Assembly: GCA_002687935.1 (NCBI GenBank)
Contig: NZBN01000002.1
Coordinates: 102,592-157,112 of the forward strand
DNA from: Methanobacteriota archaeon
GTDB taxonomy: Archaea; Undinarchaeota; Undinarchaeia; Undinarchaeales; Undinarchaeaceae
Reading direction: 5' to 3'
Length of the DNA: 54,521 bases
The notes below the pieces were generated by a model. That model was not told where the DNA came from and did not search any database. It worked only from the letters and a program-made list of their open reading frames with translations. Positions 1-54,521 of this stretch are shown here, piece after piece. A program made the position numbers and the translations under genes. Positions within the stretch are counted from its first letter, which is position 1, and the number at the start of each line of letters is the position of its first letter.

Positions 1-497
1 CTTTCAGGATCCATCGCACCAGTTTTCTCAACTCTGAAATTGAAATTGTTTTTATCTATACTGTATGAAGCTATCGCAGCCTGCCACTTGGCGTGGTCCT
101 TTCCAGTTCCTAGGCTTGCTGTAGCTTCCAGTTTGATGTTCTGACCTTCGAGTAGTTTTACTAGAGGTATTTTGTCATCAGAAGGTGCAAGTTTGGAATC
201 AGAAGATTTTATGTCCCCAGAATATACAGTGCAGGGACCTTTCTTTACAAGGGTGTATTTAACTTCTGTATCGGGCTTCAATCTTGCAGGTGTCTTCAAA
301 GGAACTAGACCAAGTCTGTGTGAAAGAACCTCATCATAAAGGGCTGAACCATTGTCAATAAAAGTTACATCCCTTATAGCAAGGACTGGAATTTCTGAAA
401 GAATAATTCTTCGTAGAGTGTTGGCAAAAGCAGCTGTACTTTCCTCAAGAGTAAACTCGAGAACATCTCCCTCTTTTTTTACATTGCTAATTTTCAT
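1..497 (-). CDS. rpoD: DNA-directed RNA polymerase subunit D (Rpo3), 3' end runs off the window
   Basis: Hand translation from ATG at 497: MKISNVKK...AFANTLRRIILSEIP...LYDEVLSHRLGLVPL...GKDHAKWQ; follows S13-S4-S11. Confidence 0.95.
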   Translation of the reverse strand, partial: MKISNVKKEGDVLEFTLEESTAAFANTLRRIILSEIPVLAIRDVTFIDNGSALYDEVLSHRLGLVPLKTPARLKPDTEVKYTLVKKGPCTVYSGDIKSSDSKLAPSDDKIPLVKLLEGQNIKLEATASLGTGKDHAKWQAAIASYSIDKNNFNFRVEKTGAMDPE

Positions 498-498
498 C

Positions 499-891
499 TT
501 ATACCCTCCTCCCTCTCTTTCCGCCCTTCTTCCTGAGATGACCATGCTGAACCGGTGTTGAATCTTCTATTTTATTTATTTTAAGACTGCTTCTTGTAAG
601 AGTTCTTATCGCTGTTTTTGCACCCGGGCCCTGTGATCGGGACTTGTTTCCCCCTGGCGCTCTTACATGAACATCAGCTGAGGTGAAACCTTTTGCAACT
701 ATTTCCTCAGAAATCTGAGATGCCATTTGAACAGCAGCGTATTGTTTTGACTTGTCTTTACCAAGCCTGACAACCATCCCACCAGACATAGATGAAATTG
801 TTTCAGCTCCGGTAACATCAGTTGCTGTTATATGGGTGTTGTTAAATGATGAGTATATTCTGATTATTGCCTTCTTTCCTTCTTTTGCCAT
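499..891 (-). CDS. rps11: 30S ribosomal protein S11 (uS11)
   Basis: SSFNNTHITATDVTGAET, GPGA, C-terminal KGGKRGRRV. Confidence 0.97.
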   Translation of the reverse strand: MAKEGKKAIIRIYSSFNNTHITATDVTGAETISSMSGGMVVRLGKDKSKQYAAVQMASQISEEIVAKGFTSADVHVRAPGGNKSRSQGPGAKTAIRTLTRSSLKINKIEDSTPVQHGHLRKKGGKRGRRV

Positions 892-1592
892 TATTCTGAG
901 TCTCCTTTCTTTTCTTCTGAAGCTTCTTCTTTTACTTCTGCGGGTGCTTCTTCTTTCTTTTCCTCATCCTGAGAAGATTCAGTTTTTACTTCTACGGGTG
1001 CTTCTTCTTTCTTTTCCTCATCCTGAGAAGATTCAGTTTTTTCTTCTGCGGGTGCTTCTTCTGTTGCATTTTCTTCGCTTGATTCTTCAGCTTTCTTAGG
1101 TTTCTGAACTTTCTGCTCTCTTGAAGGACCAACATAAGCTATTGAATCTTCTTCATCAAGAGACAAAAGAGAACCAGGAACCCTTCGCCTTTCGCCGTCT
1201 ACAGTAACAAAGCCGTGTAGAACAATCTGCCGTGCCTCTTTTGCAGTGCTCGACATTCCCTTTTTGTGAACTATAGTCTGAAGACGCCTTTCAAGGAAGT
1301 CTGTGGCATCCAGAGCAAGTATATCACTTAGTTTTGAATCCTTGCTAATTACGCCCATTTTAAGTAATGTTCCAAGAAGTCTCTCCTGTTCAGCAGATGA
1401 ATCACCCTTAATTCCTGCTATTTGTCTTGCCAGAGACCTGAACTTTTTAACGAGTGATTCTGCTCTCCAGATTTCCTGCCTCTTTTTTAGGCCATACTGT
1501 CCTGAAAGTTTTGTTTCACGAGTTATTCTTTCCTGAATCCACATATGAGAAGGTGTGGAATACTTTTTTCGTGTTTTGATTGGATCACCCAT
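891..1592 (-). CDS. rps4: 30S ribosomal protein S4 (uS4) with acidic repetitive C-terminal tail
   Basis: MGDP..RKKYSTPSH, YGLK, LERRLQT, ARQ motifs. Confidence 0.96.
   Translation of the reverse strand: MGDPIKTRKKYSTPSHMWIQERITRETKLSGQYGLKKRQEIWRAESLVKKFRSLARQIAGIKGDSSAEQERLLGTLLKMGVISKDSKLSDILALDATDFLERRLQTIVHKKGMSSTAKEARQIVLHGFVTVDGERRRVPGSLLSLDEEDSIAYVGPSREQKVQKPKKAEESSEENATEEAPAEEKTESSQDEEKKEEAPVEVKTESSQDEEKKEEAPAEVKEEASEEKKGDSE
929..1060. repeat. 54-bp tandem repeat (~2.4 copies) encoding EEAPxExKTESSQDEEKK in the S4 tail
   Basis: cgggtgcttc recurs at 941, 995 and 1049. Confidence 0.9.
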
Positions 1593-1594
1593 TA

Positions 1595-2038
1595 TTAACT
1601 CTTAGAAACCCCCATTGACGTTCCCTTTCTCCCTGTTGAGCGGGTTCTCTGACCTCGGACTTTCAAACCGAACATATGTCTTAGACCGCGATAATTCTTT
1701 AGCTTCTTATATTTGATAAGATCATCCCTGTTTGCAAACATAAGATTTGTGTCAAGAAGATGAAGGTCCTTTCCGGTTTCATTGTCCTTCCTTCTGTTTC
1801 TCATCCAAACTGGAAGATTTAGTGTATCAGTTGACTCCAAAATATTGTTAAGCTCCTTTAACTGCGCGTCACTTAATTCAGAAAGCCTTATACTTCGAGG
1901 AAGTCCCAGTTTAAGGCGGACAGCACTGGCAATTGAGAAACCAATACCATTCACACGAGTAAGCGCAGTCTCTATAGTAAGCTCCCCTGGAACATCCTTT
2001 CGCAGGAGCCTGATAATTGTCTTTGCTTCATCTGCCAT
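1595..2038 (-). CDS. rps13: 30S ribosomal protein S13 (uS13)
   Basis: ALTRVNGIG, WMRNRRKD, YRGLRH..GLKVRGQRTRSTGR. Confidence 0.97.
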   Translation of the reverse strand: MADEAKTIIRLLRKDVPGELTIETALTRVNGIGFSIASAVRLKLGLPRSIRLSELSDAQLKELNNILESTDTLNLPVWMRNRRKDNETGKDLHLLDTNLMFANRDDLIKYKKLKNYRGLRHMFGLKVRGQRTRSTGRKGTSMGVSKS

Positions 2039-2117
2039 ATATCAAAACCATGCGTTGTTATAAGAAGAACGCACTCTATTTAGACAGTTAATCTCTTATT
2101 TAAAGGTTACGCGGGAC

Positions 2118-2708
2118 TTATGAAGGCATAGGCTTGAGCTTAAGTTTAAGTTCATGTAGACGCTTGTGAATCTCAGGCCAGTGCTCAAATTCCAATTCAT
2201 TAAAAGAAATAGTTAGATTTGGAAGCTCCTCTTCGAAGATTATAGTCTCAAGATATGAAAGCTGACTATCCAGATTAGAAAGAACTGTTCCGGCTTTTAT
2301 GTGGAGTTCTGATTTTTTCAAAATATCTGAAATTATATCCCGTATCAAGGTGTGGAGGTTGTACAGAAGATTTATCTGGTGGTCAATTGCCCGAGATAGT
2401 TCTTTCTCCTTTCCAAGTAAAAACTCCCCTTTCTTTCCGAAATGTGCGAGCTCTTCCTCAGACTCAATTGATTCCAAAAGACGGCGAGTCTCAACTTCCA
2501 CTGCAAGAAGAGCCGCCCTGAGTTCTTCCTCATCATCCTCAAGTGTGTTGACTAAATCAAGAAGGATATCAAGTTCTTTTTTTGGATTGTTTGCAGGCTG
2601 AGTAAGACCTTTAAAATTTCCTGATAGCCAGTCCTTCTTTTTATTTATTGCAACAAGAACTTCTTTAAAGTGCTTGTCCGCTTTTTTAGATAAAGCATTC
2701 TTTGCCAT
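2118..2708 (-). CDS. hypothetical helical/coiled-coil protein
   Basis: 196-aa ORF, TAATG-coupled to the upstream gene. Confidence 0.7.
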   Translation of the reverse strand: MAKNALSKKADKHFKEVLVAINKKKDWLSGNFKGLTQPANNPKKELDILLDLVNTLEDDEEELRAALLAVEVETRRLLESIESEEELAHFGKKGEFLLGKEKELSRAIDHQINLLYNLHTLIRDIISDILKKSELHIKAGTVLSNLDSQLSYLETIIFEEELPNLTISFNELEFEHWPEIHKRLHELKLKLKPMPS

Positions 2709-4309
2709 TATAGTTTCTTCCTGTGCCTCTTAGCTTTCTTGTAGAGTCCCCTGACTTTCTTTCCTCTTACTTTGTGAAGGAGCTTCTTCTCCCTCTTTGT
2801 CAGCTTACCTTCTTCATCAAGTATTTCAAGAGACCTCATTGCATCCTTTGCATCGTGTATGGGTTTGAGGATTCTATCATATCTCTTCTTTGTCATCTTT
2901 GGATGTGGATATGCAGGGTCAGGATATTTCCTGAGATAATCCTGGATAAGATAGAGGAAGGCATAACCTGGACCAAGGAAAATCATAATCATTAGAAGAC
3001 CAAGAACGACACCAAGACCCCAGCTTGCAGTGATGAAGGCATACATTGTTCCCGCTGTTACAAGCATAAGCATTCCCCAGATATAGCCTGGTTTTATGAC
3101 AAGTTCATAGTTCCACCACATTGAAGCTATACCGTAAGTAACTTTCCGCATGAAGCTTACATACCTGTCACGACCAAGGAGACGCAGAAGAGACTTCTCC
3201 ATATAGTAGTAAATTATGTCTCTCTTGAAATGATAATTCTTCCACTGATTGAATATATCCCCAAATACTGCAGTCATTTTGATTCCGTAAAACTCTGTAT
3301 CTTCCCAGGCGTTTTTGACTATAGGTCTGTAGAAATAGAAGAACTTCCACCAAGGAGCGTAGATAAGCTCACGACTTGTTATGACAACATCTTCAGGTTT
3401 GACATCCTCAACATATGAAACCCACTGCATGGCCGCAAGCTTAGCTTCGTGTTTTTCCATAACAGGGCGAAGAACCTCGAAATGGACACCCACGGGAAGT
3501 TTTGGTTTCTTTATCTTTGTTCTTGGAGCCATATGCAGACTTTCAATCTGATAAATAATTTCATTATCAAAAATCGCCTCCTTCTTACTGCCTTTAATCT
3601 CTGCCCAGAGTTCCGGGTCAATATCTCTCCAGAGATCCAACTCACCAGTAACAGCATTTATGGCGAAGGTTCCCTCCTTCATATGACCATGGCTGGAAAC
3701 AGAATAGGAGAACTTCCAGTATGGCTCATAAACCAGCATCTTGGTCATAAACCAAATGGTATTGAAATTTATGAAAAGCATTTTCTCGAAGAACCATTTA
3801 AGCTTCCATCTTACCTTCTCATAATCCCACAATACAGGGAAGGCAGGAGCATTATGCCACCACTGTTCCTTCACCATTGCTTTTCCAAGAAGCTGTTGGA
3901 GCTTCTTGGGACCCATAAGAGTTACTGTACCAAGTGAGTCAGCAGCTTTTTTTGCAGCCTCTGTAAAACCTGTTGTTGAAAGAAGTATAGCAGAATAACC
4001 CTGTGCAGCCTTCATTACAGCATTTATATGATTTACATCTCCAGCGTCAGCCGGATCAGTTCCACGTGTATAGCGAACAACTACACGCCCAAAGGGCCTT
4101 TCAATATCTTTTTTCTCTGCAAGAATATCTACTTTGTAAAGAACACCAGCTTCTTCTTTTGCAGGAATAACTTCGCCTTCTCTTCCGGTTTCCTTTGCAA
4201 GCTCGGAGGTTAAAATTTTGCCTCCACGAACCCCGACACTCCTTCGAGTAACATAGCCATACATACTCAAAAGTTCGTCCGAGAAATCAAGAAGTGTGTT
4301 TACATCCAT
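2708..4309 (-). CDS. Mrr-like restriction-endonuclease-fold domain + repeated domain + C-terminal TM hairpin protein
   Basis: N-terminal VDILAEK...AILLSTTGFTEAAKKAA resembles Mrr_cat; two hydrophobic helices near aa 410-455. Confidence 0.65.
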   Translation of the reverse strand: MDVNTLLDFSDELLSMYGYVTRRSVGVRGGKILTSELAKETGREGEVIPAKEEAGVLYKVDILAEKKDIERPFGRVVVRYTRGTDPADAGDVNHINAVMKAAQGYSAILLSTTGFTEAAKKAADSLGTVTLMGPKKLQQLLGKAMVKEQWWHNAPAFPVLWDYEKVRWKLKWFFEKMLFINFNTIWFMTKMLVYEPYWKFSYSVSSHGHMKEGTFAINAVTGELDLWRDIDPELWAEIKGSKKEAIFDNEIIYQIESLHMAPRTKIKKPKLPVGVHFEVLRPVMEKHEAKLAAMQWVSYVEDVKPEDVVITSRELIYAPWWKFFYFYRPIVKNAWEDTEFYGIKMTAVFGDIFNQWKNYHFKRDIIYYYMEKSLLRLLGRDRYVSFMRKVTYGIASMWWNYELVIKPGYIWGMLMLVTAGTMYAFITASWGLGVVLGLLMIMIFLGPGYAFLYLIQDYLRKYPDPAYPHPKMTKKRYDRILKPIHDAKDAMRSLEILDEEGKLTKREKKLLHKVRGKKVRGLYKKAKRHRKKL

Positions 4310-4368
4310 AAACGGGCATCACCAAGGGAATTCATTGCATTTATTACTAACTTAGTAGTTATTTATAT

Positions 4369-5442
4369 TTGTTTATGGTCGCAAATAAGACAGAAATAAA
4401 GGAGAATGGAGCAAAAATCCTGGTTCAGGAAGGAGCGCACACGCCAGAAAAGACTGTTGGTTTCTATAATGCCCGTATGGAATTTAACAGAGATTTCACC
4501 ATAGCAACGCTTTCAGCAGAAGCTCAAAAAGGCTGGAAAGTACTTGATGCATTCGGAGCTTCAGGAGTAAGAGGGATAAGACTTGCCCAAGAAATAGAAG
4601 ACATTGAACTTACAATAAATGACATAAGCAAGGGAGCTGTTGAGCTGATAAAAAGGAATGTAAAACGAAATAAAGTAAGTGCTGAAATTCTTCAGAGAGA
4701 TGCCGCAGCTCTGATGAATGAGAGAAAGTTTGATTTTATAGACCTTGACCCCTTTGGAAGTCCCTCTCAATTTCTTGAACCGGCATTCAGGAGTATTCGC
4801 AATAAAGGAATTGTTGGAATGACCGCAACGGATATGACAGCACTCTGCGGAGTCTATCCAAAAGTGGCAGAACGAAATTATGGAGGAAGAAGTTTAAGAA
4901 CAGAATACTGCCATGAACTTGGAGCCAGACTTGTTATAGCTGCTACTGCCAGAGCAGCTGCCAGATTTGAAAAGAGAATAGAAGTATTGTCAGTTCTGAA
5001 TGCAGACCATTATTTGAGAATAACATTGCGGGCAAGAGATGGTGCAGAGGGTGCAAACAAGTGTTTGACAAATATAAAACAAGGATACCACTGTTTCAAA
5101 TGTAATGAGCATGGTTTTGAGAAGAAATGTAGGTGCAGACAAAAAATAACAGAATTCGGACCAGTATGGAGCGGTCCAATATTTGAAAAGAAATTTATTA
5201 ATGAATCTTTAAAAACTGTAAAAAGGAAAAACTTTGGAACAGAAAAAAGACTTCTAAAAACCTTGGAAGTGATGAAAGAAGAAATTAGGAGTCCGGCATT
5301 TTACTACGACCTTCATAAGCACTACAAGGGAAATGTTCCGAAAATTTCCGAGGCAATAGAAAAGCTAAAAAAACAGGGAATAAAGGCAACAAGAACTCAT
5401 TTCAGCCCGACGGCAATAAAATCAGAAAAATTCAAAAAATGA
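4369..5442 (+). CDS. trm1: tRNA (guanine-26,N2)-dimethyltransferase (start probably ATG 4375)
   Basis: FYNARMEFNRD, LDAFGASGVRGIR, IDLDPFGSP, TATD, RTHFSPTAIK. Confidence 0.95.
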   Translation: MFMVANKTEIKENGAKILVQEGAHTPEKTVGFYNARMEFNRDFTIATLSAEAQKGWKVLDAFGASGVRGIRLAQEIEDIELTINDISKGAVELIKRNVKRNKVSAEILQRDAAALMNERKFDFIDLDPFGSPSQFLEPAFRSIRNKGIVGMTATDMTALCGVYPKVAERNYGGRSLRTEYCHELGARLVIAATARAAARFEKRIEVLSVLNADHYLRITLRARDGAEGANKCLTNIKQGYHCFKCNEHGFEKKCRCRQKITEFGPVWSGPIFEKKFINESLKTVKRKNFGTEKRLLKTLEVMKEEIRSPAFYYDLHKHYKGNVPKISEAIEKLKKQGIKATRTHFSPTAIKSEKFKK

Positions 5443-6363
5443 TTACTCTTCTTTTGCTGAAGCTTCACTCATTTTATCTGCTATACCCAGCTCATCTATA
5501 AGTTCCTTGTAACGATTTCTTATTGTAACTTCAGTAACACCAGCAACCTCGGCGACTTCTCGCTGGGTCCTCTTTTCATTTGACAAAGTTGAAGAAACAT
5601 AAATTGCGGCTGCGGCAACACCGGTTGGACCTCTGCCCGAAACAAGGTCATGTTCCTGTGCCTGTTTTAGGATTTTTATTGCCTCTTCCTGAACAGAAGG
5701 AGAAAGTTTTAGGGAAGATGAAAATCTTGAAATGTAATCTATAGGTGAAGTCGGAAGAAGTTTTATTTTCAGCTCTCTTGTTATGAATCTGTAAGTTCTT
5801 CCTATCTCTCTTTTCTTGACATTTGAAGCCTCGGCAATTTCATCAAGAGTTCTTGGAACATTGTGCTTTCTGCAGGCTGCATAGAGTGCGGCGGCAACAA
5901 CGCTTTCCATTGAACGTCCGCGAACAAGACCCTTTGTAACAGCCTTTCTGTAAATAAGCGCTGTAGTTTCCCTGATGTTCTTGGGCAAACTCAGAGTGCT
6001 TGAAATTCTGTCTAATTCACTCAGAGCAAAGCGGAGGTTCCTTTCAGTAGCTGTTGAAACTTGCTTATGCCATCTCTTAAGCCTGTAGAAAGATGCCCTC
6101 TTAGAGGGAGATAGTTTATACAAGTCACTGTATCCCTGATCTCCGATAGAAGTTGAAAGTCCCTTGTCGTGCCTTGTGTAAGTGAGAAATGAACCGGTCC
6201 TGTCACGCTTCTTCCTCTGCTCATAATCAAAAGCGCGCCATTCCTGAGTTGTATCAATTTGTCGCTCATCTATAACAATTCCACATTTATTGCAGACAGT
6301 CTCCGCTCTCTTTGAGTCAAAGGACACATTTTCTGAATTGCACTCAGGACATTTTTCCGACAT
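5443..6363 (-). CDS. tfb: transcription initiation factor IIB
   Basis: CPEC...CNKCG Zn ribbon, EWRAF, two cyclin repeats, [13 protein letters not shown]. Confidence 0.98.
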
Positions 6364-6611
6364 TATACATACACCATTTTACCGAGCAAAGTATCATTAT
6401 CTTTTTTTACGGGCTTCACTGAAATATATGGGCTTGAAACAGGACCAAAAACTTCTGAAATCTTGCCAACAGTATTCCTGTCAGAATCGAAAGTTTTTGC
6501 ACCAGTTCTTGGCAGTTTTCTTATTTTTGAAGAACTGACAATTATATTTCCACTTTTTGACAAGTGAAGAACTTTTCCAAGTAATCCCATAGACTTAAAT
6601 AGTAGCATCAA
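6363..6611 (-). CDS. gar1: H/ACA RNP component Gar1/Naf1 (start probably ATG 6590)
   Basis: LGKVLH...[15 protein letters not shown]; conserved gar1-tfb adjacency. Confidence 0.88.
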
Positions 6612-6634
6612 AGGCAGTATATAACCTTTTCTAA

Positions 6635-6859
6635 CTAGTTCTTATAATAAATAAGCCAAACAACGGCCCCAAGAAGGACGGTTACAGAGGCAAGAACGAC
6701 TGCATACAAGCCACCTGCAGGACCTAAGGATTCTGAAATTGAGAGGCCGCTAGTTGAATTTCCAGTATATACGAACATAAATAGAAGAAGTGAAAGTGCT
6801 GTTGCACTCAGGAAAAGTTTTACTAACCTTTCTTTTGAACTGGGTGTAGATTCTGACAT
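6635..6859 (-). CDS. small two-TM membrane protein
   Basis: ATG 6859 (MSESTPSSKERL...), two hydrophobic segments; the longer track start overlaps cobO. Confidence 0.6.
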   Translation of the reverse strand: MSESTPSSKERLVKLFLSATALSLLLFMFVYTGNSTSGLSISESLGPAGGLYAVVLASVTVLLGAVVWLIYYKN

Positions 6860-6899
6860 AGATAAATTGTGGATTACCAAATATAAATAGCTTGGCAAA

Positions 6900-7502
6900 T
6901 CAGTATTCCACACCCCAGCGACCCATAACACCGCGGTCAAATGGATGTTTTTCTCTTTGAAGAACTGTAACATAATCTGCCTCAGCTCGGATTTCTTCAG
7001 GAGCACCCCTACCTGTAAGAACTAGCTCAGTGGACTTGCTTTTGTTCTTTAACATTTCCAAAACATCCTCAGTTTTGATATATTTGAAACTGAGAGCAAC
7101 ATTTATTTCATCAAGAATAACAAGTCCAGAGTCTCCAGAGGATGTGACTTCTTTTGCGAGCTCAAGTGCGTCCTTGGAACTACTCACCATTTCAGTGCTA
7201 GTCATAAAACAATCTCTGCAGCTTCCACATGAATAATCCTTGTCCTTTTTGTACATCTCAGAGTAAGTACATTTTTTTCCAAATTGTTTTATTGTAAAAT
7301 TAGGCATAAAAGTCTCCGACGCCATGTACTCCCCAACATAAGTTCCCCCTTTCAGAAACTGTATCATGTAAACTTTTATGCCGTGTCCGATTGCACGTAA
7401 TGCCAATCCGAGAGCCGCAGTTGTTTTTCCCTTGCCATCTCCAGTATACACATGTACTAAACCAAGCCCAGTTTTTGCATCGCCTGTTTCCCCAAACCTC
7501 AT
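6900..7502 (-). CDS. cobO: cob(I)alamin adenosyltransferase, CobA/CobO/BtuR type
   Basis: VHVYTGDGKGKTTAALG, IQFLKG, LDEIN, LVLTGRGAP, ADYVT, KHPF..G. Confidence 0.95.
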   Translation of the reverse strand: MRFGETGDAKTGLGLVHVYTGDGKGKTTAALGLALRAIGHGIKVYMIQFLKGGTYVGEYMASETFMPNFTIKQFGKKCTYSEMYKKDKDYSCGSCRDCFMTSTEMVSSSKDALELAKEVTSSGDSGLVILDEINVALSFKYIKTEDVLEMLKNKSKSTELVLTGRGAPEEIRAEADYVTVLQREKHPFDRGVMGRWGVEY

Positions 7503-9550
7503 AGACTGTCGCCGGCAGATAAAACTTGATTCTGGTGACTTCCCTCCCGATATACGGTGATTCCCTTACATCCACTCTTCCATGCAAATACCAGAGAATC
7601 ATTTATTTCCTTCAGTGTTGCTGTGTTTTTCAAATTTGCCGTCTTTGAAACTGAATTGTCTACATATTTTTGAAGGGCTGCCTGAATTTTGATATGCCAT
7701 TCAGGGGGTATGTCAAGAGAACTAACAAAAACATCGTGAACCTTTTTTGGAACTTCGGTGAAATTTTGGATTGAGCCAGTCTTTGCAATCTCGGCCATCA
7801 AGGCAGGAGAATAGAAACCGCCATCCATAGCAATCTTCTCGAAGATTGGGTTCGTATATACAAAACGACTGTCCCCAAGAACAGTCATAACATATGAAAT
7901 CGCAAAATTTGGTTCACAGCCGGAAGACACACCTGCAAGAATACTGATAGTTCCCGTAGGTGCAATTGCAATGCAAGTTGCATTCCTCATACGCCTCTTA
8001 TTTTTATGATGAATAGAGCCTTCCCAGGCCGGAAAGGTTCCACGATCCTTTGCCAGTATTTCTGATGTATTATACGCAGTGTCTTTGATATATTTCATAA
8101 GTTTCTCAGCCATTGCAAGACCTTTTTTCGAATCGTATTTTATGTCAAGCATATAGAGCATGTCAGCAAACCCGAAGATGCCAAGACCTATCTTTCGTGT
8201 ACTCTTTGTCGCGAATTCTATGTCGTGATTTGCATAGCTGGCAACATCTATGGAATTGTCAAGGAATCTAACTGCTGTCCTGACTGTCTGCCGGAGAAGA
8301 CTCCAGTCAATATCACTCCAGTCAGACTTCACCATTGCAACCAAATTTATTGAACCCAGATTACAACTTTCATTGGGAAGAAGGGGAACCTCCCCACAGG
8401 GGCTTGTTGCTTCAATCTCCCCGAGGTGTTTGCAAGGATGTTTCTTATTTATCTGATCTATAAAAACAATGCCGGGATCCCCTGTGAGCCAGGCACTGTG
8501 AACTATTAAATCAAAAAGGTCCCTTGCCCGGACCTCTCTGTGCTTCTTTTTTGTGTTAGGGTCAATAAGGTTGAATTTTCCATCCTTCATAACAGCCTTC
8601 ATAAAATTGTCAGTTATAGCAACAGATATGTTAAAATTGCTGAGCCTTCCAAAGCGGTTCTTTGAGCTTATGAAATCGAAAATATCTGGATGGTCAATGC
8701 GGAGAATTCCCATATTGGCTCCTTTTCTTCTACCACCTTGTTTTATGGCATTTGCAGAACTGTCAAAAACATCCATAAAGGCAAGGGGACCAGCTGCAGT
8801 ATCTGCACCGCCTGCAACCATACCCCGTTTTCCACGAAGCCTTGTAAATGAGAAGCCAGTACCCCCACCATTCTTGTTTACAAGAGCAGCAGTCTGAAGA
8901 GTTCCGAATATACCGTTAATCGAATCCTCTATTGGAAGAACAAGGCAGGAAGATAATTGATTCATCTGAGTTCCTGCGTTTGTTATAAGTGTACTACTTG
9001 GGAGAAAGTAGAGATTTTTCATCATCTCATAAAATTCCGTCTCAGTTTTCTTTATAGATTTTGAGCCATATTCTTTTTCAGCCCCTGCAACGGCTTTTGA
9101 AACACGCTTGAGAAGCTGTTGAGGAGTCTCTGTAATTTTTCCTTTATAATCTTTGAGAAGACATCTTCCTTTAAGGACTTCGAGAGCGTAAGTTGAAAAG
9201 TTAAGATTGCTTTCCTTGAAACTCTCACCAAGAACAAATTCATGTTCAGTTCTTTCTTTCTCTCTCTCATGTCTGAAAAGAATATATGCCTTTGCCGTTC
9301 TGTAATGACCGCCCTCAACGAGAGCTTTCTCAACAACATCCTGTATAGCCTCAACACTTAGGACTTTTCCAGAATACTTAGTTCGAAGAGATTTTACAAC
9401 TTCCTGACCTATTGAATAGGCCATCTCCCGGTCTTTGCCGGCAACAGACTGTGCGGCATTCCAGATAGCGTCCTTAATCTTCCCTGGCTTAAAAGGGACA
9501 AGCTCCCCAGTTCTCTTCTTTACTCTGGATAACTTAGAAGTTTTTGCCAT
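7499..9550 (-). CDS. nrdJ: class II (AdoCbl-dependent) ribonucleotide reductase with ATP-cone, copy A
   Basis: ATP-cone VKKRTGELVPF; LSSC, GGGTG, ATSPCGE, ESCNLGS, APTGTIS, KGITVYR; ATG 9550 preferred over TTG 9565. Confidence 0.92.
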   Translation of the reverse strand: MAKTSKLSRVKKRTGELVPFKPGKIKDAIWNAAQSVAGKDREMAYSIGQEVVKSLRTKYSGKVLSVEAIQDVVEKALVEGGHYRTAKAYILFRHEREKERTEHEFVLGESFKESNLNFSTYALEVLKGRCLLKDYKGKITETPQQLLKRVSKAVAGAEKEYGSKSIKKTETEFYEMMKNLYFLPSSTLITNAGTQMNQLSSCLVLPIEDSINGIFGTLQTAALVNKNGGGTGFSFTRLRGKRGMVAGGADTAAGPLAFMDVFDSSANAIKQGGRRKGANMGILRIDHPDIFDFISSKNRFGRLSNFNISVAITDNFMKAVMKDGKFNLIDPNTKKKHREVRARDLFDLIVHSAWLTGDPGIVFIDQINKKHPCKHLGEIEATSPCGEVPLLPNESCNLGSINLVAMVKSDWSDIDWSLLRQTVRTAVRFLDNSIDVASYANHDIEFATKSTRKIGLGIFGFADMLYMLDIKYDSKKGLAMAEKLMKYIKDTAYNTSEILAKDRGTFPAWEGSIHHKNKRRMRNATCIAIAPTGTISILAGVSSGCEPNFAISYVMTVLGDSRFVYTNPIFEKIAMDGGFYSPALMAEIAKTGSIQNFTEVPKKVHDVFVSSLDIPPEWHIKIQAALQKYVDNSVSKTANLKNTATLKEINDSLVFAWKSGCKGITVYREGSHQNQVLSAGDSL

Positions 9551-9564
9551 ATTTTGTATAGGCA

Positions 9565-9580
9565 ATATTGATATTTAAAC
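9565..9580 (-). promoter_or_regulatory. putative TATA box for a leaderless nrdJ-A/cobO transcript
   Basis: TTTAAATA on the minus strand ~22-29 nt upstream of ATG 9550. Confidence 0.4.
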
Positions 9581-9807
9581 TAAGAGTCGCACTTGCTCAT
9601 TCCACACTCAGGATTTGTACAGGAAGAACAGCCCTGTTCAACTTTTAGAGTATTTTTTCCACAATTTGGACATTTTGCAAGGGAAGCTTCATCAGTAGAC
9701 TCTTCTCCATCAGCAGAATCTGTATCAGAAGTCACTTCTTCTATTTCAGAGAGACTTTCCACTTCCTGTAGAGAAATTGTAGCTTGTCCGAATTTAATCA
9801 CCATCAC
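9580..9807 (-). CDS. stand-alone NrdJ C-terminal Cys-rich/Zn-ribbon tail protein
   Basis: CPNCG..L..EQGCSSC..PECG.SKC matches NrdJ C-termini; GTGATG overlap with the upstream stop; GGGGGTG SD. Confidence 0.8.
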   Translation of the reverse strand: MMVIKFGQATISLQEVESLSEIEEVTSDTDSADGEESTDEASLAKCPNCGKNTLKVEQGCSSCTNPECGMSKCDS

Positions 9808-12314
9808 TTAACACCCCCTAAGTCAATCTTTCCAGATTTTACTGCATGATAAACTGTAGTCAGCCGACCATCTGCAAGAGATATTATACTGTCTCCTTTG
9901 AGAGTCTGCTTCTTGCCATCTTCAGAAGCTATTTTGAAGATCTTGTTCTTGAAATCCTGGAATTCTGAAGATTTGCTTCCAATACTGAGAATGGGGTAAC
10001 GACTCCCTTCCCTGTATATTGTTATACCTTTGAGACCCTTTCTCCATGCCTCAAGATACATGTTTGAAATCACCTCAGGCTCTATATCCTCAGGAAGATT
10101 ACAAGTGGATGAAATGCTGTGGTCTATGTATTTCTGGCAAATGGACTGAACCTCTATTCTCTTCTGCGGAACAATGTTATGAGCTGTTCTAAAGAAATGT
10201 TCAGGAAGTAGCCCCTTCAGAGAATCATCCGATTCCAGATTTTCAACTTTGTCAGAAAGTCCTTTAATATCCAAATAAGCCTGAACAGTTCCATGAAATA
10301 CTTTGAAAATTTTATTTCCGAAGGATTCTGAACGTCTTGTATAGTAGAGAGCAAAGATTGGCTCAACTCCGCCACTTACACCCATATAGTTTTTATCTCC
10401 GTCTTTAAAACCAAGAACTATATTTGAAATTGAACCAGTGGGGGCTATTGAAAGAAGTGCAATATTTCTAAGACCTTTTTCCTTAATGATTTGTTTTGTT
10501 TCTTCATCCAAGCTTTCCTGGAAAAAGGGATTTTTAGAATATTTCTCATAGTCATAAATAGCTGAGCTTCCTTTTTCCTCTGCGAGATGTGCAGAAGTTC
10601 TGTAAATTGTATTTGCGATGCGGCACATAACTTTCTCTATAATTTCAAGAGCTTCATCAGAATCATATCCAAGGCCAAGCTGATTCAAAAGGTCTGCAAT
10701 CCCCATAACACCGATACCGAGTCTGCGGGTTTCTCCGGCGGCAATTCTCTGACTCTCGAGAGCATTGAGGCTCTCATTCCATGTAACAACATTGTCAAGG
10801 AATCTTGTCAGATTTTTTGCAGAATGGTCGAGTCTCTCAAAATTAATTGAGGCATTATCAGTATATCCCTTGTCCACCATTCTTGAGAGATTTATAGAAC
10901 CTAAGTTGCAGGCACCTCCATCTTCAAGAGGAACTTCGCCACAAGGATTCGTTGAGCTTATGGGACGTTCGACATAGTTTGAAGGAGAATACTTAGTCAT
11001 AGAAGACCAGAAAATAAGTCCTGGTTCAGCAGTCTGATAATTTCCCTCAATGAAAAGATCCCAGACTTCTCTTGCCTTAACCAAATTTCTTACTTCCCCT
11101 GTATCATCTGATGCAAAATATAGTAAGAAATCACCAGAGTATTTGACAGCCAAGTCATAATCTTTGTTTGTTTCTAGCGAGTAATCACCATAAATATCTC
11201 TCTTTTTGATATCTTCAAGATCTGAAACATTTACCTTAAGGTCGTAATCACTGTGCAGTTTTTCATTGAGTGAGTCTATAGAGTCGAAATCCCCGAGTAG
11301 CTCGTATTCAGAAACATCTTTTGAAGGCACCCCATGGGAATAATTAAGAGCAAGAGTCTGAGGAGCTTTCATAACCGTTCCCTTCGGCTTTTTATAAAGA
11401 AGTAATTTATCAGAATCATGACTTGTTTGCTCGTCAACTGCCTGCATAAATTCATCTGAAACTTTTATACTTATATTTGCGAAACGGATTTGAGTATTGT
11501 CACGGACTTGTTTCTCAATTATTTCCAGCTGAGCATCAGTAAACTTGCCTGACCAGCTACACTGCTCAACAATTTGCTTAGTAACCCAGTTAGAAACCTT
11601 CTTTACTTTTAGGAAGTCCATAATGTCCGGATGCTTGACATCCAGAGTAAGCATAAGAGCACCTCTTCTTCCAGACTGACCAATTAGACCAGTAGTTAGT
11701 GAATAAATATCCATAAAAGAGACTGCCCCTGTAGATGTGTCAGCGGCGTTGTGGACCACAGCTCCCTTTGGACGAAGGGTGGATACATCAATCCCGATTC
11801 CCCCTCCATAAGATTCAGTTCTCGCGCACTGATATGCGGCATCATATATTGACTCTATACTGTCTTTTTTAATGAGAGCAACAAAGCAATTTGCAAGTGT
11901 TTTCAGGCGATAAAGATCTCCGGCTCCTGCGAGAACTCTCCCACCAGGAACATAATAACCATTATATAAATCATTGTAAAATTCAGACGCCCATTTTTCT
12001 CGCCCCTCATCAGAATCTTCAAGGGAAGCAATGAAGGCAGAAAGTCTTGCATAAACATCCTCTGGCCTCTTATCAACAAGATTTATGTCCAAATCCTTTA
12101 GATAATATTTTTTCTCGAATATGTTTTTTGCAAGTTCATTTCCGCAAAGATAGTCTGTAGAGTGGAGGGGAAGTGTCCCGTCTGCCTGTTTTTCCTTGAC
12201 ATATGAAAGAAGTTTTTTATAAGTCTGAACCGGTTCTTCACCAACTTTTTTAGCAAGATTGCTATCAAAATCAAACATATTAGCATAGCCATTAAGTGTT
12301 TCAGATTTTTGCAT
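9804..12314 (-). CDS. nrdJ: class II ribonucleotide reductase, copy B, no ATP-cone, with insertions
   Basis: PGGRVL, TLANC, GGGIG, GRRGALM, STNPCGE, ACNLGS, APTGSIS, KGITIYR. Confidence 0.93.
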   Translation of the reverse strand: MQKSETLNGYANMFDFDSNLAKKVGEEPVQTYKKLLSYVKEKQADGTLPLHSTDYLCGNELAKNIFEKKYYLKDLDINLVDKRPEDVYARLSAFIASLEDSDEGREKWASEFYNDLYNGYYVPGGRVLAGAGDLYRLKTLANCFVALIKKDSIESIYDAAYQCARTESYGGGIGIDVSTLRPKGAVVHNAADTSTGAVSFMDIYSLTTGLIGQSGRRGALMLTLDVKHPDIMDFLKVKKVSNWVTKQIVEQCSWSGKFTDAQLEIIEKQVRDNTQIRFANISIKVSDEFMQAVDEQTSHDSDKLLLYKKPKGTVMKAPQTLALNYSHGVPSKDVSEYELLGDFDSIDSLNEKLHSDYDLKVNVSDLEDIKKRDIYGDYSLETNKDYDLAVKYSGDFLLYFASDDTGEVRNLVKAREVWDLFIEGNYQTAEPGLIFWSSMTKYSPSNYVERPISSTNPCGEVPLEDGGACNLGSINLSRMVDKGYTDNASINFERLDHSAKNLTRFLDNVVTWNESLNALESQRIAAGETRRLGIGVMGIADLLNQLGLGYDSDEALEIIEKVMCRIANTIYRTSAHLAEEKGSSAIYDYEKYSKNPFFQESLDEETKQIIKEKGLRNIALLSIAPTGSISNIVLGFKDGDKNYMGVSGGVEPIFALYYTRRSESFGNKIFKVFHGTVQAYLDIKGLSDKVENLESDDSLKGLLPEHFFRTAHNIVPQKRIEVQSICQKYIDHSISSTCNLPEDIEPEVISNMYLEAWRKGLKGITIYREGSRYPILSIGSKSSEFQDFKNKIFKIASEDGKKQTLKGDSIISLADGRLTTVYHAVKSGKIDLGGVK

Positions 12315-14134
12315 TATTTTTTCCTCCCCTCAAATTTGATATATTTTGAACCTGATTTCTGCGCCTTATCCAAAAGATTCTGAAGACCACCAGATTCTGG
12401 AACTGGAAGTGACTGTAAAGCTCCCCCCTCGAGAAATGGAAGTAAGCTAGACTCAGATAAAAGCTTATTGGATGCATCGAGCTCCGAGGAAGCCCAAAAG
12501 GAAGGAGTGTAAGCACCAATTTTTGATGCGGCATTATAATTTATTGAATCCACTTTAAAAAATCTCTCCAGAATTTGTGTAGCCGGGCACCCTGCTATTT
12601 GAAAATCCAGACCGCTTTGCGCTCTGTATTCTTCGGCATTTTCCTTCATCCTTCCAAGAACTTTGCGACCGAAGTCTTGGGCAGTTTTTTCAGATAACTG
12701 AGAACCAGTTACAAGTTCTACAAATTCATTCATCCCAGTTATTCCAAGTGAAAGTGGTTGGATATCCGGAATCAAATAAGACTCGTCGTCAAGAATTTTT
12801 TGCTGAAGAAACGGTAGAAGATTTCCTTCCATACTTCGATGAACGACTTCTCTTTTTAGGAAAAGTATGTCCTTTGCCGCCGCCATTCTCTGATCCAGAA
12901 TAGTAAAAATCCTAGCCTCATCACTGCCAGAATCATATGCAATTTTAGGAAGATTGAGAGTGACAGTTTGAAGAACTCCTCCACGTGAAACTTCACTCTT
13001 AGGATAATTGAAAACATACGATGAGTTTTGATATGTAAGACCTTCCTGATTTCCAAGAACGAAATGAGGAGTCTGGAATTTTTCTGCAAGTTCAAGTGCC
13101 TTGGAAAGTAAGTCCTCAGAAGGAGAATCCCCAAGGAAGAGATTAAGTTGAGGATAGTCAAAGGGCTTTCCTGCATAATCTCCCTGAATATAAATATCCA
13201 GGACAGCCATAGCAATGGATTTTGACTCTTCAGAATAGTCAGAGTAAACACCTTTAGTGGAACCGCCTGAAGAAACTGCATCAGAAGAGGCAAGATTTTT
13301 AGGAATCTCAAAATGCAAATCAATTGTAGAAGTCATAGTCTGACCCCCACGAGTTACATACATGTGGCTCATTTCAAAAACGAACATCTGAACCAGTTGT
13401 TTTATTTTTGTATAATCGAGACCTTTGACATATGGCGCAAGAAGAACATTGAAGGCTATGAGACCCTGACTCCCTGAGCAATTTATCTGTGCAGCAGATA
13501 GAACTCTAGAAGCCTGGAGGAAGGCCACATCAGAAGCCTTTGCAGGACCAGCGACAGGAGCGAAGAGTCCAAGTCCGTCAACTTTGAGACCATTTCTTAG
13601 GAAGGGTCTGAGATCATGTGAAAGGCAGTAAGGTCTTGTTGCAAAATAATTCAGCCGATGAATATGTAAATTCCCACTCATGTGGTCATCAACGCGAGTT
13701 GGCGGAAGTATATTCACATAGGTATATTCTCTTGAAACAAGGTCCGCCATCATTTTATGAACTGTTTCAGGATTATGTGGAATTTTTTCAGTCTCAGATG
13801 GACCTGTAAAAATTAGCTCACGGACATCATAGACAGGCATTCCAAGACGAGTGTACCTCATTCTGGCGGATTCGTAACCGTGTTCAAGAAGCTTCACGTT
13901 GACTATCTCCCTTATCAGAGGAGCAGTTAGATACTTTAAGTGCATTCTAGAGACATCGTGCTCAACTTCCTGAGAGATTGACTTGGCGATTGACTCATCT
14001 ATACTTGTCTCCTCCACCAGAGACCTTACAATCTTCTCCTTACTAAAGGGAACGAGAATATTTTGAGATGTCCTGACACGTACGGATTCAGGTTTTTCTA
14101 TTGAAGAGGAAACTTGCGCAGTCATTTCTACCAC
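12314..14134 (-). CDS. NrdD (class III RNR)-derived protein, ATP-cone + barrel, catalytically degenerate (start possibly ATG 14125)
   Basis: LTAPLIREIVNVKLLEHG, YTRLGMPVYDV, NPET, HIH, RGGQ, GD..GKPF, VTLNLP; no finger-loop Cys, no C-terminal CxxC pairs, no RxxGY. Confidence 0.85.
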   Translation of the reverse strand: MVEMTAQVSSSIEKPESVRVRTSQNILVPFSKEKIVRSLVEETSIDESIAKSISQEVEHDVSRMHLKYLTAPLIREIVNVKLLEHGYESARMRYTRLGMPVYDVRELIFTGPSETEKIPHNPETVHKMMADLVSREYTYVNILPPTRVDDHMSGNLHIHRLNYFATRPYCLSHDLRPFLRNGLKVDGLGLFAPVAGPAKASDVAFLQASRVLSAAQINCSGSQGLIAFNVLLAPYVKGLDYTKIKQLVQMFVFEMSHMYVTRGGQTMTSTIDLHFEIPKNLASSDAVSSGGSTKGVYSDYSEESKSIAMAVLDIYIQGDYAGKPFDYPQLNLFLGDSPSEDLLSKALELAEKFQTPHFVLGNQEGLTYQNSSYVFNYPKSEVSRGGVLQTVTLNLPKIAYDSGSDEARIFTILDQRMAAAKDILFLKREVVHRSMEGNLLPFLQQKILDDESYLIPDIQPLSLGITGMNEFVELVTGSQLSEKTAQDFGRKVLGRMKENAEEYRAQSGLDFQIAGCPATQILERFFKVDSINYNAASKIGAYTPSFWASSELDASNKLLSESSLLPFLEGGALQSLPVPESGGLQNLLDKAQKSGSKYIKFEGRKK

Positions 14135-14220
14135 CTTAAAACTTTCTTATGTGTATTTTGTGATAATTCAAAAAGCTTTAAATACATTTTTAAACCATAC
14201 ACACATTAAACCGATTAAAG
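14135..14220. promoter_or_regulatory. divergent promoter region between the RNR operon and the TrmB gene
   Basis: AT-rich; TTTAAATA 14177-14184 and TTTTTAAA 14187-14194; TGTATTT/AAATACA inverted repeat. Confidence 0.5.
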
Positions 14221-15114
14221 GTGGGAAATATGCTAGACCCTGAATTCAGAACACTACTCAAAGAAGAATATGGTTTCAGAGAAAACCACTTAATTTTGCT
14301 AAGCCATTTTATGTCTAATAAAAAAAAGAAACTTTCAGCAGAAAGTCTTTGGACTGAAACTGAAGTTCCTAAAGGAAGGATTTACGAATTTTTAAACGAC
14401 CTTGTTGACTGGGGATTCCTTGAAGTTGAATACAAAAAACCAAAAACCTACTCAATACTAAACCTGAAGGAAGCTCTACAAAACGCCATAAGTAGGAAAG
14501 AACGAAAATTAACTGAGACAGAAAAAAAGACTCTTGAAATGGCAAACAAAATAGAAAAAAGCTGGCGTACAGAAGTCGGAGAAAAAACAGGGAGCATACA
14601 AATTATAAGCAGTCCTGAGGAATTTTACATAAAAGCCCGTGAAATGTTAATGGACAGTACAGAGGCGAAGGTTTCAGAAAGAACACCTCTCCTCTTCCTT
14701 TCTACAGAAAGGAACTCAACATGGAGGAGGAGAACTTATGAGAGCATGATAGATATGACAGAAGCAAAGCGCCTAGATTTGAAATATATATTCTCTCTTG
14801 AAAATATAATAAAAATTGCATCTGAAAATGAAAACGCAGATGAAGTAATAAACAGTTTAAAGGATTCTCTTGAAAACGGCAACCTAACATGCAGATATGT
14901 AGCAGGAACCGGAATTGAGAGCATGCTTATTGTAAAAGACAGAGCACTTCTTGGAATTGTTTCTCCTAAAAGCGGATCTGTGGAAAATGGATTATACACT
15001 GAATCGAAGGAAATGGTGGATTCACTCCACAAGATGTATGACCTTGTATTTGATGAAGCTGAAACCCTTGGAATTAAAACTCTGCAGATATTAGGAAAGG
15101 CCCTGGAAGAATAA
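14221..15114 (+). CDS. TrmB-family transcriptional regulator
   Basis: wHTH VPKGRIYEFLNDLVDWGFLE...PKTY, coiled-coil linker, C-terminal effector domain (MLIVKD). Confidence 0.88.
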   Translation: MGNMLDPEFRTLLKEEYGFRENHLILLSHFMSNKKKKLSAESLWTETEVPKGRIYEFLNDLVDWGFLEVEYKKPKTYSILNLKEALQNAISRKERKLTETEKKTLEMANKIEKSWRTEVGEKTGSIQIISSPEEFYIKAREMLMDSTEAKVSERTPLLFLSTERNSTWRRRTYESMIDMTEAKRLDLKYIFSLENIIKIASENENADEVINSLKDSLENGNLTCRYVAGTGIESMLIVKDRALLGIVSPKSGSVENGLYTESKEMVDSLHKMYDLVFDEAETLGIKTLQILGKALEE

Positions 15115-15126
15115 ATTTATCTGGAT

Positions 15127-17973
15127 TTAATTATTTTCAGGGAAGGATTCTGAAAGCTCAATCTTTCTAAGCTTGCCCAGTTTGTATGTTTTAATTAGAC
15201 CCCTTCTTTCAAGGGTGTCGACCCAGCGAGACAGACTTGTAGTTGGAATGCCAGTTGCGTGGTAGATTTTTGCCTGAGTTGTTTTACCATCATTTTGTAA
15301 AATAAATTCTAGAATCTCCTTTGCCCGTGGATTGAGCATGTTCATCACTGAACTTGCTTCCTTTGACACAGTAATTTCGGACATGTTTGGCTTTGAAGGT
15401 TTCACCGAATCCTGAGATATCTTTCTGGAGAATTTTAGAGGACGTGGAATCTTTAACTCAGGAAGACCAGTTCTCATAACATAGGTAGATATTAAGAGAA
15501 ACATAAGAATTCCGCCAATCGACATAGTTGCGACACCTTTGTGGGCTCCTGACCAGACAACAAGACCGGAAACCCAGGAATTTGAATTGTCCTGCTCAGC
15601 ATCAACAGGGATATTTATCTTGTGAGTTTCTGCATCAGAAGAGTAGGAAAGTGAAGTATTATCTGAAATTAAATTTTCAGAAGAATTGACTTGCTCTTCT
15701 ACAGATACAGGTGCTTGTGCAGGAGCTGAATTAAAGCTTCCGCCACCTCCACCGCCTCCGCCGCCTCCAGCAGAGGAGCTTTGAGCTGGCTCATCTTTTT
15801 GGTATCTAAGGATGAAGATGAGGCTCTCATTTGAATCCATGTTTCTTGTGAAAGTGACTACACCTGAAGAGTGGGTGACACCATTAAGAGAACTATTATT
15901 ACCTGACTCAGAAACATTAAGTGAATCGTTGTGAGCATCACTAAGAGTAAATGAGATAACAACAGAATAGGACAGCAAAGAATCGGAATTTACAACGCTG
16001 AGATTCCTTGCAACAGAGAGAGTATCGCTTGGAGCTGAAACTGAAGTGGTGTATTCACTACCGAGTTCGAGGGAAACTAGATTGGACTTCATACAGGACT
16101 CTATATTCGATATATTAGACCAGTTCCCGGAATCAAGTGTAGTCTGATTTTGTGAAAGTGTACAATTCCAACCTGTTCTTCCAGTAAGAGGAATGGCAAT
16201 ATTGGAAAAGTTTGTAGAGCCAGTATTAAGGATACTAATATCTCTTGAAATTGATGTAGAGCCACCGGCGACGACGGAAGCTGAAGCCTGCCAAGCAGAA
16301 TAGGACTCATCGAGAGCATCTCCGGACCAGTTTGCACTGATTGTATAAGAAGTACCTGAATTAAAGGAAGACAAATTTCCAGAACAGAGAGTGCAGTTTA
16401 AAGAATCAGAAAAAGACCAGGAAATATTCGAATAATTTACTGAGCCACTATTGTTCAGAAGATAAGACAGAGAGGCATGCTGGACTGAGATGCTAGAAGT
16501 CCTGTTTAATTCCTGACTTGAGTTTAGAATTGATTTTGAGAGATGATTTGTTAGAAGATATGTTGTATTTGGAAGAGAGCTATTTGAAGGAAGTAGAATA
16601 CTTGAGTTTACTGAACAGACCTTTCTATTATTCAGTGTTGAAACAGTTCCGCTTATTCCACTGATACTGCAGGAGCTTGTTCCGCCGTCGACATAGAACT
16701 TAGTTATATTAAGTGAAAGTGAGGGAGACGAAGTAAAGGAGATTGCTTCTTCTAAGTTTGCAGTACTTCCAAAGGAGTTTGACAAGGAAATAATGTAAAC
16801 TGAGGAAATTGCACCACTGTGATTGTAAGTCAGATTGACATCCAGACGGTTCAGCTCCAGTATGGCTTCTGCTTCAGAATAAAATCGGAGAGGAACTTGG
16901 CAAGACGAATTCAAATAAGTACAGCTTCCAATATAGGAATTAATTGCAGATGAAAAATCTCCTGTTGAATTATTATCAGCGGCGTAAAAACCTGAGACAG
17001 ACCAGACCTGGGTGCTTCCAGCACGCAGATTTGGATTTTTTGGGGTCTTTGGAATTAAAACTGTGCTGGCGCCACCTTTTGTAAACTGGAAATAGTCCAT
17101 ATCCGCAAGAGCTGAGCCTCCGGAAACACCGAATTTGAACTCAGAAAAGGTTTGCCCTCCGCAGTTTGAATTCATACAAGTCATATGACTTGTCTGGAGA
17201 ACCTGCTTCCCATCAACATATATTGTATTCACTTTGCCGTTTTCTAGATAGGTATAACGATAAGTGTGCCACTCAGTAGCATCAAGACTGTAATTGTCCG
17301 TATGTGTGTATACGTCCCCTGGAGCATTAGCAGAATCTTTGAATTTTACATGATCTGTGTATATTTCCATTGCATTTCCTTTGAAATTATTATAGGAACC
17401 GCCACCTGCAAATTCTGAACCTCTGTGGAAACTAAAAATCATTTGTCCTGAAGAACTGTTAGAAATGCGGGCTCTGAACTCAACCGTAAAATTATCAAAT
17501 TGATCTGGTCTGTACTGAGAATTCAGATTCCAATAGCCACTTGAACCATTCATATTCAATATACCGGAACTTATTGAAGAACGTGTATTTCCACTTTCAG
17601 ACCAATTATAGAAAGTCTCATTAGGAAGCTGGCTGGCAGAGTAAGTCCAGTCCCAGTTCTCCCCTGCAAGAGACTGATGACCAATTAACCAGAGCTGTGC
17701 CCCTGAAACTGAGGTTCCGTTTGGAATACTGATATTAGAATATGTATAAATTGACTGGGAAAATGTATGATTTACGGGAAGATAGGAAGAACTTAGTGAA
17801 TTTTCATAAAAGGAAAACACAGGATTCTCCGTGTCAAGTGTAAAGCTTGTTTGGACAAGAGCAAATGAAGATGTTGAGAAAATGCACAAAAACACGAAAG
17901 ACATAGAAAATAATAGTCCATATCTAGCGAGTGCAGAACTTTTGTATATGTTTTTGTCCAAAAAACTGGACAT
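15127..17973 (-). CDS. large Ser/Asn-rich surface protein with TM helix and C-terminal winged HTH
   Basis: SD GGGGGTGG before ATG 17973; signal peptide; LamG/ConA-like segment (FTVEFRAR...WHTYR...IYVDGK); poly-Gly; TM; TQAKIYHATGIPTTSLSRWVDTLERRGLI. Confidence 0.75.
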   Translation of the reverse strand: MSSFLDKNIYKSSALARYGLLFSMSFVFLCIFSTSSFALVQTSFTLDTENPVFSFYENSLSSSYLPVNHTFSQSIYTYSNISIPNGTSVSGAQLWLIGHQSLAGENWDWTYSASQLPNETFYNWSESGNTRSSISSGILNMNGSSGYWNLNSQYRPDQFDNFTVEFRARISNSSSGQMIFSFHRGSEFAGGGSYNNFKGNAMEIYTDHVKFKDSANAPGDVYTHTDNYSLDATEWHTYRYTYLENGKVNTIYVDGKQVLQTSHMTCMNSNCGGQTFSEFKFGVSGGSALADMDYFQFTKGGASTVLIPKTPKNPNLRAGSTQVWSVSGFYAADNNSTGDFSSAINSYIGSCTYLNSSCQVPLRFYSEAEAILELNRLDVNLTYNHSGAISSVYIISLSNSFGSTANLEEAISFTSSPSLSLNITKFYVDGGTSSCSISGISGTVSTLNNRKVCSVNSSILLPSNSSLPNTTYLLTNHLSKSILNSSQELNRTSSISVQHASLSYLLNNSGSVNYSNISWSFSDSLNCTLCSGNLSSFNSGTSYTISANWSGDALDESYSAWQASASVVAGGSTSISRDISILNTGSTNFSNIAIPLTGRTGWNCTLSQNQTTLDSGNWSNISNIESCMKSNLVSLELGSEYTTSVSAPSDTLSVARNLSVVNSDSLLSYSVVISFTLSDAHNDSLNVSESGNNSSLNGVTHSSGVVTFTRNMDSNESLIFILRYQKDEPAQSSSAGGGGGGGGGGSFNSAPAQAPVSVEEQVNSSENLISDNTSLSYSSDAETHKINIPVDAEQDNSNSWVSGLVVWSGAHKGVATMSIGGILMFLLISTYVMRTGLPELKIPRPLKFSRKISQDSVKPSKPNMSEITVSKEASSVMNMLNPRAKEILEFILQNDGKTTQAKIYHATGIPTTSLSRWVDTLERRGLIKTYKLGKLRKIELSESFPENN

Positions 17974-18180
17974 TTTACCACCCCCAAGTGCTCCGTGAAG
18001 GAGGCTGTATATAAATATTCGGATATTGTTGTATATTGTTCCAAATTGGCTCAAATTACTGAACATTTCTCCACCTCTGTACTAAAATGTGTGTTTGACC
18101 TATTTAAAAAAAATCCCGCGAAGCCAAGGGAAGAACGCTTTAACAATATATAAAAAGGACAATTATCATCAAAGCCAGTT

Positions 18181-19359
18181 ATGACAGAGAGAACAAATTG
18201 GCTCAAAGACGAAGTACAAGGACTGAAAGACCAGAATCTTTTTGGAGAACTCCCTGTAATGGAAACACCAGCAGGTCCACGGATAAGAATCAATGGAAAG
18301 GATGTAATAACGCTTTCCTCAAATAATTATCTTAATTTTACAAATCACCCAAGAGTTATTGCCGCTGCAAAGAAGGCAATAGATGACTGGGGTTTCGGAA
18401 CCGGTGCTGTAAGACAGATAAACGGAACAATGCCAATACACAACGAGCTCGAGAAAGAGCTTGCTGAGTACAAGGGAACTGAATCTTCACTAGTTTTCGT
18501 CGCAGGAATTGCCGCAAATCGCGGGACAATACAGGCACTTATGGGACCTGAAGACGCGATTATATCCGACGAACTAAACCATGGCAGTATTATAGACGGA
18601 GTGCGACTGACGAAATCAGACAGAAAGATTTTTCCCCACAATGACATGGAGGGCCTGAGAAAGGCACTCCAGGAAACAAAAAATGCTCGAAGGCGACTTG
18701 TAGTTGCAGACGGAGTATTCTCAATGGACGGAGATATTTCTCCTCTGGACCAGATTGTCGAGCTTGCAGAGGAATTTGATGCGATGGTAATGGTTGACGA
18801 CGCTCACGGTGATGGTGTTCTCGGAAAAGAGGGTCGTGGAATTGTTGACCACTTCGGGCTTCACGGCCGCGTAGATATTGACATGGGAACTCTCTCGAAA
18901 GCTTTTGGATGTGTTGGAGGTTATATAGCAGGCGATCAGGAACTTAGAGATTATCTGACAAACAGAGCCCGCTCCTTCATTTTCACAACAGCTCACCCGC
19001 CGGCGATTGTACAGGCTTGCAGAGAAGCGATTAAGATTGTCCAGGAAGAGCCTGAGCATCACAAGCGGCTGTGGGATAACACTAAGCATTTCCAGGAGCA
19101 GATGAAGGACCTTGGCTTCAACACAGGAAGAACCCAGACACCAATAACTCCTGTAATTGTTGGAGAGGCCTCGAAGGCACAGGAACTTTCGAAGAGAATG
19201 TGGGACGAAGGAGTCTTCGTTAAACCAATAGTATTTCCTTTAGTTGCGAAGGACATGTCAAGAATCAGAGCAAACGTTACAGCAGGTCATACAAAGGAAG
19301 ATTTGGATGAGTGCGTAGAGAAGTTCGCGAAAGTCGGAAAGAGCATGGGACTAATATAA
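18181..19359 (+). CDS. kbl: glycine C-acetyltransferase / AON-synthase family PLP enzyme
   Basis: SSNNYL, DELNHGSIIDG, DGVFSMDGD, VDDAHG, GTLSKA. Confidence 0.88.
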   Translation: MTERTNWLKDEVQGLKDQNLFGELPVMETPAGPRIRINGKDVITLSSNNYLNFTNHPRVIAAAKKAIDDWGFGTGAVRQINGTMPIHNELEKELAEYKGTESSLVFVAGIAANRGTIQALMGPEDAIISDELNHGSIIDGVRLTKSDRKIFPHNDMEGLRKALQETKNARRRLVVADGVFSMDGDISPLDQIVELAEEFDAMVMVDDAHGDGVLGKEGRGIVDHFGLHGRVDIDMGTLSKAFGCVGGYIAGDQELRDYLTNRARSFIFTTAHPPAIVQACREAIKIVQEEPEHHKRLWDNTKHFQEQMKDLGFNTGRTQTPITPVIVGEASKAQELSKRMWDEGVFVKPIVFPLVAKDMSRIRANVTAGHTKEDLDECVEKFAKVGKSMGLI

Positions 19360-19392
19360 TCCTACTTTAATCTAGGATTAGTTCAAAACCAC

Positions 19393-19566
19393 TCACTTCA
19401 TATAATGACTGGCAACTATTAGTCCACCGGCGATTATTTGAATTATCGAATGTATCTGCACCTGGTCCTGAGGTAGTCCCTTTAGCAGAGTAAAGATGTG
19501 CAACCCTATAACTGCGACTACTCCAATCCAGAACAAATACTTTGATGTCTGTGCTTCCTTTGCCAT
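19393..19566 (-). CDS. 57-aa two-TM microprotein (not in ORF track)
   Basis: MAKEAQTSKYLFWIGVVAVIGLHIFTLLKGLPQDQVQIHSIIQIIAGGLIVASHYMK; fills the intergenic gap; TATA-like element upstream. Confidence 0.65.
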   Translation of the reverse strand: MAKEAQTSKYLFWIGVVAVIGLHIFTLLKGLPQDQVQIHSIIQIIAGGLIVASHYMK

Positions 19567-19601
19567 AAAAGTGGATAGGGAAGTTTAGTATATAATAGTA
19601 A

Positions 19602-20288
19602 TTATTTCAGCTTCTTCTGCTCTTCCAGTTTCGGAGTCTCCGCATAACAGCGGTCTTCATACTCACAAAATCTGCAGATATACCCTTTGTCCTCAATGCG
19701 CGCTTCAGGAACCGGAATAATATTATTTGTCAGACTTGTATGGAGAATTTTGAAACGCTCAATTATTTTATTTGCCATTTCTTCATCATAAGTAAGTGGG
19801 AAAACTTTTGACTTGAGATTTTGTTTGTCAATATACAGAATAACACCATCTTTTATATCAAGAGAATTCATATAAAGCTGTAACTGCATTTTGTGCTCAG
19901 GCTTCGCATCATCGAGACCATTGAGCTGTTTTATTGATTTTACCTCAATTAAGAGCTTCTTGCTGTCTTCCTTCAAAAGAATTAGATTGTCAATTCTTCC
20001 CGAGATTATGAAATCTTCCACTTCTCTGGTGAACGGAATTTCATCACCGATTGAATCTATATGTGCGTTTTTGTCGCTTTCCAGGACCTTGACAACAAAG
20101 TCATGAATCATATCTCCAAGTGCAAAAATCTTTATCAAGTCCTTGTCCTTTTCTTCGCTCGGGAAATTATAGCTGTACCAAATCTTGCGGAGACAGCTGC
20201 CTATCTCCGACGGATAGTAACGCCCAATTGTCTTCTTCTTACTTTCGCGCTTGAGGAAATTGTCCACAAGTTCATCAAAATCAATCAT
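19602..20288 (-). CDS. solo Cas4-like PD-(D/E)XK nuclease with Fe-S ligands
   Basis: PSEIGSCLRK, G...H, GRID, IEVKS, QLQLY, CRFCEYEDRC. Confidence 0.88.
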   Translation of the reverse strand: MIDFDELVDNFLKRESKKKTIGRYYPSEIGSCLRKIWYSYNFPSEEKDKDLIKIFALGDMIHDFVVKVLESDKNAHIDSIGDEIPFTREVEDFIISGRIDNLILLKEDSKKLLIEVKSIKQLNGLDDAKPEHKMQLQLYMNSLDIKDGVILYIDKQNLKSKVFPLTYDEEMANKIIERFKILHTSLTNNIIPVPEARIEDKGYICRFCEYEDRCYAETPKLEEQKKLK

Positions 20289-20350
20289 AAAAATAGCATT
20301 ATCTGAGCTAGGATATATAATTTTAATTAGCTGAGACGAGTTAATGAATT

Positions 20351-20734
20351 TTATTTCTCAAGAAGAACTGCATTGATGTAGCCTTCTTGTCCAGGTCTGT
20401 TAGTAACTTTTGCAGAACCTGCGCTTGTTTCAAGAACTGCACCCTTTGTTATTGTGTTTCGGCGGATATAGTGCTGATTAGCTTTATTATCACTGACAGA
20501 CAAAATCTCAGCCTTCTTGAACTTCTTAGTCTTCAAATCAAGAACATTGACTTCCTTTACAGTAATTGCCCGAGATTTTATGTTTCCGCCACATCCTCGG
20601 ACAGACTGTGTCTTGCCTGCACCGATTCGGACCTCAATTTGATCACGTCCAAGAGCGTGAAAACGCTTCTTTCGGTAGGCGATATACCTTCCGCCTGTGT
20701 TCTTCCTCTTTGGTCTTTCCTGTAGTCTTGCCAT
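20351..20734 (-). CDS. rps8e: 30S ribosomal protein S8e
   Basis: RKNTGG, RGCGGNIK, RRNTITKGA, VTNRPGQEG. Confidence 0.96.
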   Translation of the reverse strand: MARLQERPKRKNTGGRYIAYRKKRFHALGRDQIEVRIGAGKTQSVRGCGGNIKSRAITVKEVNVLDLKTKKFKKAEILSVSDNKANQHYIRRNTITKGAVLETSAGSAKVTNRPGQEGYINAVLLEK

Positions 20735-20853
20735 TTGCCTTCTTATAGGAAACTTCTTGCTTTAAATAATTATCTAAGTCCTCCTGACAGCGTTTAAAAG
20801 AGGCTCCAGCAAGCAATAATTATAAATAGTCGTTTATGGGTAGAGAAGGCACT

Positions 20854-21081
20854 ATGGGAGAAAGACCTTTTGATTCTCTGAATCAATCATTGGGAAATCC
20901 GGTTATTTTGCGTCTTAAAGACGGAGGAGAAATCCGCGGAATTTTGAAAGCTTTCGATGTTCACATGAATGTCGTGCTTGAAGATACAGAGGAGACAGAC
21001 TCAGAGAGCACAAAGAGATTTGGAACCCTCATTGTCAGAGGAGACAATATTATTTTCATAAGCCCGAACAACAAGAAGTGA
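20854..21081 (+). CDS. Sm-like (LSm) RNA-binding protein
   Basis: RPFDSL, GILKAFDVHMNVVL, IVRGDNI; adjacent to L37e (track start 20836). Confidence 0.95.
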   Translation: MGERPFDSLNQSLGNPVILRLKDGGEIRGILKAFDVHMNVVLEDTEETDSESTKRFGTLIVRGDNIIFISPNNKK

Positions 21082-21087
21082 GGAAAG

Positions 21088-21249
21088 ATGGGAAAAGGAA
21101 CACCTTCAAGGGGAAAACATAACAAAAGAACGCACATTCGCTGCAGACGCTGCGGAAAGCATGCATACCATGCAACGCATGAAGTCTGTGCCAGCTGTGG
21201 CTTCGGAAAGAGTTCAAAACTCAGAAGCTTCGCCTGGCAAAATAGGTAA
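21088..21249 (+). CDS. rpl37e: 50S ribosomal protein L37e (not in ORF track)
   Basis: [28 protein letters not shown]...CASCGFG. Confidence 0.97.
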
Positions 21250-21279
21250 ATTTATAACCGCAGTACCTTATTCCTACTT

Positions 21280-22848
21280 GTGAAAAGATTAATTATCATC
21301 TTGATTGCGCTGATTTTGATAGCCCCTGGTGTTTATGCTCACCACAGCAGTGTAAATTTGGAGAGTATAACAGATAACTCAAAGATTGTGGAAGAAGGAG
21401 AACTTGTTGAAGAAACAGATGACAATGATTCTGATGATGACCCACTTACAAGAGGAGAAGTGGCGAAGAAGATGGTAGATGAATTAGGGATGATTCCTGA
21501 ATACGATGACACTGGTTTTGAAGACACAGAAATTGATTGGGATGCAGATTCTATAGAAGCTCTTGATGACGCGGGAGTAGTCAAGGGTTATGATGATGAG
21601 GGTATATTCAAACCTGAAACAGAAACTGCCCTTAAGGAGTTAAATTTAATTTTGACGGATTTTGGAATGGCTGAGAAAACCAGCGGAATTATAAGAGATT
21701 TGAGTTCCTCAATTGATGCAAGTTCCGAAGGAATATCAGAATTTGAGAAGGAGATGCAGATGAGGAATTTGGAAGACCTGCGAAGCCTGATTTCTAACTC
21801 CAGAGAAAGTGATGAAGAAAGGGAAAGTGCTCTGGCCCTTGTTGAGCAGGTGCGGATATTTTTTATTGCCATTCCATCAATTTCAGATGACCTTTCTCAA
21901 GCCTTGCAAGAACCCCGTGAGACATTTCGTGGAATACAAGAAGTAGACTCTGTGCAGAGAATAAGGCAGGGAATTTCAGAAGTCAGACAGATTCTAGATC
22001 AGATAAATTCCGAGAACAAGGAAGCCACACAGTTTGAGGCAATGTCACTTTTGAAAGAAATAAAAAGTTTTACAGATTCGGCAAAGCTTGACGAGGAGGA
22101 GAGGGAAAGTTTTGATAGCCAGATAGAGAAACTAAAATTCCTGATAAGAAGCGCAGAAAGTCCTGATGTAAAGAAAGCAAGACTGATAAAAAAGAAGGCT
22201 ACAGTACTTTCAACAGACGAACTCAAAGTAATAAAGAGGAAAATAAGGGATATTTCTGAAGATGCAGATTGTGAAGAAAGTGATGACCGAGAAGAAAGAA
22301 TACGTTGTAGACTCGCGGTTGTAAAGGAACATGGAACTTACCTTGTTTCAGAAGAAGAGTATGACAGTGATGAGTGCCGGGATCTGAAAGGAGAGCAAAA
22401 AGAATCCTGCAACCTGAAGTATACCTCATATAGAAAATGTTCTGAAATTAATGAAGAGAGGGAAGAAGTCCTATCTTGCGTTAGGAAAGCACTTGGAACC
22501 GAAAATAATGTTAAAGAAGATGTTTCTGAATGCAAACAAATGGAAGGCGAAGACAGAACAAAGTGCGAGATTGAAGTAAAGGATAGAGTTTATGACACAA
22601 TAAAAATAAGACTTCAAGGACTGCAAGATAAGGCCGAGGAATATCTTTCACGAGGATATGTAAGTGAAGAGCTGGCTTCGAGACTCATAAATTCAATTGA
22701 ATTAAAGAAGGGAGAATTTGACTCTGCTGAAACTCTTTGGGAAAAGAGAGAAATCATTAATCAGGTGAAGCGGATTTGGAGCGCATTTGTTGAAACTGGA
22801 AAAGCAGAATACCAAAAACAGCAGGAGGTCGGAATAAATGAAATATAA
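21280..22848 (+). CDS. secreted acidic protein with SLH-like segment and Cys-rich helical region
   Basis: signal peptide; LTRGEVA...FED...W...IEAL..AGVVKGY..G.FKP; spaced Cys in the C-terminal half. Confidence 0.75.
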   Translation: MKRLIIILIALILIAPGVYAHHSSVNLESITDNSKIVEEGELVEETDDNDSDDDPLTRGEVAKKMVDELGMIPEYDDTGFEDTEIDWDADSIEALDDAGVVKGYDDEGIFKPETETALKELNLILTDFGMAEKTSGIIRDLSSSIDASSEGISEFEKEMQMRNLEDLRSLISNSRESDEERESALALVEQVRIFFIAIPSISDDLSQALQEPRETFRGIQEVDSVQRIRQGISEVRQILDQINSENKEATQFEAMSLLKEIKSFTDSAKLDEEERESFDSQIEKLKFLIRSAESPDVKKARLIKKKATVLSTDELKVIKRKIRDISEDADCEESDDREERIRCRLAVVKEHGTYLVSEEEYDSDECRDLKGEQKESCNLKYTSYRKCSEINEEREEVLSCVRKALGTENNVKEDVSECKQMEGEDRTKCEIEVKDRVYDTIKIRLQGLQDKAEEYLSRGYVSEELASRLINSIELKKGEFDSAETLWEKREIINQVKRIWSAFVETGKAEYQKQQEVGINEI

Positions 22849-23035
22849 AATAATTGCACTTGTTCTTGCAGTTTTCGTAAGTGGGTGCACAGCGATAGAT
22901 GGTGGAGCAGGAGAAATTTCTGAAGAGGAAAAACAGGAACGTCAGGATGTCGAAGAACTCTTTGAAGATGACTTAGATGAGGCTCATGAAGATTTGGATG
23001 AGCTTGAAGAACTCTTTGAAGATGACTTAGATTAG
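22838..23035 (+). CDS. small acidic lipoprotein-like protein
   Basis: GGAGG SD, VSGC lipobox-like motif, acidic repeat. Confidence 0.65.
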   Translation: MKYKIIALVLAVFVSGCTAIDGGAGEISEEEKQERQDVEELFEDDLDEAHEDLDELEELFEDDLD

Positions 23036-23066
23036 GTTCATGAAGATTTGGACGAGCTTGAAGAAC
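22952..23066. repeat. 54-bp tandem repeat spanning the stop codon of the small lipoprotein
   Basis: gaagaac at 22952, 23006 and 23060. Confidence 0.85.
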
Positions 23067-23119
23067 GAGAGTATATCAGCAAACTTAAATAAAAGGAAGT
23101 TTCTATAAAGCTCTACTGC

Positions 23120-23193
<74 letters not shown>

Positions 23194-23210
23194 TTTTTTA
23201 TTATTGTATA

Positions 23211-23504
23211 TTATGATGAGGCACGTGTAGCTTTGTAAATGAGATCACTCATTTCTCTGAACTGAGTTCTTTCCATACTATCGAGCTTGCTCAATATATC
23301 TAAAATGGATAGCCTCTCACCATCAATATCAAAACACATTGCCCCAACTGTGCTCTCTTTTTCAATTAATCTTCGAAGTTTTTTAGTACTGGAATCGTAT
23401 TTTTTCCAGCGTGGCGCCCCGTGTTTATTTTTAGCAGTAATGGCAGAGTACATATCTATAAATAAATGCATGACTTTTTTACTATGGTCTTTTTTCCAGA
23501 ACAT
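23211..23504 (-). CDS. hypothetical protein
   Basis: 97-aa ATG-started ORF filling the gap. Confidence 0.5.
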   Translation of the reverse strand: MFWKKDHSKKVMHLFIDMYSAITAKNKHGAPRWKKYDSSTKKLRRLIEKESTVGAMCFDIDGERLSILDILSKLDSMERTQFREMSDLIYKATRASS

Positions 23505-23588
23505 CTTAACAATAACAATATAATTTAATTTTATTTAAAACTTAGGCTGTCCGATTTATTTATAAGAGAGGTAAGCATCTTATCAAGA

Positions 23589-24044
23589 ATGTTCACCCAA
23601 GTCATAACATTGATTGGCATTGTAATATTGGGATCCTTCATAAGCATAGGCGCCAGAAGAGCTGACCTACAGGGAATCGAACTATGGCTGCCTTTCGGAC
23701 TGCTTATATCATATGCATATTCACCACTCTGGGGTTTCCTCATCGCCTTTCTGATGCTTTTGATATCCTGGATTGTATTCCCCTATGGAGTACAATACCT
23801 AGCTCTGACTTCAGCATTCCTTATTCCAACTTTCGCGATAACTAATTTCTTCCCGATAAGTGAGGCAAGCTTCTTTAGCACAATAATGGGGATTGTTGTA
23901 GCCTACAACATAATTTCAAATGTAGCCTATGTATTGTTCGGGGCAAATATAGTCCGAATAATAAAGTTCGCAGTTTTCTCTGTGGCATTTAACTGGATAA
24001 TAATGTATTATTTTGGATGGACCTTCATCCAATGGCTAGCTTGA
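23589..24044 (+). CDS. multi-pass membrane protein
   Basis: about five hydrophobic segments. Confidence 0.7.
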   Translation: MFTQVITLIGIVILGSFISIGARRADLQGIELWLPFGLLISYAYSPLWGFLIAFLMLLISWIVFPYGVQYLALTSAFLIPTFAITNFFPISEASFFSTIMGIVVAYNIISNVAYVLFGANIVRIIKFAVFSVAFNWIIMYYFGWTFIQWLA

Positions 24045-24114
24045 GGAAGATTAATATAAGCACATATTCAAGAAAATTGTAAACAGGTGAGGAGAATGGC
24101 AGAAAAAACAACAG

Positions 24115-25365
24115 GTGATCCAAGTGACGCGGGTGGAGAACCAAACCATAGGTATGAAGTTCCTGCTCAGCTTCATATACGAGAACACGAAAGAGCTTAA
24201 GGAGAGCTCAGCTGCACTTTTTTTATCCATATTTGCTTCTGCTGTAGCAGGTGCCTTTCTGAGCAGTTCAAAGGAAATGCTCCTAATTATACCTGGACTT
24301 ATAATTCTGGTTCCAGGCGCAACGAATATGAGAGGGGCAATTTTTGGCGCTGTTGGTGCAAGGCTTGGCTCGGCATTTCATCTCGGACAAATAAAATCCT
24401 TTGGTCTGAAAAATGATGTAGTAAAAACCAATGTTCTTTCTTCTGCGTATCTGAGTATTATTTTTCCAGTAATACTTGCATCACTTGCCTCTCTCTTCTC
24501 CACCGTTCTTGGCTTAGAAGGTGCAACAATATCAACTTTCATAACAATAGCCTTCATGGGAAGTATATTTGCAGGCTCAATCCTGCTTCTTGTAACATTC
24601 TTTATAGCATTTACAGCATATGGAAGGGGCTGGGATCCAGACAATGTTACGTCTCCACTAATTGCTTCAATCGGAGACATAATTACCCTGCCTTCACTTC
24701 TTGCTGCTGCCTGGCTGACACTTCGTTTTTCAAATTTTTCTGATTATTTTTCACTTGGAGTTATTGGACTCCTAATTATATTGATAATAACAATCATTCT
24801 CGGAAAAGACTCTAAAACACGTGTAATAGTTGTACAGAGTTCTGCAGTCCTTTTAGTAACAACACTTCTGAACACAATATCAGGTCTTCTTCTACAAGAC
24901 ACCCTCGGAACTCTGATTGCAATACCTAGTGTTTTGGTTCTTCTACCGGCCTTTCTCTCACAAGGAGGAAATATCGGAAGTATATTCGCATCGCGTTTCA
25001 CAACAAAACTGCATCTTGGAATAATTCATGAAGAATATAGGGGAGGATTTGAAACACTTAAAGAAATGTTTGGAGCTTACACATTTGCACTTTTAATATT
25101 CCCAGTAGTAGGTGCAATTTCAATTGGAATTTCAGGATTTATTGGAATACCAAATATACTTGGAACTAAGCTTATTCTGATAAGCCTCATTGGAGGATTG
25201 ATTGTTACAACAGTTGTGGTTCTTTCTTCCTTTTTCATCTCCATATTTTTCATGCGACGCTCAATTGACCCGGACAATGTGATAGTGCCAATAATAACCA
25301 GTATGGCAGATATATTTGGAGTAATTTCTCTTGTAATTGTCCTGACACTTTTCGGAGCAGTATAA
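24115..25365 (+). CDS. MgtE/SLC41-type divalent cation transporter (membrane domain duplicated; start possibly ATG 24154)
   Basis: RGAIFG, DPDNVTSPLIASIGD, GGNIGS, DPDNVIVPIITSMAD. Confidence 0.9.
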   Translation: MIQVTRVENQTIGMKFLLSFIYENTKELKESSAALFLSIFASAVAGAFLSSSKEMLLIIPGLIILVPGATNMRGAIFGAVGARLGSAFHLGQIKSFGLKNDVVKTNVLSSAYLSIIFPVILASLASLFSTVLGLEGATISTFITIAFMGSIFAGSILLLVTFFIAFTAYGRGWDPDNVTSPLIASIGDIITLPSLLAAAWLTLRFSNFSDYFSLGVIGLLIILIITIILGKDSKTRVIVVQSSAVLLVTTLLNTISGLLLQDTLGTLIAIPSVLVLLPAFLSQGGNIGSIFASRFTTKLHLGIIHEEYRGGFETLKEMFGAYTFALLIFPVVGAISIGISGFIGIPNILGTKLILISLIGGLIVTTVVVLSSFFISIFFMRRSIDPDNVIVPIITSMADIFGVISLVIVLTLFGAV

Positions 25366-25416
25366 ACACAAGAAATAAAAAGAGTTGAATTCAAACATAG
25401 AGAGCCAGACACAAGT

Positions 25417-25555
25417 GCCGGCGTAGCTCAGTCTGGTTAGAGCGCTAGACTCATAAGCATCTTATGAGTGATGATCCTTTCTTGAGCAAGAAGGGAAGTG
25501 ACTTATGTGGCGCTAAGACATCTAGAAGTCGCGTGTTCAAATCACGCCGCCGGCA
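25417..25555 (+). tRNA. tRNA-Met(CAT), elongator-like, with a 64-nt intron at 37/38 (25456-25519)
   Basis: GCCGGCG/CGCCGGC acceptor stem; CTAGA-CTCATA[intron]A-TCTAG; relaxed BHB; tRNA-Ile(CAT) not excluded. Confidence 0.88.
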
Positions 25556-25587
25556 CTCATATTTATCACGCAATACAATAAGTCCCG

Positions 25588-26379
25588 ATGAAACTGAAGA
25601 TACTATCCTGGAATGTATGGGTTGGAAATAGGAAAGCACAGGAAGTTGTTGATTTTATTTTTTCGCAAAAGGCCGATATAATATGCCTTCAGGAAGTTCC
25701 TTCAGATATATTTGAGCTTCTTCAAACGAGTTCACTACAAGAAAACTACTATTTTTATCAGGCAGTGGACCACCTGGAAGTGAAGAAACATGGGACTGCA
25801 AGTCACCTAGTAACTATGTTTAAGAAGGATTTTAGGAGAGGACGATCAAATACCTTTGAACTTGGGGAAGGAGGTATCAGAAGAATTTACCAGAGAATAA
25901 TGAAATGGCACGAGAGTGTTGAGGGTTCGTTTGTAGATATAGAAAGAAGGAGAAGAAAATACAGAATTTTCAATGTACATCTGGAGGCTGTTGCCCCGCC
26001 AAGAAACCGAGAGAAGCAATTTAAAAAAATGTTGAAACAGAGAGAGCCAATTGGAGTAAATATTGTGTGTGGAGATTTTAATATAATAGGTGGAGGAAAA
26101 ATTAAAAACTTCTTTCTTGCACCACTTTTTACAGTAATTTATGGTTTCAGGGGAAGAGACCTTGTAAAAAATGAAAAAAAAGAATTCAAAGAAGTATGTA
26201 GGAAATATGGTTTGAAAGATCCTTTTCTAGGAAAGAAAACTTACGCAGCTTTGGGACATACAAAATCTTTGGACAAAATATTAATCCCAGATAGTTTTGA
26301 AGTACTTGAAAAGGAGGTTATTAAAAAACTCTATGGCTCCGACCACTATCCTATTATTCTGGAAGTAAAAGAAAAGTAG
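25588..26379 (+). CDS. endonuclease/exonuclease/phosphatase family protein
   Basis: SWNV, DIICLQEV, NVHL, GDFN, LDKI, SDHYP. Confidence 0.93.
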   Translation: MKLKILSWNVWVGNRKAQEVVDFIFSQKADIICLQEVPSDIFELLQTSSLQENYYFYQAVDHLEVKKHGTASHLVTMFKKDFRRGRSNTFELGEGGIRRIYQRIMKWHESVEGSFVDIERRRRKYRIFNVHLEAVAPPRNREKQFKKMLKQREPIGVNIVCGDFNIIGGGKIKNFFLAPLFTVIYGFRGRDLVKNEKKEFKEVCRKYGLKDPFLGKKTYAALGHTKSLDKILIPDSFEVLEKEVIKKLYGSDHYPIILEVKEK

Positions 26380-26424
26380 CCTATAGCAAGAAATAAAAAG
26401 AGATTATTTCATCAATACTTTTAT

Positions 26425-26514
26425 GCCTCGGTAGCTCAGATGGCAACCTGCAAACAGGTTGATCATTTTGACTACATGAGCCCATCTAAAGAGGGGCTAA
26501 ATAGGCAGAATACC
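26425..26514 (+). other. duplicated tRNA-Thr 5' fragment followed by a structured intron-like segment
   Basis: GCCTCGGTAGCTCAGATGGCA vs GCCTCGGTAGCTCAATGGCA; two hairpins. Confidence 0.7.
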
Positions 26515-26586
26515 GCCTCGGTAGCTCAATGGCAGAGCGTCTGTTTTGTAAACAGAAGGTTGGGAGTTCAAATCTCCTCCGAGGCT
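26515..26586 (+). tRNA. tRNA-Thr(TGT)
   Basis: GCCTCGG/CCGAGGC acceptor stem, TCTGT-TTTGTAA-ACAGA anticodon arm. Confidence 0.93.
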
Positions 26587-26662
26587 TTCCCCTTTTAGTT
26601 CAAATCACCTACTAACTCTATATATACTCGCCAAAATGCAAGTATACCATATAGGGACACAT

Positions 26663-26779
26663 ATGAACAATCTATACCCAACAAAAAGGGCATACAAAAG
26701 TGCAAAAGAGAAGCTAAAGAATAATAAAAAGATTATTCCTGAGAATAAAGAGAAAATATTGAATTATGAGAAAAATTAA
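26663..26779 (+). pseudogene. 38-aa ORF, possible N-terminal remnant of a tRNA-linked integrase
   Basis: MNNLYPTKRAYKSAKEKLKNNKKIIPENKEKILNYEKN directly after the tRNA; resemblance by eye only. Confidence 0.3.
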
Positions 26780-26986
26780 ATGAAACAAAAACAACTAATT
26801 CAGATTGAGGATATTTGGAAAGTATACCAAATAGGCAGCATTAAGGTAGAGGCATTGCGGGGGGTGACCCTCTCAATAAAACAGGGAGAGTTTGTGGCAA
26901 TAACTGGCCCCAGCGGCAGCGGCAAGAGTACAATAATGAATATGGTCGGGGCTTTGGATATTCCTTCTAAAATCTATTTATACTAA
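26780..26986 (+). pseudogene. truncated ABC transporter ATP-binding protein (LolD/MacB type)
   Basis: [30 protein letters not shown] then stop; no signature motif or Walker B. Confidence 0.85.
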
Positions 26987-27003
26987 GATTAATTATTCTA
27001 ATT

Positions 27004-27282
27004 ATGACCAAAGTAACAATTTATACAACTCCAACTTGCGCTTACTGCGCAACGGCGAAGGACTTTTTTGACAAAAATAATATTGAATATGAAGCAATTG
27101 ATATAACAACAAATGTTGAAGGAATGAAGTGGATGCAGGAACGCGGTTTCCAGGGAGTCCCAGTTATTGTGTTAGGAGAAGGTGACAAAGAAGAAATACT
27201 CCAAGGATTTAATGAGGAAGTGCAGGCACAGATAGAAGAAGAACTGGGAATGCGGGGTGACTCAGGAAAAGGATATGGCTGA
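27004..27282 (+). CDS. glutaredoxin / NrdH-like redoxin
   Basis: IYTTPTCAYC, GVPVI, GF. Confidence 0.9.
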   Translation: MTKVTIYTTPTCAYCATAKDFFDKNNIEYEAIDITTNVEGMKWMQERGFQGVPVIVLGEGDKEEILQGFNEEVQAQIEEELGMRGDSGKGYG

Positions 27283-27478
27283 AGGAATAATAACTTGCCC
27301 GAAGTGCGGGCACAAGCAAGGGGCAGAAATACCGGAGGCAGTATGTCAATTTTCCTACCTTTGCTTCGGATGTAAGGAAACAATTTTATCAGAAACAAAG
27401 TGCTGTGTTTTCTGTGATTATGGTGACAGGTCCTGCCACACTGAGAAGAAAGAAACTGAAGTGACGATAGTAGAATGA
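27275..27478 (+). CDS. GDCCVxC-domain-like small Cys-rich protein
   Basis: ITCPKCGH...CFGC...CCVFCDYG..C; ATG 27275. Confidence 0.8.
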   Translation: MAEGIITCPKCGHKQGAEIPEAVCQFSYLCFGCKETILSETKCCVFCDYGDRSCHTEKKETEVTIVE

Positions 27479-27744
27479 AGAGAGTTCATTTATTTATATC
27501 GGGAAAGGTCCAAGGTGTCTATTTCAGAGCTTTTGTAAAAGAAAACGCAGAAAATATGGATGTAAAGGGGTGGGTTCGGAACACAGACAAGGGAGTGGAA
27601 GTTCTGGCAGAAGGAACTGAAGAGAATATTGAAGTTCTCTTAAAAAACTGCGAAGAAGGTTCACCCACCTCTCTTGTTGAAAACCTTGAAATCACAGAGG
27701 GGAAATATACAGGTGAATTCAACAAATTTGCAATACTGCGCTGA
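27475..27744 (+). CDS. acyP: acylphosphatase
   Basis: GKVQGVYFR, GWVRN. Confidence 0.95.
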   Translation: MKRVHLFISGKVQGVYFRAFVKENAENMDVKGWVRNTDKGVEVLAEGTEENIEVLLKNCEEGSPTSLVENLEITEGKYTGEFNKFAILR

Positions 27745-27755
27745 AAGGAGGGAAA

Positions 27756-27902
27756 ATGGACGAAGAAGAAAAGGCACGAAGATATGTGAAGAAGCTTGAG
27801 TCGGGAGAAGAAGTGGGCGAGCACACTGAAAAGCTTGAGATACGCGACTCGATTGAAGACAAAAAGCCAAAGAAAGCCAATAAAGAAAGAATACAAGACT
27901 AA
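27756..27902 (+). CDS. 48-aa charged microprotein (not in ORF track)
   Basis: GGAGG SD before ATG; MDEEEKARRYVKKLESG... Confidence 0.5.
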   Translation: MDEEEKARRYVKKLESGEEVGEHTEKLEIRDSIEDKKPKKANKERIQD

Positions 27903-27982
27903 ATTTTACTCTGAACGCCATAAAGCTTAATAAGATAGCAAGCTTATGGAAAGTAGACTTCTTAGACTGGGAATTATTTTGT

Positions 27983-28450
27983 ATGAAAAAAGACCTTGAA
28001 AAGATTGAAGAAGAGCTTAAAGAAGGTGCTGACCTCGAGGCAATACTTGAAAAATATGACTGGAAGGATTTTGAAAGCCTTGTAGCATCTATATTTGCTG
28101 AGAAAAATTACAGAGTAAAGACTGCTCACAGATTTAAGCACGATGGAAGACATCAAGTTGATGTTCTAGCCCAGGGATTCGGAGAAGTTTTTTGTGTAGA
28201 TTGCAAAAAGTGGTCTGACAGAAAAGGAAAAGTATCTGCCTTGAAAAAATCTGTTCTTGAGCAGAAACTGAGAACACAGGCTCTGAAAAATAGTGAAGGG
28301 CACAAAACTGATGTCTACCCCCTTATAGTAACCTTACTCCAGGAAGAAATCGAGACACATGGAAATATTCCTGTGATTCCTGTGTGGAAGCTTAACAGCT
28401 TTCTTGATGAGTTTCCTCAAAATAGAAAGAACCTGCACAAGGCAGATTAG
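27983..28450 (+). CDS. restriction-endonuclease-like (Mrr-type PD-(D/E)XK) protein
   Basis: WKDFE..VA.IF, QVDVLA, VDCKKW. Confidence 0.8.
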   Translation: MKKDLEKIEEELKEGADLEAILEKYDWKDFESLVASIFAEKNYRVKTAHRFKHDGRHQVDVLAQGFGEVFCVDCKKWSDRKGKVSALKKSVLEQKLRTQALKNSEGHKTDVYPLIVTLLQEEIETHGNIPVIPVWKLNSFLDEFPQNRKNLHKAD

Positions 28451-28494
28451 GAGCGCGAAACATTATTATAAGAACTTAGGCATTTTTACCCGAT

Positions 28495-31335
28495 ATGTTT
28501 GAGAAGGAAAACCTGGAAGAAGAAGTCCGAAAATTTTGGGATAAAAACAAGACTGACAAGAAGGCACTTTCGCTCAATAACGAGGCTAAACCCTATTATT
28601 TTCTTGATGGTCCCCCATATGCAACAGGGCATATTCATATGGGAACTGCCTGGAATAAGATACTGAAGGATTTCTACTTAAGATATAATAGAATGCTTGG
28701 AAAGAATGTCTGGGCAAGACCAGGATATGACTGCCACGGATTACCAACTGAGCTAAAAGTTGAAAAAAAACTCGGAATACGAGATAAAAAGGAGATTGAA
28801 AGCCGTGTTGGAATTGCAAAGTTCAACGAGGAATGTTACAAATTTTCTACAGAATTTATAGGAACGATGAACGAGGAGTTCGAAAACCTTGGAGTCTGGA
28901 TGGATTGGGACAATCCTTACAGAACTCTGGACAAAGGATATATTGAAGCAGGTTGGTTTACTTTCAAAACAGCATATGACAAAGGTCTGGTTTACAAAGA
29001 CAAGTACACAGTACATGTATGTTCAAGCTGCGAGACTGTTGTTTCAAATAATGAAGTTGAATATCAAAAAGTAAGTGATGAATCTGTTTATGTTAAATTG
29101 AAAGTGAAGGGAACAGACAATGAGTACCTGATTATATGGACAACGACTCCATGGACACTGCCGAGCAATGCAGGTGTAATAGCACATCCTGATTTTGACT
29201 ATGTAAAGGTTGAGCTTAATAATGGTGAAAAATGGATTCTTGCAAAAGACTTGGTTGAAAATTTGATGGGAAAAATAGAAGCCAGTTACAAAACTCTTGA
29301 AGAATTTAAAGGGAAAAAGCTCAAGGACCTTGAATATGAAACACCCTTCAGTGATCTTCCACTACAGGAAGGTGTAAATGCGAAAGTCGTTCTCAATGAA
29401 GAGTATGTAAATCTTGAACAGGGGACAGGACTCGTTCACTGTGCCCCCGGCCATGGAACTGAAGACTTTCTTGTTGGAAAGGAAAACAAACTCTCAACGC
29501 TCTGCCCTCTGACAATGACAGGGGAATATACGGAAGAAGCTGGAAAATACGCAGGAAAATACGTAAAAGATGCTGACAGTGAGCTCACAGAAGAACTCAG
29601 GGAAAAGAGTCTTCTTGTAACGACAGAGAAAATAAAACACGATTATCCTATGTGCTGGCGCTGCAAAACACCACTACTTTTCATGGCAATGCCACAATGG
29701 TTCATAAAAGTCAGTGCAATAAGAAAGAAGATTATAGCTGACAATAAGAAAAATGTTAACTGGCCTTATGATTGGGCAGGCAAGCGTTTTGAAGACTGGC
29801 TTCAGAATATGGGAGACTGGCCAATTTCAAGGCAGAGATATTGGGGAATTCCTGTTCCAATATGGGAATGTCAGAAAGAAGATTGCGACGAAGTAAAGGT
29901 TATTGGCTCAATAAAGGAGCTTGGAAAAGACACAGAGAATCTGCATCGCCAGTTTGTTGACCCGATAGAATTCGACTGCAAATGCGGCGGAAGAATGAAA
30001 AGGATAGAAGATATTCTTGATGTCTGGTTTGATTCAGGAATAGCACCTTGGGGCTCTGTCGGCTATCCACAGAAAGAAGAGCCTTTTAAGACTTTGTGGC
30101 CTGTTGATTTTATATTGGAGGGTTCAGATCAGACAAGGGGTTGGTTTAACTCACTTGCAGTTTGTGGAATGCTAACTTTTGACAGAATTCCCTACATAAA
30201 TGTTGTTCAGCACGCATTGGTTCTTGCAGAAGGTGGACTTAAAATGAGCAAGTCTCTCGGAAACATAGTTTCTCCAGATGAAGTTGTTGAAAAATACGGA
30301 AGAGACCATATACGACATTATCTGCTCTACTACGACCCTGCCGAGGACTTTGTATTCTCCTGGGAAAAAATGAATGATGTAAAGAGATTTTTCAATACCT
30401 GGAAAAACACAGTGAAATTCCAGGAACTTTACGGAAGCAAGAAGGAACTCCCAAGTAAAATTGCGCTGGAGGACAAGTGGGTACTCTCCAAATTAAACTC
30501 ACTTATAGAAAAAGTCAGGGAATCTAATGAAAAATACTATGGATTCAAATCAGTTCAGGCAATACAGGAATTCATTGTAAATGACCTGAGCAGATGGTAC
30601 ATCAAACTAATACGAGAACGATTGTGGCCAACTTATACTGGTGAGGACAAAGAAGCAGCCCAAGCAACCTTGTACCACGTTCTCGACAGTGTAAACACAC
30701 TGATGGCACCCGTTCTTGTTCATATGTCTGAAGCAGCATATCAGGACATTTTCAAAGGAGATGGGGATGAAGAAAGCGTACATTTCAGAGAATTTCCAGA
30801 CTTTAATAAGAAGGGCATAGACAAGAAGCTAGAGGAAGCAATGACAGAAGTCAGAATGATTACAGAAGCATCAGCCTCGGCAAGACAGGAAAGTGGTATA
30901 AAGTTAAGATGGCCGGTGAAGAAAATAAGTATTTCAACAAAAAATGACTATCTTAAAAAGAATTTTGATAAAATCCTTATGTTTGTTCTCAATGCAAAGG
31001 AAATTAAATTTGCAGATTCGGCAAAGGGTTCAGTAAAAGCAGAACATGTAAAAGGAGCAATTTTCCTCGACAGTAGTGTGGATGATTCCCTGGAGAAGGA
31101 GTGGCTGATAAAGGAACTTGGAAAGCACGTACAAGGACAGAGAAAGAAAGCCGGTTTCAATATTGAAGATAAAATAAACCTAAGTGTAGACTCTGATATA
31201 AACAGCCAACTTGAAAATGCCGACGAATTGCTTTCTGAAAAGATAGGAATTGGAACATACAGCCTTGGAAAGCTTACAGGAAAGAACAAAAGTGAGTTTG
31301 AATTCCGCGGAAAGAAAGTAAGAATCGCATTCTAG
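28495..31335 (+). CDS. ileS: isoleucine--tRNA ligase
   Basis: DGPPYATGHIHMG, WTTTPWTLP, GTGLVH, ISRQRYWG, KMSKS. Confidence 0.97.
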   Translation: MFEKENLEEEVRKFWDKNKTDKKALSLNNEAKPYYFLDGPPYATGHIHMGTAWNKILKDFYLRYNRMLGKNVWARPGYDCHGLPTELKVEKKLGIRDKKEIESRVGIAKFNEECYKFSTEFIGTMNEEFENLGVWMDWDNPYRTLDKGYIEAGWFTFKTAYDKGLVYKDKYTVHVCSSCETVVSNNEVEYQKVSDESVYVKLKVKGTDNEYLIIWTTTPWTLPSNAGVIAHPDFDYVKVELNNGEKWILAKDLVENLMGKIEASYKTLEEFKGKKLKDLEYETPFSDLPLQEGVNAKVVLNEEYVNLEQGTGLVHCAPGHGTEDFLVGKENKLSTLCPLTMTGEYTEEAGKYAGKYVKDADSELTEELREKSLLVTTEKIKHDYPMCWRCKTPLLFMAMPQWFIKVSAIRKKIIADNKKNVNWPYDWAGKRFEDWLQNMGDWPISRQRYWGIPVPIWECQKEDCDEVKVIGSIKELGKDTENLHRQFVDPIEFDCKCGGRMKRIEDILDVWFDSGIAPWGSVGYPQKEEPFKTLWPVDFILEGSDQTRGWFNSLAVCGMLTFDRIPYINVVQHALVLAEGGLKMSKSLGNIVSPDEVVEKYGRDHIRHYLLYYDPAEDFVFSWEKMNDVKRFFNTWKNTVKFQELYGSKKELPSKIALEDKWVLSKLNSLIEKVRESNEKYYGFKSVQAIQEFIVNDLSRWYIKLIRERLWPTYTGEDKEAAQATLYHVLDSVNTLMAPVLVHMSEAAYQDIFKGDGDEESVHFREFPDFNKKGIDKKLEEAMTEVRMITEASASARQESGIKLRWPVKKISISTKNDYLKKNFDKILMFVLNAKEIKFADSAKGSVKAEHVKGAIFLDSSVDDSLEKEWLIKELGKHVQGQRKKAGFNIEDKINLSVDSDINSQLENADELLSEKIGIGTYSLGKLTGKNKSEFEFRGKKVRIAF

Positions 31336-31369
31336 GAAAGTAATTAAAGACAGTAGGATATTTTATTTT

Positions 31370-31534
31370 ATGGACTGTGCAAAATGCAAAGAGCAGACTG
31401 ATGATGGATTTCAGTGCGAGAGTTGTGACTCAAGTCTGCACAGAAAGTGTGGAAGAAAGTACGGTGGACGATTCCTCTGCAAAAAATGCCTCAAAAATGC
31501 CCGTTTTGAAACAACAATGTCCTCAGGATTCTGA
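31370..31534 (+). CDS. 54-aa C4-H-C3 (PHD-like) zinc-finger microprotein (not in ORF track)
   Basis: MDCAKC-x9-CESC-x4-HRKC-x9-CKKC; TGATG overlap with the Rpp21 start. Confidence 0.75.
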   Translation: MDCAKCKEQTDDGFQCESCDSSLHRKCGRKYGGRFLCKKCLKNARFETTMSSGF

Positions 31535-31863
31535 TGGGGAAAAGGCAGAAAAAGGGAGATAAACTTGTTGTACAGGAACGTATAAGTCGCCTTTTTAGTT
31601 TATCTAGACGAGTGTTCAAAGAAAGTCCTGAGCTTTCTAATAGATATGTAAAACTGGCACGAGACTTGGGAATGCGTTTCCGTGTTAAAATACCGACAAA
31701 ATATAAGAAAGAGTATTGCAAGAAATGTCACACATATCTAAAACCAGGAGTAAGCTCAAAAATAAGACTTAGCCAGAATAGGCAATCAAAGGTAATGGTA
31801 AGCTGTCTTGCATGTGGAAATATAATGCGCTACCCATATTCCAGAGAGAAAGAAAAAGCTTAA
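31534..31863 (+). CDS. rnp4: RNase P protein component 4 (Rpp21)
   Basis: ERI..LF, RYV.LA, YCKKC...L.PG, CLACG..RYP. Confidence 0.92.
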   Translation: MGKRQKKGDKLVVQERISRLFSLSRRVFKESPELSNRYVKLARDLGMRFRVKIPTKYKKEYCKKCHTYLKPGVSSKIRLSQNRQSKVMVSCLACGNIMRYPYSREKEKA

Positions 31864-31895
31864 TAAAGCAATTATTCATAGAGATGTCCGTTCAA

Positions 31896-32411
31896 ATGGT
31901 AAGCACACTTGATATAAACACAAACGCCTTGATTGATGCAGCAAAGGAAGAGCTGAAGACAGTTGAAGCACTAAAAAAGCCTGAGTGGGCACACTATGCA
32001 AAGAGTGGGGCTCACAAAGAAAGACCACCTCAGAATGACGATTTCTGGCAAATTCGCGCAGCTGCTTTAATGAGAAAGCTATACAAGAAAGGACCTATCG
32101 GAGTTTCAAGACTAAGAAAGGAATATGGCGGAAGGAAGAACAGAGGAGCAAAGCCAGAGAAACACTACGATGGTTCAGGAAATGTTATAAGAACAATTCT
32201 TCAGCAGCTTGAGACTGCAGGTTATGTAAAGAAAGTAAAAAGTGGGAGAGAACTTACCGCAACAGGTATGAAATTTTTGGACGGAATATCGCACAAAGTA
32301 GAGAATTTAGAGCAGGATTCTGAAAAGGCTCCAATAGAAAACAAGAAGGAAGTAGCAGAAGAAAAGATTGAAGTTCCGGAAGCAAAGGAAGACAAAACTT
32401 CTGAAGAATAA
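31896..32411 (+). CDS. rps19e: 30S ribosomal protein S19e with acidic tail (start 31884 or 31896)
   Basis: PEWA..KSGAHKERPP, RAAALMRKLY, YGGRKNRG, LQQLE.AG. Confidence 0.96.
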   Translation: MVSTLDINTNALIDAAKEELKTVEALKKPEWAHYAKSGAHKERPPQNDDFWQIRAAALMRKLYKKGPIGVSRLRKEYGGRKNRGAKPEKHYDGSGNVIRTILQQLETAGYVKKVKSGRELTATGMKFLDGISHKVENLEQDSEKAPIENKKEVAEEKIEVPEAKEDKTSEE

Positions 32412-32440
32412 TTTATACAGAGCAGAGTAGTAGACTAATT

Positions 32441-32770
32441 ATGAACGATTCTGAACTTGATAAAATAAGAAAGAAAAAGCTTGCTGAGATGCAGACAGCG
32501 TCAGAGCAGGAAGAAGCTAATGCACGACAGGAAGCTCAAGCAAAAGATCAGGTCGAATCAGCCCTGAAATTAATACTAACAAATGAAGCCTGGGACCGAT
32601 GGAACAATGCGAAGGTGGCAAATCAAAATATTGCTTACTCGGCGGCGATGGCATTGCTTCAGCAGACAGGTGGAAAGGTTTCCCAAAAAATAACTGAGGA
32701 ACAATTGAAGCAAATACTTTCACAAGTAGCTAGCTCGCAGAGACGTGAATTTAATATACGAAGAAAATAA
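32441..32770 (+). CDS. PDCD5/TFAR19-like DNA-binding protein
   Basis: ELDKIRKKKLAEMQ, ILTNEA..R, ITEEQLKQIL; follows S19e. Confidence 0.88.
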   Translation: MNDSELDKIRKKKLAEMQTASEQEEANARQEAQAKDQVESALKLILTNEAWDRWNNAKVANQNIAYSAAMALLQQTGGKVSQKITEEQLKQILSQVASSQRREFNIRRK

Positions 32771-32775
32771 TTGAA

Positions 32776-33930
32776 CTAAAACAGCTTCCTTTGTTTGCTG
32801 AACATTTGACCGACAATTCTTTCTAAATCTTCTTTTGAAATTACGCCACCCCTTAATTCACGGTCACGGAATCCTGAGCTGATTTGGTGGAAATTTTCTG
32901 CTAGAAAACTACCTTCATCATAATAAATATGGAATTTTGCTTTTTTTGATTTTCTGAAAACTGCATCTTCGAGAACGTCCCTTGTATCACGTGGACCTTT
33001 GAGTTTGAATAAAACCAATTTATTTGTTGCCGTAGGAATACCATAAACAGGGGACTGTCTACTTCCAATGGAAGTCAAAATGTTGCCGACAGTGCAGTTG
33101 TTAACAACAATATCATTTGTCAGAAGAGTAGCCGCCGAAAAAAGTCTGTCTGCAACAAGATCTTTTATATAGATTTTTCCCTTCACGAGAGCGACTACGA
33201 ATGCTTCAGAAATTTTTGAATTTTTTATTATAACACTGACATCGACATCTTTTCCTCCATCTAGAGTTCCAAGAACTGCCCTCTTGAACAGCACAGGAGA
33301 TCTGCGCTTGTAATCAGAAATTTCTGTGATTTCTACACGGCCAGATACATGAGCACGTTCAAAGGCAATTGAGATAGAGCTGTTCTCAATAGTAGCTCCT
33401 TCTATTTGGGAGACATTTTGATTTGAACCAGTTGCACTGAATAGGGTTTCACACTCTACATTTCTGAGAATCATTTTTCTCAGGTAAGAACTGTCGCCAA
33501 TAGACTTGCAACGGACTCCACTGATTGTATATGAGCCTGCAAGCTGTGTTCCTTCGAGAGCATGAGAGCCTTTGAGAAGTTCACAGTTTTCAATAAGTTC
33601 ATTGAATGTGTTGCGTTGCTGTCTAGTCCAGTTTGAGACATTCAAGAGTTCCACAGGACCGGAGCTTCCTTGACTGAGTAAGAACTCAGACTCTATTTCA
33701 AGGAGAGCGCTTATGTACACACCTCTTAAAAGTAGTGTTTGATTCTCAAACGAACGCAAATCTGAGAAGAAGTTTCTCTTGTTGTCAACTCTGTCACGTT
33801 TAAATTCACCCCAGTCTTCGTGGCGCAAAATTCGCTTTACCTTCTGAACTTTCTTGTTAAACTCTACAGAGTTTGCAAAACGCCGGTCAGTGGCCCTTTC
33901 GAGAACTTTTGGGATGATAGAATCTACCAT
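32776..33930 (-). CDS. hypothetical protein, possible beta-solenoid central region
   Basis: 384-aa ORF with recurring IxNxx..LF/AF-like units. Confidence 0.65.
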   Translation of the reverse strand: MVDSIIPKVLERATDRRFANSVEFNKKVQKVKRILRHEDWGEFKRDRVDNKRNFFSDLRSFENQTLLLRGVYISALLEIESEFLLSQGSSGPVELLNVSNWTRQQRNTFNELIENCELLKGSHALEGTQLAGSYTISGVRCKSIGDSSYLRKMILRNVECETLFSATGSNQNVSQIEGATIENSSISIAFERAHVSGRVEITEISDYKRRSPVLFKRAVLGTLDGGKDVDVSVIIKNSKISEAFVVALVKGKIYIKDLVADRLFSAATLLTNDIVVNNCTVGNILTSIGSRQSPVYGIPTATNKLVLFKLKGPRDTRDVLEDAVFRKSKKAKFHIYYDEGSFLAENFHQISSGFRDRELRGGVISKEDLERIVGQMFSKQRKLF

Positions 33931-34100
33931 GAGTATGAGCGGGGGCAGATTTTGCCCCCAGAGTCAATTAAGGTTCTCCCTTAATCACCTCAGAAAATGT
34001 TTAGCATTAAGATTATTTAAGTTTTGAAGAAACATGATTTACTCACTCAGAAAGCGCCCTTCCAAGAAGGTTGGCTACAGGGGATTTATAATATAAATAG

Positions 34101-34745
34101 ATGAAGAACAACAATATTCGCATGGAACGCAAGTACATTTCTATATGGATTGTTGCAATAACTTCAGGAGCATTTTTGCTGCAAATGAATGCCCCGATAA
34201 CAGACAGTTTTGCTCTTATTTCTAGTCAGGTCGCCATTCACCCATGGACCCTCATAACACATATGTTTATGCACGGTGGAGCGACACACTTACTTTACAA
34301 TATGTTCGCCCTGGCTCTGTTCGGAACAATTCTTGAAGTAACAATTGGATGGAGAAAATTCTTGGTCATATATTTTGTTGGGGGATTAGTTGCCGGGCTT
34401 GCAGCAATACCATTTTACAATGCGTCAATAGGAGCGAGTGGTGCAGTTTTCGCAGTAATGGGAGCACTTGCTGTCCTGAAGCCAAAAATGATAGTTTACG
34501 TTGGCTGGATACCGATGCCGATGGCAGTTGCTGCTGCAGTATGGGCGATGGGAGATCTAATCGGAATGTTCGCCCCAAGTGGAATAGCAAATGCGGCACA
34601 TCTTGGAGGTCTTGTTTTTGGACTTGGCTATGCATTTTTACTCTTGAAGGAATTCCACGAGTGGGGAAATAAAAACAAGCGTCACAGCGCAGAAGACGAA
34701 TGGGAAGATTCCTATTTTGATAAGGATGAGATGCGCTGGTACTAG
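34101..34745 (+). CDS. rhomboid intramembrane serine protease
   Basis: HMFMHG..HLLYNM, GASGA, AHLGG. Confidence 0.95.
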   Translation: MKNNNIRMERKYISIWIVAITSGAFLLQMNAPITDSFALISSQVAIHPWTLITHMFMHGGATHLLYNMFALALFGTILEVTIGWRKFLVIYFVGGLVAGLAAIPFYNASIGASGAVFAVMGALAVLKPKMIVYVGWIPMPMAVAAAVWAMGDLIGMFAPSGIANAAHLGGLVFGLGYAFLLLKEFHEWGNKNKRHSAEDEWEDSYFDKDEMRWY

Positions 34746-35410
34746 GAAGAATTTACAAGTCCGTTTTTTGGACATATTTTTTTGAAAGGACATTCAGAAC
34801 ATTTTGGTTTTCTTGCAGAGCAAGTGTCCCTGCCGTGATAAATAAGAAGTAATGAAAATTTGTCCCAGTCGGCTTTTGGAATTAATTTTACCAAGTCCTG
34901 TTCAATTTTTACAGGATTTTTATGCTCAGTCAGACCAAGCCTGTAGGAAACACGTTTAACATGAGTGTCGACAGCAATTCCATCATTTATGCCGAAGGCG
35001 CTGGAGAGAACTATATTCGCTGTTTTTCTCGCGACTCCGGGCAAAGTTATCAAGTCCTCCATTGTTTGAGGGACCTTTCCTCCGAAATCTGAAATGATTT
35101 TCAAGGAGGAGCCTTTAATGTAATGAGCCTTACTCTTGTAAAACCCTGTACTTTTTACAAGGTTCTCGAGCTCCGTCTGCTCAGATTCAGCAAAATCTTT
35201 TACTGTTCTATATTTCTTAAATAAAGCAGGAGTAACCTTGTTTACCTGCTTGTCTGTACACTGTGCAGAAAGAATTGTTGCAACAAGAAGTTGGAGAGGA
35301 TTTTTATGACGGAGTGCAGTTCTGCTGACAGGATGTATTTTATTAAGAGTTTTATAGACTTTTGAGGCTCTTTTTTTAATAATCTGAAGAGAATCTTTTT
35401 TTCCTTCCAT
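34742..35410 (-). CDS. nth: endonuclease III
   Basis: LSAQCTD, LPGVARKTAN, VDTHV, C-x6-C-x2-C-x5-C. Confidence 0.97.
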   Translation of the reverse strand: MEGKKDSLQIIKKRASKVYKTLNKIHPVSRTALRHKNPLQLLVATILSAQCTDKQVNKVTPALFKKYRTVKDFAESEQTELENLVKSTGFYKSKAHYIKGSSLKIISDFGGKVPQTMEDLITLPGVARKTANIVLSSAFGINDGIAVDTHVKRVSYRLGLTEHKNPVKIEQDLVKLIPKADWDKFSLLLIYHGRDTCSARKPKCSECPFKKICPKNGLVNSS

Positions 35411-35464
35411 CTTAGCACTTATGACTCCCGCGAATATTTATACATAGGGAAACATAAGCAAGAT

Positions 35465-36319
35465 ATGTTTGGACGAAAGATTACGAAGCTCACAGGAGGA
35501 GTTGGAGTTCAGGAATATCCATACATAGATGGGCGGCTCAGAACGCTTTTCAGGGAAAACGGAGTTTTGGACACAGGAGATAATAGAATACGGAATGTTC
35601 TTCTCGTTGACCCGTGGTGGAATGATGATGCAGACACTATTTTTGGAACACCTTTTCTACTGAATCATTTGCTTCAAGGACAGACCAACATATACGCACT
35701 TTATTCCAAGCCAGTTGATATGAAATATTTTGAAAATCTGAAGAAAACTGCAAATAAAGGATATAATGACGAGAACGCAGGATTTGACGCTGAAAATATT
35801 TTCGTTGCCGGAGGCGTTAATCCTGAAGACGGAAGAAGGGGTTTTGGAAAAACTGGATGGCGCCTCGAAGAAAACTCTTTTCAGCTGGTTTTCAAACCAA
35901 AACAGCAGAACCTCATAACAAATGGGGCATTCGAACTCTATAATTATATTCTCGAAGAAGGTGGAGTTCTCTTCGCAACCTTGGAAGGTGGTATTGTAAG
36001 AAGAACTGAAAATATAATGTGCGGATGGAACTATAGGAGGCGAAGGGCAGAGCCTGAAGAGAGGCTGGAGCCAAGAGAAAGAGCATTCAGAGTGGCGCCG
36101 GAGCTGTCAGAAGTGGAGAGGTATGCAGGAGGACCATTCGCTGGAGATGAGAGAAATTTCATACAAAGAGCAAGACATTGGAAAATTTATGTAAAGTGTG
36201 ACAGAAGACGGCTGAGAAGAGGAAATGAGGAAATATGGAGATTTTTGCGAGATAAGAGAACAGAATTAAAACCCCTGAGGATACTTCCACCTCAAAATTA
36301 TCCAGGTGGAGAAAACTAA
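35465..36319 (+). CDS. hypothetical protein (Gly/Arg-rich)
   Basis: 284-aa ORF with TATA-like element upstream. Confidence 0.65.
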   Translation: MFGRKITKLTGGVGVQEYPYIDGRLRTLFRENGVLDTGDNRIRNVLLVDPWWNDDADTIFGTPFLLNHLLQGQTNIYALYSKPVDMKYFENLKKTANKGYNDENAGFDAENIFVAGGVNPEDGRRGFGKTGWRLEENSFQLVFKPKQQNLITNGAFELYNYILEEGGVLFATLEGGIVRRTENIMCGWNYRRRRAEPEERLEPRERAFRVAPELSEVERYAGGPFAGDERNFIQRARHWKIYVKCDRRRLRRGNEEIWRFLRDKRTELKPLRILPPQNYPGGEN

Positions 36320-37513
36320 CTACTTTTTTGACTTACAGAAATCCTCAAGTTTATCAAATGCATTTTCAAGGGTTTCCATTGGAGGCAAAAACACAATACG
36401 GAAGTGGTCTCCTCCGTACTGCTCACCAAAGCCAGAGCCGTGAACGGTTAGGACGTGCTTCTCTTCAAGAAGGTCGAGGACGAATTTTTTGTCTCTTCCT
36501 TTATAGGAGTCTAGCTCGATTTTAGGGAACATATACATCGCGCCGTGGGCCTCTGTTACCGAAATTCCCTCAATTTCATTGAGCCTTTTAAAACTGAATT
36601 TTGCCCTTTCCTTAAGTTTTGATAAATAGCCCTCAAGATAACTATGATCTGACTCCATTGCTGTTTTCAGAGCCAGTTGTGCAGGAGTATTTGTACTGAG
36701 ACGGCCACGGGCCATTTTGTAGCAGGCTTCTTTCAGTTTATTTATCTCATCATCCGGACCTTTGAAACCCATGTAACCTATTCTCCAACCAGGGGCAAAA
36801 TAGACTTTTGAAAGACCACCAATAACAATAAAGTTGACATCATCTGCAAGACTTGCAGTGCTCACGAATTTTCTGTCAAAGGTTATCAAATCATATATCT
36901 CATCACATATTATTGGAACATCATTCTCAGCAGCGATGTCAGTTATTTCCTTCAGAGTCTTTTCAGGATAAAGTGCCCCAGTTGGATTGTTGGGATTTAT
37001 GACAACAATAGCTTTGGTGTTTTCGTTCACCTTGCTTCGAATATCGTCAATATCAGGTTGCCAACCTTCCTCTTCAATAGTTCTGTATTCAACAGGACTT
37101 CCACCGTAGAAATTTGTCAATGAAATATAAAGAGGATAAGAAGGTCCGGGCATCACAACATCATCCCCTAAACCGACAAGGGAGGCGAAAACCATATTCA
37201 TCCCCTCAGACGCTCCGGATGTCGGAAGATACTGCTCAGGTGCAATGTCTATATTCTTGTACTTTTTTTCGCGATTCGCTATAGCCTCACAAACGGCAGG
37301 AATACCTTCAGAATCGCCATAGTAATTGTTTCCATTAAGGGCTGCATCGGAGAGGGACTGTTTAAGAAAATCAGGTGTATCAAAATCATATTTGTTTGGG
37401 TCTCCGATGTTTAACTTCAGAACTTCGTGACCCTGTTTTTCGACTTCACGTGCGTTGACAACAATTTCTCGAATTGCATAAGTCATACCCTTAGTTCTCT
37501 TGTTTATTTCCAT
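36320..37513 (-). CDS. class I/II PLP aminotransferase (alanine aminotransferase-like)
   Basis: LNIGDP, NPNNPTG, DEIY, SKVY..PGWRIGY; ATG 37513 preferred. Confidence 0.93.
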   Translation of the reverse strand: MEINKRTKGMTYAIREIVVNAREVEKQGHEVLKLNIGDPNKYDFDTPDFLKQSLSDAALNGNNYYGDSEGIPAVCEAIANREKKYKNIDIAPEQYLPTSGASEGMNMVFASLVGLGDDVVMPGPSYPLYISLTNFYGGSPVEYRTIEEEGWQPDIDDIRSKVNENTKAIVVINPNNPTGALYPEKTLKEITDIAAENDVPIICDEIYDLITFDRKFVSTASLADDVNFIVIGGLSKVYFAPGWRIGYMGFKGPDDEINKLKEACYKMARGRLSTNTPAQLALKTAMESDHSYLEGYLSKLKERAKFSFKRLNEIEGISVTEAHGAMYMFPKIELDSYKGRDKKFVLDLLEEKHVLTVHGSGFGEQYGGDHFRIVFLPPMETLENAFDKLEDFCKSKK

Positions 37514-37591
37514 GCAACCCTGCCTCTTTTCGAACTTATTCTCGAAGATATATAAAGATTCGCGCAAGGAGAATAGCTTATATATTGGTAA

Positions 37592-38230
37592 ATGTTAGAG
37601 CAAGATATGAGTAAAAGACTCAAAATTAATCTGAATAATATTATACTTTTAGCCGTCGTTTTTGGGGCGCTTTCTGGGGCTCTAACGACCTACTATATTA
37701 CAAGTGTACAGACACCGACACAGGAAGATTTGATAAAATCACATTACGATACAGAAACTGCAGTTCTTGTAAGCCCCCATGGACTAAGGAAACACTTAGG
37801 AGACGGAACAACAGTTCTTGTGGATGTTAGAAGTCAGGAAGAATATGAGGAAGAGCATATAACTGGGGCACTTAATGTCCCGGCTTATAAAGATAGAGAC
37901 CATTCAGACTACGGGGCTGTTGAAAGAATAGCCACATCTTTTGCAGAAATTAAAGCCGACAATCCGAACAAGGATATTATAATTTATTGCTACAGCATGC
38001 CATGTATGACTGGAAGAAAGGTTGGTAAGATGCTCGCTGACAGAGGAATATTTGTAAAGGAACTTGGAATCGGCTGGAATGAATGGAGATACTTTTGGAC
38101 GCTCTGGAATCACGCGCATGAGTGGAATCAGACCAAACCAGAAGACTTCATAACATCAGGTCCTGAACCAGGAGAAATGCTGATAGAAAGTGGGACAGGA
38201 TGTCCGATTGAAGGCGACTTTGGCTGCTAA
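37592..38230 (+). CDS. membrane-anchored rhodanese-domain protein
   Basis: N-terminal TM, VDVR...EY...HITGA, IIYCY, GWNEW. Confidence 0.88.
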   Translation: MLEQDMSKRLKINLNNIILLAVVFGALSGALTTYYITSVQTPTQEDLIKSHYDTETAVLVSPHGLRKHLGDGTTVLVDVRSQEEYEEEHITGALNVPAYKDRDHSDYGAVERIATSFAEIKADNPNKDIIIYCYSMPCMTGRKVGKMLADRGIFVKELGIGWNEWRYFWTLWNHAHEWNQTKPEDFITSGPEPGEMLIESGTGCPIEGDFGC

Positions 38231-38613
38231 TGAAAATATTAACAAGCACACTCGTATTGGCCACAGTAATATTGATTAGTGGATGTACAGGCTCAGTTGA
38301 AACTGCGCCTTCCGAGCTAGACAGTTTTGCTGAATGTATAGACAATAATGAAGTCAAGATGTTTGGAGCCTATACTTGCTCTGTTTGTGCAAAACAAAAA
38401 GCACTTTTTGGTACATCTTTTGAAAAAATAGAAGAAGTTGAGTGTCATCCCCGTGGAGAAAACGCACAGACTGATTGGTGCCTTGAACTCAACATTGAGA
38501 AAACTCCGACTTGGATGATGTTTGAAAATGGAGACTTAGTAAAAACCGCAGTAGGATTCCAGACACTGGAAGAACTTTCTGAATTTTCCGGTTGCCCGCT
38601 GGAGGTAGTATAA
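38230..38613 (+). CDS. exported thioredoxin-fold CxxC lipoprotein
   Basis: ISGC, FAEC, MFGAYTCSVC.KQK.LFG, VEC, PTW. Confidence 0.82.
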   Translation: MKILTSTLVLATVILISGCTGSVETAPSELDSFAECIDNNEVKMFGAYTCSVCAKQKALFGTSFEKIEEVECHPRGENAQTDWCLELNIEKTPTWMMFENGDLVKTAVGFQTLEELSEFSGCPLEVV

Positions 38614-39320
38614 TGGCAAGCCAGCTGACCATAGGAATAGTTATTGCGGCCGCCCTTGCAGACAGTATAAATCCCTGTGTTTTTGGAGTTCTTATTTTCC
38701 TGATGGGATATATGCTGACCGCCTTCAAAAGTAAGGCGCGGCTTTTGGTAGGAGGATTAATCTATATAGCAACTGTGTATGTGACCTACTTTTTGATAGG
38801 TCTTGGAATTTTGTCCGCGGCTTACAGTGCGAATCTTACAAACACATTATACACCATAGCCGCAGTAATAGCAATATTTGCAGGAATTCTTGAAGTAAAG
38901 GATTTCTTCTGGTATGGTAAAGGACCAAGCCTTCAGATTATACCCGGAGGCGCGGAAAGGATAAAGAAATACACTTACAAGTTTAGTGAATTCAATAACA
39001 AACATCCTGCGTTCAATATGGCTCTTGCAGTTGGCCTCGGAGTTCTTGTAGTATTCGTTGAACTGCCCTGCACTGGAGCTCCCTACCTTGCAATAATCGG
39101 TCTACTTGCAGCAGGAGAATATTCAAACGGAGTTCCACTTCTACTCTTCTATAATTTGATATTCATACTTCCTCTGCTTGTAATCCTGGGACTGGTTTAC
39201 ACTGGAAAAGCTTCCAAGCAACTTGAAGCCTGGAGAAAGAAGCACAGAGGACTTATGAGATTATTCATAGGAATATTCCTGCTGACTCTGGGAACTTATA
39301 TGTTCTGGTTAGTTTCTTAA
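38613..39320 (+). CDS. CcdA/DsbD-like (cytochrome c biogenesis type) membrane thiol-redox protein
   Basis: DSINPC...ELPCTGAPY; multiple TMs; TAATG coupling. Confidence 0.85.
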   Translation: MASQLTIGIVIAAALADSINPCVFGVLIFLMGYMLTAFKSKARLLVGGLIYIATVYVTYFLIGLGILSAAYSANLTNTLYTIAAVIAIFAGILEVKDFFWYGKGPSLQIIPGGAERIKKYTYKFSEFNNKHPAFNMALAVGLGVLVVFVELPCTGAPYLAIIGLLAAGEYSNGVPLLLFYNLIFILPLLVILGLVYTGKASKQLEAWRKKHRGLMRLFIGIFLLTLGTYMFWLVS

Positions 39321-39378
39321 AGTTGCTTGCAAAAACTTTTTAAATCAGAAGGGTTTAGAGAAGCTGTAAGGAGGAAAA

Positions 39379-39816
39379 ATGGCAATAATAAGTACAAGAT
39401 TAACAAAGATATCGGCTAGTGTTAACAAGCCAAAGAAGGGTAAGTCAGACTCTATAGAGATATCAAACAAAAACAGTATAGAGAGTGTAAAAAGGGAAAC
39501 GATAAAGGGAATTGGAGATGTTATTGAAGTTGATTTTTCCCTTGAAACTCAATATGAACCAAATATCGGAAATATTGAAATAGAAGGAACTGTTGTTTAC
39601 CACGACAAGGATTTGAAAAAACAATACGAAGAAAAGGATGGAAAAATAGTTCTTCTTGAAGACGCTTTTTTGGAAGTCAACAACACAATACTGGCAATAG
39701 GCTCAGTGCAATCACTTCTTATGGCAAAGGAGATGAATCTCCCCTCACCAATACAACTGCCAATGGTTGAAGCCAGCAAAAAGGCAAAGGACAAGGGCGG
39801 AAAGGGCTACGCTTAA
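39379..39816 (+). CDS. hypothetical protein
   Basis: GGAGG SD; 145 aa ending in LPSPIQLP. Confidence 0.75.
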   Translation: MAIISTRLTKISASVNKPKKGKSDSIEISNKNSIESVKRETIKGIGDVIEVDFSLETQYEPNIGNIEIEGTVVYHDKDLKKQYEEKDGKIVLLEDAFLEVNNTILAIGSVQSLLMAKEMNLPSPIQLPMVEASKKAKDKGGKGYA

Positions 39817-39835
39817 TTAAGAAAACTTTCTGAAA

Positions 39836-40621
39836 TTAACCAAGTATAACAATACTTTCTACGAAGGCGCCTGCAAATATAAAGGCTATTCCGAAGACTA
39901 TTAGGTAGAGGCTATCCGTTATTGTCTGCCAGAATTGTTCAGAGTGCCAATCTACTCGAAGGAATGCTATTGAGAGGAGACCTCCTGCCACCGCAGCCAG
40001 GAAAAAGCCTGTAAACTCTATAATTATGTGTGGTATTGAGGACACCAAGAGACCTGCTCTGGAAAAGAGTGAGGTCACAAAGACACCGAGAACTGATGCA
40101 TTCCAGACAAGAATTATCATAGAGCCTGCTCCATATATGACTGAGAGAAGCATTAGAGTGAAAAGAACACGCATATTATTCATGAATATTGACTTGAAAA
40201 CACTAGTCCCCATAACAAACTGCCCAAGCGTTGTTGTATATGTTCCGCCTGAGAAGGCTGCAAACTGTTTTGAGAATACCAGACCAAGCATCCAATCAGG
40301 AAGAATTAGTGCCCAAACAAGATAAGAAGCCGCCATCCCCATAAAGAACATGAAAAATATAAGCATAAGGTGGGCGTTCCTCTTAATGAAGGACTCTGTG
40401 CCTGACATATAGGAGCCGACCTGCTGCTCTATTCGCATTATCTTGTGGAGAAATGGAAGACCTGCAATAGTCGTTAAAAGAACACCGGCAAGACTGGCGT
40501 CATTTGGGAAAATCATGGGTCCAAGGAAAATTCCAATCGTCGAGATACAGGCTCCGAGTACGAAGCCGTACAGTGGATTTTTTTCAACCCACTCAGGACG
40601 TATTATGTTTTCAATGACCAT
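39836..40621 (-). CDS. SpoIIM/DUF95-like membrane protein
   Basis: IFMNN, WNA, PH..IEF, GAFVE; ATG 40621 preferred. Confidence 0.82.
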   Translation of the reverse strand: MVIENIIRPEWVEKNPLYGFVLGACISTIGIFLGPMIFPNDASLAGVLLTTIAGLPFLHKIMRIEQQVGSYMSGTESFIKRNAHLMLIFFMFFMGMAASYLVWALILPDWMLGLVFSKQFAAFSGGTYTTTLGQFVMGTSVFKSIFMNNMRVLFTLMLLSVIYGAGSMIILVWNASVLGVFVTSLFSRAGLLVSSIPHIIIEFTGFFLAAVAGGLLSIAFLRVDWHSEQFWQTITDSLYLIVFGIAFIFAGAFVESIVILG

Positions 40622-40692
40622 AAACGCTGTAGGGAGGGAGAGTATAAAAGTTATATAGGTCGAAGGCAACTAAGACCTTAACAAAAGTAATT

Positions 40693-40767
40693 GCGGAGGT
40701 GGCAGAACCCGGTTAATGCGCGCGCCTGCAAAGCGTGTTTTTGTGAGTTCAAATCTCACCCTCCGCT
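40693..40767 (+). tRNA. tRNA-Cys(GCA)
   Basis: GCGGAGG/CCTCCGC acceptor stem, CGCGC-CTGCAAA-GCGTG anticodon arm, U73. Confidence 0.92.
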
Positions 40768-40780
40768 TCGTTTTTGGAAT

Positions 40781-42811
40781 TTAATCAGATTCTTCCCAGA
40801 TTAGATGTGACATTCTTCGAGGATATTCAGTATAGCTAGTCTCTGTATACTCTCCCCTGAAATTCTGGATATAGCAATAATCACCAGGCCATTTTATGTG
40901 AGTCCATTCAAGTTTTTCGAGGAAAAATTTTAGTCTTTCAACAAAATTCCATTTAGGAAAACGCTTGAATTTCAACTGATTAAGAAAATCAGGATAATTT
41001 ATTTTGTCAAGAGAATCGAGTTCGATGGCTTTCCCGTATGAATTCTTGACATCATCCACAAACCACTGTCTTCCGCTTATGTAGTCATCAAGAACCACCT
41101 TTTTGAAGCCACATGCTTTTGCATACGTTATAATGGCAGACATAACACTCTCCATAGTTCCTGTGCGATAAGGAAATTTGGGAGATATTTCAACAGAATC
41201 TATCAAGAGGACCGGCTTCTTCTTTTCAAACATTGCATTCAGATAAATAATTCCAACTGGTTTCAGTTTGTTGCCTAGGTGCATCAAAAGTCTGCAATGT
41301 CCTGCGTCCAGATTATGAGAAAGTGCAGTAACAAAATGAGCTCCGTGCTCCGCACTAAGACAATCCTCAACGCAGTCACTCAGAAAGAGATTAGCCGGAA
41401 GTTTTCTCTGCCATATCTTGAAACGCAGGTCAACTTTCTCATACTCTCCTGAGCCAATAATTTTCAGGTTTTGAAGTTCTTTTATGCGGCGTTTATAGAA
41501 TCCTTCAAGAATTTTACTTCTACCATATCTATCTGGATCACCATAATATTCCAGCATTACAGAATGGGATTTAGAAAGAGCTCCTAAATCAGCTCGGCGA
41601 ACCATACCTTCTACATACAAAGAGGACTCCCCAAGGTAGCCTTTTCTGCCATTAATGAAGCTCCCGCGATAATATACATCAACAATATTTCTCATTTTTG
41701 AGAGATGTCCCTTCAACCTTGAAACATAATCATAGAAAGGTCCTTGTATATTTCCGAGATCTTCTACAGATACGCCATAAGCAGAAGAAAGTTGTTCGTC
41801 GAAGTTTTTTTTCCACTTCCTCCTCTCTGCAGGTCTCAATCTCCTTTCAGAGCCATTTTCAGAAATTGTTTTTGGGGCAGTTGGACTTATGAGACCTTCA
41901 TCTATCAAAAGTTCAACCGACTCACTGACAGCTTTTGAAATAAGTTGCAAATATATTGGAGGACTTTTGTTTGCAACATCAAGCTCCTGTATTTTTGCCT
42001 TAACTTTTGCAAATGTACCATCAGGAGCAAGAAGACGTCTTCTCGACTGAATAGATACAGACGGAGGAAGCTCAGAAAGCTCATCCACTATATTTTCAAG
42101 ATCCATTTGCCTTTTTATTACCTGAAAGCGACCGTAAAGTGTGGGTTTGTTTATAGATTCTGTAGGATAAAAATCACCCATAGTGGAAAGAAGTCGTTCC
42201 TTTTTACTTACTCTTCTTCCCCTGAAATTAACTTTTGCATCACTGAGTTCAGAACGGGGCATCCCAAGAAGATGTGACTGAAATTCACTGTTAAACTCCT
42301 TTGGCTTGTAGTGGAAATTATCCCAGATATCAAGATCTATTCCTATCTTTTCGAGTTTTTCATTAGTTTTTGCTGTGGCAGGATTTTTTGAAACGGCATT
42401 ATTGAATGATTTTTCCTTTGTATAGCCTGAACGAACAAGAAACTCATAGAGCAATATACCATAGACACTGGCATTTTCTATTGCCTCTCTTTGCTCCTTT
42501 GAATTTAATATTGAACATCGTGCAAAAACAGCTGTCAAAAGTTCCACATGAATATCAAGGTTCTTATCATTAGAAGAAAGAATGTAATCCAGACCCTCTG
42601 TAATGTGAGATTTGAGTTTCTTAGCTCTTCTTGGATTCAAATGGTCAACCAAGAATTCTGCTGCCTTTGTAAGATATATCAATTTGTCACTGTCTTTGAA
42701 AGTTTTTTCCCGAGTAGATGCGGCAAGATATCGCTTCCCAGCAAGAAGTTCATTTCCAGCCTCTGCGGCCTCTTCAGCAGACTTGGCCAACTCTTCAGGA
42801 CTTTTAACCAT
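40781..42811 (-). CDS. large hypothetical protein, possible C-terminal GNAT-like fold
   Basis: 676 aa; VGIIYL...LLIDSVE...YAKACGFKKV pattern. Confidence 0.7.
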   Translation of the reverse strand: MVKSPEELAKSAEEAAEAGNELLAGKRYLAASTREKTFKDSDKLIYLTKAAEFLVDHLNPRRAKKLKSHITEGLDYILSSNDKNLDIHVELLTAVFARCSILNSKEQREAIENASVYGILLYEFLVRSGYTKEKSFNNAVSKNPATAKTNEKLEKIGIDLDIWDNFHYKPKEFNSEFQSHLLGMPRSELSDAKVNFRGRRVSKKERLLSTMGDFYPTESINKPTLYGRFQVIKRQMDLENIVDELSELPPSVSIQSRRRLLAPDGTFAKVKAKIQELDVANKSPPIYLQLISKAVSESVELLIDEGLISPTAPKTISENGSERRLRPAERRKWKKNFDEQLSSAYGVSVEDLGNIQGPFYDYVSRLKGHLSKMRNIVDVYYRGSFINGRKGYLGESSLYVEGMVRRADLGALSKSHSVMLEYYGDPDRYGRSKILEGFYKRRIKELQNLKIIGSGEYEKVDLRFKIWQRKLPANLFLSDCVEDCLSAEHGAHFVTALSHNLDAGHCRLLMHLGNKLKPVGIIYLNAMFEKKKPVLLIDSVEISPKFPYRTGTMESVMSAIITYAKACGFKKVVLDDYISGRQWFVDDVKNSYGKAIELDSLDKINYPDFLNQLKFKRFPKWNFVERLKFFLEKLEWTHIKWPGDYCYIQNFRGEYTETSYTEYPRRMSHLIWEESD

Positions 42812-42876
42812 ACTAGACAGTGGTTCCTGTTGAATAAAAATGTTTGGAAGCTGGAAAATCTCTTAACTAAAAAAAA

Positions 42877-43023
42877 TTACGAACAGGAACACTCACTTGG
42901 TTCGAGCTCCTCTAAAAGAACGCCTTTCCTGTATTTTTTCAGTTCCTTTGAGACCTCCTTGAAGGGGTCTTTGGAGCTCTTTGACTTCTTGTCTCCCTTT
43001 TTTTTCTTTGAGTTTTCAGCCAT
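42877..43023 (-). CDS. 48-aa Lys-rich microprotein ending CSCS (not in ORF track)
   Basis: MAENSKKKKGDKK...LEELEPSECSCS. Confidence 0.4.
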   Translation of the reverse strand: MAENSKKKKGDKKSKSSKDPFKEVSKELKKYRKGVLLEELEPSECSCS

Positions 43024-43101
43024 GTAAAAAGGGATTCTACTTTTCCAGCTATAAACTTATCTAAACGCAATATAGTTATATTACTCAGAATTAGGAACAC
43101 T

Positions 43102-43296
43102 ATGGAAGCCAAGACTGTAGAAGAAATCACTGCACTTGCTTTGTCGCTTGTGGTTTTTGTTCACGTAATTAGGGCAATAATGGGAATACCAGTAAGCATT
43201 GGAAGTGTAGAAATTCCAATCTGGGCGAGTATTGCCGCAGCAGGAGTAGTAGGATATTTAGCATACCTTAACTGGAATGTATACAGAGAAAATTGA
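43102..43296 (+). CDS. small two-TM membrane protein
   Basis: 64 aa, HVIRA...IP.W.S pattern. Confidence 0.7.
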   Translation: MEAKTVEEITALALSLVVFVHVIRAIMGIPVSIGSVEIPIWASIAAAGVVGYLAYLNWNVYREN

Positions 43297-43309
43297 ATAG
43301 AGAGAAGCA

Positions 43310-44794
43310 ATGGCACAGAGAATATACAATACTTTAAGCGGAAAGAGAGAGAATTTAGAATCTAGAGAGAAAGGGAAACTCCACATCTATGTCTGTGGAC
43401 CGACTGTATATGATTACTCCCATCTTGGTCACGCCCGCGTATATGTAGTGTTTGATGTGATAAGGCGCTATCTTGAGCACAGTGGGAATGAGGTAATTTA
43501 TATCAATAATTTAACGGACGTAAACGACAAGATAATTAAAAGAGCTGAAGAGACTGGAGATACTCCAGAATCTGTAGCAGAACGCTTCTCGGAAGAATTT
43601 TTTATAGATATGGACTCATTGGGGGTAAAGCGAGCAGACTTCTACCCTAAAGTTAGTGAACACATCACAGAAATAACAGGAATGATTGCAGGTCTTGTTG
43701 AAAAGGGCTATGCCTATGAATCGGCAGGAGATGTCTATTTTAACACGAGTAAAGTAAATGAGTACGGAAAACTTTCAAGACAGAATCTGGAAAAAATAAT
43801 TGCAGGAATAAGAGTTGACGCAAATGAGAAGAAGAAAAATCAAGAAGATTTTGCACTTTGGAAAAGCGCCGGTGATAATGAACAGGGCTGGGACAGTCCT
43901 TGGGGGCGGGGAAGACCAGGCTGGCATATTGAGTGTAGTGCTATGGCGATGAAGTATTTTGGAGAAAGTCTTGACATACACGGTGGAGGTCAGGACCTTG
44001 TTTTCCCACATCATGAAAATGAAATAGCACAAAGCGAGGCATACAGTGGAAAGGAATTCGCAAAATACTGGATGCACAACGGCTTTGTAACTGTCGACAA
44101 AGAAAAAATGGGAAAATCACTTGGAAATTTCTTTACTGTAAGAGAGATACTAAAGAAACACAGACCTGAAGTTGTTCGCTACTTCCTGCTTTCAACGCAG
44201 TACAGGAAGCCAATAGACTTCACAGAGGAGGCGATAAACGAGGCAAAATCTTCTTTGGAAGGAATAGAGAATTCTCTCTCGAATCTGAAGCATGCAATCA
44301 CAGTAAAAGAAGGAACAGAAAAAACAAAAGATGACAAAGAGGTTCTGAAGAAAATAGACTACTATAGAACACAGTTCTTTGCGGCGATGGATGACGATTT
44401 TAACACACGTGAGGCAATAAGCTCGGTCCACCAGATGTGCACAGTCCTCAATTCATATATCGTAGAAAATCCAAATAATGAAGTCCTTCGGGAGGCACTG
44501 GACAATTTTGAAGAATTCAGCCAGATACTCAATCTTTTCGAGGAGCAAGACATAGACCAGAATGAGGAAATAATTGCCCATCTTAGAAAACTTATGAGAG
44601 AGTTAGAAGTCAAAAAGCTAAAGGACGACTATACTGTTTCCGGTCTGATGAGGCTTGTTCTACTAGAACGTGAGAAAGCGAGAAAAGAAAACGATTATGA
44701 AAAATCTGATAAAATAAGAGAGGGTCTGAGCCACATGGGAATAGTGATTGAAGATACAGAAGAAGGACCACGCTGGCAGTTCAGACGAAGTTAA
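43310..44794 (+). CDS. cysS: cysteine--tRNA ligase
   Basis: [32 protein letters not shown]. Confidence 0.98.
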
Positions 44795-44846
44795 GACCAG
44801 AAAAGTTAAGCAAGGTTTATATAGCTAGGAGGAGAACAGAAGCAGC

Positions 44847-45665
44847 ATGGCTAAGGGAGACAAGACAATTACATTGAAATTCAAGGAGGCAACTTTGTGG
44901 AAAGTTGCAACAGCGGTTCTCGCAATAATATTACTCTTTTCATTCCAAGGTGGCGAAGTTGAAGTGCAGGAAGAAGGAAGTGTTGCCGCAGCGACAATAA
45001 AAACAATTGACCTCAGCATCGATGACGACCCAGTTCTGGGAAATGATAATGCAGAAATAACTGTAATAGAATTTTCTGATTTCCAGTGCCAATTCTGTAA
45101 CAGACTGTGGGCAGATGCAGTAAATGGAATAAAAACGAATTTTGTTGAGGACGGAACTGTGAAATTCGTATATCGTGATTTCCCGCTTAATTTCCACCCA
45201 AGCGCTGCAAAAGCAGCAACAGCTGCCAACTGTGCAGAGGAACAAGGACAGTACTGGGAAATGCACGACAAACTCTTTGAAAACCAGCAAAGTGACTGGG
45301 GATATTACGTACAGGAAGAGCGAAAATATCTCGCTCTTGAAGATGCCATGCCTTTCTTCAGGCAATACGCTTCTGAGCTTGGACTGGACACAGACAAGTT
45401 TAATGACTGCCTTGACTCTGACAAGTATGACAGCGAGATAAGCAAGGACCTTGTTGATGGCCAGACCGCAGGAGTTACCGGAACTCCATCAGTATTTGTT
45501 ATGATGAGCAAGAAGAAGGCTCCAAAAGCAGAGCTTCAGGCTCTTGATGACGGAAGCAACATATTCTACTTTGAAACTTCAGACGGCAAGTACGCAGGTA
45601 TACAGGTGGCAGGTGCTTTGCCATATGGAGCCTTTGAGCAAATTATAAACATAATGCTTACATAA
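44847..45665 (+). CDS. DsbA-family thiol-disulfide oxidoreductase, membrane-anchored
   Basis: EFSDFQCQFC, YRDFPL, GVTGTP, GALPY. Confidence 0.92.
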   Translation: MAKGDKTITLKFKEATLWKVATAVLAIILLFSFQGGEVEVQEEGSVAAATIKTIDLSIDDDPVLGNDNAEITVIEFSDFQCQFCNRLWADAVNGIKTNFVEDGTVKFVYRDFPLNFHPSAAKAATAANCAEEQGQYWEMHDKLFENQQSDWGYYVQEERKYLALEDAMPFFRQYASELGLDTDKFNDCLDSDKYDSEISKDLVDGQTAGVTGTPSVFVMMSKKKAPKAELQALDDGSNIFYFETSDGKYAGIQVAGALPYGAFEQIINIMLT

Positions 45666-45673
45666 TAATTATT

Positions 45674-46294
45674 ATGTCTGATAAAGAAATTGAAGTCCAG
45701 GTTGATAAGCAGAGTCTAAAAAGTGGAATTTTTGGAGGTTTAATAGCATCTATGTGCTGTATCAGTCCTCTAGTTATAGTCATGTTCAGTCTCGGAAGCG
45801 TGACTTTTGCCCTGGCGATTGCGACGTATAAAATATGGTTTATTGTTGCAGGAGCTCTGTTTTCAGGAACTGTCATTTTGTACCAGCTTCAGAAAAGAAA
45901 TAGCTGCAATATAAAAGGAATCAAACGAAATAAGTCACTAATAATAACAGCATTTTTGACTTTTGCAGTGGTGTATTCAATTTCCATTTATGGTATTGTA
46001 CCTGTTGTCGCTCCACTTGTTTTTGAATCAGGAGGAGTTGAATTAGATAAAGAAAGTGGTGAGCTCTATGAGATGACATTCACAGTAGGAGAACTGAATT
46101 GTGCAAGTTGTGAGTCAGGAATCAAGTGGTATCTTGAAAATCAAGTGGATGGAGTCTTCAGTGCAGAAGTGACACCTTCAGGAGCAGTTAAGGTAATCTA
46201 TGATTCAGAGACAATTGATGCAGAAGGAATAATTGAATCTGAAGTCTTTGACAATTACCCGCCAATGGAAATAAATGAAAACAAAAGACTATAG
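45674..46294 (+). CDS. MerT/MerF-like membrane domain fused to an HMA domain
   Basis: ASMCCISP in TM1, three TMs, LNCASC. Confidence 0.82.
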   Translation: MSDKEIEVQVDKQSLKSGIFGGLIASMCCISPLVIVMFSLGSVTFALAIATYKIWFIVAGALFSGTVILYQLQKRNSCNIKGIKRNKSLIITAFLTFAVVYSISIYGIVPVVAPLVFESGGVELDKESGELYEMTFTVGELNCASCESGIKWYLENQVDGVFSAEVTPSGAVKVIYDSETIDAEGIIESEVFDNYPPMEINENKRL

Positions 46295-46514
46295 TGGAAC
46301 AGAAAGGCAGTGGCTTGTTTTAGCTGCTATTTTTTCTTTATCTGTTTTTTCTCTTCATTTTTTTACCGGAGTTCCGTCCTCCTTTGAAGCAGAATCCATA
46401 GATGATGCTCTTTTTATGAGCGAAAACTGTCCAGCTTATGAAAGGTTTTTCTATGAGGAGAGTAATATAAAGTGGCAGGAAAGTGAACGCAAAAATATAC
46501 CGCAAATCTCTTGA
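46275..46514 (+). CDS. possible small membrane-anchored protein
   Basis: one TM; overlaps both neighbours. Confidence 0.4.
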   Translation: MKTKDYSGTERQWLVLAAIFSLSVFSLHFFTGVPSSFEAESIDDALFMSENCPAYERFFYEESNIKWQESERKNIPQIS

Positions 46515-47454
46515 AGAGTACAAGATAAAGAAATTCTTTGATACTCTGGAGAGATATGAAAATGATACACATCTTCTTCCAATTGGGGAAAGAATAGAAA
46601 ATCTTCAGGAACTCAGTAGAGTTGGAAGCGTCTCGCTTGAAGTTCTCAAAGGAGAAAAAAACTGGAAAGGATATTTACGAGAAACACGAGGAAGAGGAAG
46701 GAAGTATTACAAACATTTCCCGCGGATAAAAAGATTTTTGAATATAGAAAAAGTTGCATACAGGCTTAAAAAATTTCTCTTGGAAATAGAAGAGGAACTC
46801 AAGCTAGCAAACGAGATTCTGGAGGATATGGAGCGTATTTTTTTGAAATATGGAGCAAGACTTAAGAAACGGAAAATAGAAGAAATAACTGTTCCGCCTT
46901 CTCTCAGGTCGGTAAAACTTCCTATAGGAAAACACCTGCCACAGAGCGAATTGGTAAAGAGGAACATACTGTGCCTTTCCAGTAAAGATACCGATGAGTG
47001 GTACGAGAAGGTTATAAAAAAGTTTGAGACGAATATGAGGAAAACTCATGGGAGATTTTCACTTTCTTCTTCAAAGATTCCACTGACAGATATTGAGCAT
47101 AGACACGTTAAAGAACACAAAGCCTTCGCATTCACACAATACGGAATTGCCAAAAAACTTATGACTGTAGATTATATTCAGCTTGTAATATATTACTTAA
47201 AGGGAGTAAAACCGTCAAATACAGGGTACCTTTACGCTGGCTCAAGATCACCAAGAAAAGCGAATATTCACAAAGCAGAATTATTGCTTCTGTATCATTT
47301 ATTAAAAATTGCTGAGGAAGGCAAAGTAAAGGAAATTAAAATAAGCCTGCATACAAGAAGAGAAGGGCAGGGGGAAGGAATTTTTCCTGTGTACGAGGAA
47401 GTAAAAACAGCCGCTACAGAGATAGAGGGAAATTGGGTAATTTTTAGGACCTGA
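46483..47454 (+). CDS. hypothetical basic protein
   Basis: 323-aa ORF, start uncertain. Confidence 0.6.
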   Translation: MNAKIYRKSLEEYKIKKFFDTLERYENDTHLLPIGERIENLQELSRVGSVSLEVLKGEKNWKGYLRETRGRGRKYYKHFPRIKRFLNIEKVAYRLKKFLLEIEEELKLANEILEDMERIFLKYGARLKKRKIEEITVPPSLRSVKLPIGKHLPQSELVKRNILCLSSKDTDEWYEKVIKKFETNMRKTHGRFSLSSSKIPLTDIEHRHVKEHKAFAFTQYGIAKKLMTVDYIQLVIYYLKGVKPSNTGYLYAGSRSPRKANIHKAELLLLYHLLKIAEEGKVKEIKISLHTRREGQGEGIFPVYEEVKTAATEIEGNWVIFRT

Positions 47455-47490
47455 GCAAAGCATTATAAATTATATCACTTTAGTCCAGAT

Positions 47491-47610
47491 ATGACAGGAA
47501 AGCATTATGTCTGCGAAGACTGTGAATATCAAGGAGACGGTCCCGGAGATTGTGCAAAATGTGGAAAGTCCCTGCAAGAAAAGAAAGGGGAAATCTGCGA
47601 ATTTTGCTGA
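47491..47610 (+). CDS. 39-aa six-Cys metal-binding peptide (not in ORF track)
   Basis: YVCEDC...PGDCAKCGKSL...CEFC; TTATAAA ~28 nt upstream. Confidence 0.65.
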   Translation: MTGKHYVCEDCEYQGDGPGDCAKCGKSLQEKKGEICEFC

Positions 47611-47690
47611 AGGAGCTTCACTAAAGCCAAATAAAGGCTATTCTTAATTTAAGGCGTAATTAATATAAAACTCAAATTCTTAGTGGATTT

Positions 47691-47942
47691 ATGGAAGAAA
47701 CTGAAAAAGTAACTGAGCCGACAATGTTTGTCGAGGTAGAAGTAAAGTGCAAGAACTGTAATCATCTCGACAAGGTTCACGTGCCAGTAGTTTGTGGAGT
47801 CGATAAAACAAGTAGTGACAAAACTCTGTACTGTGATTTAGCCGGAGATTTGAAAGACTATGCACCTAAGTGCACAGAATGTGGCAAAAGGGATTACGCA
47901 GTAGAGAAAGAACCTATATTTATCGGAGCAGGCGGCTCCTAA
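47691..47942 (+). CDS. small zinc-ribbon protein
   Basis: CKNC...CTECG plus two further Cys. Confidence 0.7.
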   Translation: MEETEKVTEPTMFVEVEVKCKNCNHLDKVHVPVVCGVDKTSSDKTLYCDLAGDLKDYAPKCTECGKRDYAVEKEPIFIGAGGS

Positions 47943-48370
47943 TCCCGAACTATAAGAGTTCCACTCATTCCGCCGTGACCAGAGCCACAGAATACTGAGC
48001 AACGGAATGTGAACTCCCCAGATTTGTCAGCGATAAATTCGACACTTAGTGTTTCTCCGGAAGGAATTTGCTCATTTACACCAAAATCGGGCAGACTGAA
48101 ACCGTGTGTTGTGTCCTCACTTGTTATTGTGAGACGAACTGTATCTCCTTTCTTGATGGTTATTTCTCCGGGGGTGAAACTAAACTTCTTTGCAGTCAGT
48201 GAAAACTCTTTTACTTCTCCTTGGAAAGTTGCTTCTTCAGACGGTGAATCTGAAACAGGCGCAACTTCTTGTATATTTTGAGTACTTTGTGACTCCGTCG
48301 AAGAGCCAGTACATCCGCTTACAATAAGTACAATAGAAAGAATAAGAACCATTAATATTTTATTTGCCAT
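47939..48370 (-). CDS. cupredoxin-domain lipoprotein (CuA-like ligand set)
   Basis: VSGC; HGF...CSVFCGSGHGGM; ATG 48370 (the longer track start overlaps L40e). Confidence 0.9.
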   Translation of the reverse strand: MANKILMVLILSIVLIVSGCTGSSTESQSTQNIQEVAPVSDSPSEEATFQGEVKEFSLTAKKFSFTPGEITIKKGDTVRLTITSEDTTHGFSLPDFGVNEQIPSGETLSVEFIADKSGEFTFRCSVFCGSGHGGMSGTLIVRD

Positions 48371-48405
48371 AAATTTTGAAATACAGCATAGGTTTAGATA
48401 ATTAA

Positions 48406-48573
48406 CTACTTGTTCCCGCGCTTCTTTGGCCTTAATTGCTTTCTCTTGCATTCCCTGCACTTTGCCTTTCCAAGCCTGAAGCGTCTTATATCAACACGGT
48501 TAGTTGCATTGCAATTCATGCATATGTAGACATTGTCAAAAAGGGCTTTCATAGCCTCTGGGAACTTTGCCAT
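48406..48573 (-). CDS. rpl40e: 50S ribosomal protein L40e (not in ORF track)
   Basis: MAKFPEA...ICMNCNATN...CRECK..LRPKK. Confidence 0.92.
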   Translation of the reverse strand: MAKFPEAMKALFDNVYICMNCNATNRVDIRRFRLGKAKCRECKRKQLRPKKRGNK

Positions 48574-48616
48574 AACTCTATTTTACTGTAAGAGGAGCCT
48601 TTTAAAGCTTTCTGAC

Positions 48617-51051
<2,435 letters not shown>

Positions 51052-51111
51052 CTATAAGATGCCTACAAACAAAACTACCACTCCCACGCATATAATTAAG
51101 AGTTCAGAGAG

Positions 51112-52605
51112 CTATTTAAGTTTAGTGGCTTTTCTGTTGAAAGGAAGTGACATTATAGATTTGAAAAGGTCTTTTTCCTTCCTGTTAAAAACACCGATTA
51201 CATATGCTGAAGCCCCAAACACTGCACAGCCAAGTAAGATTGTCAGAAGTTTTGAAACTACATTAACAGGGTGTATGAAAGCGATAGATAGTGCCATTAT
51301 TCCTGCAGAAACAAGTATGTGTGGAATTTTCATATACTTATAGTCAAATCTTACCAAGGTCCTCGAAGGATAAAAGACCAAGACCGCTATTACGAAATAG
51401 CTGATTACTGTCGCAATCGCAGCACCATGCATTCCATAGAGAGGTATCAGAAACAAGTTAAATGCTATATTGAGAAGAGCTCCAAAGGTATATGCAAGAC
51501 CTATAAATTTCGTCCTGCCATTTATCATCAAAACATTGGTTCCGATTGCTCCGATAAGAGCGAATAGAGGGAAGGCCATCAGACTTGCAACAAGCGGTAC
51601 AGAGGCGAGGAAGGCTTTTCCGGAAAGAAGTGTTATAAGTTCAGAACCGAGTAGGTAAGCTCCGACAGTTCCAGGAACGAGAACGAGAAGTCCATATTTC
51701 AGCGCAGCACTTACATAGAGGGCATATTTTTTCCCATTTGTAACTCTACTCTCAGAAAAATAAGGGAGAAGAACATTATTGGGAGCATTTCCGAGATTGA
51801 ATATCAGACTGAAAAGCGCATAAGGAACTGCATAGAGTCCGACGAGCTCAACTGAGCCAAGATAATTCAGTATGTATCTGTCACTCGTCATTATGACCCA
51901 GGTCATAACAGACATCAGTATCAGAGGCATACCGAAAAGGAAACCTTGTTTTGCAGCGCCAAAATTAATTCCACCATCTCCGATAAATAAAGCAATATCT
52001 GAACGGCTTTCCCATATAAAGATAAAAAGTACAGCCAGATTAGAGAAGAGCCATATCATAAGGACATCTGTCAAAGAAATAGACCTGTATACGGCAAAGA
52101 AAGCCAAGAGGAAAACAACCCATCCTTTTCCTCGCATAAAACCCAGAAAATTTGAGAAATTTATTCTTTGTTTTGCCTTGAAATAGAATTCATATACAAC
52201 AATAAGAGTTGCAGTGAAGGTGATGAAAAGACTGAGTGAGAATAGTTCGGAATGCCCGCTCAGTTTGTTAAATTCAAGGAACCAGGACCGGAGAGGAGTA
52301 AAATAGAAGACCAGCAGAACCGAAGATAGGAAAAGAAGTTCAAACGCCAGAATTGAATGAAAAACCTGTGACCACTTCTTTTTTGGCAGTTCCGGAAGAC
52401 GCGCGACAAGATATTGAGACAATCCCGGCTGAAGCAAAAGAGAAAGCAGGGAAATTAGAGCAACAAGGAGCATGAAAACTCCATAGAGCTCAACCCCAAG
52501 TGTCCTTGTTAAAAGGATTATTAAAATTGGACTTAGAACAAGATTGAGAGCTATGATAAAATAGGAAAAGGCAACTTCTCCGCTTATTTTTTGGGATTTA
52601 CTCAT
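51112..52605 (-). CDS. oligosaccharide flippase (Wzx/MATE-like)
   Basis: many TMs, LG.E.YG, DRYIL, LIPLYGMHGAAIAT. Confidence 0.88.
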   Translation of the reverse strand: MSKSQKISGEVAFSYFIIALNLVLSPILIILLTRTLGVELYGVFMLLVALISLLSLLLQPGLSQYLVARLPELPKKKWSQVFHSILAFELLFLSSVLLVFYFTPLRSWFLEFNKLSGHSELFSLSLFITFTATLIVVYEFYFKAKQRINFSNFLGFMRGKGWVVFLLAFFAVYRSISLTDVLMIWLFSNLAVLFIFIWESRSDIALFIGDGGINFGAAKQGFLFGMPLILMSVMTWVIMTSDRYILNYLGSVELVGLYAVPYALFSLIFNLGNAPNNVLLPYFSESRVTNGKKYALYVSAALKYGLLVLVPGTVGAYLLGSELITLLSGKAFLASVPLVASLMAFPLFALIGAIGTNVLMINGRTKFIGLAYTFGALLNIAFNLFLIPLYGMHGAAIATVISYFVIAVLVFYPSRTLVRFDYKYMKIPHILVSAGIMALSIAFIHPVNVVSKLLTILLGCAVFGASAYVIGVFNRKEKDLFKSIMSLPFNRKATKLK

Positions 52606-52682
52606 CGCAAATTGTTAAGGAAGCGTAGTATAAAAATGATAGGATACCGTAGCCTCGCGGGATTTCGTTTAAAATATTTAGG

Positions 52683-53810
52683 ATGCCACATATCAATATG
52701 AAGCTAGTGTTATTGTTGCTACTCGCCATTGTTGCAGTCAGTGGCTGTATATCTTATTCAGAAGATATTGAAAATGCAGAGCAAGAAATTGCCTTAGTCC
52801 TTGAAGAAATTGACATCAGTATAGATGTAGGTTCTTGTTGGAAAACAGAGGAAAGTTTGGAAGTAAGTTATTTTGGAAAGTACGCAATTATTGAAGAGGA
52901 AATAAACCTATATTTTAAAGGAGAGCCTGCGAACAACAATTATATTGATATTCTTGAAAAGGAGGAGAGATTGGAAAATATACTGCTCAAAGAGATAGCA
53001 AAGAAAGGATTTTTTGGATTGGGGCTAAAAAAAGACTATGAGATATATGGAAAGACTGAACATTATATTGACCTGGAACAGGGGAAATTTGTAACAAAGT
53101 CAGGAGAATTTTTAGAAAATAGCCCAAAGAAAGGTGAATTAGGAAAGGAAGATTGGAGACCTATGTTCTCCCTACTTCTTGGATGTTATGATCTTTCAGA
53201 ATGTTCTCCGAAAAGAAACGCAAGGTGCGTAGATGCACTTTTGAATGATAGTTTCTTTGTAAACAAACTTGAAATTATTGAGCCAAATTATAAAAAAATA
53301 TTAAATAAGCCATTTGGATGTTGGACAGATGACGAATGCAAAGGAGGAGAGACCTGCATAAGCAGGGCAGATTCTATGTGGCTTTATGGAAAGTGTAAGG
53401 AAATAAAAAAACAAAGAGGAATAAGAAATCCTGTTAAAGGTCAGAGTAAAATTGAAGAATGGATATACAGCACCGGAGAGCTCACAGCAAACAGTATGCC
53501 TTTGCTTGAACTCTATGTAGATGACAGAGATATAATTGAATGTGACTCACTTGAAAATCAGACTTCGGCAGAAAGGCTTTATTGTGGAATTGCCCGCTTT
53601 GCAGGAGTATACGACGTACTTGGAACCACCCTATCTGTCCTTACACTTGGGCACAGCACAGGTCCTGTCGAACTCATCGACGGACTCCTATCTAAAATAA
53701 AGATATTTACAAAACAACGCGCTAAGCAGAGCAGAAGTCATCAGAATCAAACTAAGAGCAATCATAACTTTCAGAATTATCGAAAAACCCTGCAATTTCA
53801 TAATGTGTAG
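52683..53810 (+). CDS. hypothetical lipoprotein with a Cys-rich module
   Basis: VSGC lipobox; CWTDDECKGGETC...GKC. Confidence 0.65.
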   Translation: MPHINMKLVLLLLLAIVAVSGCISYSEDIENAEQEIALVLEEIDISIDVGSCWKTEESLEVSYFGKYAIIEEEINLYFKGEPANNNYIDILEKEERLENILLKEIAKKGFFGLGLKKDYEIYGKTEHYIDLEQGKFVTKSGEFLENSPKKGELGKEDWRPMFSLLLGCYDLSECSPKRNARCVDALLNDSFFVNKLEIIEPNYKKILNKPFGCWTDDECKGGETCISRADSMWLYGKCKEIKKQRGIRNPVKGQSKIEEWIYSTGELTANSMPLLELYVDDRDIIECDSLENQTSAERLYCGIARFAGVYDVLGTTLSVLTLGHSTGPVELIDGLLSKIKIFTKQRAKQSRSHQNQTKSNHNFQNYRKTLQFHNV

Positions 53811-54390
53811 AGAAGTCGCACCCTTCCTCAATACATCTGTAAATTGAGAACATATCATTTGTAGTTGGATCCAGCTGTAGCCAGTATCCATCTATATTTA
53901 CAGACACCCATGCATGACTGTAATCATCGATTTCATTTCCATAAACAACATAAGATTCGAAACCTGCTCCCTTAAGAAGGGAAACAAGAGCAACTGATTT
54001 GTCAGCACAGTCTCCATCCATAGACTTTAAAATATCCTCTGTTTCTCTCCACTCTGAATATCGTACGTAGGGCATGTTTGAAATATAGTCAAACATACCT
54101 TCCACATTCTCCATCTGAGAGCCTGTTGATAGTTCAGATGCGACCATTAATGCAGTTGGTCCTGAAAGATGGATATTTTTTGTTCTTGAGCGGAATATGC
54201 CGCCAGACTCACAGTCCTCTGTCTGTTCAAGATAAAGTGAACTAAAGGCCTCTTTGTTTGCAGACCATTCATATTCCGCTTCTGATACTGAATTTGTAAT
54301 TGGTGCTATAGCTGCCGATTTCTCCACAGAAATTCCAAAAAACAACATAGGAGCTACCAATAAAGCGACGATTAACAGTATATTCTTCAT
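53752..54390 (-). CDS. secreted transglutaminase-like (Cys-His-Asp) protein
   Basis: signal peptide, GDCADK, HAWV, LDPT. Confidence 0.85.
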   Translation of the reverse strand: MKNILLIVALLVAPMLFFGISVEKSAAIAPITNSVSEAEYEWSANKEAFSSLYLEQTEDCESGGIFRSRTKNIHLSGPTALMVASELSTGSQMENVEGMFDYISNMPYVRYSEWRETEDILKSMDGDCADKSVALVSLLKGAGFESYVVYGNEIDDYSHAWVSVNIDGYWLQLDPTTNDMFSIYRCIEEGCDFSTHYEIAGFFDNSESYDCS

Positions 54391-54521
54391 TTGTTACTAC
54401 TCCAGAGTGATTAATACCTTATAAGCATTTCTATAAAGGAAAAATAGAAGAAAATTATTCCAAAAACTCAAGAGAATCCACAGTTCCGTCGGAGTCGGCA
54501 TCTATGCCCTCTACGACTTTT

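Follow-up and report, generated by a model that had tools for sequence, protein, structure and literature searches.

A class II ribonucleotide reductase operon of marine Undinarchaeota with two retained, predicted non-catalytic ATP-cone paralogues

Gene order and conservation of the locus

The window analysed here, a stretch of 54,521 nucleotides, belongs to the 0.67-Mb metagenome-assembled genome of an Undinarchaeota (DPANN) archaeon, which is 86.6% complete, and an ORF check of the window located six genes of interest. Five of these are co-oriented on the minus strand and encode an NrdD-like protein, the class II ribonucleotide reductase (RNR) NrdJ-B, a cysteine tail of 74 amino acids, the paralogue NrdJ-A and CobO, while a TrmB-like gene diverges from them. 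The start of NrdJ-B sits on the stop codon of the NrdD-like gene (TAATG), the ATG of the tail overlaps the TGA stop of NrdJ-B (GTGATG) and the ATG of CobO overlaps the stop of NrdJ-A (ATGA); ORF, profile and junction checks all agree with this layout, which a preliminary description of the locus had reported. In this marine genus the operon is the sole RNR locus found, the completeness of the window genome being as given above. Two ATP-cones score above the cut-off in the whole genome, those of NrdJ-A and the NrdD-like protein, both within the operon, and an NrdR-like stand-alone cone (Zn ribbon plus ATP-cone, ~150 aa) was not found in the genome at 86.6% completeness.

A gene-neighbourhood search in relatives, which the preliminary description had proposed, recovered the whole arrangement in two congeners (L006 and L007), so that the same six-gene order is held by three congeneric genomes including that of the window. 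The dN/dS values of the six genes in these genomes range from 0.04 to 0.17 (TrmB-like 0.04–0.09; NrdD-like 0.08–0.15; NrdJ-B 0.05–0.11; NrdJ-A 0.06–0.09) and are rough, because dS of the flanking genes, at ~1.1–1.9 when the window is compared with either congener, is near saturation. All six genes are under purifying selection, which is strong for the NrdD-like gene and NrdJ-A. The NrdJ-B/tail junction is bridged by contigs of independent metagenome runs (X9 and X10), and the serine codon of NrdJ-A described below was seen in contigs of X9, X10, X11 and X13, with no indels listed; an assembly artefact was rejected, as contigs from independent runs carry both the junction and the codon free of indels.

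The class II reductases, the separate tail and CobO

NrdJ-B (9804..12314, minus strand) is a class II (AdoCbl) RNR that scores 491.6 bits against TIGR02504 (cut-off 399.95) and carries the motifs LANCFVA, STNPCGE and GACNLGS, with the Cys/Asn/Cys/Glu/Cys set intact. Identities of 60–64% over 97–99% of the length were observed with NrdJs whose names point to Calditrichota or Bacteroidota (~830 aa) and with others named Woesearchaeota (~1000 aa). The presence of STNPCGE and the profile scans agree with the earlier account of a canonical active site accompanied by neither an ATP-cone nor a Cys tail, and the intact motifs and homology point to NrdJ-B as a predicted working AdoCbl enzyme.

The tail gene (9580..9807, minus strand; 74/75 aa) probably starts at the ATG giving 74 aa, as judged from its orthologues, and its product contains six cysteines spaced C-x2-C-x10-C-x2-C-x4-C-x4-C. 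No Pfam match was obtained for it, and its sole profile match is to the last 46 positions (713–758) of the NrdJ model PRK08665/NF006417. The tail is 59% identical to the C-terminus of a fused homologue (P0252; E 1e-12), BLAST matched it to 18 NrdJ-B-type tails but to 0 of the NrdJ-A type, and 20 of the 120 NrdJ-B homologues listed carry it as a fused end. These matches identify the tail as the detached Zn-finger redox end of the Cys-rich domain that belongs to NrdJ-B itself. Its standing as a separate gene, as first described, is confirmed by the 74-aa ORF overlapping the NrdJ-B stop and by the same split in L006, L007, X9 and X10.

CobO (6900..7502, minus strand) is a predicted CobO/CobA-type ATP:corrinoid adenosyltransferase with 184.3 bits against PF02572, far over the cut-off, with TIGR00708 (165.6) just under its cut-off of 167.75 and NF004637 (171.7) under 185. 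The NrdJ–CobO pair is also adjacent in three other genomes (G003, G007 and G010), and this adjacency is general in the phylum.

NrdJ-A (7499..9565, minus strand), which consists of an ATP-cone and an NrdJ portion, probably begins with the ATG at 9550, giving 683 aa, as judged from orthologues, and reaches 655.5 bits against TIGR02504 (over the 399.95 cut-off), with a match that ends at position 577 of the 759 of PRK08665. Its active-site motif reads ATSPCGE, and alignment with Thermotoga maritima NrdJ (1xjk) displays C134, C322, E324 and C333 as kept and N320, which we take to be the equivalent of Escherichia coli N437, as replaced by Ser; the ATP-cone, the altered Asn and the missing tail noted at first inspection are thus all borne out by the profile scan, the alignment and the point at which the match ends. 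All 118 of the other NrdJ-A homologues carry the active-site Asn and 0 of 118 carry Ser, the change being genus-specific. Among 172 highly conserved columns NrdJ-A departs from the usual residue at 16, compared with a median of 1 for the other homologues, none of which departs at more than 8. NrdJs elsewhere in the phylum retain the Asn and the Cys tail, even the short CxxC end of the nearest in-phylum relative (G003) is lost in NrdJ-A, and these changes are confined to the genus that also holds NrdJ-B. The missing tail is less exceptional: in 75 of the 120 NrdJ-A homologues the Cys-tail pattern is missing and the length is below 740 aa, tail-less ATP-cone NrdJs of ~685 aa are common in DPANN, and tail-less NrdJs can be regarded as normal since ~60 such homologues carry the variant motif TTNQCGE. 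Substitution of the Asn is reportedly inactivating in class I mutagenesis, as in E. coli N437 variants, and by extrapolation from that work NrdJ-A may be inactive; it may still be an enzyme, because its three Cys and the Glu are kept and the protein is strongly constrained.

The NrdD-like protein, its relatives and the regulatory region

The NrdD-like gene (12314..14134, minus strand) encodes an ATP-cone (~residues 20–94) and a class III RNR barrel, with a probable start at the ATG at 14125 (603 aa) as judged from orthologues and the cluster representative P0007. It scores 270.9 bits against PF13597 (NRDD), covering profile positions 4–503 of 562, and 244.7 bits against TIGR02487, under the equivalog cut-off of 326.35. 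In its AF2 model (pLDDT 85.8, pTM 0.82), for which the best Foldseek matches are the class III RNRs 9d3x, 8p2c, 1h7a and 4coj (E 1e-28 to 1e-21), the class III fold is retained. Alignment to T4 NrdD revealed that the C290 loop is missing, that N311 is replaced by V and that the chain stops short of the Zn site and G580, with the equivalent of C79 retained; the finger loop reads TYQNSSY, against CYQCC or AQCC in live relatives. Neither a CxxC (Zn ribbon) nor an RxxGY (glycyl-radical) motif occurs in the NrdD-like protein, and no Gly_radical domain was found across the whole genome (86.6% complete). For the activase NrdG, the best TIGR02495 score in the same genome was 16.7 bits and TIGR02491 gave no match, while NrdG was found at E ≤ 1e-5 in 0 of the 3 genomes of the genus versus over the cut-off in 9 of 17 genomes of the phylum. 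Because the radical Gly domain, the thiyl Cys and the Zn ribbon are lacking and no activase was found, the protein is judged incapable of glycyl-radical chemistry. The preliminary description of an ATP-cone without catalytic machinery therefore holds for the cone and for the loss of the thiyl-Cys loop, the Asn, the Zn ribbon and the glycyl-radical domain, and is slightly overstated because the C79 equivalent is kept.

The protein belongs to a large maintained clade of dead NrdDs in which the ATP-cone is the best-conserved part. Both motifs are missing from 53 of 127 rows among the closest NrdD-like homologues and from 64 of the 150 best representatives at 50% identity; dead and live were assigned by regular-expression matching, and gene fragments may be among the rows. 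In the tree, a branch with 99% SH-aLRT support separates all 23 dead rows and P0011 from 19 of the 20 live rows. Differential conservation was also observed, the cone and linker being best conserved in 48 dead sequences (0.76 vs 0.44–0.70 elsewhere) and the barrel being ahead in 59 live sequences (0.67–0.81 vs 0.71 for the cone). Literature searches found no paper on this archaeal clade.

An NrdJ match was detected near dead NrdDs of the clade elsewhere in 0 of 80 metagenome loci. Members on Altiarchaeota-like contigs lie between TctA and Nre genes, where a scan of 10 neighbouring proteins found no winged-helix (wHTH) gene and the loci gave no NrdJ match, so the dead clade may have a function independent of NrdJ and of the TrmB-like protein. 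A second dead-NrdD clade has an N-terminal wHTH and an ATP-cone in 7 of 7 proteins scanned and lies directly upstream of a glutaredoxin gene and a live nrdD; a pair formed by a dead upstream NrdD and a downstream NrdD with the Cys-Cys loop was observed in 51 of 80 loci. As this clade is fused to a wHTH and precedes live nrdD, it supports a regulatory reading. In G010 a dead NrdD adjoins a wHTH/DUF4443 gene (CggR_N/DUF4443); no DNA-binding domain is found in the NrdD-like protein of the window itself.

The divergent TrmB-like regulator gene (14221..15114, plus strand) encodes 297 aa from a GTG, with an alternative ATG start at 14230, and its wHTH matches PF01978 over residues 14–81 (33.2 bits vs a cut-off of 25.6). 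The profile scan found no TrmB C-terminal sugar-binding domain in the protein, all NCBIfam TrmB models fall far under their cut-offs, and a sequence comparison with the wHTH of the fused dead-NrdD clade revealed no similarity. Orthologues hold the same position in L006 and L007, and the adjacency to an RNR operon was seen in this one genus only. The AT-rich region between the divergent genes (14135..14220, 86 bp) carries a central TTTAAATA, short inverted repeats and, at each end, GGTGG-type ribosome-binding sites; its mean column identity is 96% (3 genomes, 112 aligned columns) despite the flanking-gene dS of ~1.1–1.9. These features mark it as a probable promoter/operator, with a regulatory role that is presumed.

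Interpretation and comparison with known systems

At about even confidence, the locus is interpreted as a working NrdJ-B/tail/CobO system accompanied by two retained non-catalytic ATP-cone paralogues with a presumed regulatory role. NrdJ-B would be the AdoCbl-dependent reductase, its electron-shuttle tail now a translationally coupled 74-aa protein, and CobO would adenosylate salvaged corrinoid to provide the cofactor for NrdJ-B. The NrdD-like protein and NrdJ-A are predicted to be non-catalytic ATP/dATP sensors tuning dNTP supply, a reading adopted because their ATP-cones are kept and purifying selection on them is strong, with nucleotide binding by both cones putative. The sensors might act at the protein level on the cone-less NrdJ-B, or control might run through transcription, with the divergent TrmB-like regulator acting via the conserved 86-bp region.

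A wider proposal is advanced tentatively, as a possibility of lesser weight: radical-dead class III reductases may constitute a widespread, undescribed archaeal family of ATP/dATP sensors replacing the rare NrdR, in which the wHTH-fused clade would repress or activate the adjacent live nrdD, the Undinarchaeota clade would be a sensor without a DNA-binding domain that either partners a separate winged-helix protein, TrmB-like in the window and CggR_N/DUF4443 in G010, or targets the cone-less NrdJ-B itself, and NrdJ-A would be a second pseudo-enzyme in the making. If this were true, a class II enzyme gained by horizontal transfer would have its dNTP synthesis coupled to the dATP/ATP ratio.

It is rather unlikely, though worth weighing, that both class II reductases of the operon work independently of each other, NrdJ-A retaining activity in spite of its Ser and perhaps being reduced by another route, and that the NrdD-like protein has a conserved function unrelated to the operon enzymes. 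NrdJ-A keeps the Cys/Cys/Cys/Glu residues at 655.5 bits and a dN/dS of 0.06, tail-less homologues are abundant, thioredoxin and glutaredoxin genes are present in the genome, dead NrdDs elsewhere are unlinked to NrdJ, and PMC5704485 describes genomes in which just one of two NrdJd bears the Cys-rich domain. The universal Asn of the other 118 homologues speaks against it, as do the outlying position of NrdJ-A at conserved columns (16 of 172, against at most 8), the loss of even the short CxxC end seen in G003 and the restriction of these changes to the genus that also holds NrdJ-B.

The preliminary description had reasoned from complementary deficits to a possibly heteromeric cross-class assembly. 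Such a holoenzyme, in which the dead NrdD and/or NrdJ-A would bind NrdJ-B stoichiometrically and lend their cones while the tail served both NrdJs, is considered improbable. It gained no computed support, and most of the deficits are explained more simply, the tail being NrdJ-B's own, tail-less NrdJs common, NrdJ–CobO adjacency general and dead NrdDs found without NrdJ. Class III and class II RNR dimers are differently built, the same dead-NrdD clade has no NrdJ nearby in any of the 80 loci, and the tail resembles only NrdJ-B-type tails. In its favour are the tight operon with overlapping junctions kept in three genomes, the distribution of cones between a cone-less NrdJ-B and two crippled cone-bearing paralogues, and the cones known on the non-catalytic class I NrdB (PMC5794259) and the possible electron transfer between subunits by the Cys-rich domain (PMC5704485).

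Relics or artefacts (pseudogenes or frameshift errors) are a hardly credible explanation of the NrdD-like gene, of NrdJ-A and of the split tail. While catalytic elements are lost and the G011 copy has two in-frame TAA stops (its translated stretch, in a wrong frame, showing a run of X), this is contradicted by intact ORFs with low dN/dS (0.05–0.17) in three genomes, by identical junctions in independent-run contigs with no indels listed, by the confident AF2 fold of the NrdD-like protein and by the size and diversity of the dead clade, whose cone is highly conserved.

Catalytically dead RNR homologues with other roles include yeast Rnr4, the beta' partner of Rnr2, and M45/UL45, the betaherpesvirus R1 homologues. 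Like these, the NrdD-like protein is an RNR paralogue that lacks catalytic or cofactor residues yet is maintained by selection; unlike these class I proteins of eukaryotes and viruses, it is an archaeal class III alpha paralogue that keeps, and best conserves, its ATP-cone. NrdR, which joins a Zn ribbon to an ATP-cone and represses RNR operons in bacteria with the cone as its nucleotide sensor, is 'rare in archaea' (PMC9110341). The wHTH–ATP-cone–dead-NrdD clade upstream of live nrdD resembles it in having a DNA-binding domain followed by a cone, with regulation presumed, whereas the NrdD-like protein of the window has no DNA-binding domain and bears a whole dead reductase body. In class I RNRs with a cone-less catalytic subunit, the ATP-cone is located on the radical-generating NrdB (PMC5794259). 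The proposed sensors would be similar in that overall-activity control comes from a cone off the catalytic polypeptide, and unlike NrdB, an obligatory active subunit, the cone-bearers here are crippled paralogues with putative NrdJ-B binding.

NrdJa+b already provides an example of a Cys-rich domain with a gene of its own: in Pseudomonas aeruginosa the C-terminal Cys-rich electron-shuttle module is, as here, a separate gene beside the catalytic NrdJ (PMC4520616, PMC5704485). The tail also resembles the Cys-rich Zn-finger domain (CRD) of NrdJd, with its six terminal Cys in a CxxC...CxxC...C...C array, which according to PMC5704485 mediate electron transfer together with a Zn ion, a transfer that can also pass between subunits, and the presence of two NrdJs with the module on one only matches the NrdJd genomes described there. 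NrdJb is the whole domain of 150–220 aa, unlike the window, where the break falls inside the module, NrdJ-B keeping ~64 residues past the barrel and the last 74 aa being separate. The lineages differ as well, NrdJ-B being of the Calditrichota/Woesearchaeota type, and the likeness to NrdJa+b is one of gene layout.

Architecture, conservation and distribution of the RNR locus

The RNR region was found to consist of five co-oriented ORFs on the minus strand and one divergent ORF on the plus strand, with the gene junctions TAATG, GTGATG and ATGA. The NrdD-like protein (12314–14134, minus strand) carries an ATP-cone and an NRDD domain (PF13597, profile positions 4–503 of 562) and remains under the NCBIfam threshold for the NrdD equivalog, with 244.7 bits against a cut-off of 326.35; NrdJ-B (9804–12314, minus strand) is an NrdJ without an ATP-cone (TIGR02504, 491.6 against a cut-off of 399.95); the tail gene (9580–9807, minus strand) is a 75-aa ORF whose sole match in Pfam and NCBIfam is to the final 46 positions of an NrdJ model; and NrdJ-A (7499–9565, minus strand) contains an ATP-cone and an NrdJ domain (655.5 bits) and stops at the end of the catalytic core. 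CobA/CobO (6900–7502, minus strand) and the TrmB-type winged helix (14221–15114, plus strand) were identified by Pfam and NCBIfam scans. Genes for Gar1 and TFB follow downstream of CobO, which is therefore the last gene of the cluster. Overlapping the 3' end of CobO is a 123-aa ORF (6635–7006, minus strand) without a Pfam match, which may not be a gene; in the congener locus L006, CobO is followed instead by small ORFs (74 aa and 82 aa). The TrmB-like gene is adjoined by a 979-aa protein (15127–18066, minus strand), in which only a C-terminal winged helix (DUF7343/MarR-like) is recognisable and which is kept in L006 with 89% identity and a dN/dS of 0.15.

The genome of the window comprises 666,542 bp in 11 contigs and is 86.6% complete. 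Among public records, an Undinarchaeales MAG and UBA55 come closest to it, with NrdD-like identities of 86% and 84%, respectively. The six-gene arrangement is identical in both records, including the separate tail gene (74 aa) and the ATSPCGE motif. Pairwise dN/dS values (Nei-Gojobori, dS about 1–1.9 relative to the window) were 0.08–0.15 for NrdD-like, 0.05–0.11 for NrdJ-B, 0.08–0.17 for the tail, 0.06–0.09 for NrdJ-A, 0.03–0.04 for CobO and 0.04–0.09 for TrmB-like. Many metagenome runs of marine, seawater or hydrothermal-vent origin also have contigs with the RNR stretch, whereas no RNA record of it was listed. Four of these runs (X9, X10, X11 and X13) were compared at this stretch: the NrdJ-B/tail junction is bridged by records of X9 and X10, the NrdD-like/NrdJ-B junction by records of X9, X11 and X13, and the Ser codon of NrdJ-A is covered in all four, with no insertions or deletions listed in their records. 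The congener conservation, the dN/dS values and the metagenome records together indicate that the six genes are real, intact and constrained, and the six-gene locus of the preliminary description was thereby confirmed in its ORFs, its junctions and its congener and metagenome records.

Differential RNR gene contents were observed across the Undinarchaeota genomes. Live-type NrdD, possessing both the Cys-Cys loop and the radical-Gly motif, occurs with NrdG and without NrdJ or CobO in G004, G005, G006, G008, G012 and G013; G002 and G014 contain NrdG without NrdJ or CobO, and their NrdD has the Cys-Cys loop with the Gly-motif pattern unmatched; CobO directly follows NrdJ in G003 and G007; and G010 harbors, on contig C18, NrdG and a fragment of a live NrdD and, on contig C12, a dead NrdD (neither motif), CobO and an NrdJ to which a Cys-rich tail is fused. 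Two NrdJs were found only in the genus of the window among the genomes compared. One further NrdJ, at L029 (G011:C26, 1–2644, minus strand), contains an intein-like insertion ending in VVHN directly before the catalytic-loop CGE.

The two NrdJ proteins and the split tail

NrdJ-B shares 60–64% identity over 97–99% of its length with two groups of NrdJ, one of about 830 aa assigned to Calditrichota or Bacteroidota where named, and the other of about 1000 aa, with an ATP-cone, from Woesearchaeota. A fused terminal CxxC...CxxC tail was observed in 20 of the 120 NrdJ-B homologues listed, with an end motif nearly identical to that of the window tail, which shares 59% identity with the terminal part of the fused homologue P0252 (E 1e-12). 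BLAST with the tail returned 18 matches among the tails of the NrdJ-B set and none in the NrdJ-A set, though 45 members of the latter have Cys tails, and the C-terminus of NrdJ-B aligns as far as the point beyond which the fused proteins continue. The similarity to the fused relatives and this C-terminal alignment argue that the tail is NrdJ-B's own end, which on sequence evidence is split in the linker and predicted to be translationally coupled through TGATG. Equating the N-terminus of the tail (VIKFGQAT) with the RYVFSKTA stretch of the fused relatives remains a guess, as MAFFT placed VIKFGQAT elsewhere. About 12 kb separate the operon from a glutaredoxin-family gene (27013–27177, plus strand; PF00462, 56.1 bits), and three thioredoxin-family matches, one of them under the cut-off, are located elsewhere in the genome; glutaredoxin and thioredoxin-family proteins are possible reductants for the tail.

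In comparison with the NrdJ of T. maritima, N320 is replaced by Ser in NrdJ-A, and C134, C322, E324 and C333 are kept. This active-site Asn is invariant in the other NrdJ-A homologues (118/118), and the nearest in-phylum relative, the NrdJ of G003, keeps both the Asn and a short terminal CxxC. Asn variants of E. coli R1 (class I, N437) are reported to be inactive. In enzymes of both class I and class II, the Asn and the Glu are in contact with the substrate (PMC4493059). At 172 columns conserved to at least 95%, the orthologues of the genus display 15–16 deviations, against at most 8 (median 1) in the other homologues, whose counts are biased low as the columns were defined on them. NrdJ-A is probably impaired. 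Its missing tail is ordinary for an NrdJ, since 75 of the 120 NrdJ-A homologues listed are shorter than 740 aa and without the Cys-tail pattern. Among P0129–P0246 there are about 60 NrdJs of about 685 aa, with an ATP-cone and no tail and from Woesearchaeota or Nanoarchaeota where named, that exhibit TTNQCGE and not NPCGE; EGI[VA]LGS replaces the second redox Cys in at least five of them.

The NrdD-like protein and the clades of dead NrdDs

Alignment of the NrdD-like protein with T4 NrdD revealed that the loop bearing C290 is missing, N311 is replaced by V, the equivalent of C79 is kept and the C-terminus precedes the Zn site and G580. The loop reads TYQNSSY, against CYQCC or AQCC in live relatives, and neither a CxxC nor an RxxGY motif was found in the protein. 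No NrdG over the cut-off and no Gly_radical domain were found in the window's genome at its 86.6% completeness. At E≤1e-5, no NrdG was matched in any of the genus's three genomes, while NrdG over the cut-off occurs in 9 of 17 Undinarchaeota genomes. The AlphaFold2 model (38 relatives in the alignment) is confident, at a pLDDT of 85.8 and a pTM of 0.82, with class III RNRs as top structural matches (E 1e-28 to 1e-21).

The proposal of a heteromeric cross-class RNR assembly, in which the deficits of the subunits complement one another, is not supported. The best reading is that NrdJ-B, the split tail and CobO form one intact class II system, with NrdD-like and NrdJ-A as selected, non-catalytic ATP-cone paralogues that probably have a sensing or regulatory role.

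The NrdD-like protein (P0001) has many relatives of the dead type. Among 127 rows, made up of P0001, the nearest homologues with a length of 560 aa or more and eight Undinarchaeota proteins, 53 lack both motifs and 64 have both; among the best 150 cluster representatives at 50% identity, the corresponding numbers are 64 and 63. These labels derive from regular expressions (RxxGY in the last 130–140 residues; xCC or MGC[RK]), by which fragments could be mislabelled. In a quick IQ-TREE analysis of 43 rows, a branch with 99% SH-aLRT separates 19 of 20 live rows from all 23 dead ones, the exception being P0011, which keeps the Gly motif and groups with the dead rows. Across 48 dead sequences, the ATP-cone and linker are most conserved, with a mean top-residue frequency of 0.76 against 0.44–0.70 elsewhere, whereas in 59 live homologues conservation is better in the barrel (0.67–0.81) than in the cone (0.71); in the dead NrdDs, constraint has left the active site and now lies on the cone. 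Of the closest 50%-identity representatives (150, P0366–P0508), most of those that exceed 850 aa and are thus intein-sized belong to the live type, and 49 of the 76 with 560–850 aa lack both motifs. The dead NrdD copy of G011 was reported with two TAA stops and may be broken.

On Altiarchaeota-like contigs, a dead NrdD (L050, L051, L052 and L076) occupies the TctA-NrdD-Nre slot that a live NrdD fills on related contigs (L047, L049 and L078), which looks like the replacement of an enzyme in place by its own dead form. Some NrdDs of this type have the finger loop deleted yet the Zn ribbon kept, and many have two ATP-cones.

Metagenome contigs were also scanned with the dead-NrdD alignment. A dead NrdD lies directly upstream of, and co-oriented with, a Cys-Cys-loop NrdD in 51 of 80 loci, the best among 590 that were confirmed; this sample was chosen by two peptide patterns and is not a census. 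The downstream NrdD has the Gly motif in 41 of the 51 loci and is without it in 10, where most of the ORFs reach the contig end; a glutaredoxin gene family stands between the two NrdDs in 29 loci, with pyrB/pyrI beyond. These upstream dead NrdDs represent a deep clade separate from that of the window, and each of the seven scanned begins with a winged helix (DUF7347/ArsR-like), which is followed by an ATP-cone and an NrdD body. The radical Gly site of this fused clade reads SRVSAKY or is truncated, and its loop Cys position is variable. The ESM Atlas clusters with the wHTH-cone-NrdD architecture have Bathyarchaeota, Nitrososphaerota, Promethearchaeota or Nanobdellota as their commonest phylum. 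Members at L054–L122 are about 700–830 aa long, with a Zn ribbon after the NrdD body, such as L082:7154–9463(+), L064:7294–9696(+) and L096:7113–9392(+).

The fused clade is put forward as a possible counterpart to NrdR in archaea. In G010, which represents another Undinarchaeota genus, a 193-aa protein with a CggR_N/PH0730-like wHTH and DUF4443 (L036, 9388–9969, minus strand) abuts the dead NrdD (9970–11196, minus strand), and the 86-bp intergenic region between TrmB-like and NrdD-like (14135–14220) is 96% identical across the three genomes of the window's genus. A Rosetta-stone link from TrmB-like to the fused clade was rejected, as BLASTP of TrmB-like (P0006) against a wHTH-fused dead NrdD gave no match beyond a best E of 0.37. 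The two winged helices share only a general fold class, and no wHTH neighbour of the Altiarchaeota-type dead NrdDs was found among 10 adjacent proteins scanned; this dissimilarity and this absence point against the regulatory reading.

Significance and comparison with known systems

A minimal genome retains two crippled RNR paralogues under selection beside one intact-looking reductase, and its locus led to two large clades of glycyl-radical-dead NrdDs with well-conserved ATP-cones, one of which has a DNA-binding domain fused and lies upstream of live nrdD. As far as the searches reach, there is no description of the dead NrdD clade, of the sister clade with the fused wHTH or of an NrdJ with the genus-specific Asn-to-Ser change: no paper in the literature search dealt with dead NrdD or HTH-NrdD proteins, which the supplementary tables of PMC5704485 or RNRdb may list, and none mentioned DUF7347. 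At least one RNR phylogeny dropped sequences without catalytic residues as likely non-functional (PMC6370689), a practice that would hide dead NrdDs. As NrdR is rare in archaea (PMC9110341), archaeal control of ribonucleotide reduction is largely open; if the dead NrdDs are nucleotide sensors, they would offer a candidate, open to testing, for the RNR regulator that archaea seem to be missing, and would clearly exemplify an enzyme that has come to regulate the pathway it belongs to.

Three features of the locus are known or ordinary: its split tail, the linkage to CobO and an NrdJ that has no tail. A Cys-rich domain was described for 70% of NrdJs by Loderer et al. (PMC5704485), in which a Zn ion and the six Cys at the terminus mediate electron transfer, possible also between subunits, and genomes with two NrdJd, one of them without this domain, occur according to the same source. 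In the NrdJa+b enzymes, the Cys-rich domain is separately encoded (PMC5704485), as is the tail of NrdJ-B in the window.

Follow-up and report, generated by a model that had tools for sequence, protein, structure and literature searches.

We find that in a tiny marine archaeon a gene immediately upstream of two class II (B12-type) ribonucleotide reductase (RNR) genes encodes a class III (NrdD) fold that is unable to reduce nucleotides. To judge from its sequence, the product probably senses nucleotides or regulates the supply of DNA precursors rather than acting as an enzyme, because the catalytic parts are lost and the regulatory architecture is kept. Our preferred reading, to which we give roughly even odds, is a non-catalytic, (d)NTP-binding dimer that works with class II RNR and whose ligand and target we infer. 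A literature search found no paper on a radical-less NrdD-like protein of this kind.

Within the window (the whole 54,521-nucleotide stretch of DNA analysed), the open reading frame is uninterrupted and resembles archaeal NrdD, as a preliminary description of the DNA had it. It encodes 606 residues if GTG at 14134 is the start; ATG at 14125, preceded by AGGTGG, is the likelier start, giving the 603-residue protein numbered here (database protein P0001). The Pfam NRDD match (PF13597) has an E-value of 3.1e-80 over model positions 4–503 of 562, and identity to canonical archaeal NrdD is 42–48%. The NrdD equivalog TIGR02487 gives 244.7 bits, under its 326.35 cut-off, and the protein falls far under the cut-offs of the remaining NrdD equivalog models. 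Pfam and NCBIfam identify NRDD and ATP-cone domains only, with no DNA-binding or output domain; the cone begins at about residue 15, leaving no N-terminal wHTH, and sister proteins are alike in this.

Features of the locus, with positions in the window
Feature	Positions	Strand	Basis
Radical-less NrdD paralogue	12314..14134	-	ORF, Pfam/NCBIfam matches
ATP-cone-like domain, residues 15-105 (603-aa numbering)	13811..14083	-	Pfam, alignment
Degenerate NxN flap, ETEKI instead of ENANL	13781..13795	-	alignment, DNA
HIHR instead of triphosphate-binding HxHD (HIHR-L; relatives HIHD-L)	13655..13666	-	alignment, DNA
Beta-A ('bottom') Cys167, retained (RPYCLSHD)	13625..13627	-	alignment, DNA
GLKVDGLGLFAPVAGPAK, aligning with the specificity-site beta-hairpin of P. 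copri NrdD	13538..13591	-	profile alignment
Helix with Q243 and E251, plus loop 2 equivalent YVTRGGQ	13340..13399	-	alignment, dimer model
Finger-loop remnant TYQNSSY (relatives CYQCCSF)	13016..13036	-	alignment, DNA
CPATQ instead of TPAES; active-site Glu lost	12575..12589	-	alignment, DNA
YTPS instead of YTNS	12500..12511	-	alignment, DNA
nrdJ, 836 aa, class II RNR; finger loop canonical NPCGE; without ATP-cone or Cys-rich tail	9804..12314	-	ORF, domain matches
74-aa ORF: acidic linker and CX2C-X10-CX2C-X4-C-X4-C	9580..9804	-	ORF, model match
Second nrdJ, 688 aa from TTG or 683 aa from ATG 9550 (as orthologues)	7499..9565	-	ORF, domain matches
Divergent promoter region, TrmB-like gene/operon	14135..14220		alignment
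TrmB-family wHTH regulator, 297 aa, divergent; syntenic within this genus only	14221..15114	+	ORF, domain match

Motifs were called on MAFFT alignments with canonical archaeal relatives and then verified on the DNA, and both confirm the replacements that the preliminary description had read by eye: TYQNSSY at the finger loop, ETEK for NxN, HRL for HDL, PAT for PAE and YTPS for YTNS. The roles of the NxN flap, of HxHD (triphosphate binding) and of the PAE Glu as substrate contacts follow PMC11226230. Asn and Ser take the place of the YQCC cysteines (a double-cysteine 'QCC' finger-loop subclass of archaeal NrdD is described in section 2.5 of PMC9669993), and the loop after them is about 8 residues shorter; in a HMMER alignment to T4 NrdD the PMGCR loop lies opposite a gap, and no cysteine aligns to the finger loop. 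The chain ends as ...KYIKFEGRKK after the last barrel strand, where relatives run on with CxxC...CPxCG...WSRITGYYQ, and it thus stops, as first described, before the CxxC...CxxC Zn site and the RxxGY loop. Unlike class III NrdD, then, the protein is without the thiyl Cys, NxN, the HxHD Asp, the PAE Glu, the Zn ribbon and the glycyl-radical loop.

The absence of an NrdG gene from the window, also noted at the outset, extends to the genome (G000; 666,542 bases, 86.6% complete), in which TIGR02491 (NrdG) and PF01228 (Gly_radical) have no match, TIGR02495 reaches 16.7 bits at best against a cut-off of 131, and tblastn with eight glycyl-radical tails of relatives and one NrdG returns nothing under E = 0.07. 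PF13597 matches the NrdD-like gene and no second NrdD, and the two radical-SAM proteins are lipoyl synthase and a generic SPASM/MoaA-like protein. Searches of this genome and of those of two congeners (G011 and G012), all incomplete, revealed neither an NrdG nor another NrdD, and no stand-alone glycyl-radical piece. To the differences from class III NrdD can be added the lack of a detected NrdG in an incomplete genome, one cone rather than two, and a score under the equivalog cut-off.

The losses are selective. Of the 218 alignment columns whose conservation reaches 95% or more across 40 canonical relatives, the protein retains 128 of 155 outside the catalytic elements and 13 of 63 within them (flap, finger loop, PAES loop, YTNSxH and the C-terminal radical region), the catalytic regions having been drawn by us from published motifs after the alignment was seen. 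Retention is complete in the cone (27/27) and high in the dimer-helix/HxH (19/21) and beta-A/hairpin (15/18) regions, and low in the flap (1/6), finger loop (1/7), PAES (3/6), YTNSxH (2/6) and C-terminal region (6/38). Canonical relatives have two cones, of which the protein keeps the equivalent of the inner one and has lost the outer. All 27 clade-invariant cone positions are present; the Pfam match is weak (29.1 bits, cut-off 25.8), and RTS aligns opposite KKR of the neighbouring NrdJ cone. Since Lys7 and Arg8 of an ATP-cone contact phosphates (PMC11226230), this replacement makes ATP/dATP binding by the cone doubtful.

Roles of the remaining elements were likewise taken from PMC11226230 and mapped through the profile alignment to P. 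copri NrdD. Six residues of the hairpin GLKVDGLGLFAPVAGPAK (D183, G184, G186, G193, P194 and K196) are invariant across the radical-less clade. The helix and loop 2 equivalent are conserved with canonical relatives; E251 aligns with Asn298 and RGGQ with loop 2 of P. copri NrdD, and the polar residues there are invariant. Inner cone, specificity-site hairpin and loop 2 are thus held in common with class III NrdD.

Also shared with class III NrdD are the Pfam family, the predicted fold and the predicted dimer interface. The AF2 model is confident (pLDDT 91.8, pTM 0.90), and class III RNRs make up all of its top PDB matches (E 4e-28 to 1e-19, TM 0.62–0.75); solved relatives include those of T4 (1H78), T. 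maritima (4COI/4U3E), P. copri (8P23) and S. thermophilus (9D3X). An NrdD-type homodimer is predicted for residues 106–603, with an ipSAE of 0.65 against 0.00 for the best control, a score that the predictor may owe to the NrdD dimers already solved; among solved structures, 20 of 30 homodimers and 1 of 23 monomers attain the ipSAE mark. Runs share at least 96% of contacts, partner pLDDT is at least 87, and the predicted interface takes in residues 114–131, 179–193 and 243–262, including the hairpin as well as the helix and loop 2 equivalent.

The protein belongs to a wider family. We called a protein radical-less if it has an NRDD core, no glycyl-radical motif, at least one of NxN, finger Cys and PAE lost, and an intact ORF; 96 of the 190 nearest near-length database relatives qualify, as does the present protein, so its close homologues are by no means all intact NrdD. 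Entire clades of such proteins have conserved residues of their own, and FastTree places ours in a clade of 14 (starred in the tree), with groups B and C. NrdJ without NrdG accompanies a radical-less NrdD in three genomes of this genus, in G007 and in four of five further genomes (reached through loci L022, L030, L016, L019 and L025). In groups A–C, each of the three independent lineages for which the downstream DNA is available (this genus; G006/G007; L022, at 38 nt) has nrdJ on the contig of the radical-less gene, no more than about 6 kb away; in the wider family this adjacency is rare, with nrdJ in the fetched flanks of 2 of 15 stand-alone radical-less loci (genome_contigs). No NrdD–NrdJ fusion was found: all eight long relatives scanned are intein-bearing NrdDs.

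The gene is also maintained. Its dN/dS against two congeners is 0.077–0.154, close to that of the neighbouring nrdJ genes (0.048–0.111), although divergence from G011/G012 approaches saturation (dS about 1.2) and the closer pair (dS 0.17) has the highest ratio, 0.154. The frame is intact in four copies differing at dS of about 1.2. In the G007 copy, which lies on a contig of low coverage, two TAA stops interrupt the frame, and the gene may therefore be dispensable there. Together with the column counts, these ratios support the earlier proposal that catalytic positions were lost selectively, under purifying selection rather than decay.

The operon connects this protein with class II RNR. The cistron order is nrdD-like, cone-less nrdJ, split Zn-finger tail and cone-bearing nrdJ, the last with an SPCGE finger loop. 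The NrdD-like stop TAA (12314–12316) shares its last A with the nrdJ ATG (TAATG), and the start of the 74-aa ORF overlaps the stop of the same nrdJ (TGATG); a purine-rich stretch lies 5' of each overlap, with GAGGGGAGG just 5' of the 836-aa nrdJ start. Through the first overlap the NrdD-like gene is translationally coupled to the cone-less nrdJ. The 74-aa ORF matches the C-terminal tail of the class II RNR model PRK08665 (positions 713–758 of 759). The six-gene arrangement recurs in two congeners and one metagenome contig. DNA of this locus also occurs in seawater metagenomes.

Having no DNA-binding domain of its own, the protein could act on transcription through the divergent TrmB-family wHTH protein, as the sensor half of a two-part regulator. 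That gene lies 86 bp upstream and is syntenic in all four cluster copies, and across four genomes the aligned stretch that takes in the promoter region shows 95% identity, although flanking-gene dS (window against the others) exceeds 1. The pair would be a split version of archaeal proteins that combine a wHTH, an ATP-cone and a dead NrdD 5' of RNR genes: we find wHTH + cone + radical-less NrdD proteins directly 5' of canonical nrdD at 30 Bathyarchaeia-type loci, and no published description of them. All four fused proteins scanned (loci L132, L148, L163 and L166 carry such fusions) have a DUF7347/ArsR-type wHTH, and the fused proteins are about 30% identical to canonical NrdD P0022. They resemble the present protein in joining a radical-less NrdD core to a cone directly 5' of a working reductase gene; they differ in their N-terminal DUF7347/ArsR-type wHTH and in preceding canonical nrdD, whereas ours has no DNA-binding domain and precedes nrdJ. 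Several observations make a TrmB partner unlikely: its linkage to RNR genes is limited to this genus, weak relatives in the order's other 10 genomes (four places, 21–32% identity) lie away from nrd genes, no such gene stands beside the copies in G006, G007 and L022, and translational coupling indicates NrdJ instead. Moreover, TrmB proteins have an effector domain of their own and are not known to need a partner. A possible analogy in logic is NrdR, the bacterial repressor of nrd operons built from a Zn ribbon and an ATP-cone (PMC9110341 and PMC12176259), in which an RNR-derived nucleotide-sensing domain steers RNR supply; NrdR binds DNA through its Zn ribbon and lacks a reductase barrel, whereas the NrdD-like protein has no DNA-binding domain.

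The protein might instead serve the class II reductase, or some other protein, as a scaffold or chaperone that needs no nucleotide, its 'allosteric' residues kept just to hold the fold and dimer. Because the conserved positions also fall within the predicted interface, their conservation by itself could reflect either ligand binding or dimer stability; the atypical cone and the coupled operon fit such a partner too. We nonetheless hold this improbable, given the invariant polar residues at effector-reading positions and the fully kept set of cone positions. The retained parts are consistent with the role put forward in the preliminary description, a nucleotide-sensing regulatory subunit or scaffold.

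That the protein is still an enzyme, with a new non-radical nucleotide activity or reducing ribonucleotides with radical parts in trans, is very unlikely. The beta-A Cys (present also in P0002 and P0003), both histidines of HxH and numerous residues of the barrel persist, and a genome 86.6% complete could hide a missing partner. Yet the finger loop has no Cys, all four substrate-contact motifs are changed and vary even among close relatives (ETEK, EREE), sister group B has Ser for the beta-A Cys, and no NrdG or glycyl-radical piece turned up in this genome or its two congeners. A decaying, functionless relic of a lost anaerobic reductase is disfavoured and hardly credible: the organism now depends on NrdJ, an oxygen-sensitive enzyme would be useless in the seawater whose metagenomes contain the locus, and one relative has in-frame stops, but the intact frames, dN/dS of 0.08–0.15, confident predicted fold and clade-specific conservation speak against it.

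For the favoured (d)NTP-binding dimer, retention of the allosteric half (inner cone, long dimer helix, hairpin, and the helix and loop 2) makes an effector-binding homodimer most likely; it would still bind (d)NTP effectors, with binding as the signal. The class II RNR system is its most likely target, because the gene is the first cistron of the coupled operon, and the dimer would act by direct contact with NrdJ or the tail, or on expression. Among dead class I RNR homologues, yeast Rnr4 and herpesvirus R1 homologues such as M45 lost catalysis and were retained for a non-catalytic role; they belong to another RNR class and have other partners, and to our knowledge none is a class III protein. 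Working NrdDs use the corresponding helix and loop 2 to sense the dNTP bound where the two subunits meet (PMC11226230).

A more specific and tentative possibility, which we consider doubtful, is a hybrid reductase in which the dead class III-derived dimer is a trans-acting allosteric subunit of the class II enzyme. Through the retained specificity site, and perhaps the cone, the dimer would sense the dNTP pool, and it would dock on the NrdJ that has neither cone nor tail and is encoded by the overlapping next cistron, together with the split Zn-finger tail. The nrdJ beside the G007 copy aligns across the cone region of the neighbouring NrdJ of the window, so a cone supplied in trans would not be general. 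If the hybrid exists, a relic of the glycyl-radical reductase would determine how active or how specific a B12 reductase is.

The NrdD-like gene is an uninterrupted ORF in a ribonucleotide reductase (RNR) cluster together with two class II (B12) reductase genes, nrdJ. Its likelier start is an ATG at 14125, three codons in and preceded by AGGTGG, giving a 603-aa protein (P0001 in the database) whose numbering is used throughout. The Pfam NRDD match (3.1e-80) is limited to model positions 4–503 of 562, the Pfam ATP-cone barely exceeds its cut-off, and the 244.7 bits obtained with the NCBIfam NrdD equivalog fall short of its cut-off, 326.35. The stop codon overlaps the start of the 836-aa nrdJ (TAATG, preceded by GAGGGGAGG), and the stop of that nrdJ overlaps the start of a 74-aa ORF (TGATG); the NrdD-like gene is co-cistronic with the class II reductase genes.

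Features of the RNR cluster and of other parts of the window, in window positions
Feature	Coordinates	Strand	Basis or remark
NrdD-like gene	12314-14134	-	ORF
Class II reductase nrdJ, 836 aa, without ATP-cone	9804-12314	-	ORF and profile matches
74-aa ORF	9580-9804	-	matches a class II RNR model in its Cys-rich C-terminal tail only
Second class II reductase nrdJ, with ATP-cone	7499-9565	-	ORF and profile matches
TrmB-family regulator			divergent, 86 bp upstream of the NrdD-like gene
Divergent promoter region	14110-14235		
979-aa protein	15127-18066	-	
tRNA match	25417-25555	+	Rfam

The 74-aa product, an acidic linker with six cysteines, corresponds to the C-terminal Zn-finger tail of most class II RNRs, described in PMC5704485 as a reductant shuttle; both flanking nrdJ products are without a Cys-rich tail of their own, and a metagenome contig with the same cluster (L105) likewise encodes the tail as a separate ORF (74 aa, 73% identical). 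The two nrdJ paralogues share only ~32% identity, each under strong purifying selection, with the finger loop reading SPCGE in the cone-bearing copy against NPCGE in the 836-aa paralogue; NPCxE is reported for 3,175 of 3,347 class II sequences (PMC9669993, section 2.5). Four genomes share the promoter region at 95% identity; in this comparison, synonymous divergence of the flanking genes exceeds 1 between the window and the others. The region contains two TTTAAA-type boxes, and its inverted repeats have arms of only 7–13 nt, at chance level. The 979-aa gene keeps its place beside the RNR cluster in one congener (G012) and in L105; by eye, its product shows two membrane segments, the first of them N-terminal, with a long Asn/Ser/Thr-rich region and a Gly run between them, and a C-terminal stretch resembling a winged helix. 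Rfam finds four tRNAs and no other RNA element in the whole window; one tRNA match extends over 139 bases for a model of 71 positions, suggestive of an intron.

All radical and substrate-binding parts of NrdD are lost from the protein. The preliminary description had aligned the motifs by eye and read the protein as a pseudoenzyme; alignments with 120 relatives, and then with 190 of 263 retrieved proteins (those of 550–830 aa), confirm that alignment. The NxN flap is SKENANLQYNPE in canonical archaeal relatives (those with full radical parts) against PSETEKIPHNPE here, and HxHD is HIHDLD against HIHRLN. The β-A strand, RPFCFSHD in canonical proteins, reads RPYCLSHD and so retains its Cys; the finger loop, canonically CYQCCSF, reads TYQNSSY with a shorter loop after it, the PAE loop CPATQ rather than TPAES, and the YTNS motif YTPSF rather than YYTNSF. 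The canonical C terminus runs CxxC...CPxCG...WSRITGYYQ; the window protein stops at KYIKFEGRKK, right before that tail. Aligned with T4 NrdD by HMMER, it has a gap opposite the PMGCR loop (Cys290, counted on the printed alignment); its finger loop is without Cys. In the account of Prevotella copri NrdD in PMC11226230, the two Asn of the flap contact the substrate γ-phosphate and base, the triphosphate is held by HxHD together with a loop whose last residue is Glu581, Cys416 initiates the radical and Gly711 carries it; each of these elements is altered or missing in the window protein. The nearest relatives that retain Zn ribbon, RITGY, NxN and PAE (P0005 and P0006; 670 and 673 aa) have a β-A strand without Cys (RPYTFSHD) and a single finger-loop Cys (SYQSCSY), and could represent either an intermediate or an active form of unusual type.

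In 40 canonical relatives, 218 alignment columns show conservation of 95% or more; at these columns the window protein keeps 27/27 in the ATP-cone, 19/21 from the dimer helix to HxH, 15/18 in β-A and its hairpin, 14/18 in region 201–242, 14/20 in 243–270, 15/22 in 271–355, 23/28 in 381–505 and 1/1 in 523–535. The flap keeps 1/6, the finger loop 1/7, the PAES loop 3/6, YTNSxH 2/6 and the stretch from 547 to the end 6/38 (21 Zn/radical columns among them); these counts carry no test statistic because the regions were defined after the alignment was seen. A profile of the radical-less clade was aligned to the P. copri chain, whose numbers equal those of the paper plus 4, an offset that fits HxHD, Asn298, Arg305, Gln309 and Glu581; the paper's Glu290 lands on a Gln of the PDB chain and was excluded from the mapping for this misfit. 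The motif GLKVDGxGxxxxxxGPAK aligns with the specificity-site hairpin (paper residues 185–192), invariant E251 with Asn298, described there as reading the effector base (PMC11226230), and YVxRGGQ with loop 2 (304–311, including Arg305 and Gln309). The hairpin, E251 and loop 2 residues do not vary among the ten closest radical-less proteins, nor among canonical ones.

The window protein has the NrdD fold. Its AlphaFold2 model, built on a 97-row alignment, reaches a mean pLDDT of 91.8 and pTM of 0.90, and Foldseek matches in the PDB down to rank 34 are all class III RNRs (Streptococcus thermophilus, P. copri, T4 and Thermotoga maritima; E 3.6e-28 to 1.3e-19, TM 0.62–0.75), followed by class I RNRs and other glycyl-radical enzymes at E ~1e-9; the ESM Atlas returned clusters of NrdD/ATP-cone only. 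An NrdD-type dimer is predicted: the modelled homodimer of residues 106–603 has an ipSAE of 0.65 (best of three controls 0.00), with at least 96% of contacts in agreement between runs and partner pLDDT of at least 87. It passes a mark that 20 of the 30 homodimers and 1 of the 23 monomers with solved structures also pass, which is likeness rather than proof because NrdD dimers have already been solved. The predicted interface (114–131, 160–164, 179–193, 197–215, 243–262, 315–322 and 431–439) takes in the hairpin, E251 and loop 2 elements.

Supply of the radical parts by separate genes was rejected, since profile searches and tblastn of the organism's own genome (666,542 bases, 11 contigs, 86.6% complete) found neither nrdG nor a separate glycyl-radical domain. 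Its one NRDD match is the window gene; TIGR02491 has no match, TIGR02495 reaches 16.7 bits at best against a cut-off of 131, and Gly_radical (PF01228) has no match. Radical_SAM (PF04055) has four, the two over cut-off being lipoyl synthase and a generic SPASM/MoaA-like protein. In tblastn, the C-terminal 120 residues of each of eight canonical relatives, and one NrdG from the same order, gave nothing below E = 0.07. NrdG was likewise not found in the two congeners, whose genomes are 75% and 83% complete. Across 13 genomes of the order, the window genus has the dead copy, two nrdJ and no nrdG found, and three genera (g2, g4 and g7) have nrdD with adjacent nrdG and are without nrdJ. One genome (G006) has both systems, with a dead-type copy 5.5 kb from nrdJ; in a second (G007), from another genus of the order, two in-frame TAA stops interrupt the copy, which shares its contig with nrdJ. 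This last copy (L102 / L008, G007:C26, 4800-6302) is 46–48% identical, on a contig with coverage of ~3.5, and its stops could be assembly error or real decay. In five further genomes with a radical-less copy, that copy is the sole NRDD match, with NrdG in 0/5 and NrdJ in 4/5.

Among the 190 near-length relatives, the radical motif is present in 86; 96 have neither this motif nor the complete set of NxN, finger Cys and PAE, and 8 resemble fragments of canonical proteins. A FastTree of 83 rows (a quick method, with long branches flagged) assigns the window protein to a supported 14-member clade made up of P0006, which retains the radical domain, and radical-less groups A, B and C; 36 two-cone radical-less proteins, many labelled Altiarchaeota, form a separate clade, and additional losses of the radical parts are scattered. 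Within groups A–C, nrdJ lies close by (same contig, within about 6 kb) in all three independent lineages with downstream sequence; in the wider set it occurs in the fetched flanks of only 2 of 15 stand-alone radical-less loci. Near-identical DNA is present in at least 20 public runs; those listed come from 16 studies, carry labels of marine, seawater or hydrothermal-vent metagenomes, and include six that may themselves have been the source of the assembly. No RNA run is on record among the 24 public runs listed.

We infer that the protein still binds effector nucleotides at its dimer interface, a signal that would act on the class II RNR system. A fusion arguing for NrdJ contact was absent from the eight long relatives scanned (of roughly 70 listed proteins >830 aa), and fusion with NrdJ or other domains was rejected for this set, all eight being intein-bearing NrdDs. 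A rival account has the protein form a split regulator together with the TrmB-like protein, whose gene has a dN/dS of 0.041–0.085 (Nei–Gojobori) and whose link to RNR genes was not found outside the genus. Neither the window protein nor nine sister proteins have a DNA-binding head, carrying one or two ATP-cones instead. By contrast, at Bathyarchaeia-type loci a distant radical-less paralogue lies directly upstream of canonical nrdD (9 + 21 loci), and the four scanned all have an N-terminal DUF7347/ArsR-type wHTH and an ATP-cone. These upstream paralogues (L031–L034, L036, L040, L054, L058 and L085; L132, L134, L136, L142, L143, L145, L147, L148, L151, L152, L154–L158, L162, L163, L166, L168, L173 and L181) have 666–830 aa, or 1668 aa in L031; where the organism is named it is mostly Bathyarchaeia.

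The protein could instead be a nucleotide-blind scaffold. In RNRs with several cones, the inner ones do not always bind. Two cones are present in canonical relatives and in the larger radical-less clades; the window protein and its sisters have the inner one only. It is 32% identical over 82 residues to the typical cone of the neighbouring NrdJ, with RTS opposite KKR, and the RTS-type sequence is also present in active enzymes of the clade. The phosphate-binding residues given for the P. copri cone include Lys7 and Arg8 (PMC11226230). On sequence grounds, caution is needed as to a nucleotide role for this cone. A third rival account is a new enzyme. That the gene is a relic is disfavoured by its dN/dS of 0.077, 0.085 and 0.154 (Nei–Gojobori; the two ratios involving the window are rough because dS to it is ~1.2, the close pair having a dS of 0.17), and the earlier suggestion of selection rather than decay stands: the gene is maintained by purifying selection. 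Its orthologues in two congeners (84% and 86% identical) and in L105 have intact frames, and all three keep the cluster of large surface protein, TrmB-like gene, NrdD-like gene, nrdJ, 74-aa ORF and nrdJ; the ratios are 0.048–0.111 for the 836-aa nrdJ and 0.057–0.089 for the 688-aa nrdJ by the same method.

In the literature searched, NrdD homologues without radical parts are not described, and the finger loops mentioned in passages of PMC9531940, PMC9669993 (section 2.5), PMC2795772 and PMC3019208 are Cys-bearing only; within that scope this would be the first class III RNR pseudoenzyme found. The window protein and its relatives carry the database name 'anaerobic ribonucleoside-triphosphate reductase', as does a cluster 84% identical to it (Candidatus Undinarchaeum marinum / Undinarchaeales). 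The name is wrong for about half of the nearest relatives, and would mislead metabolic reconstructions, for example by implying anaerobic dNTP synthesis in marine DPANN archaea. For most archaea no RNR regulator is known, NrdR being placed in 'some archaea' by the NrdR abstract. Dead NrdDs, a large family encoded next to working RNR genes, are a concrete candidate for such a regulator, and the window protein, lacking a DNA-binding head, would allow the NrdD allosteric core to be tested cleanly by itself.
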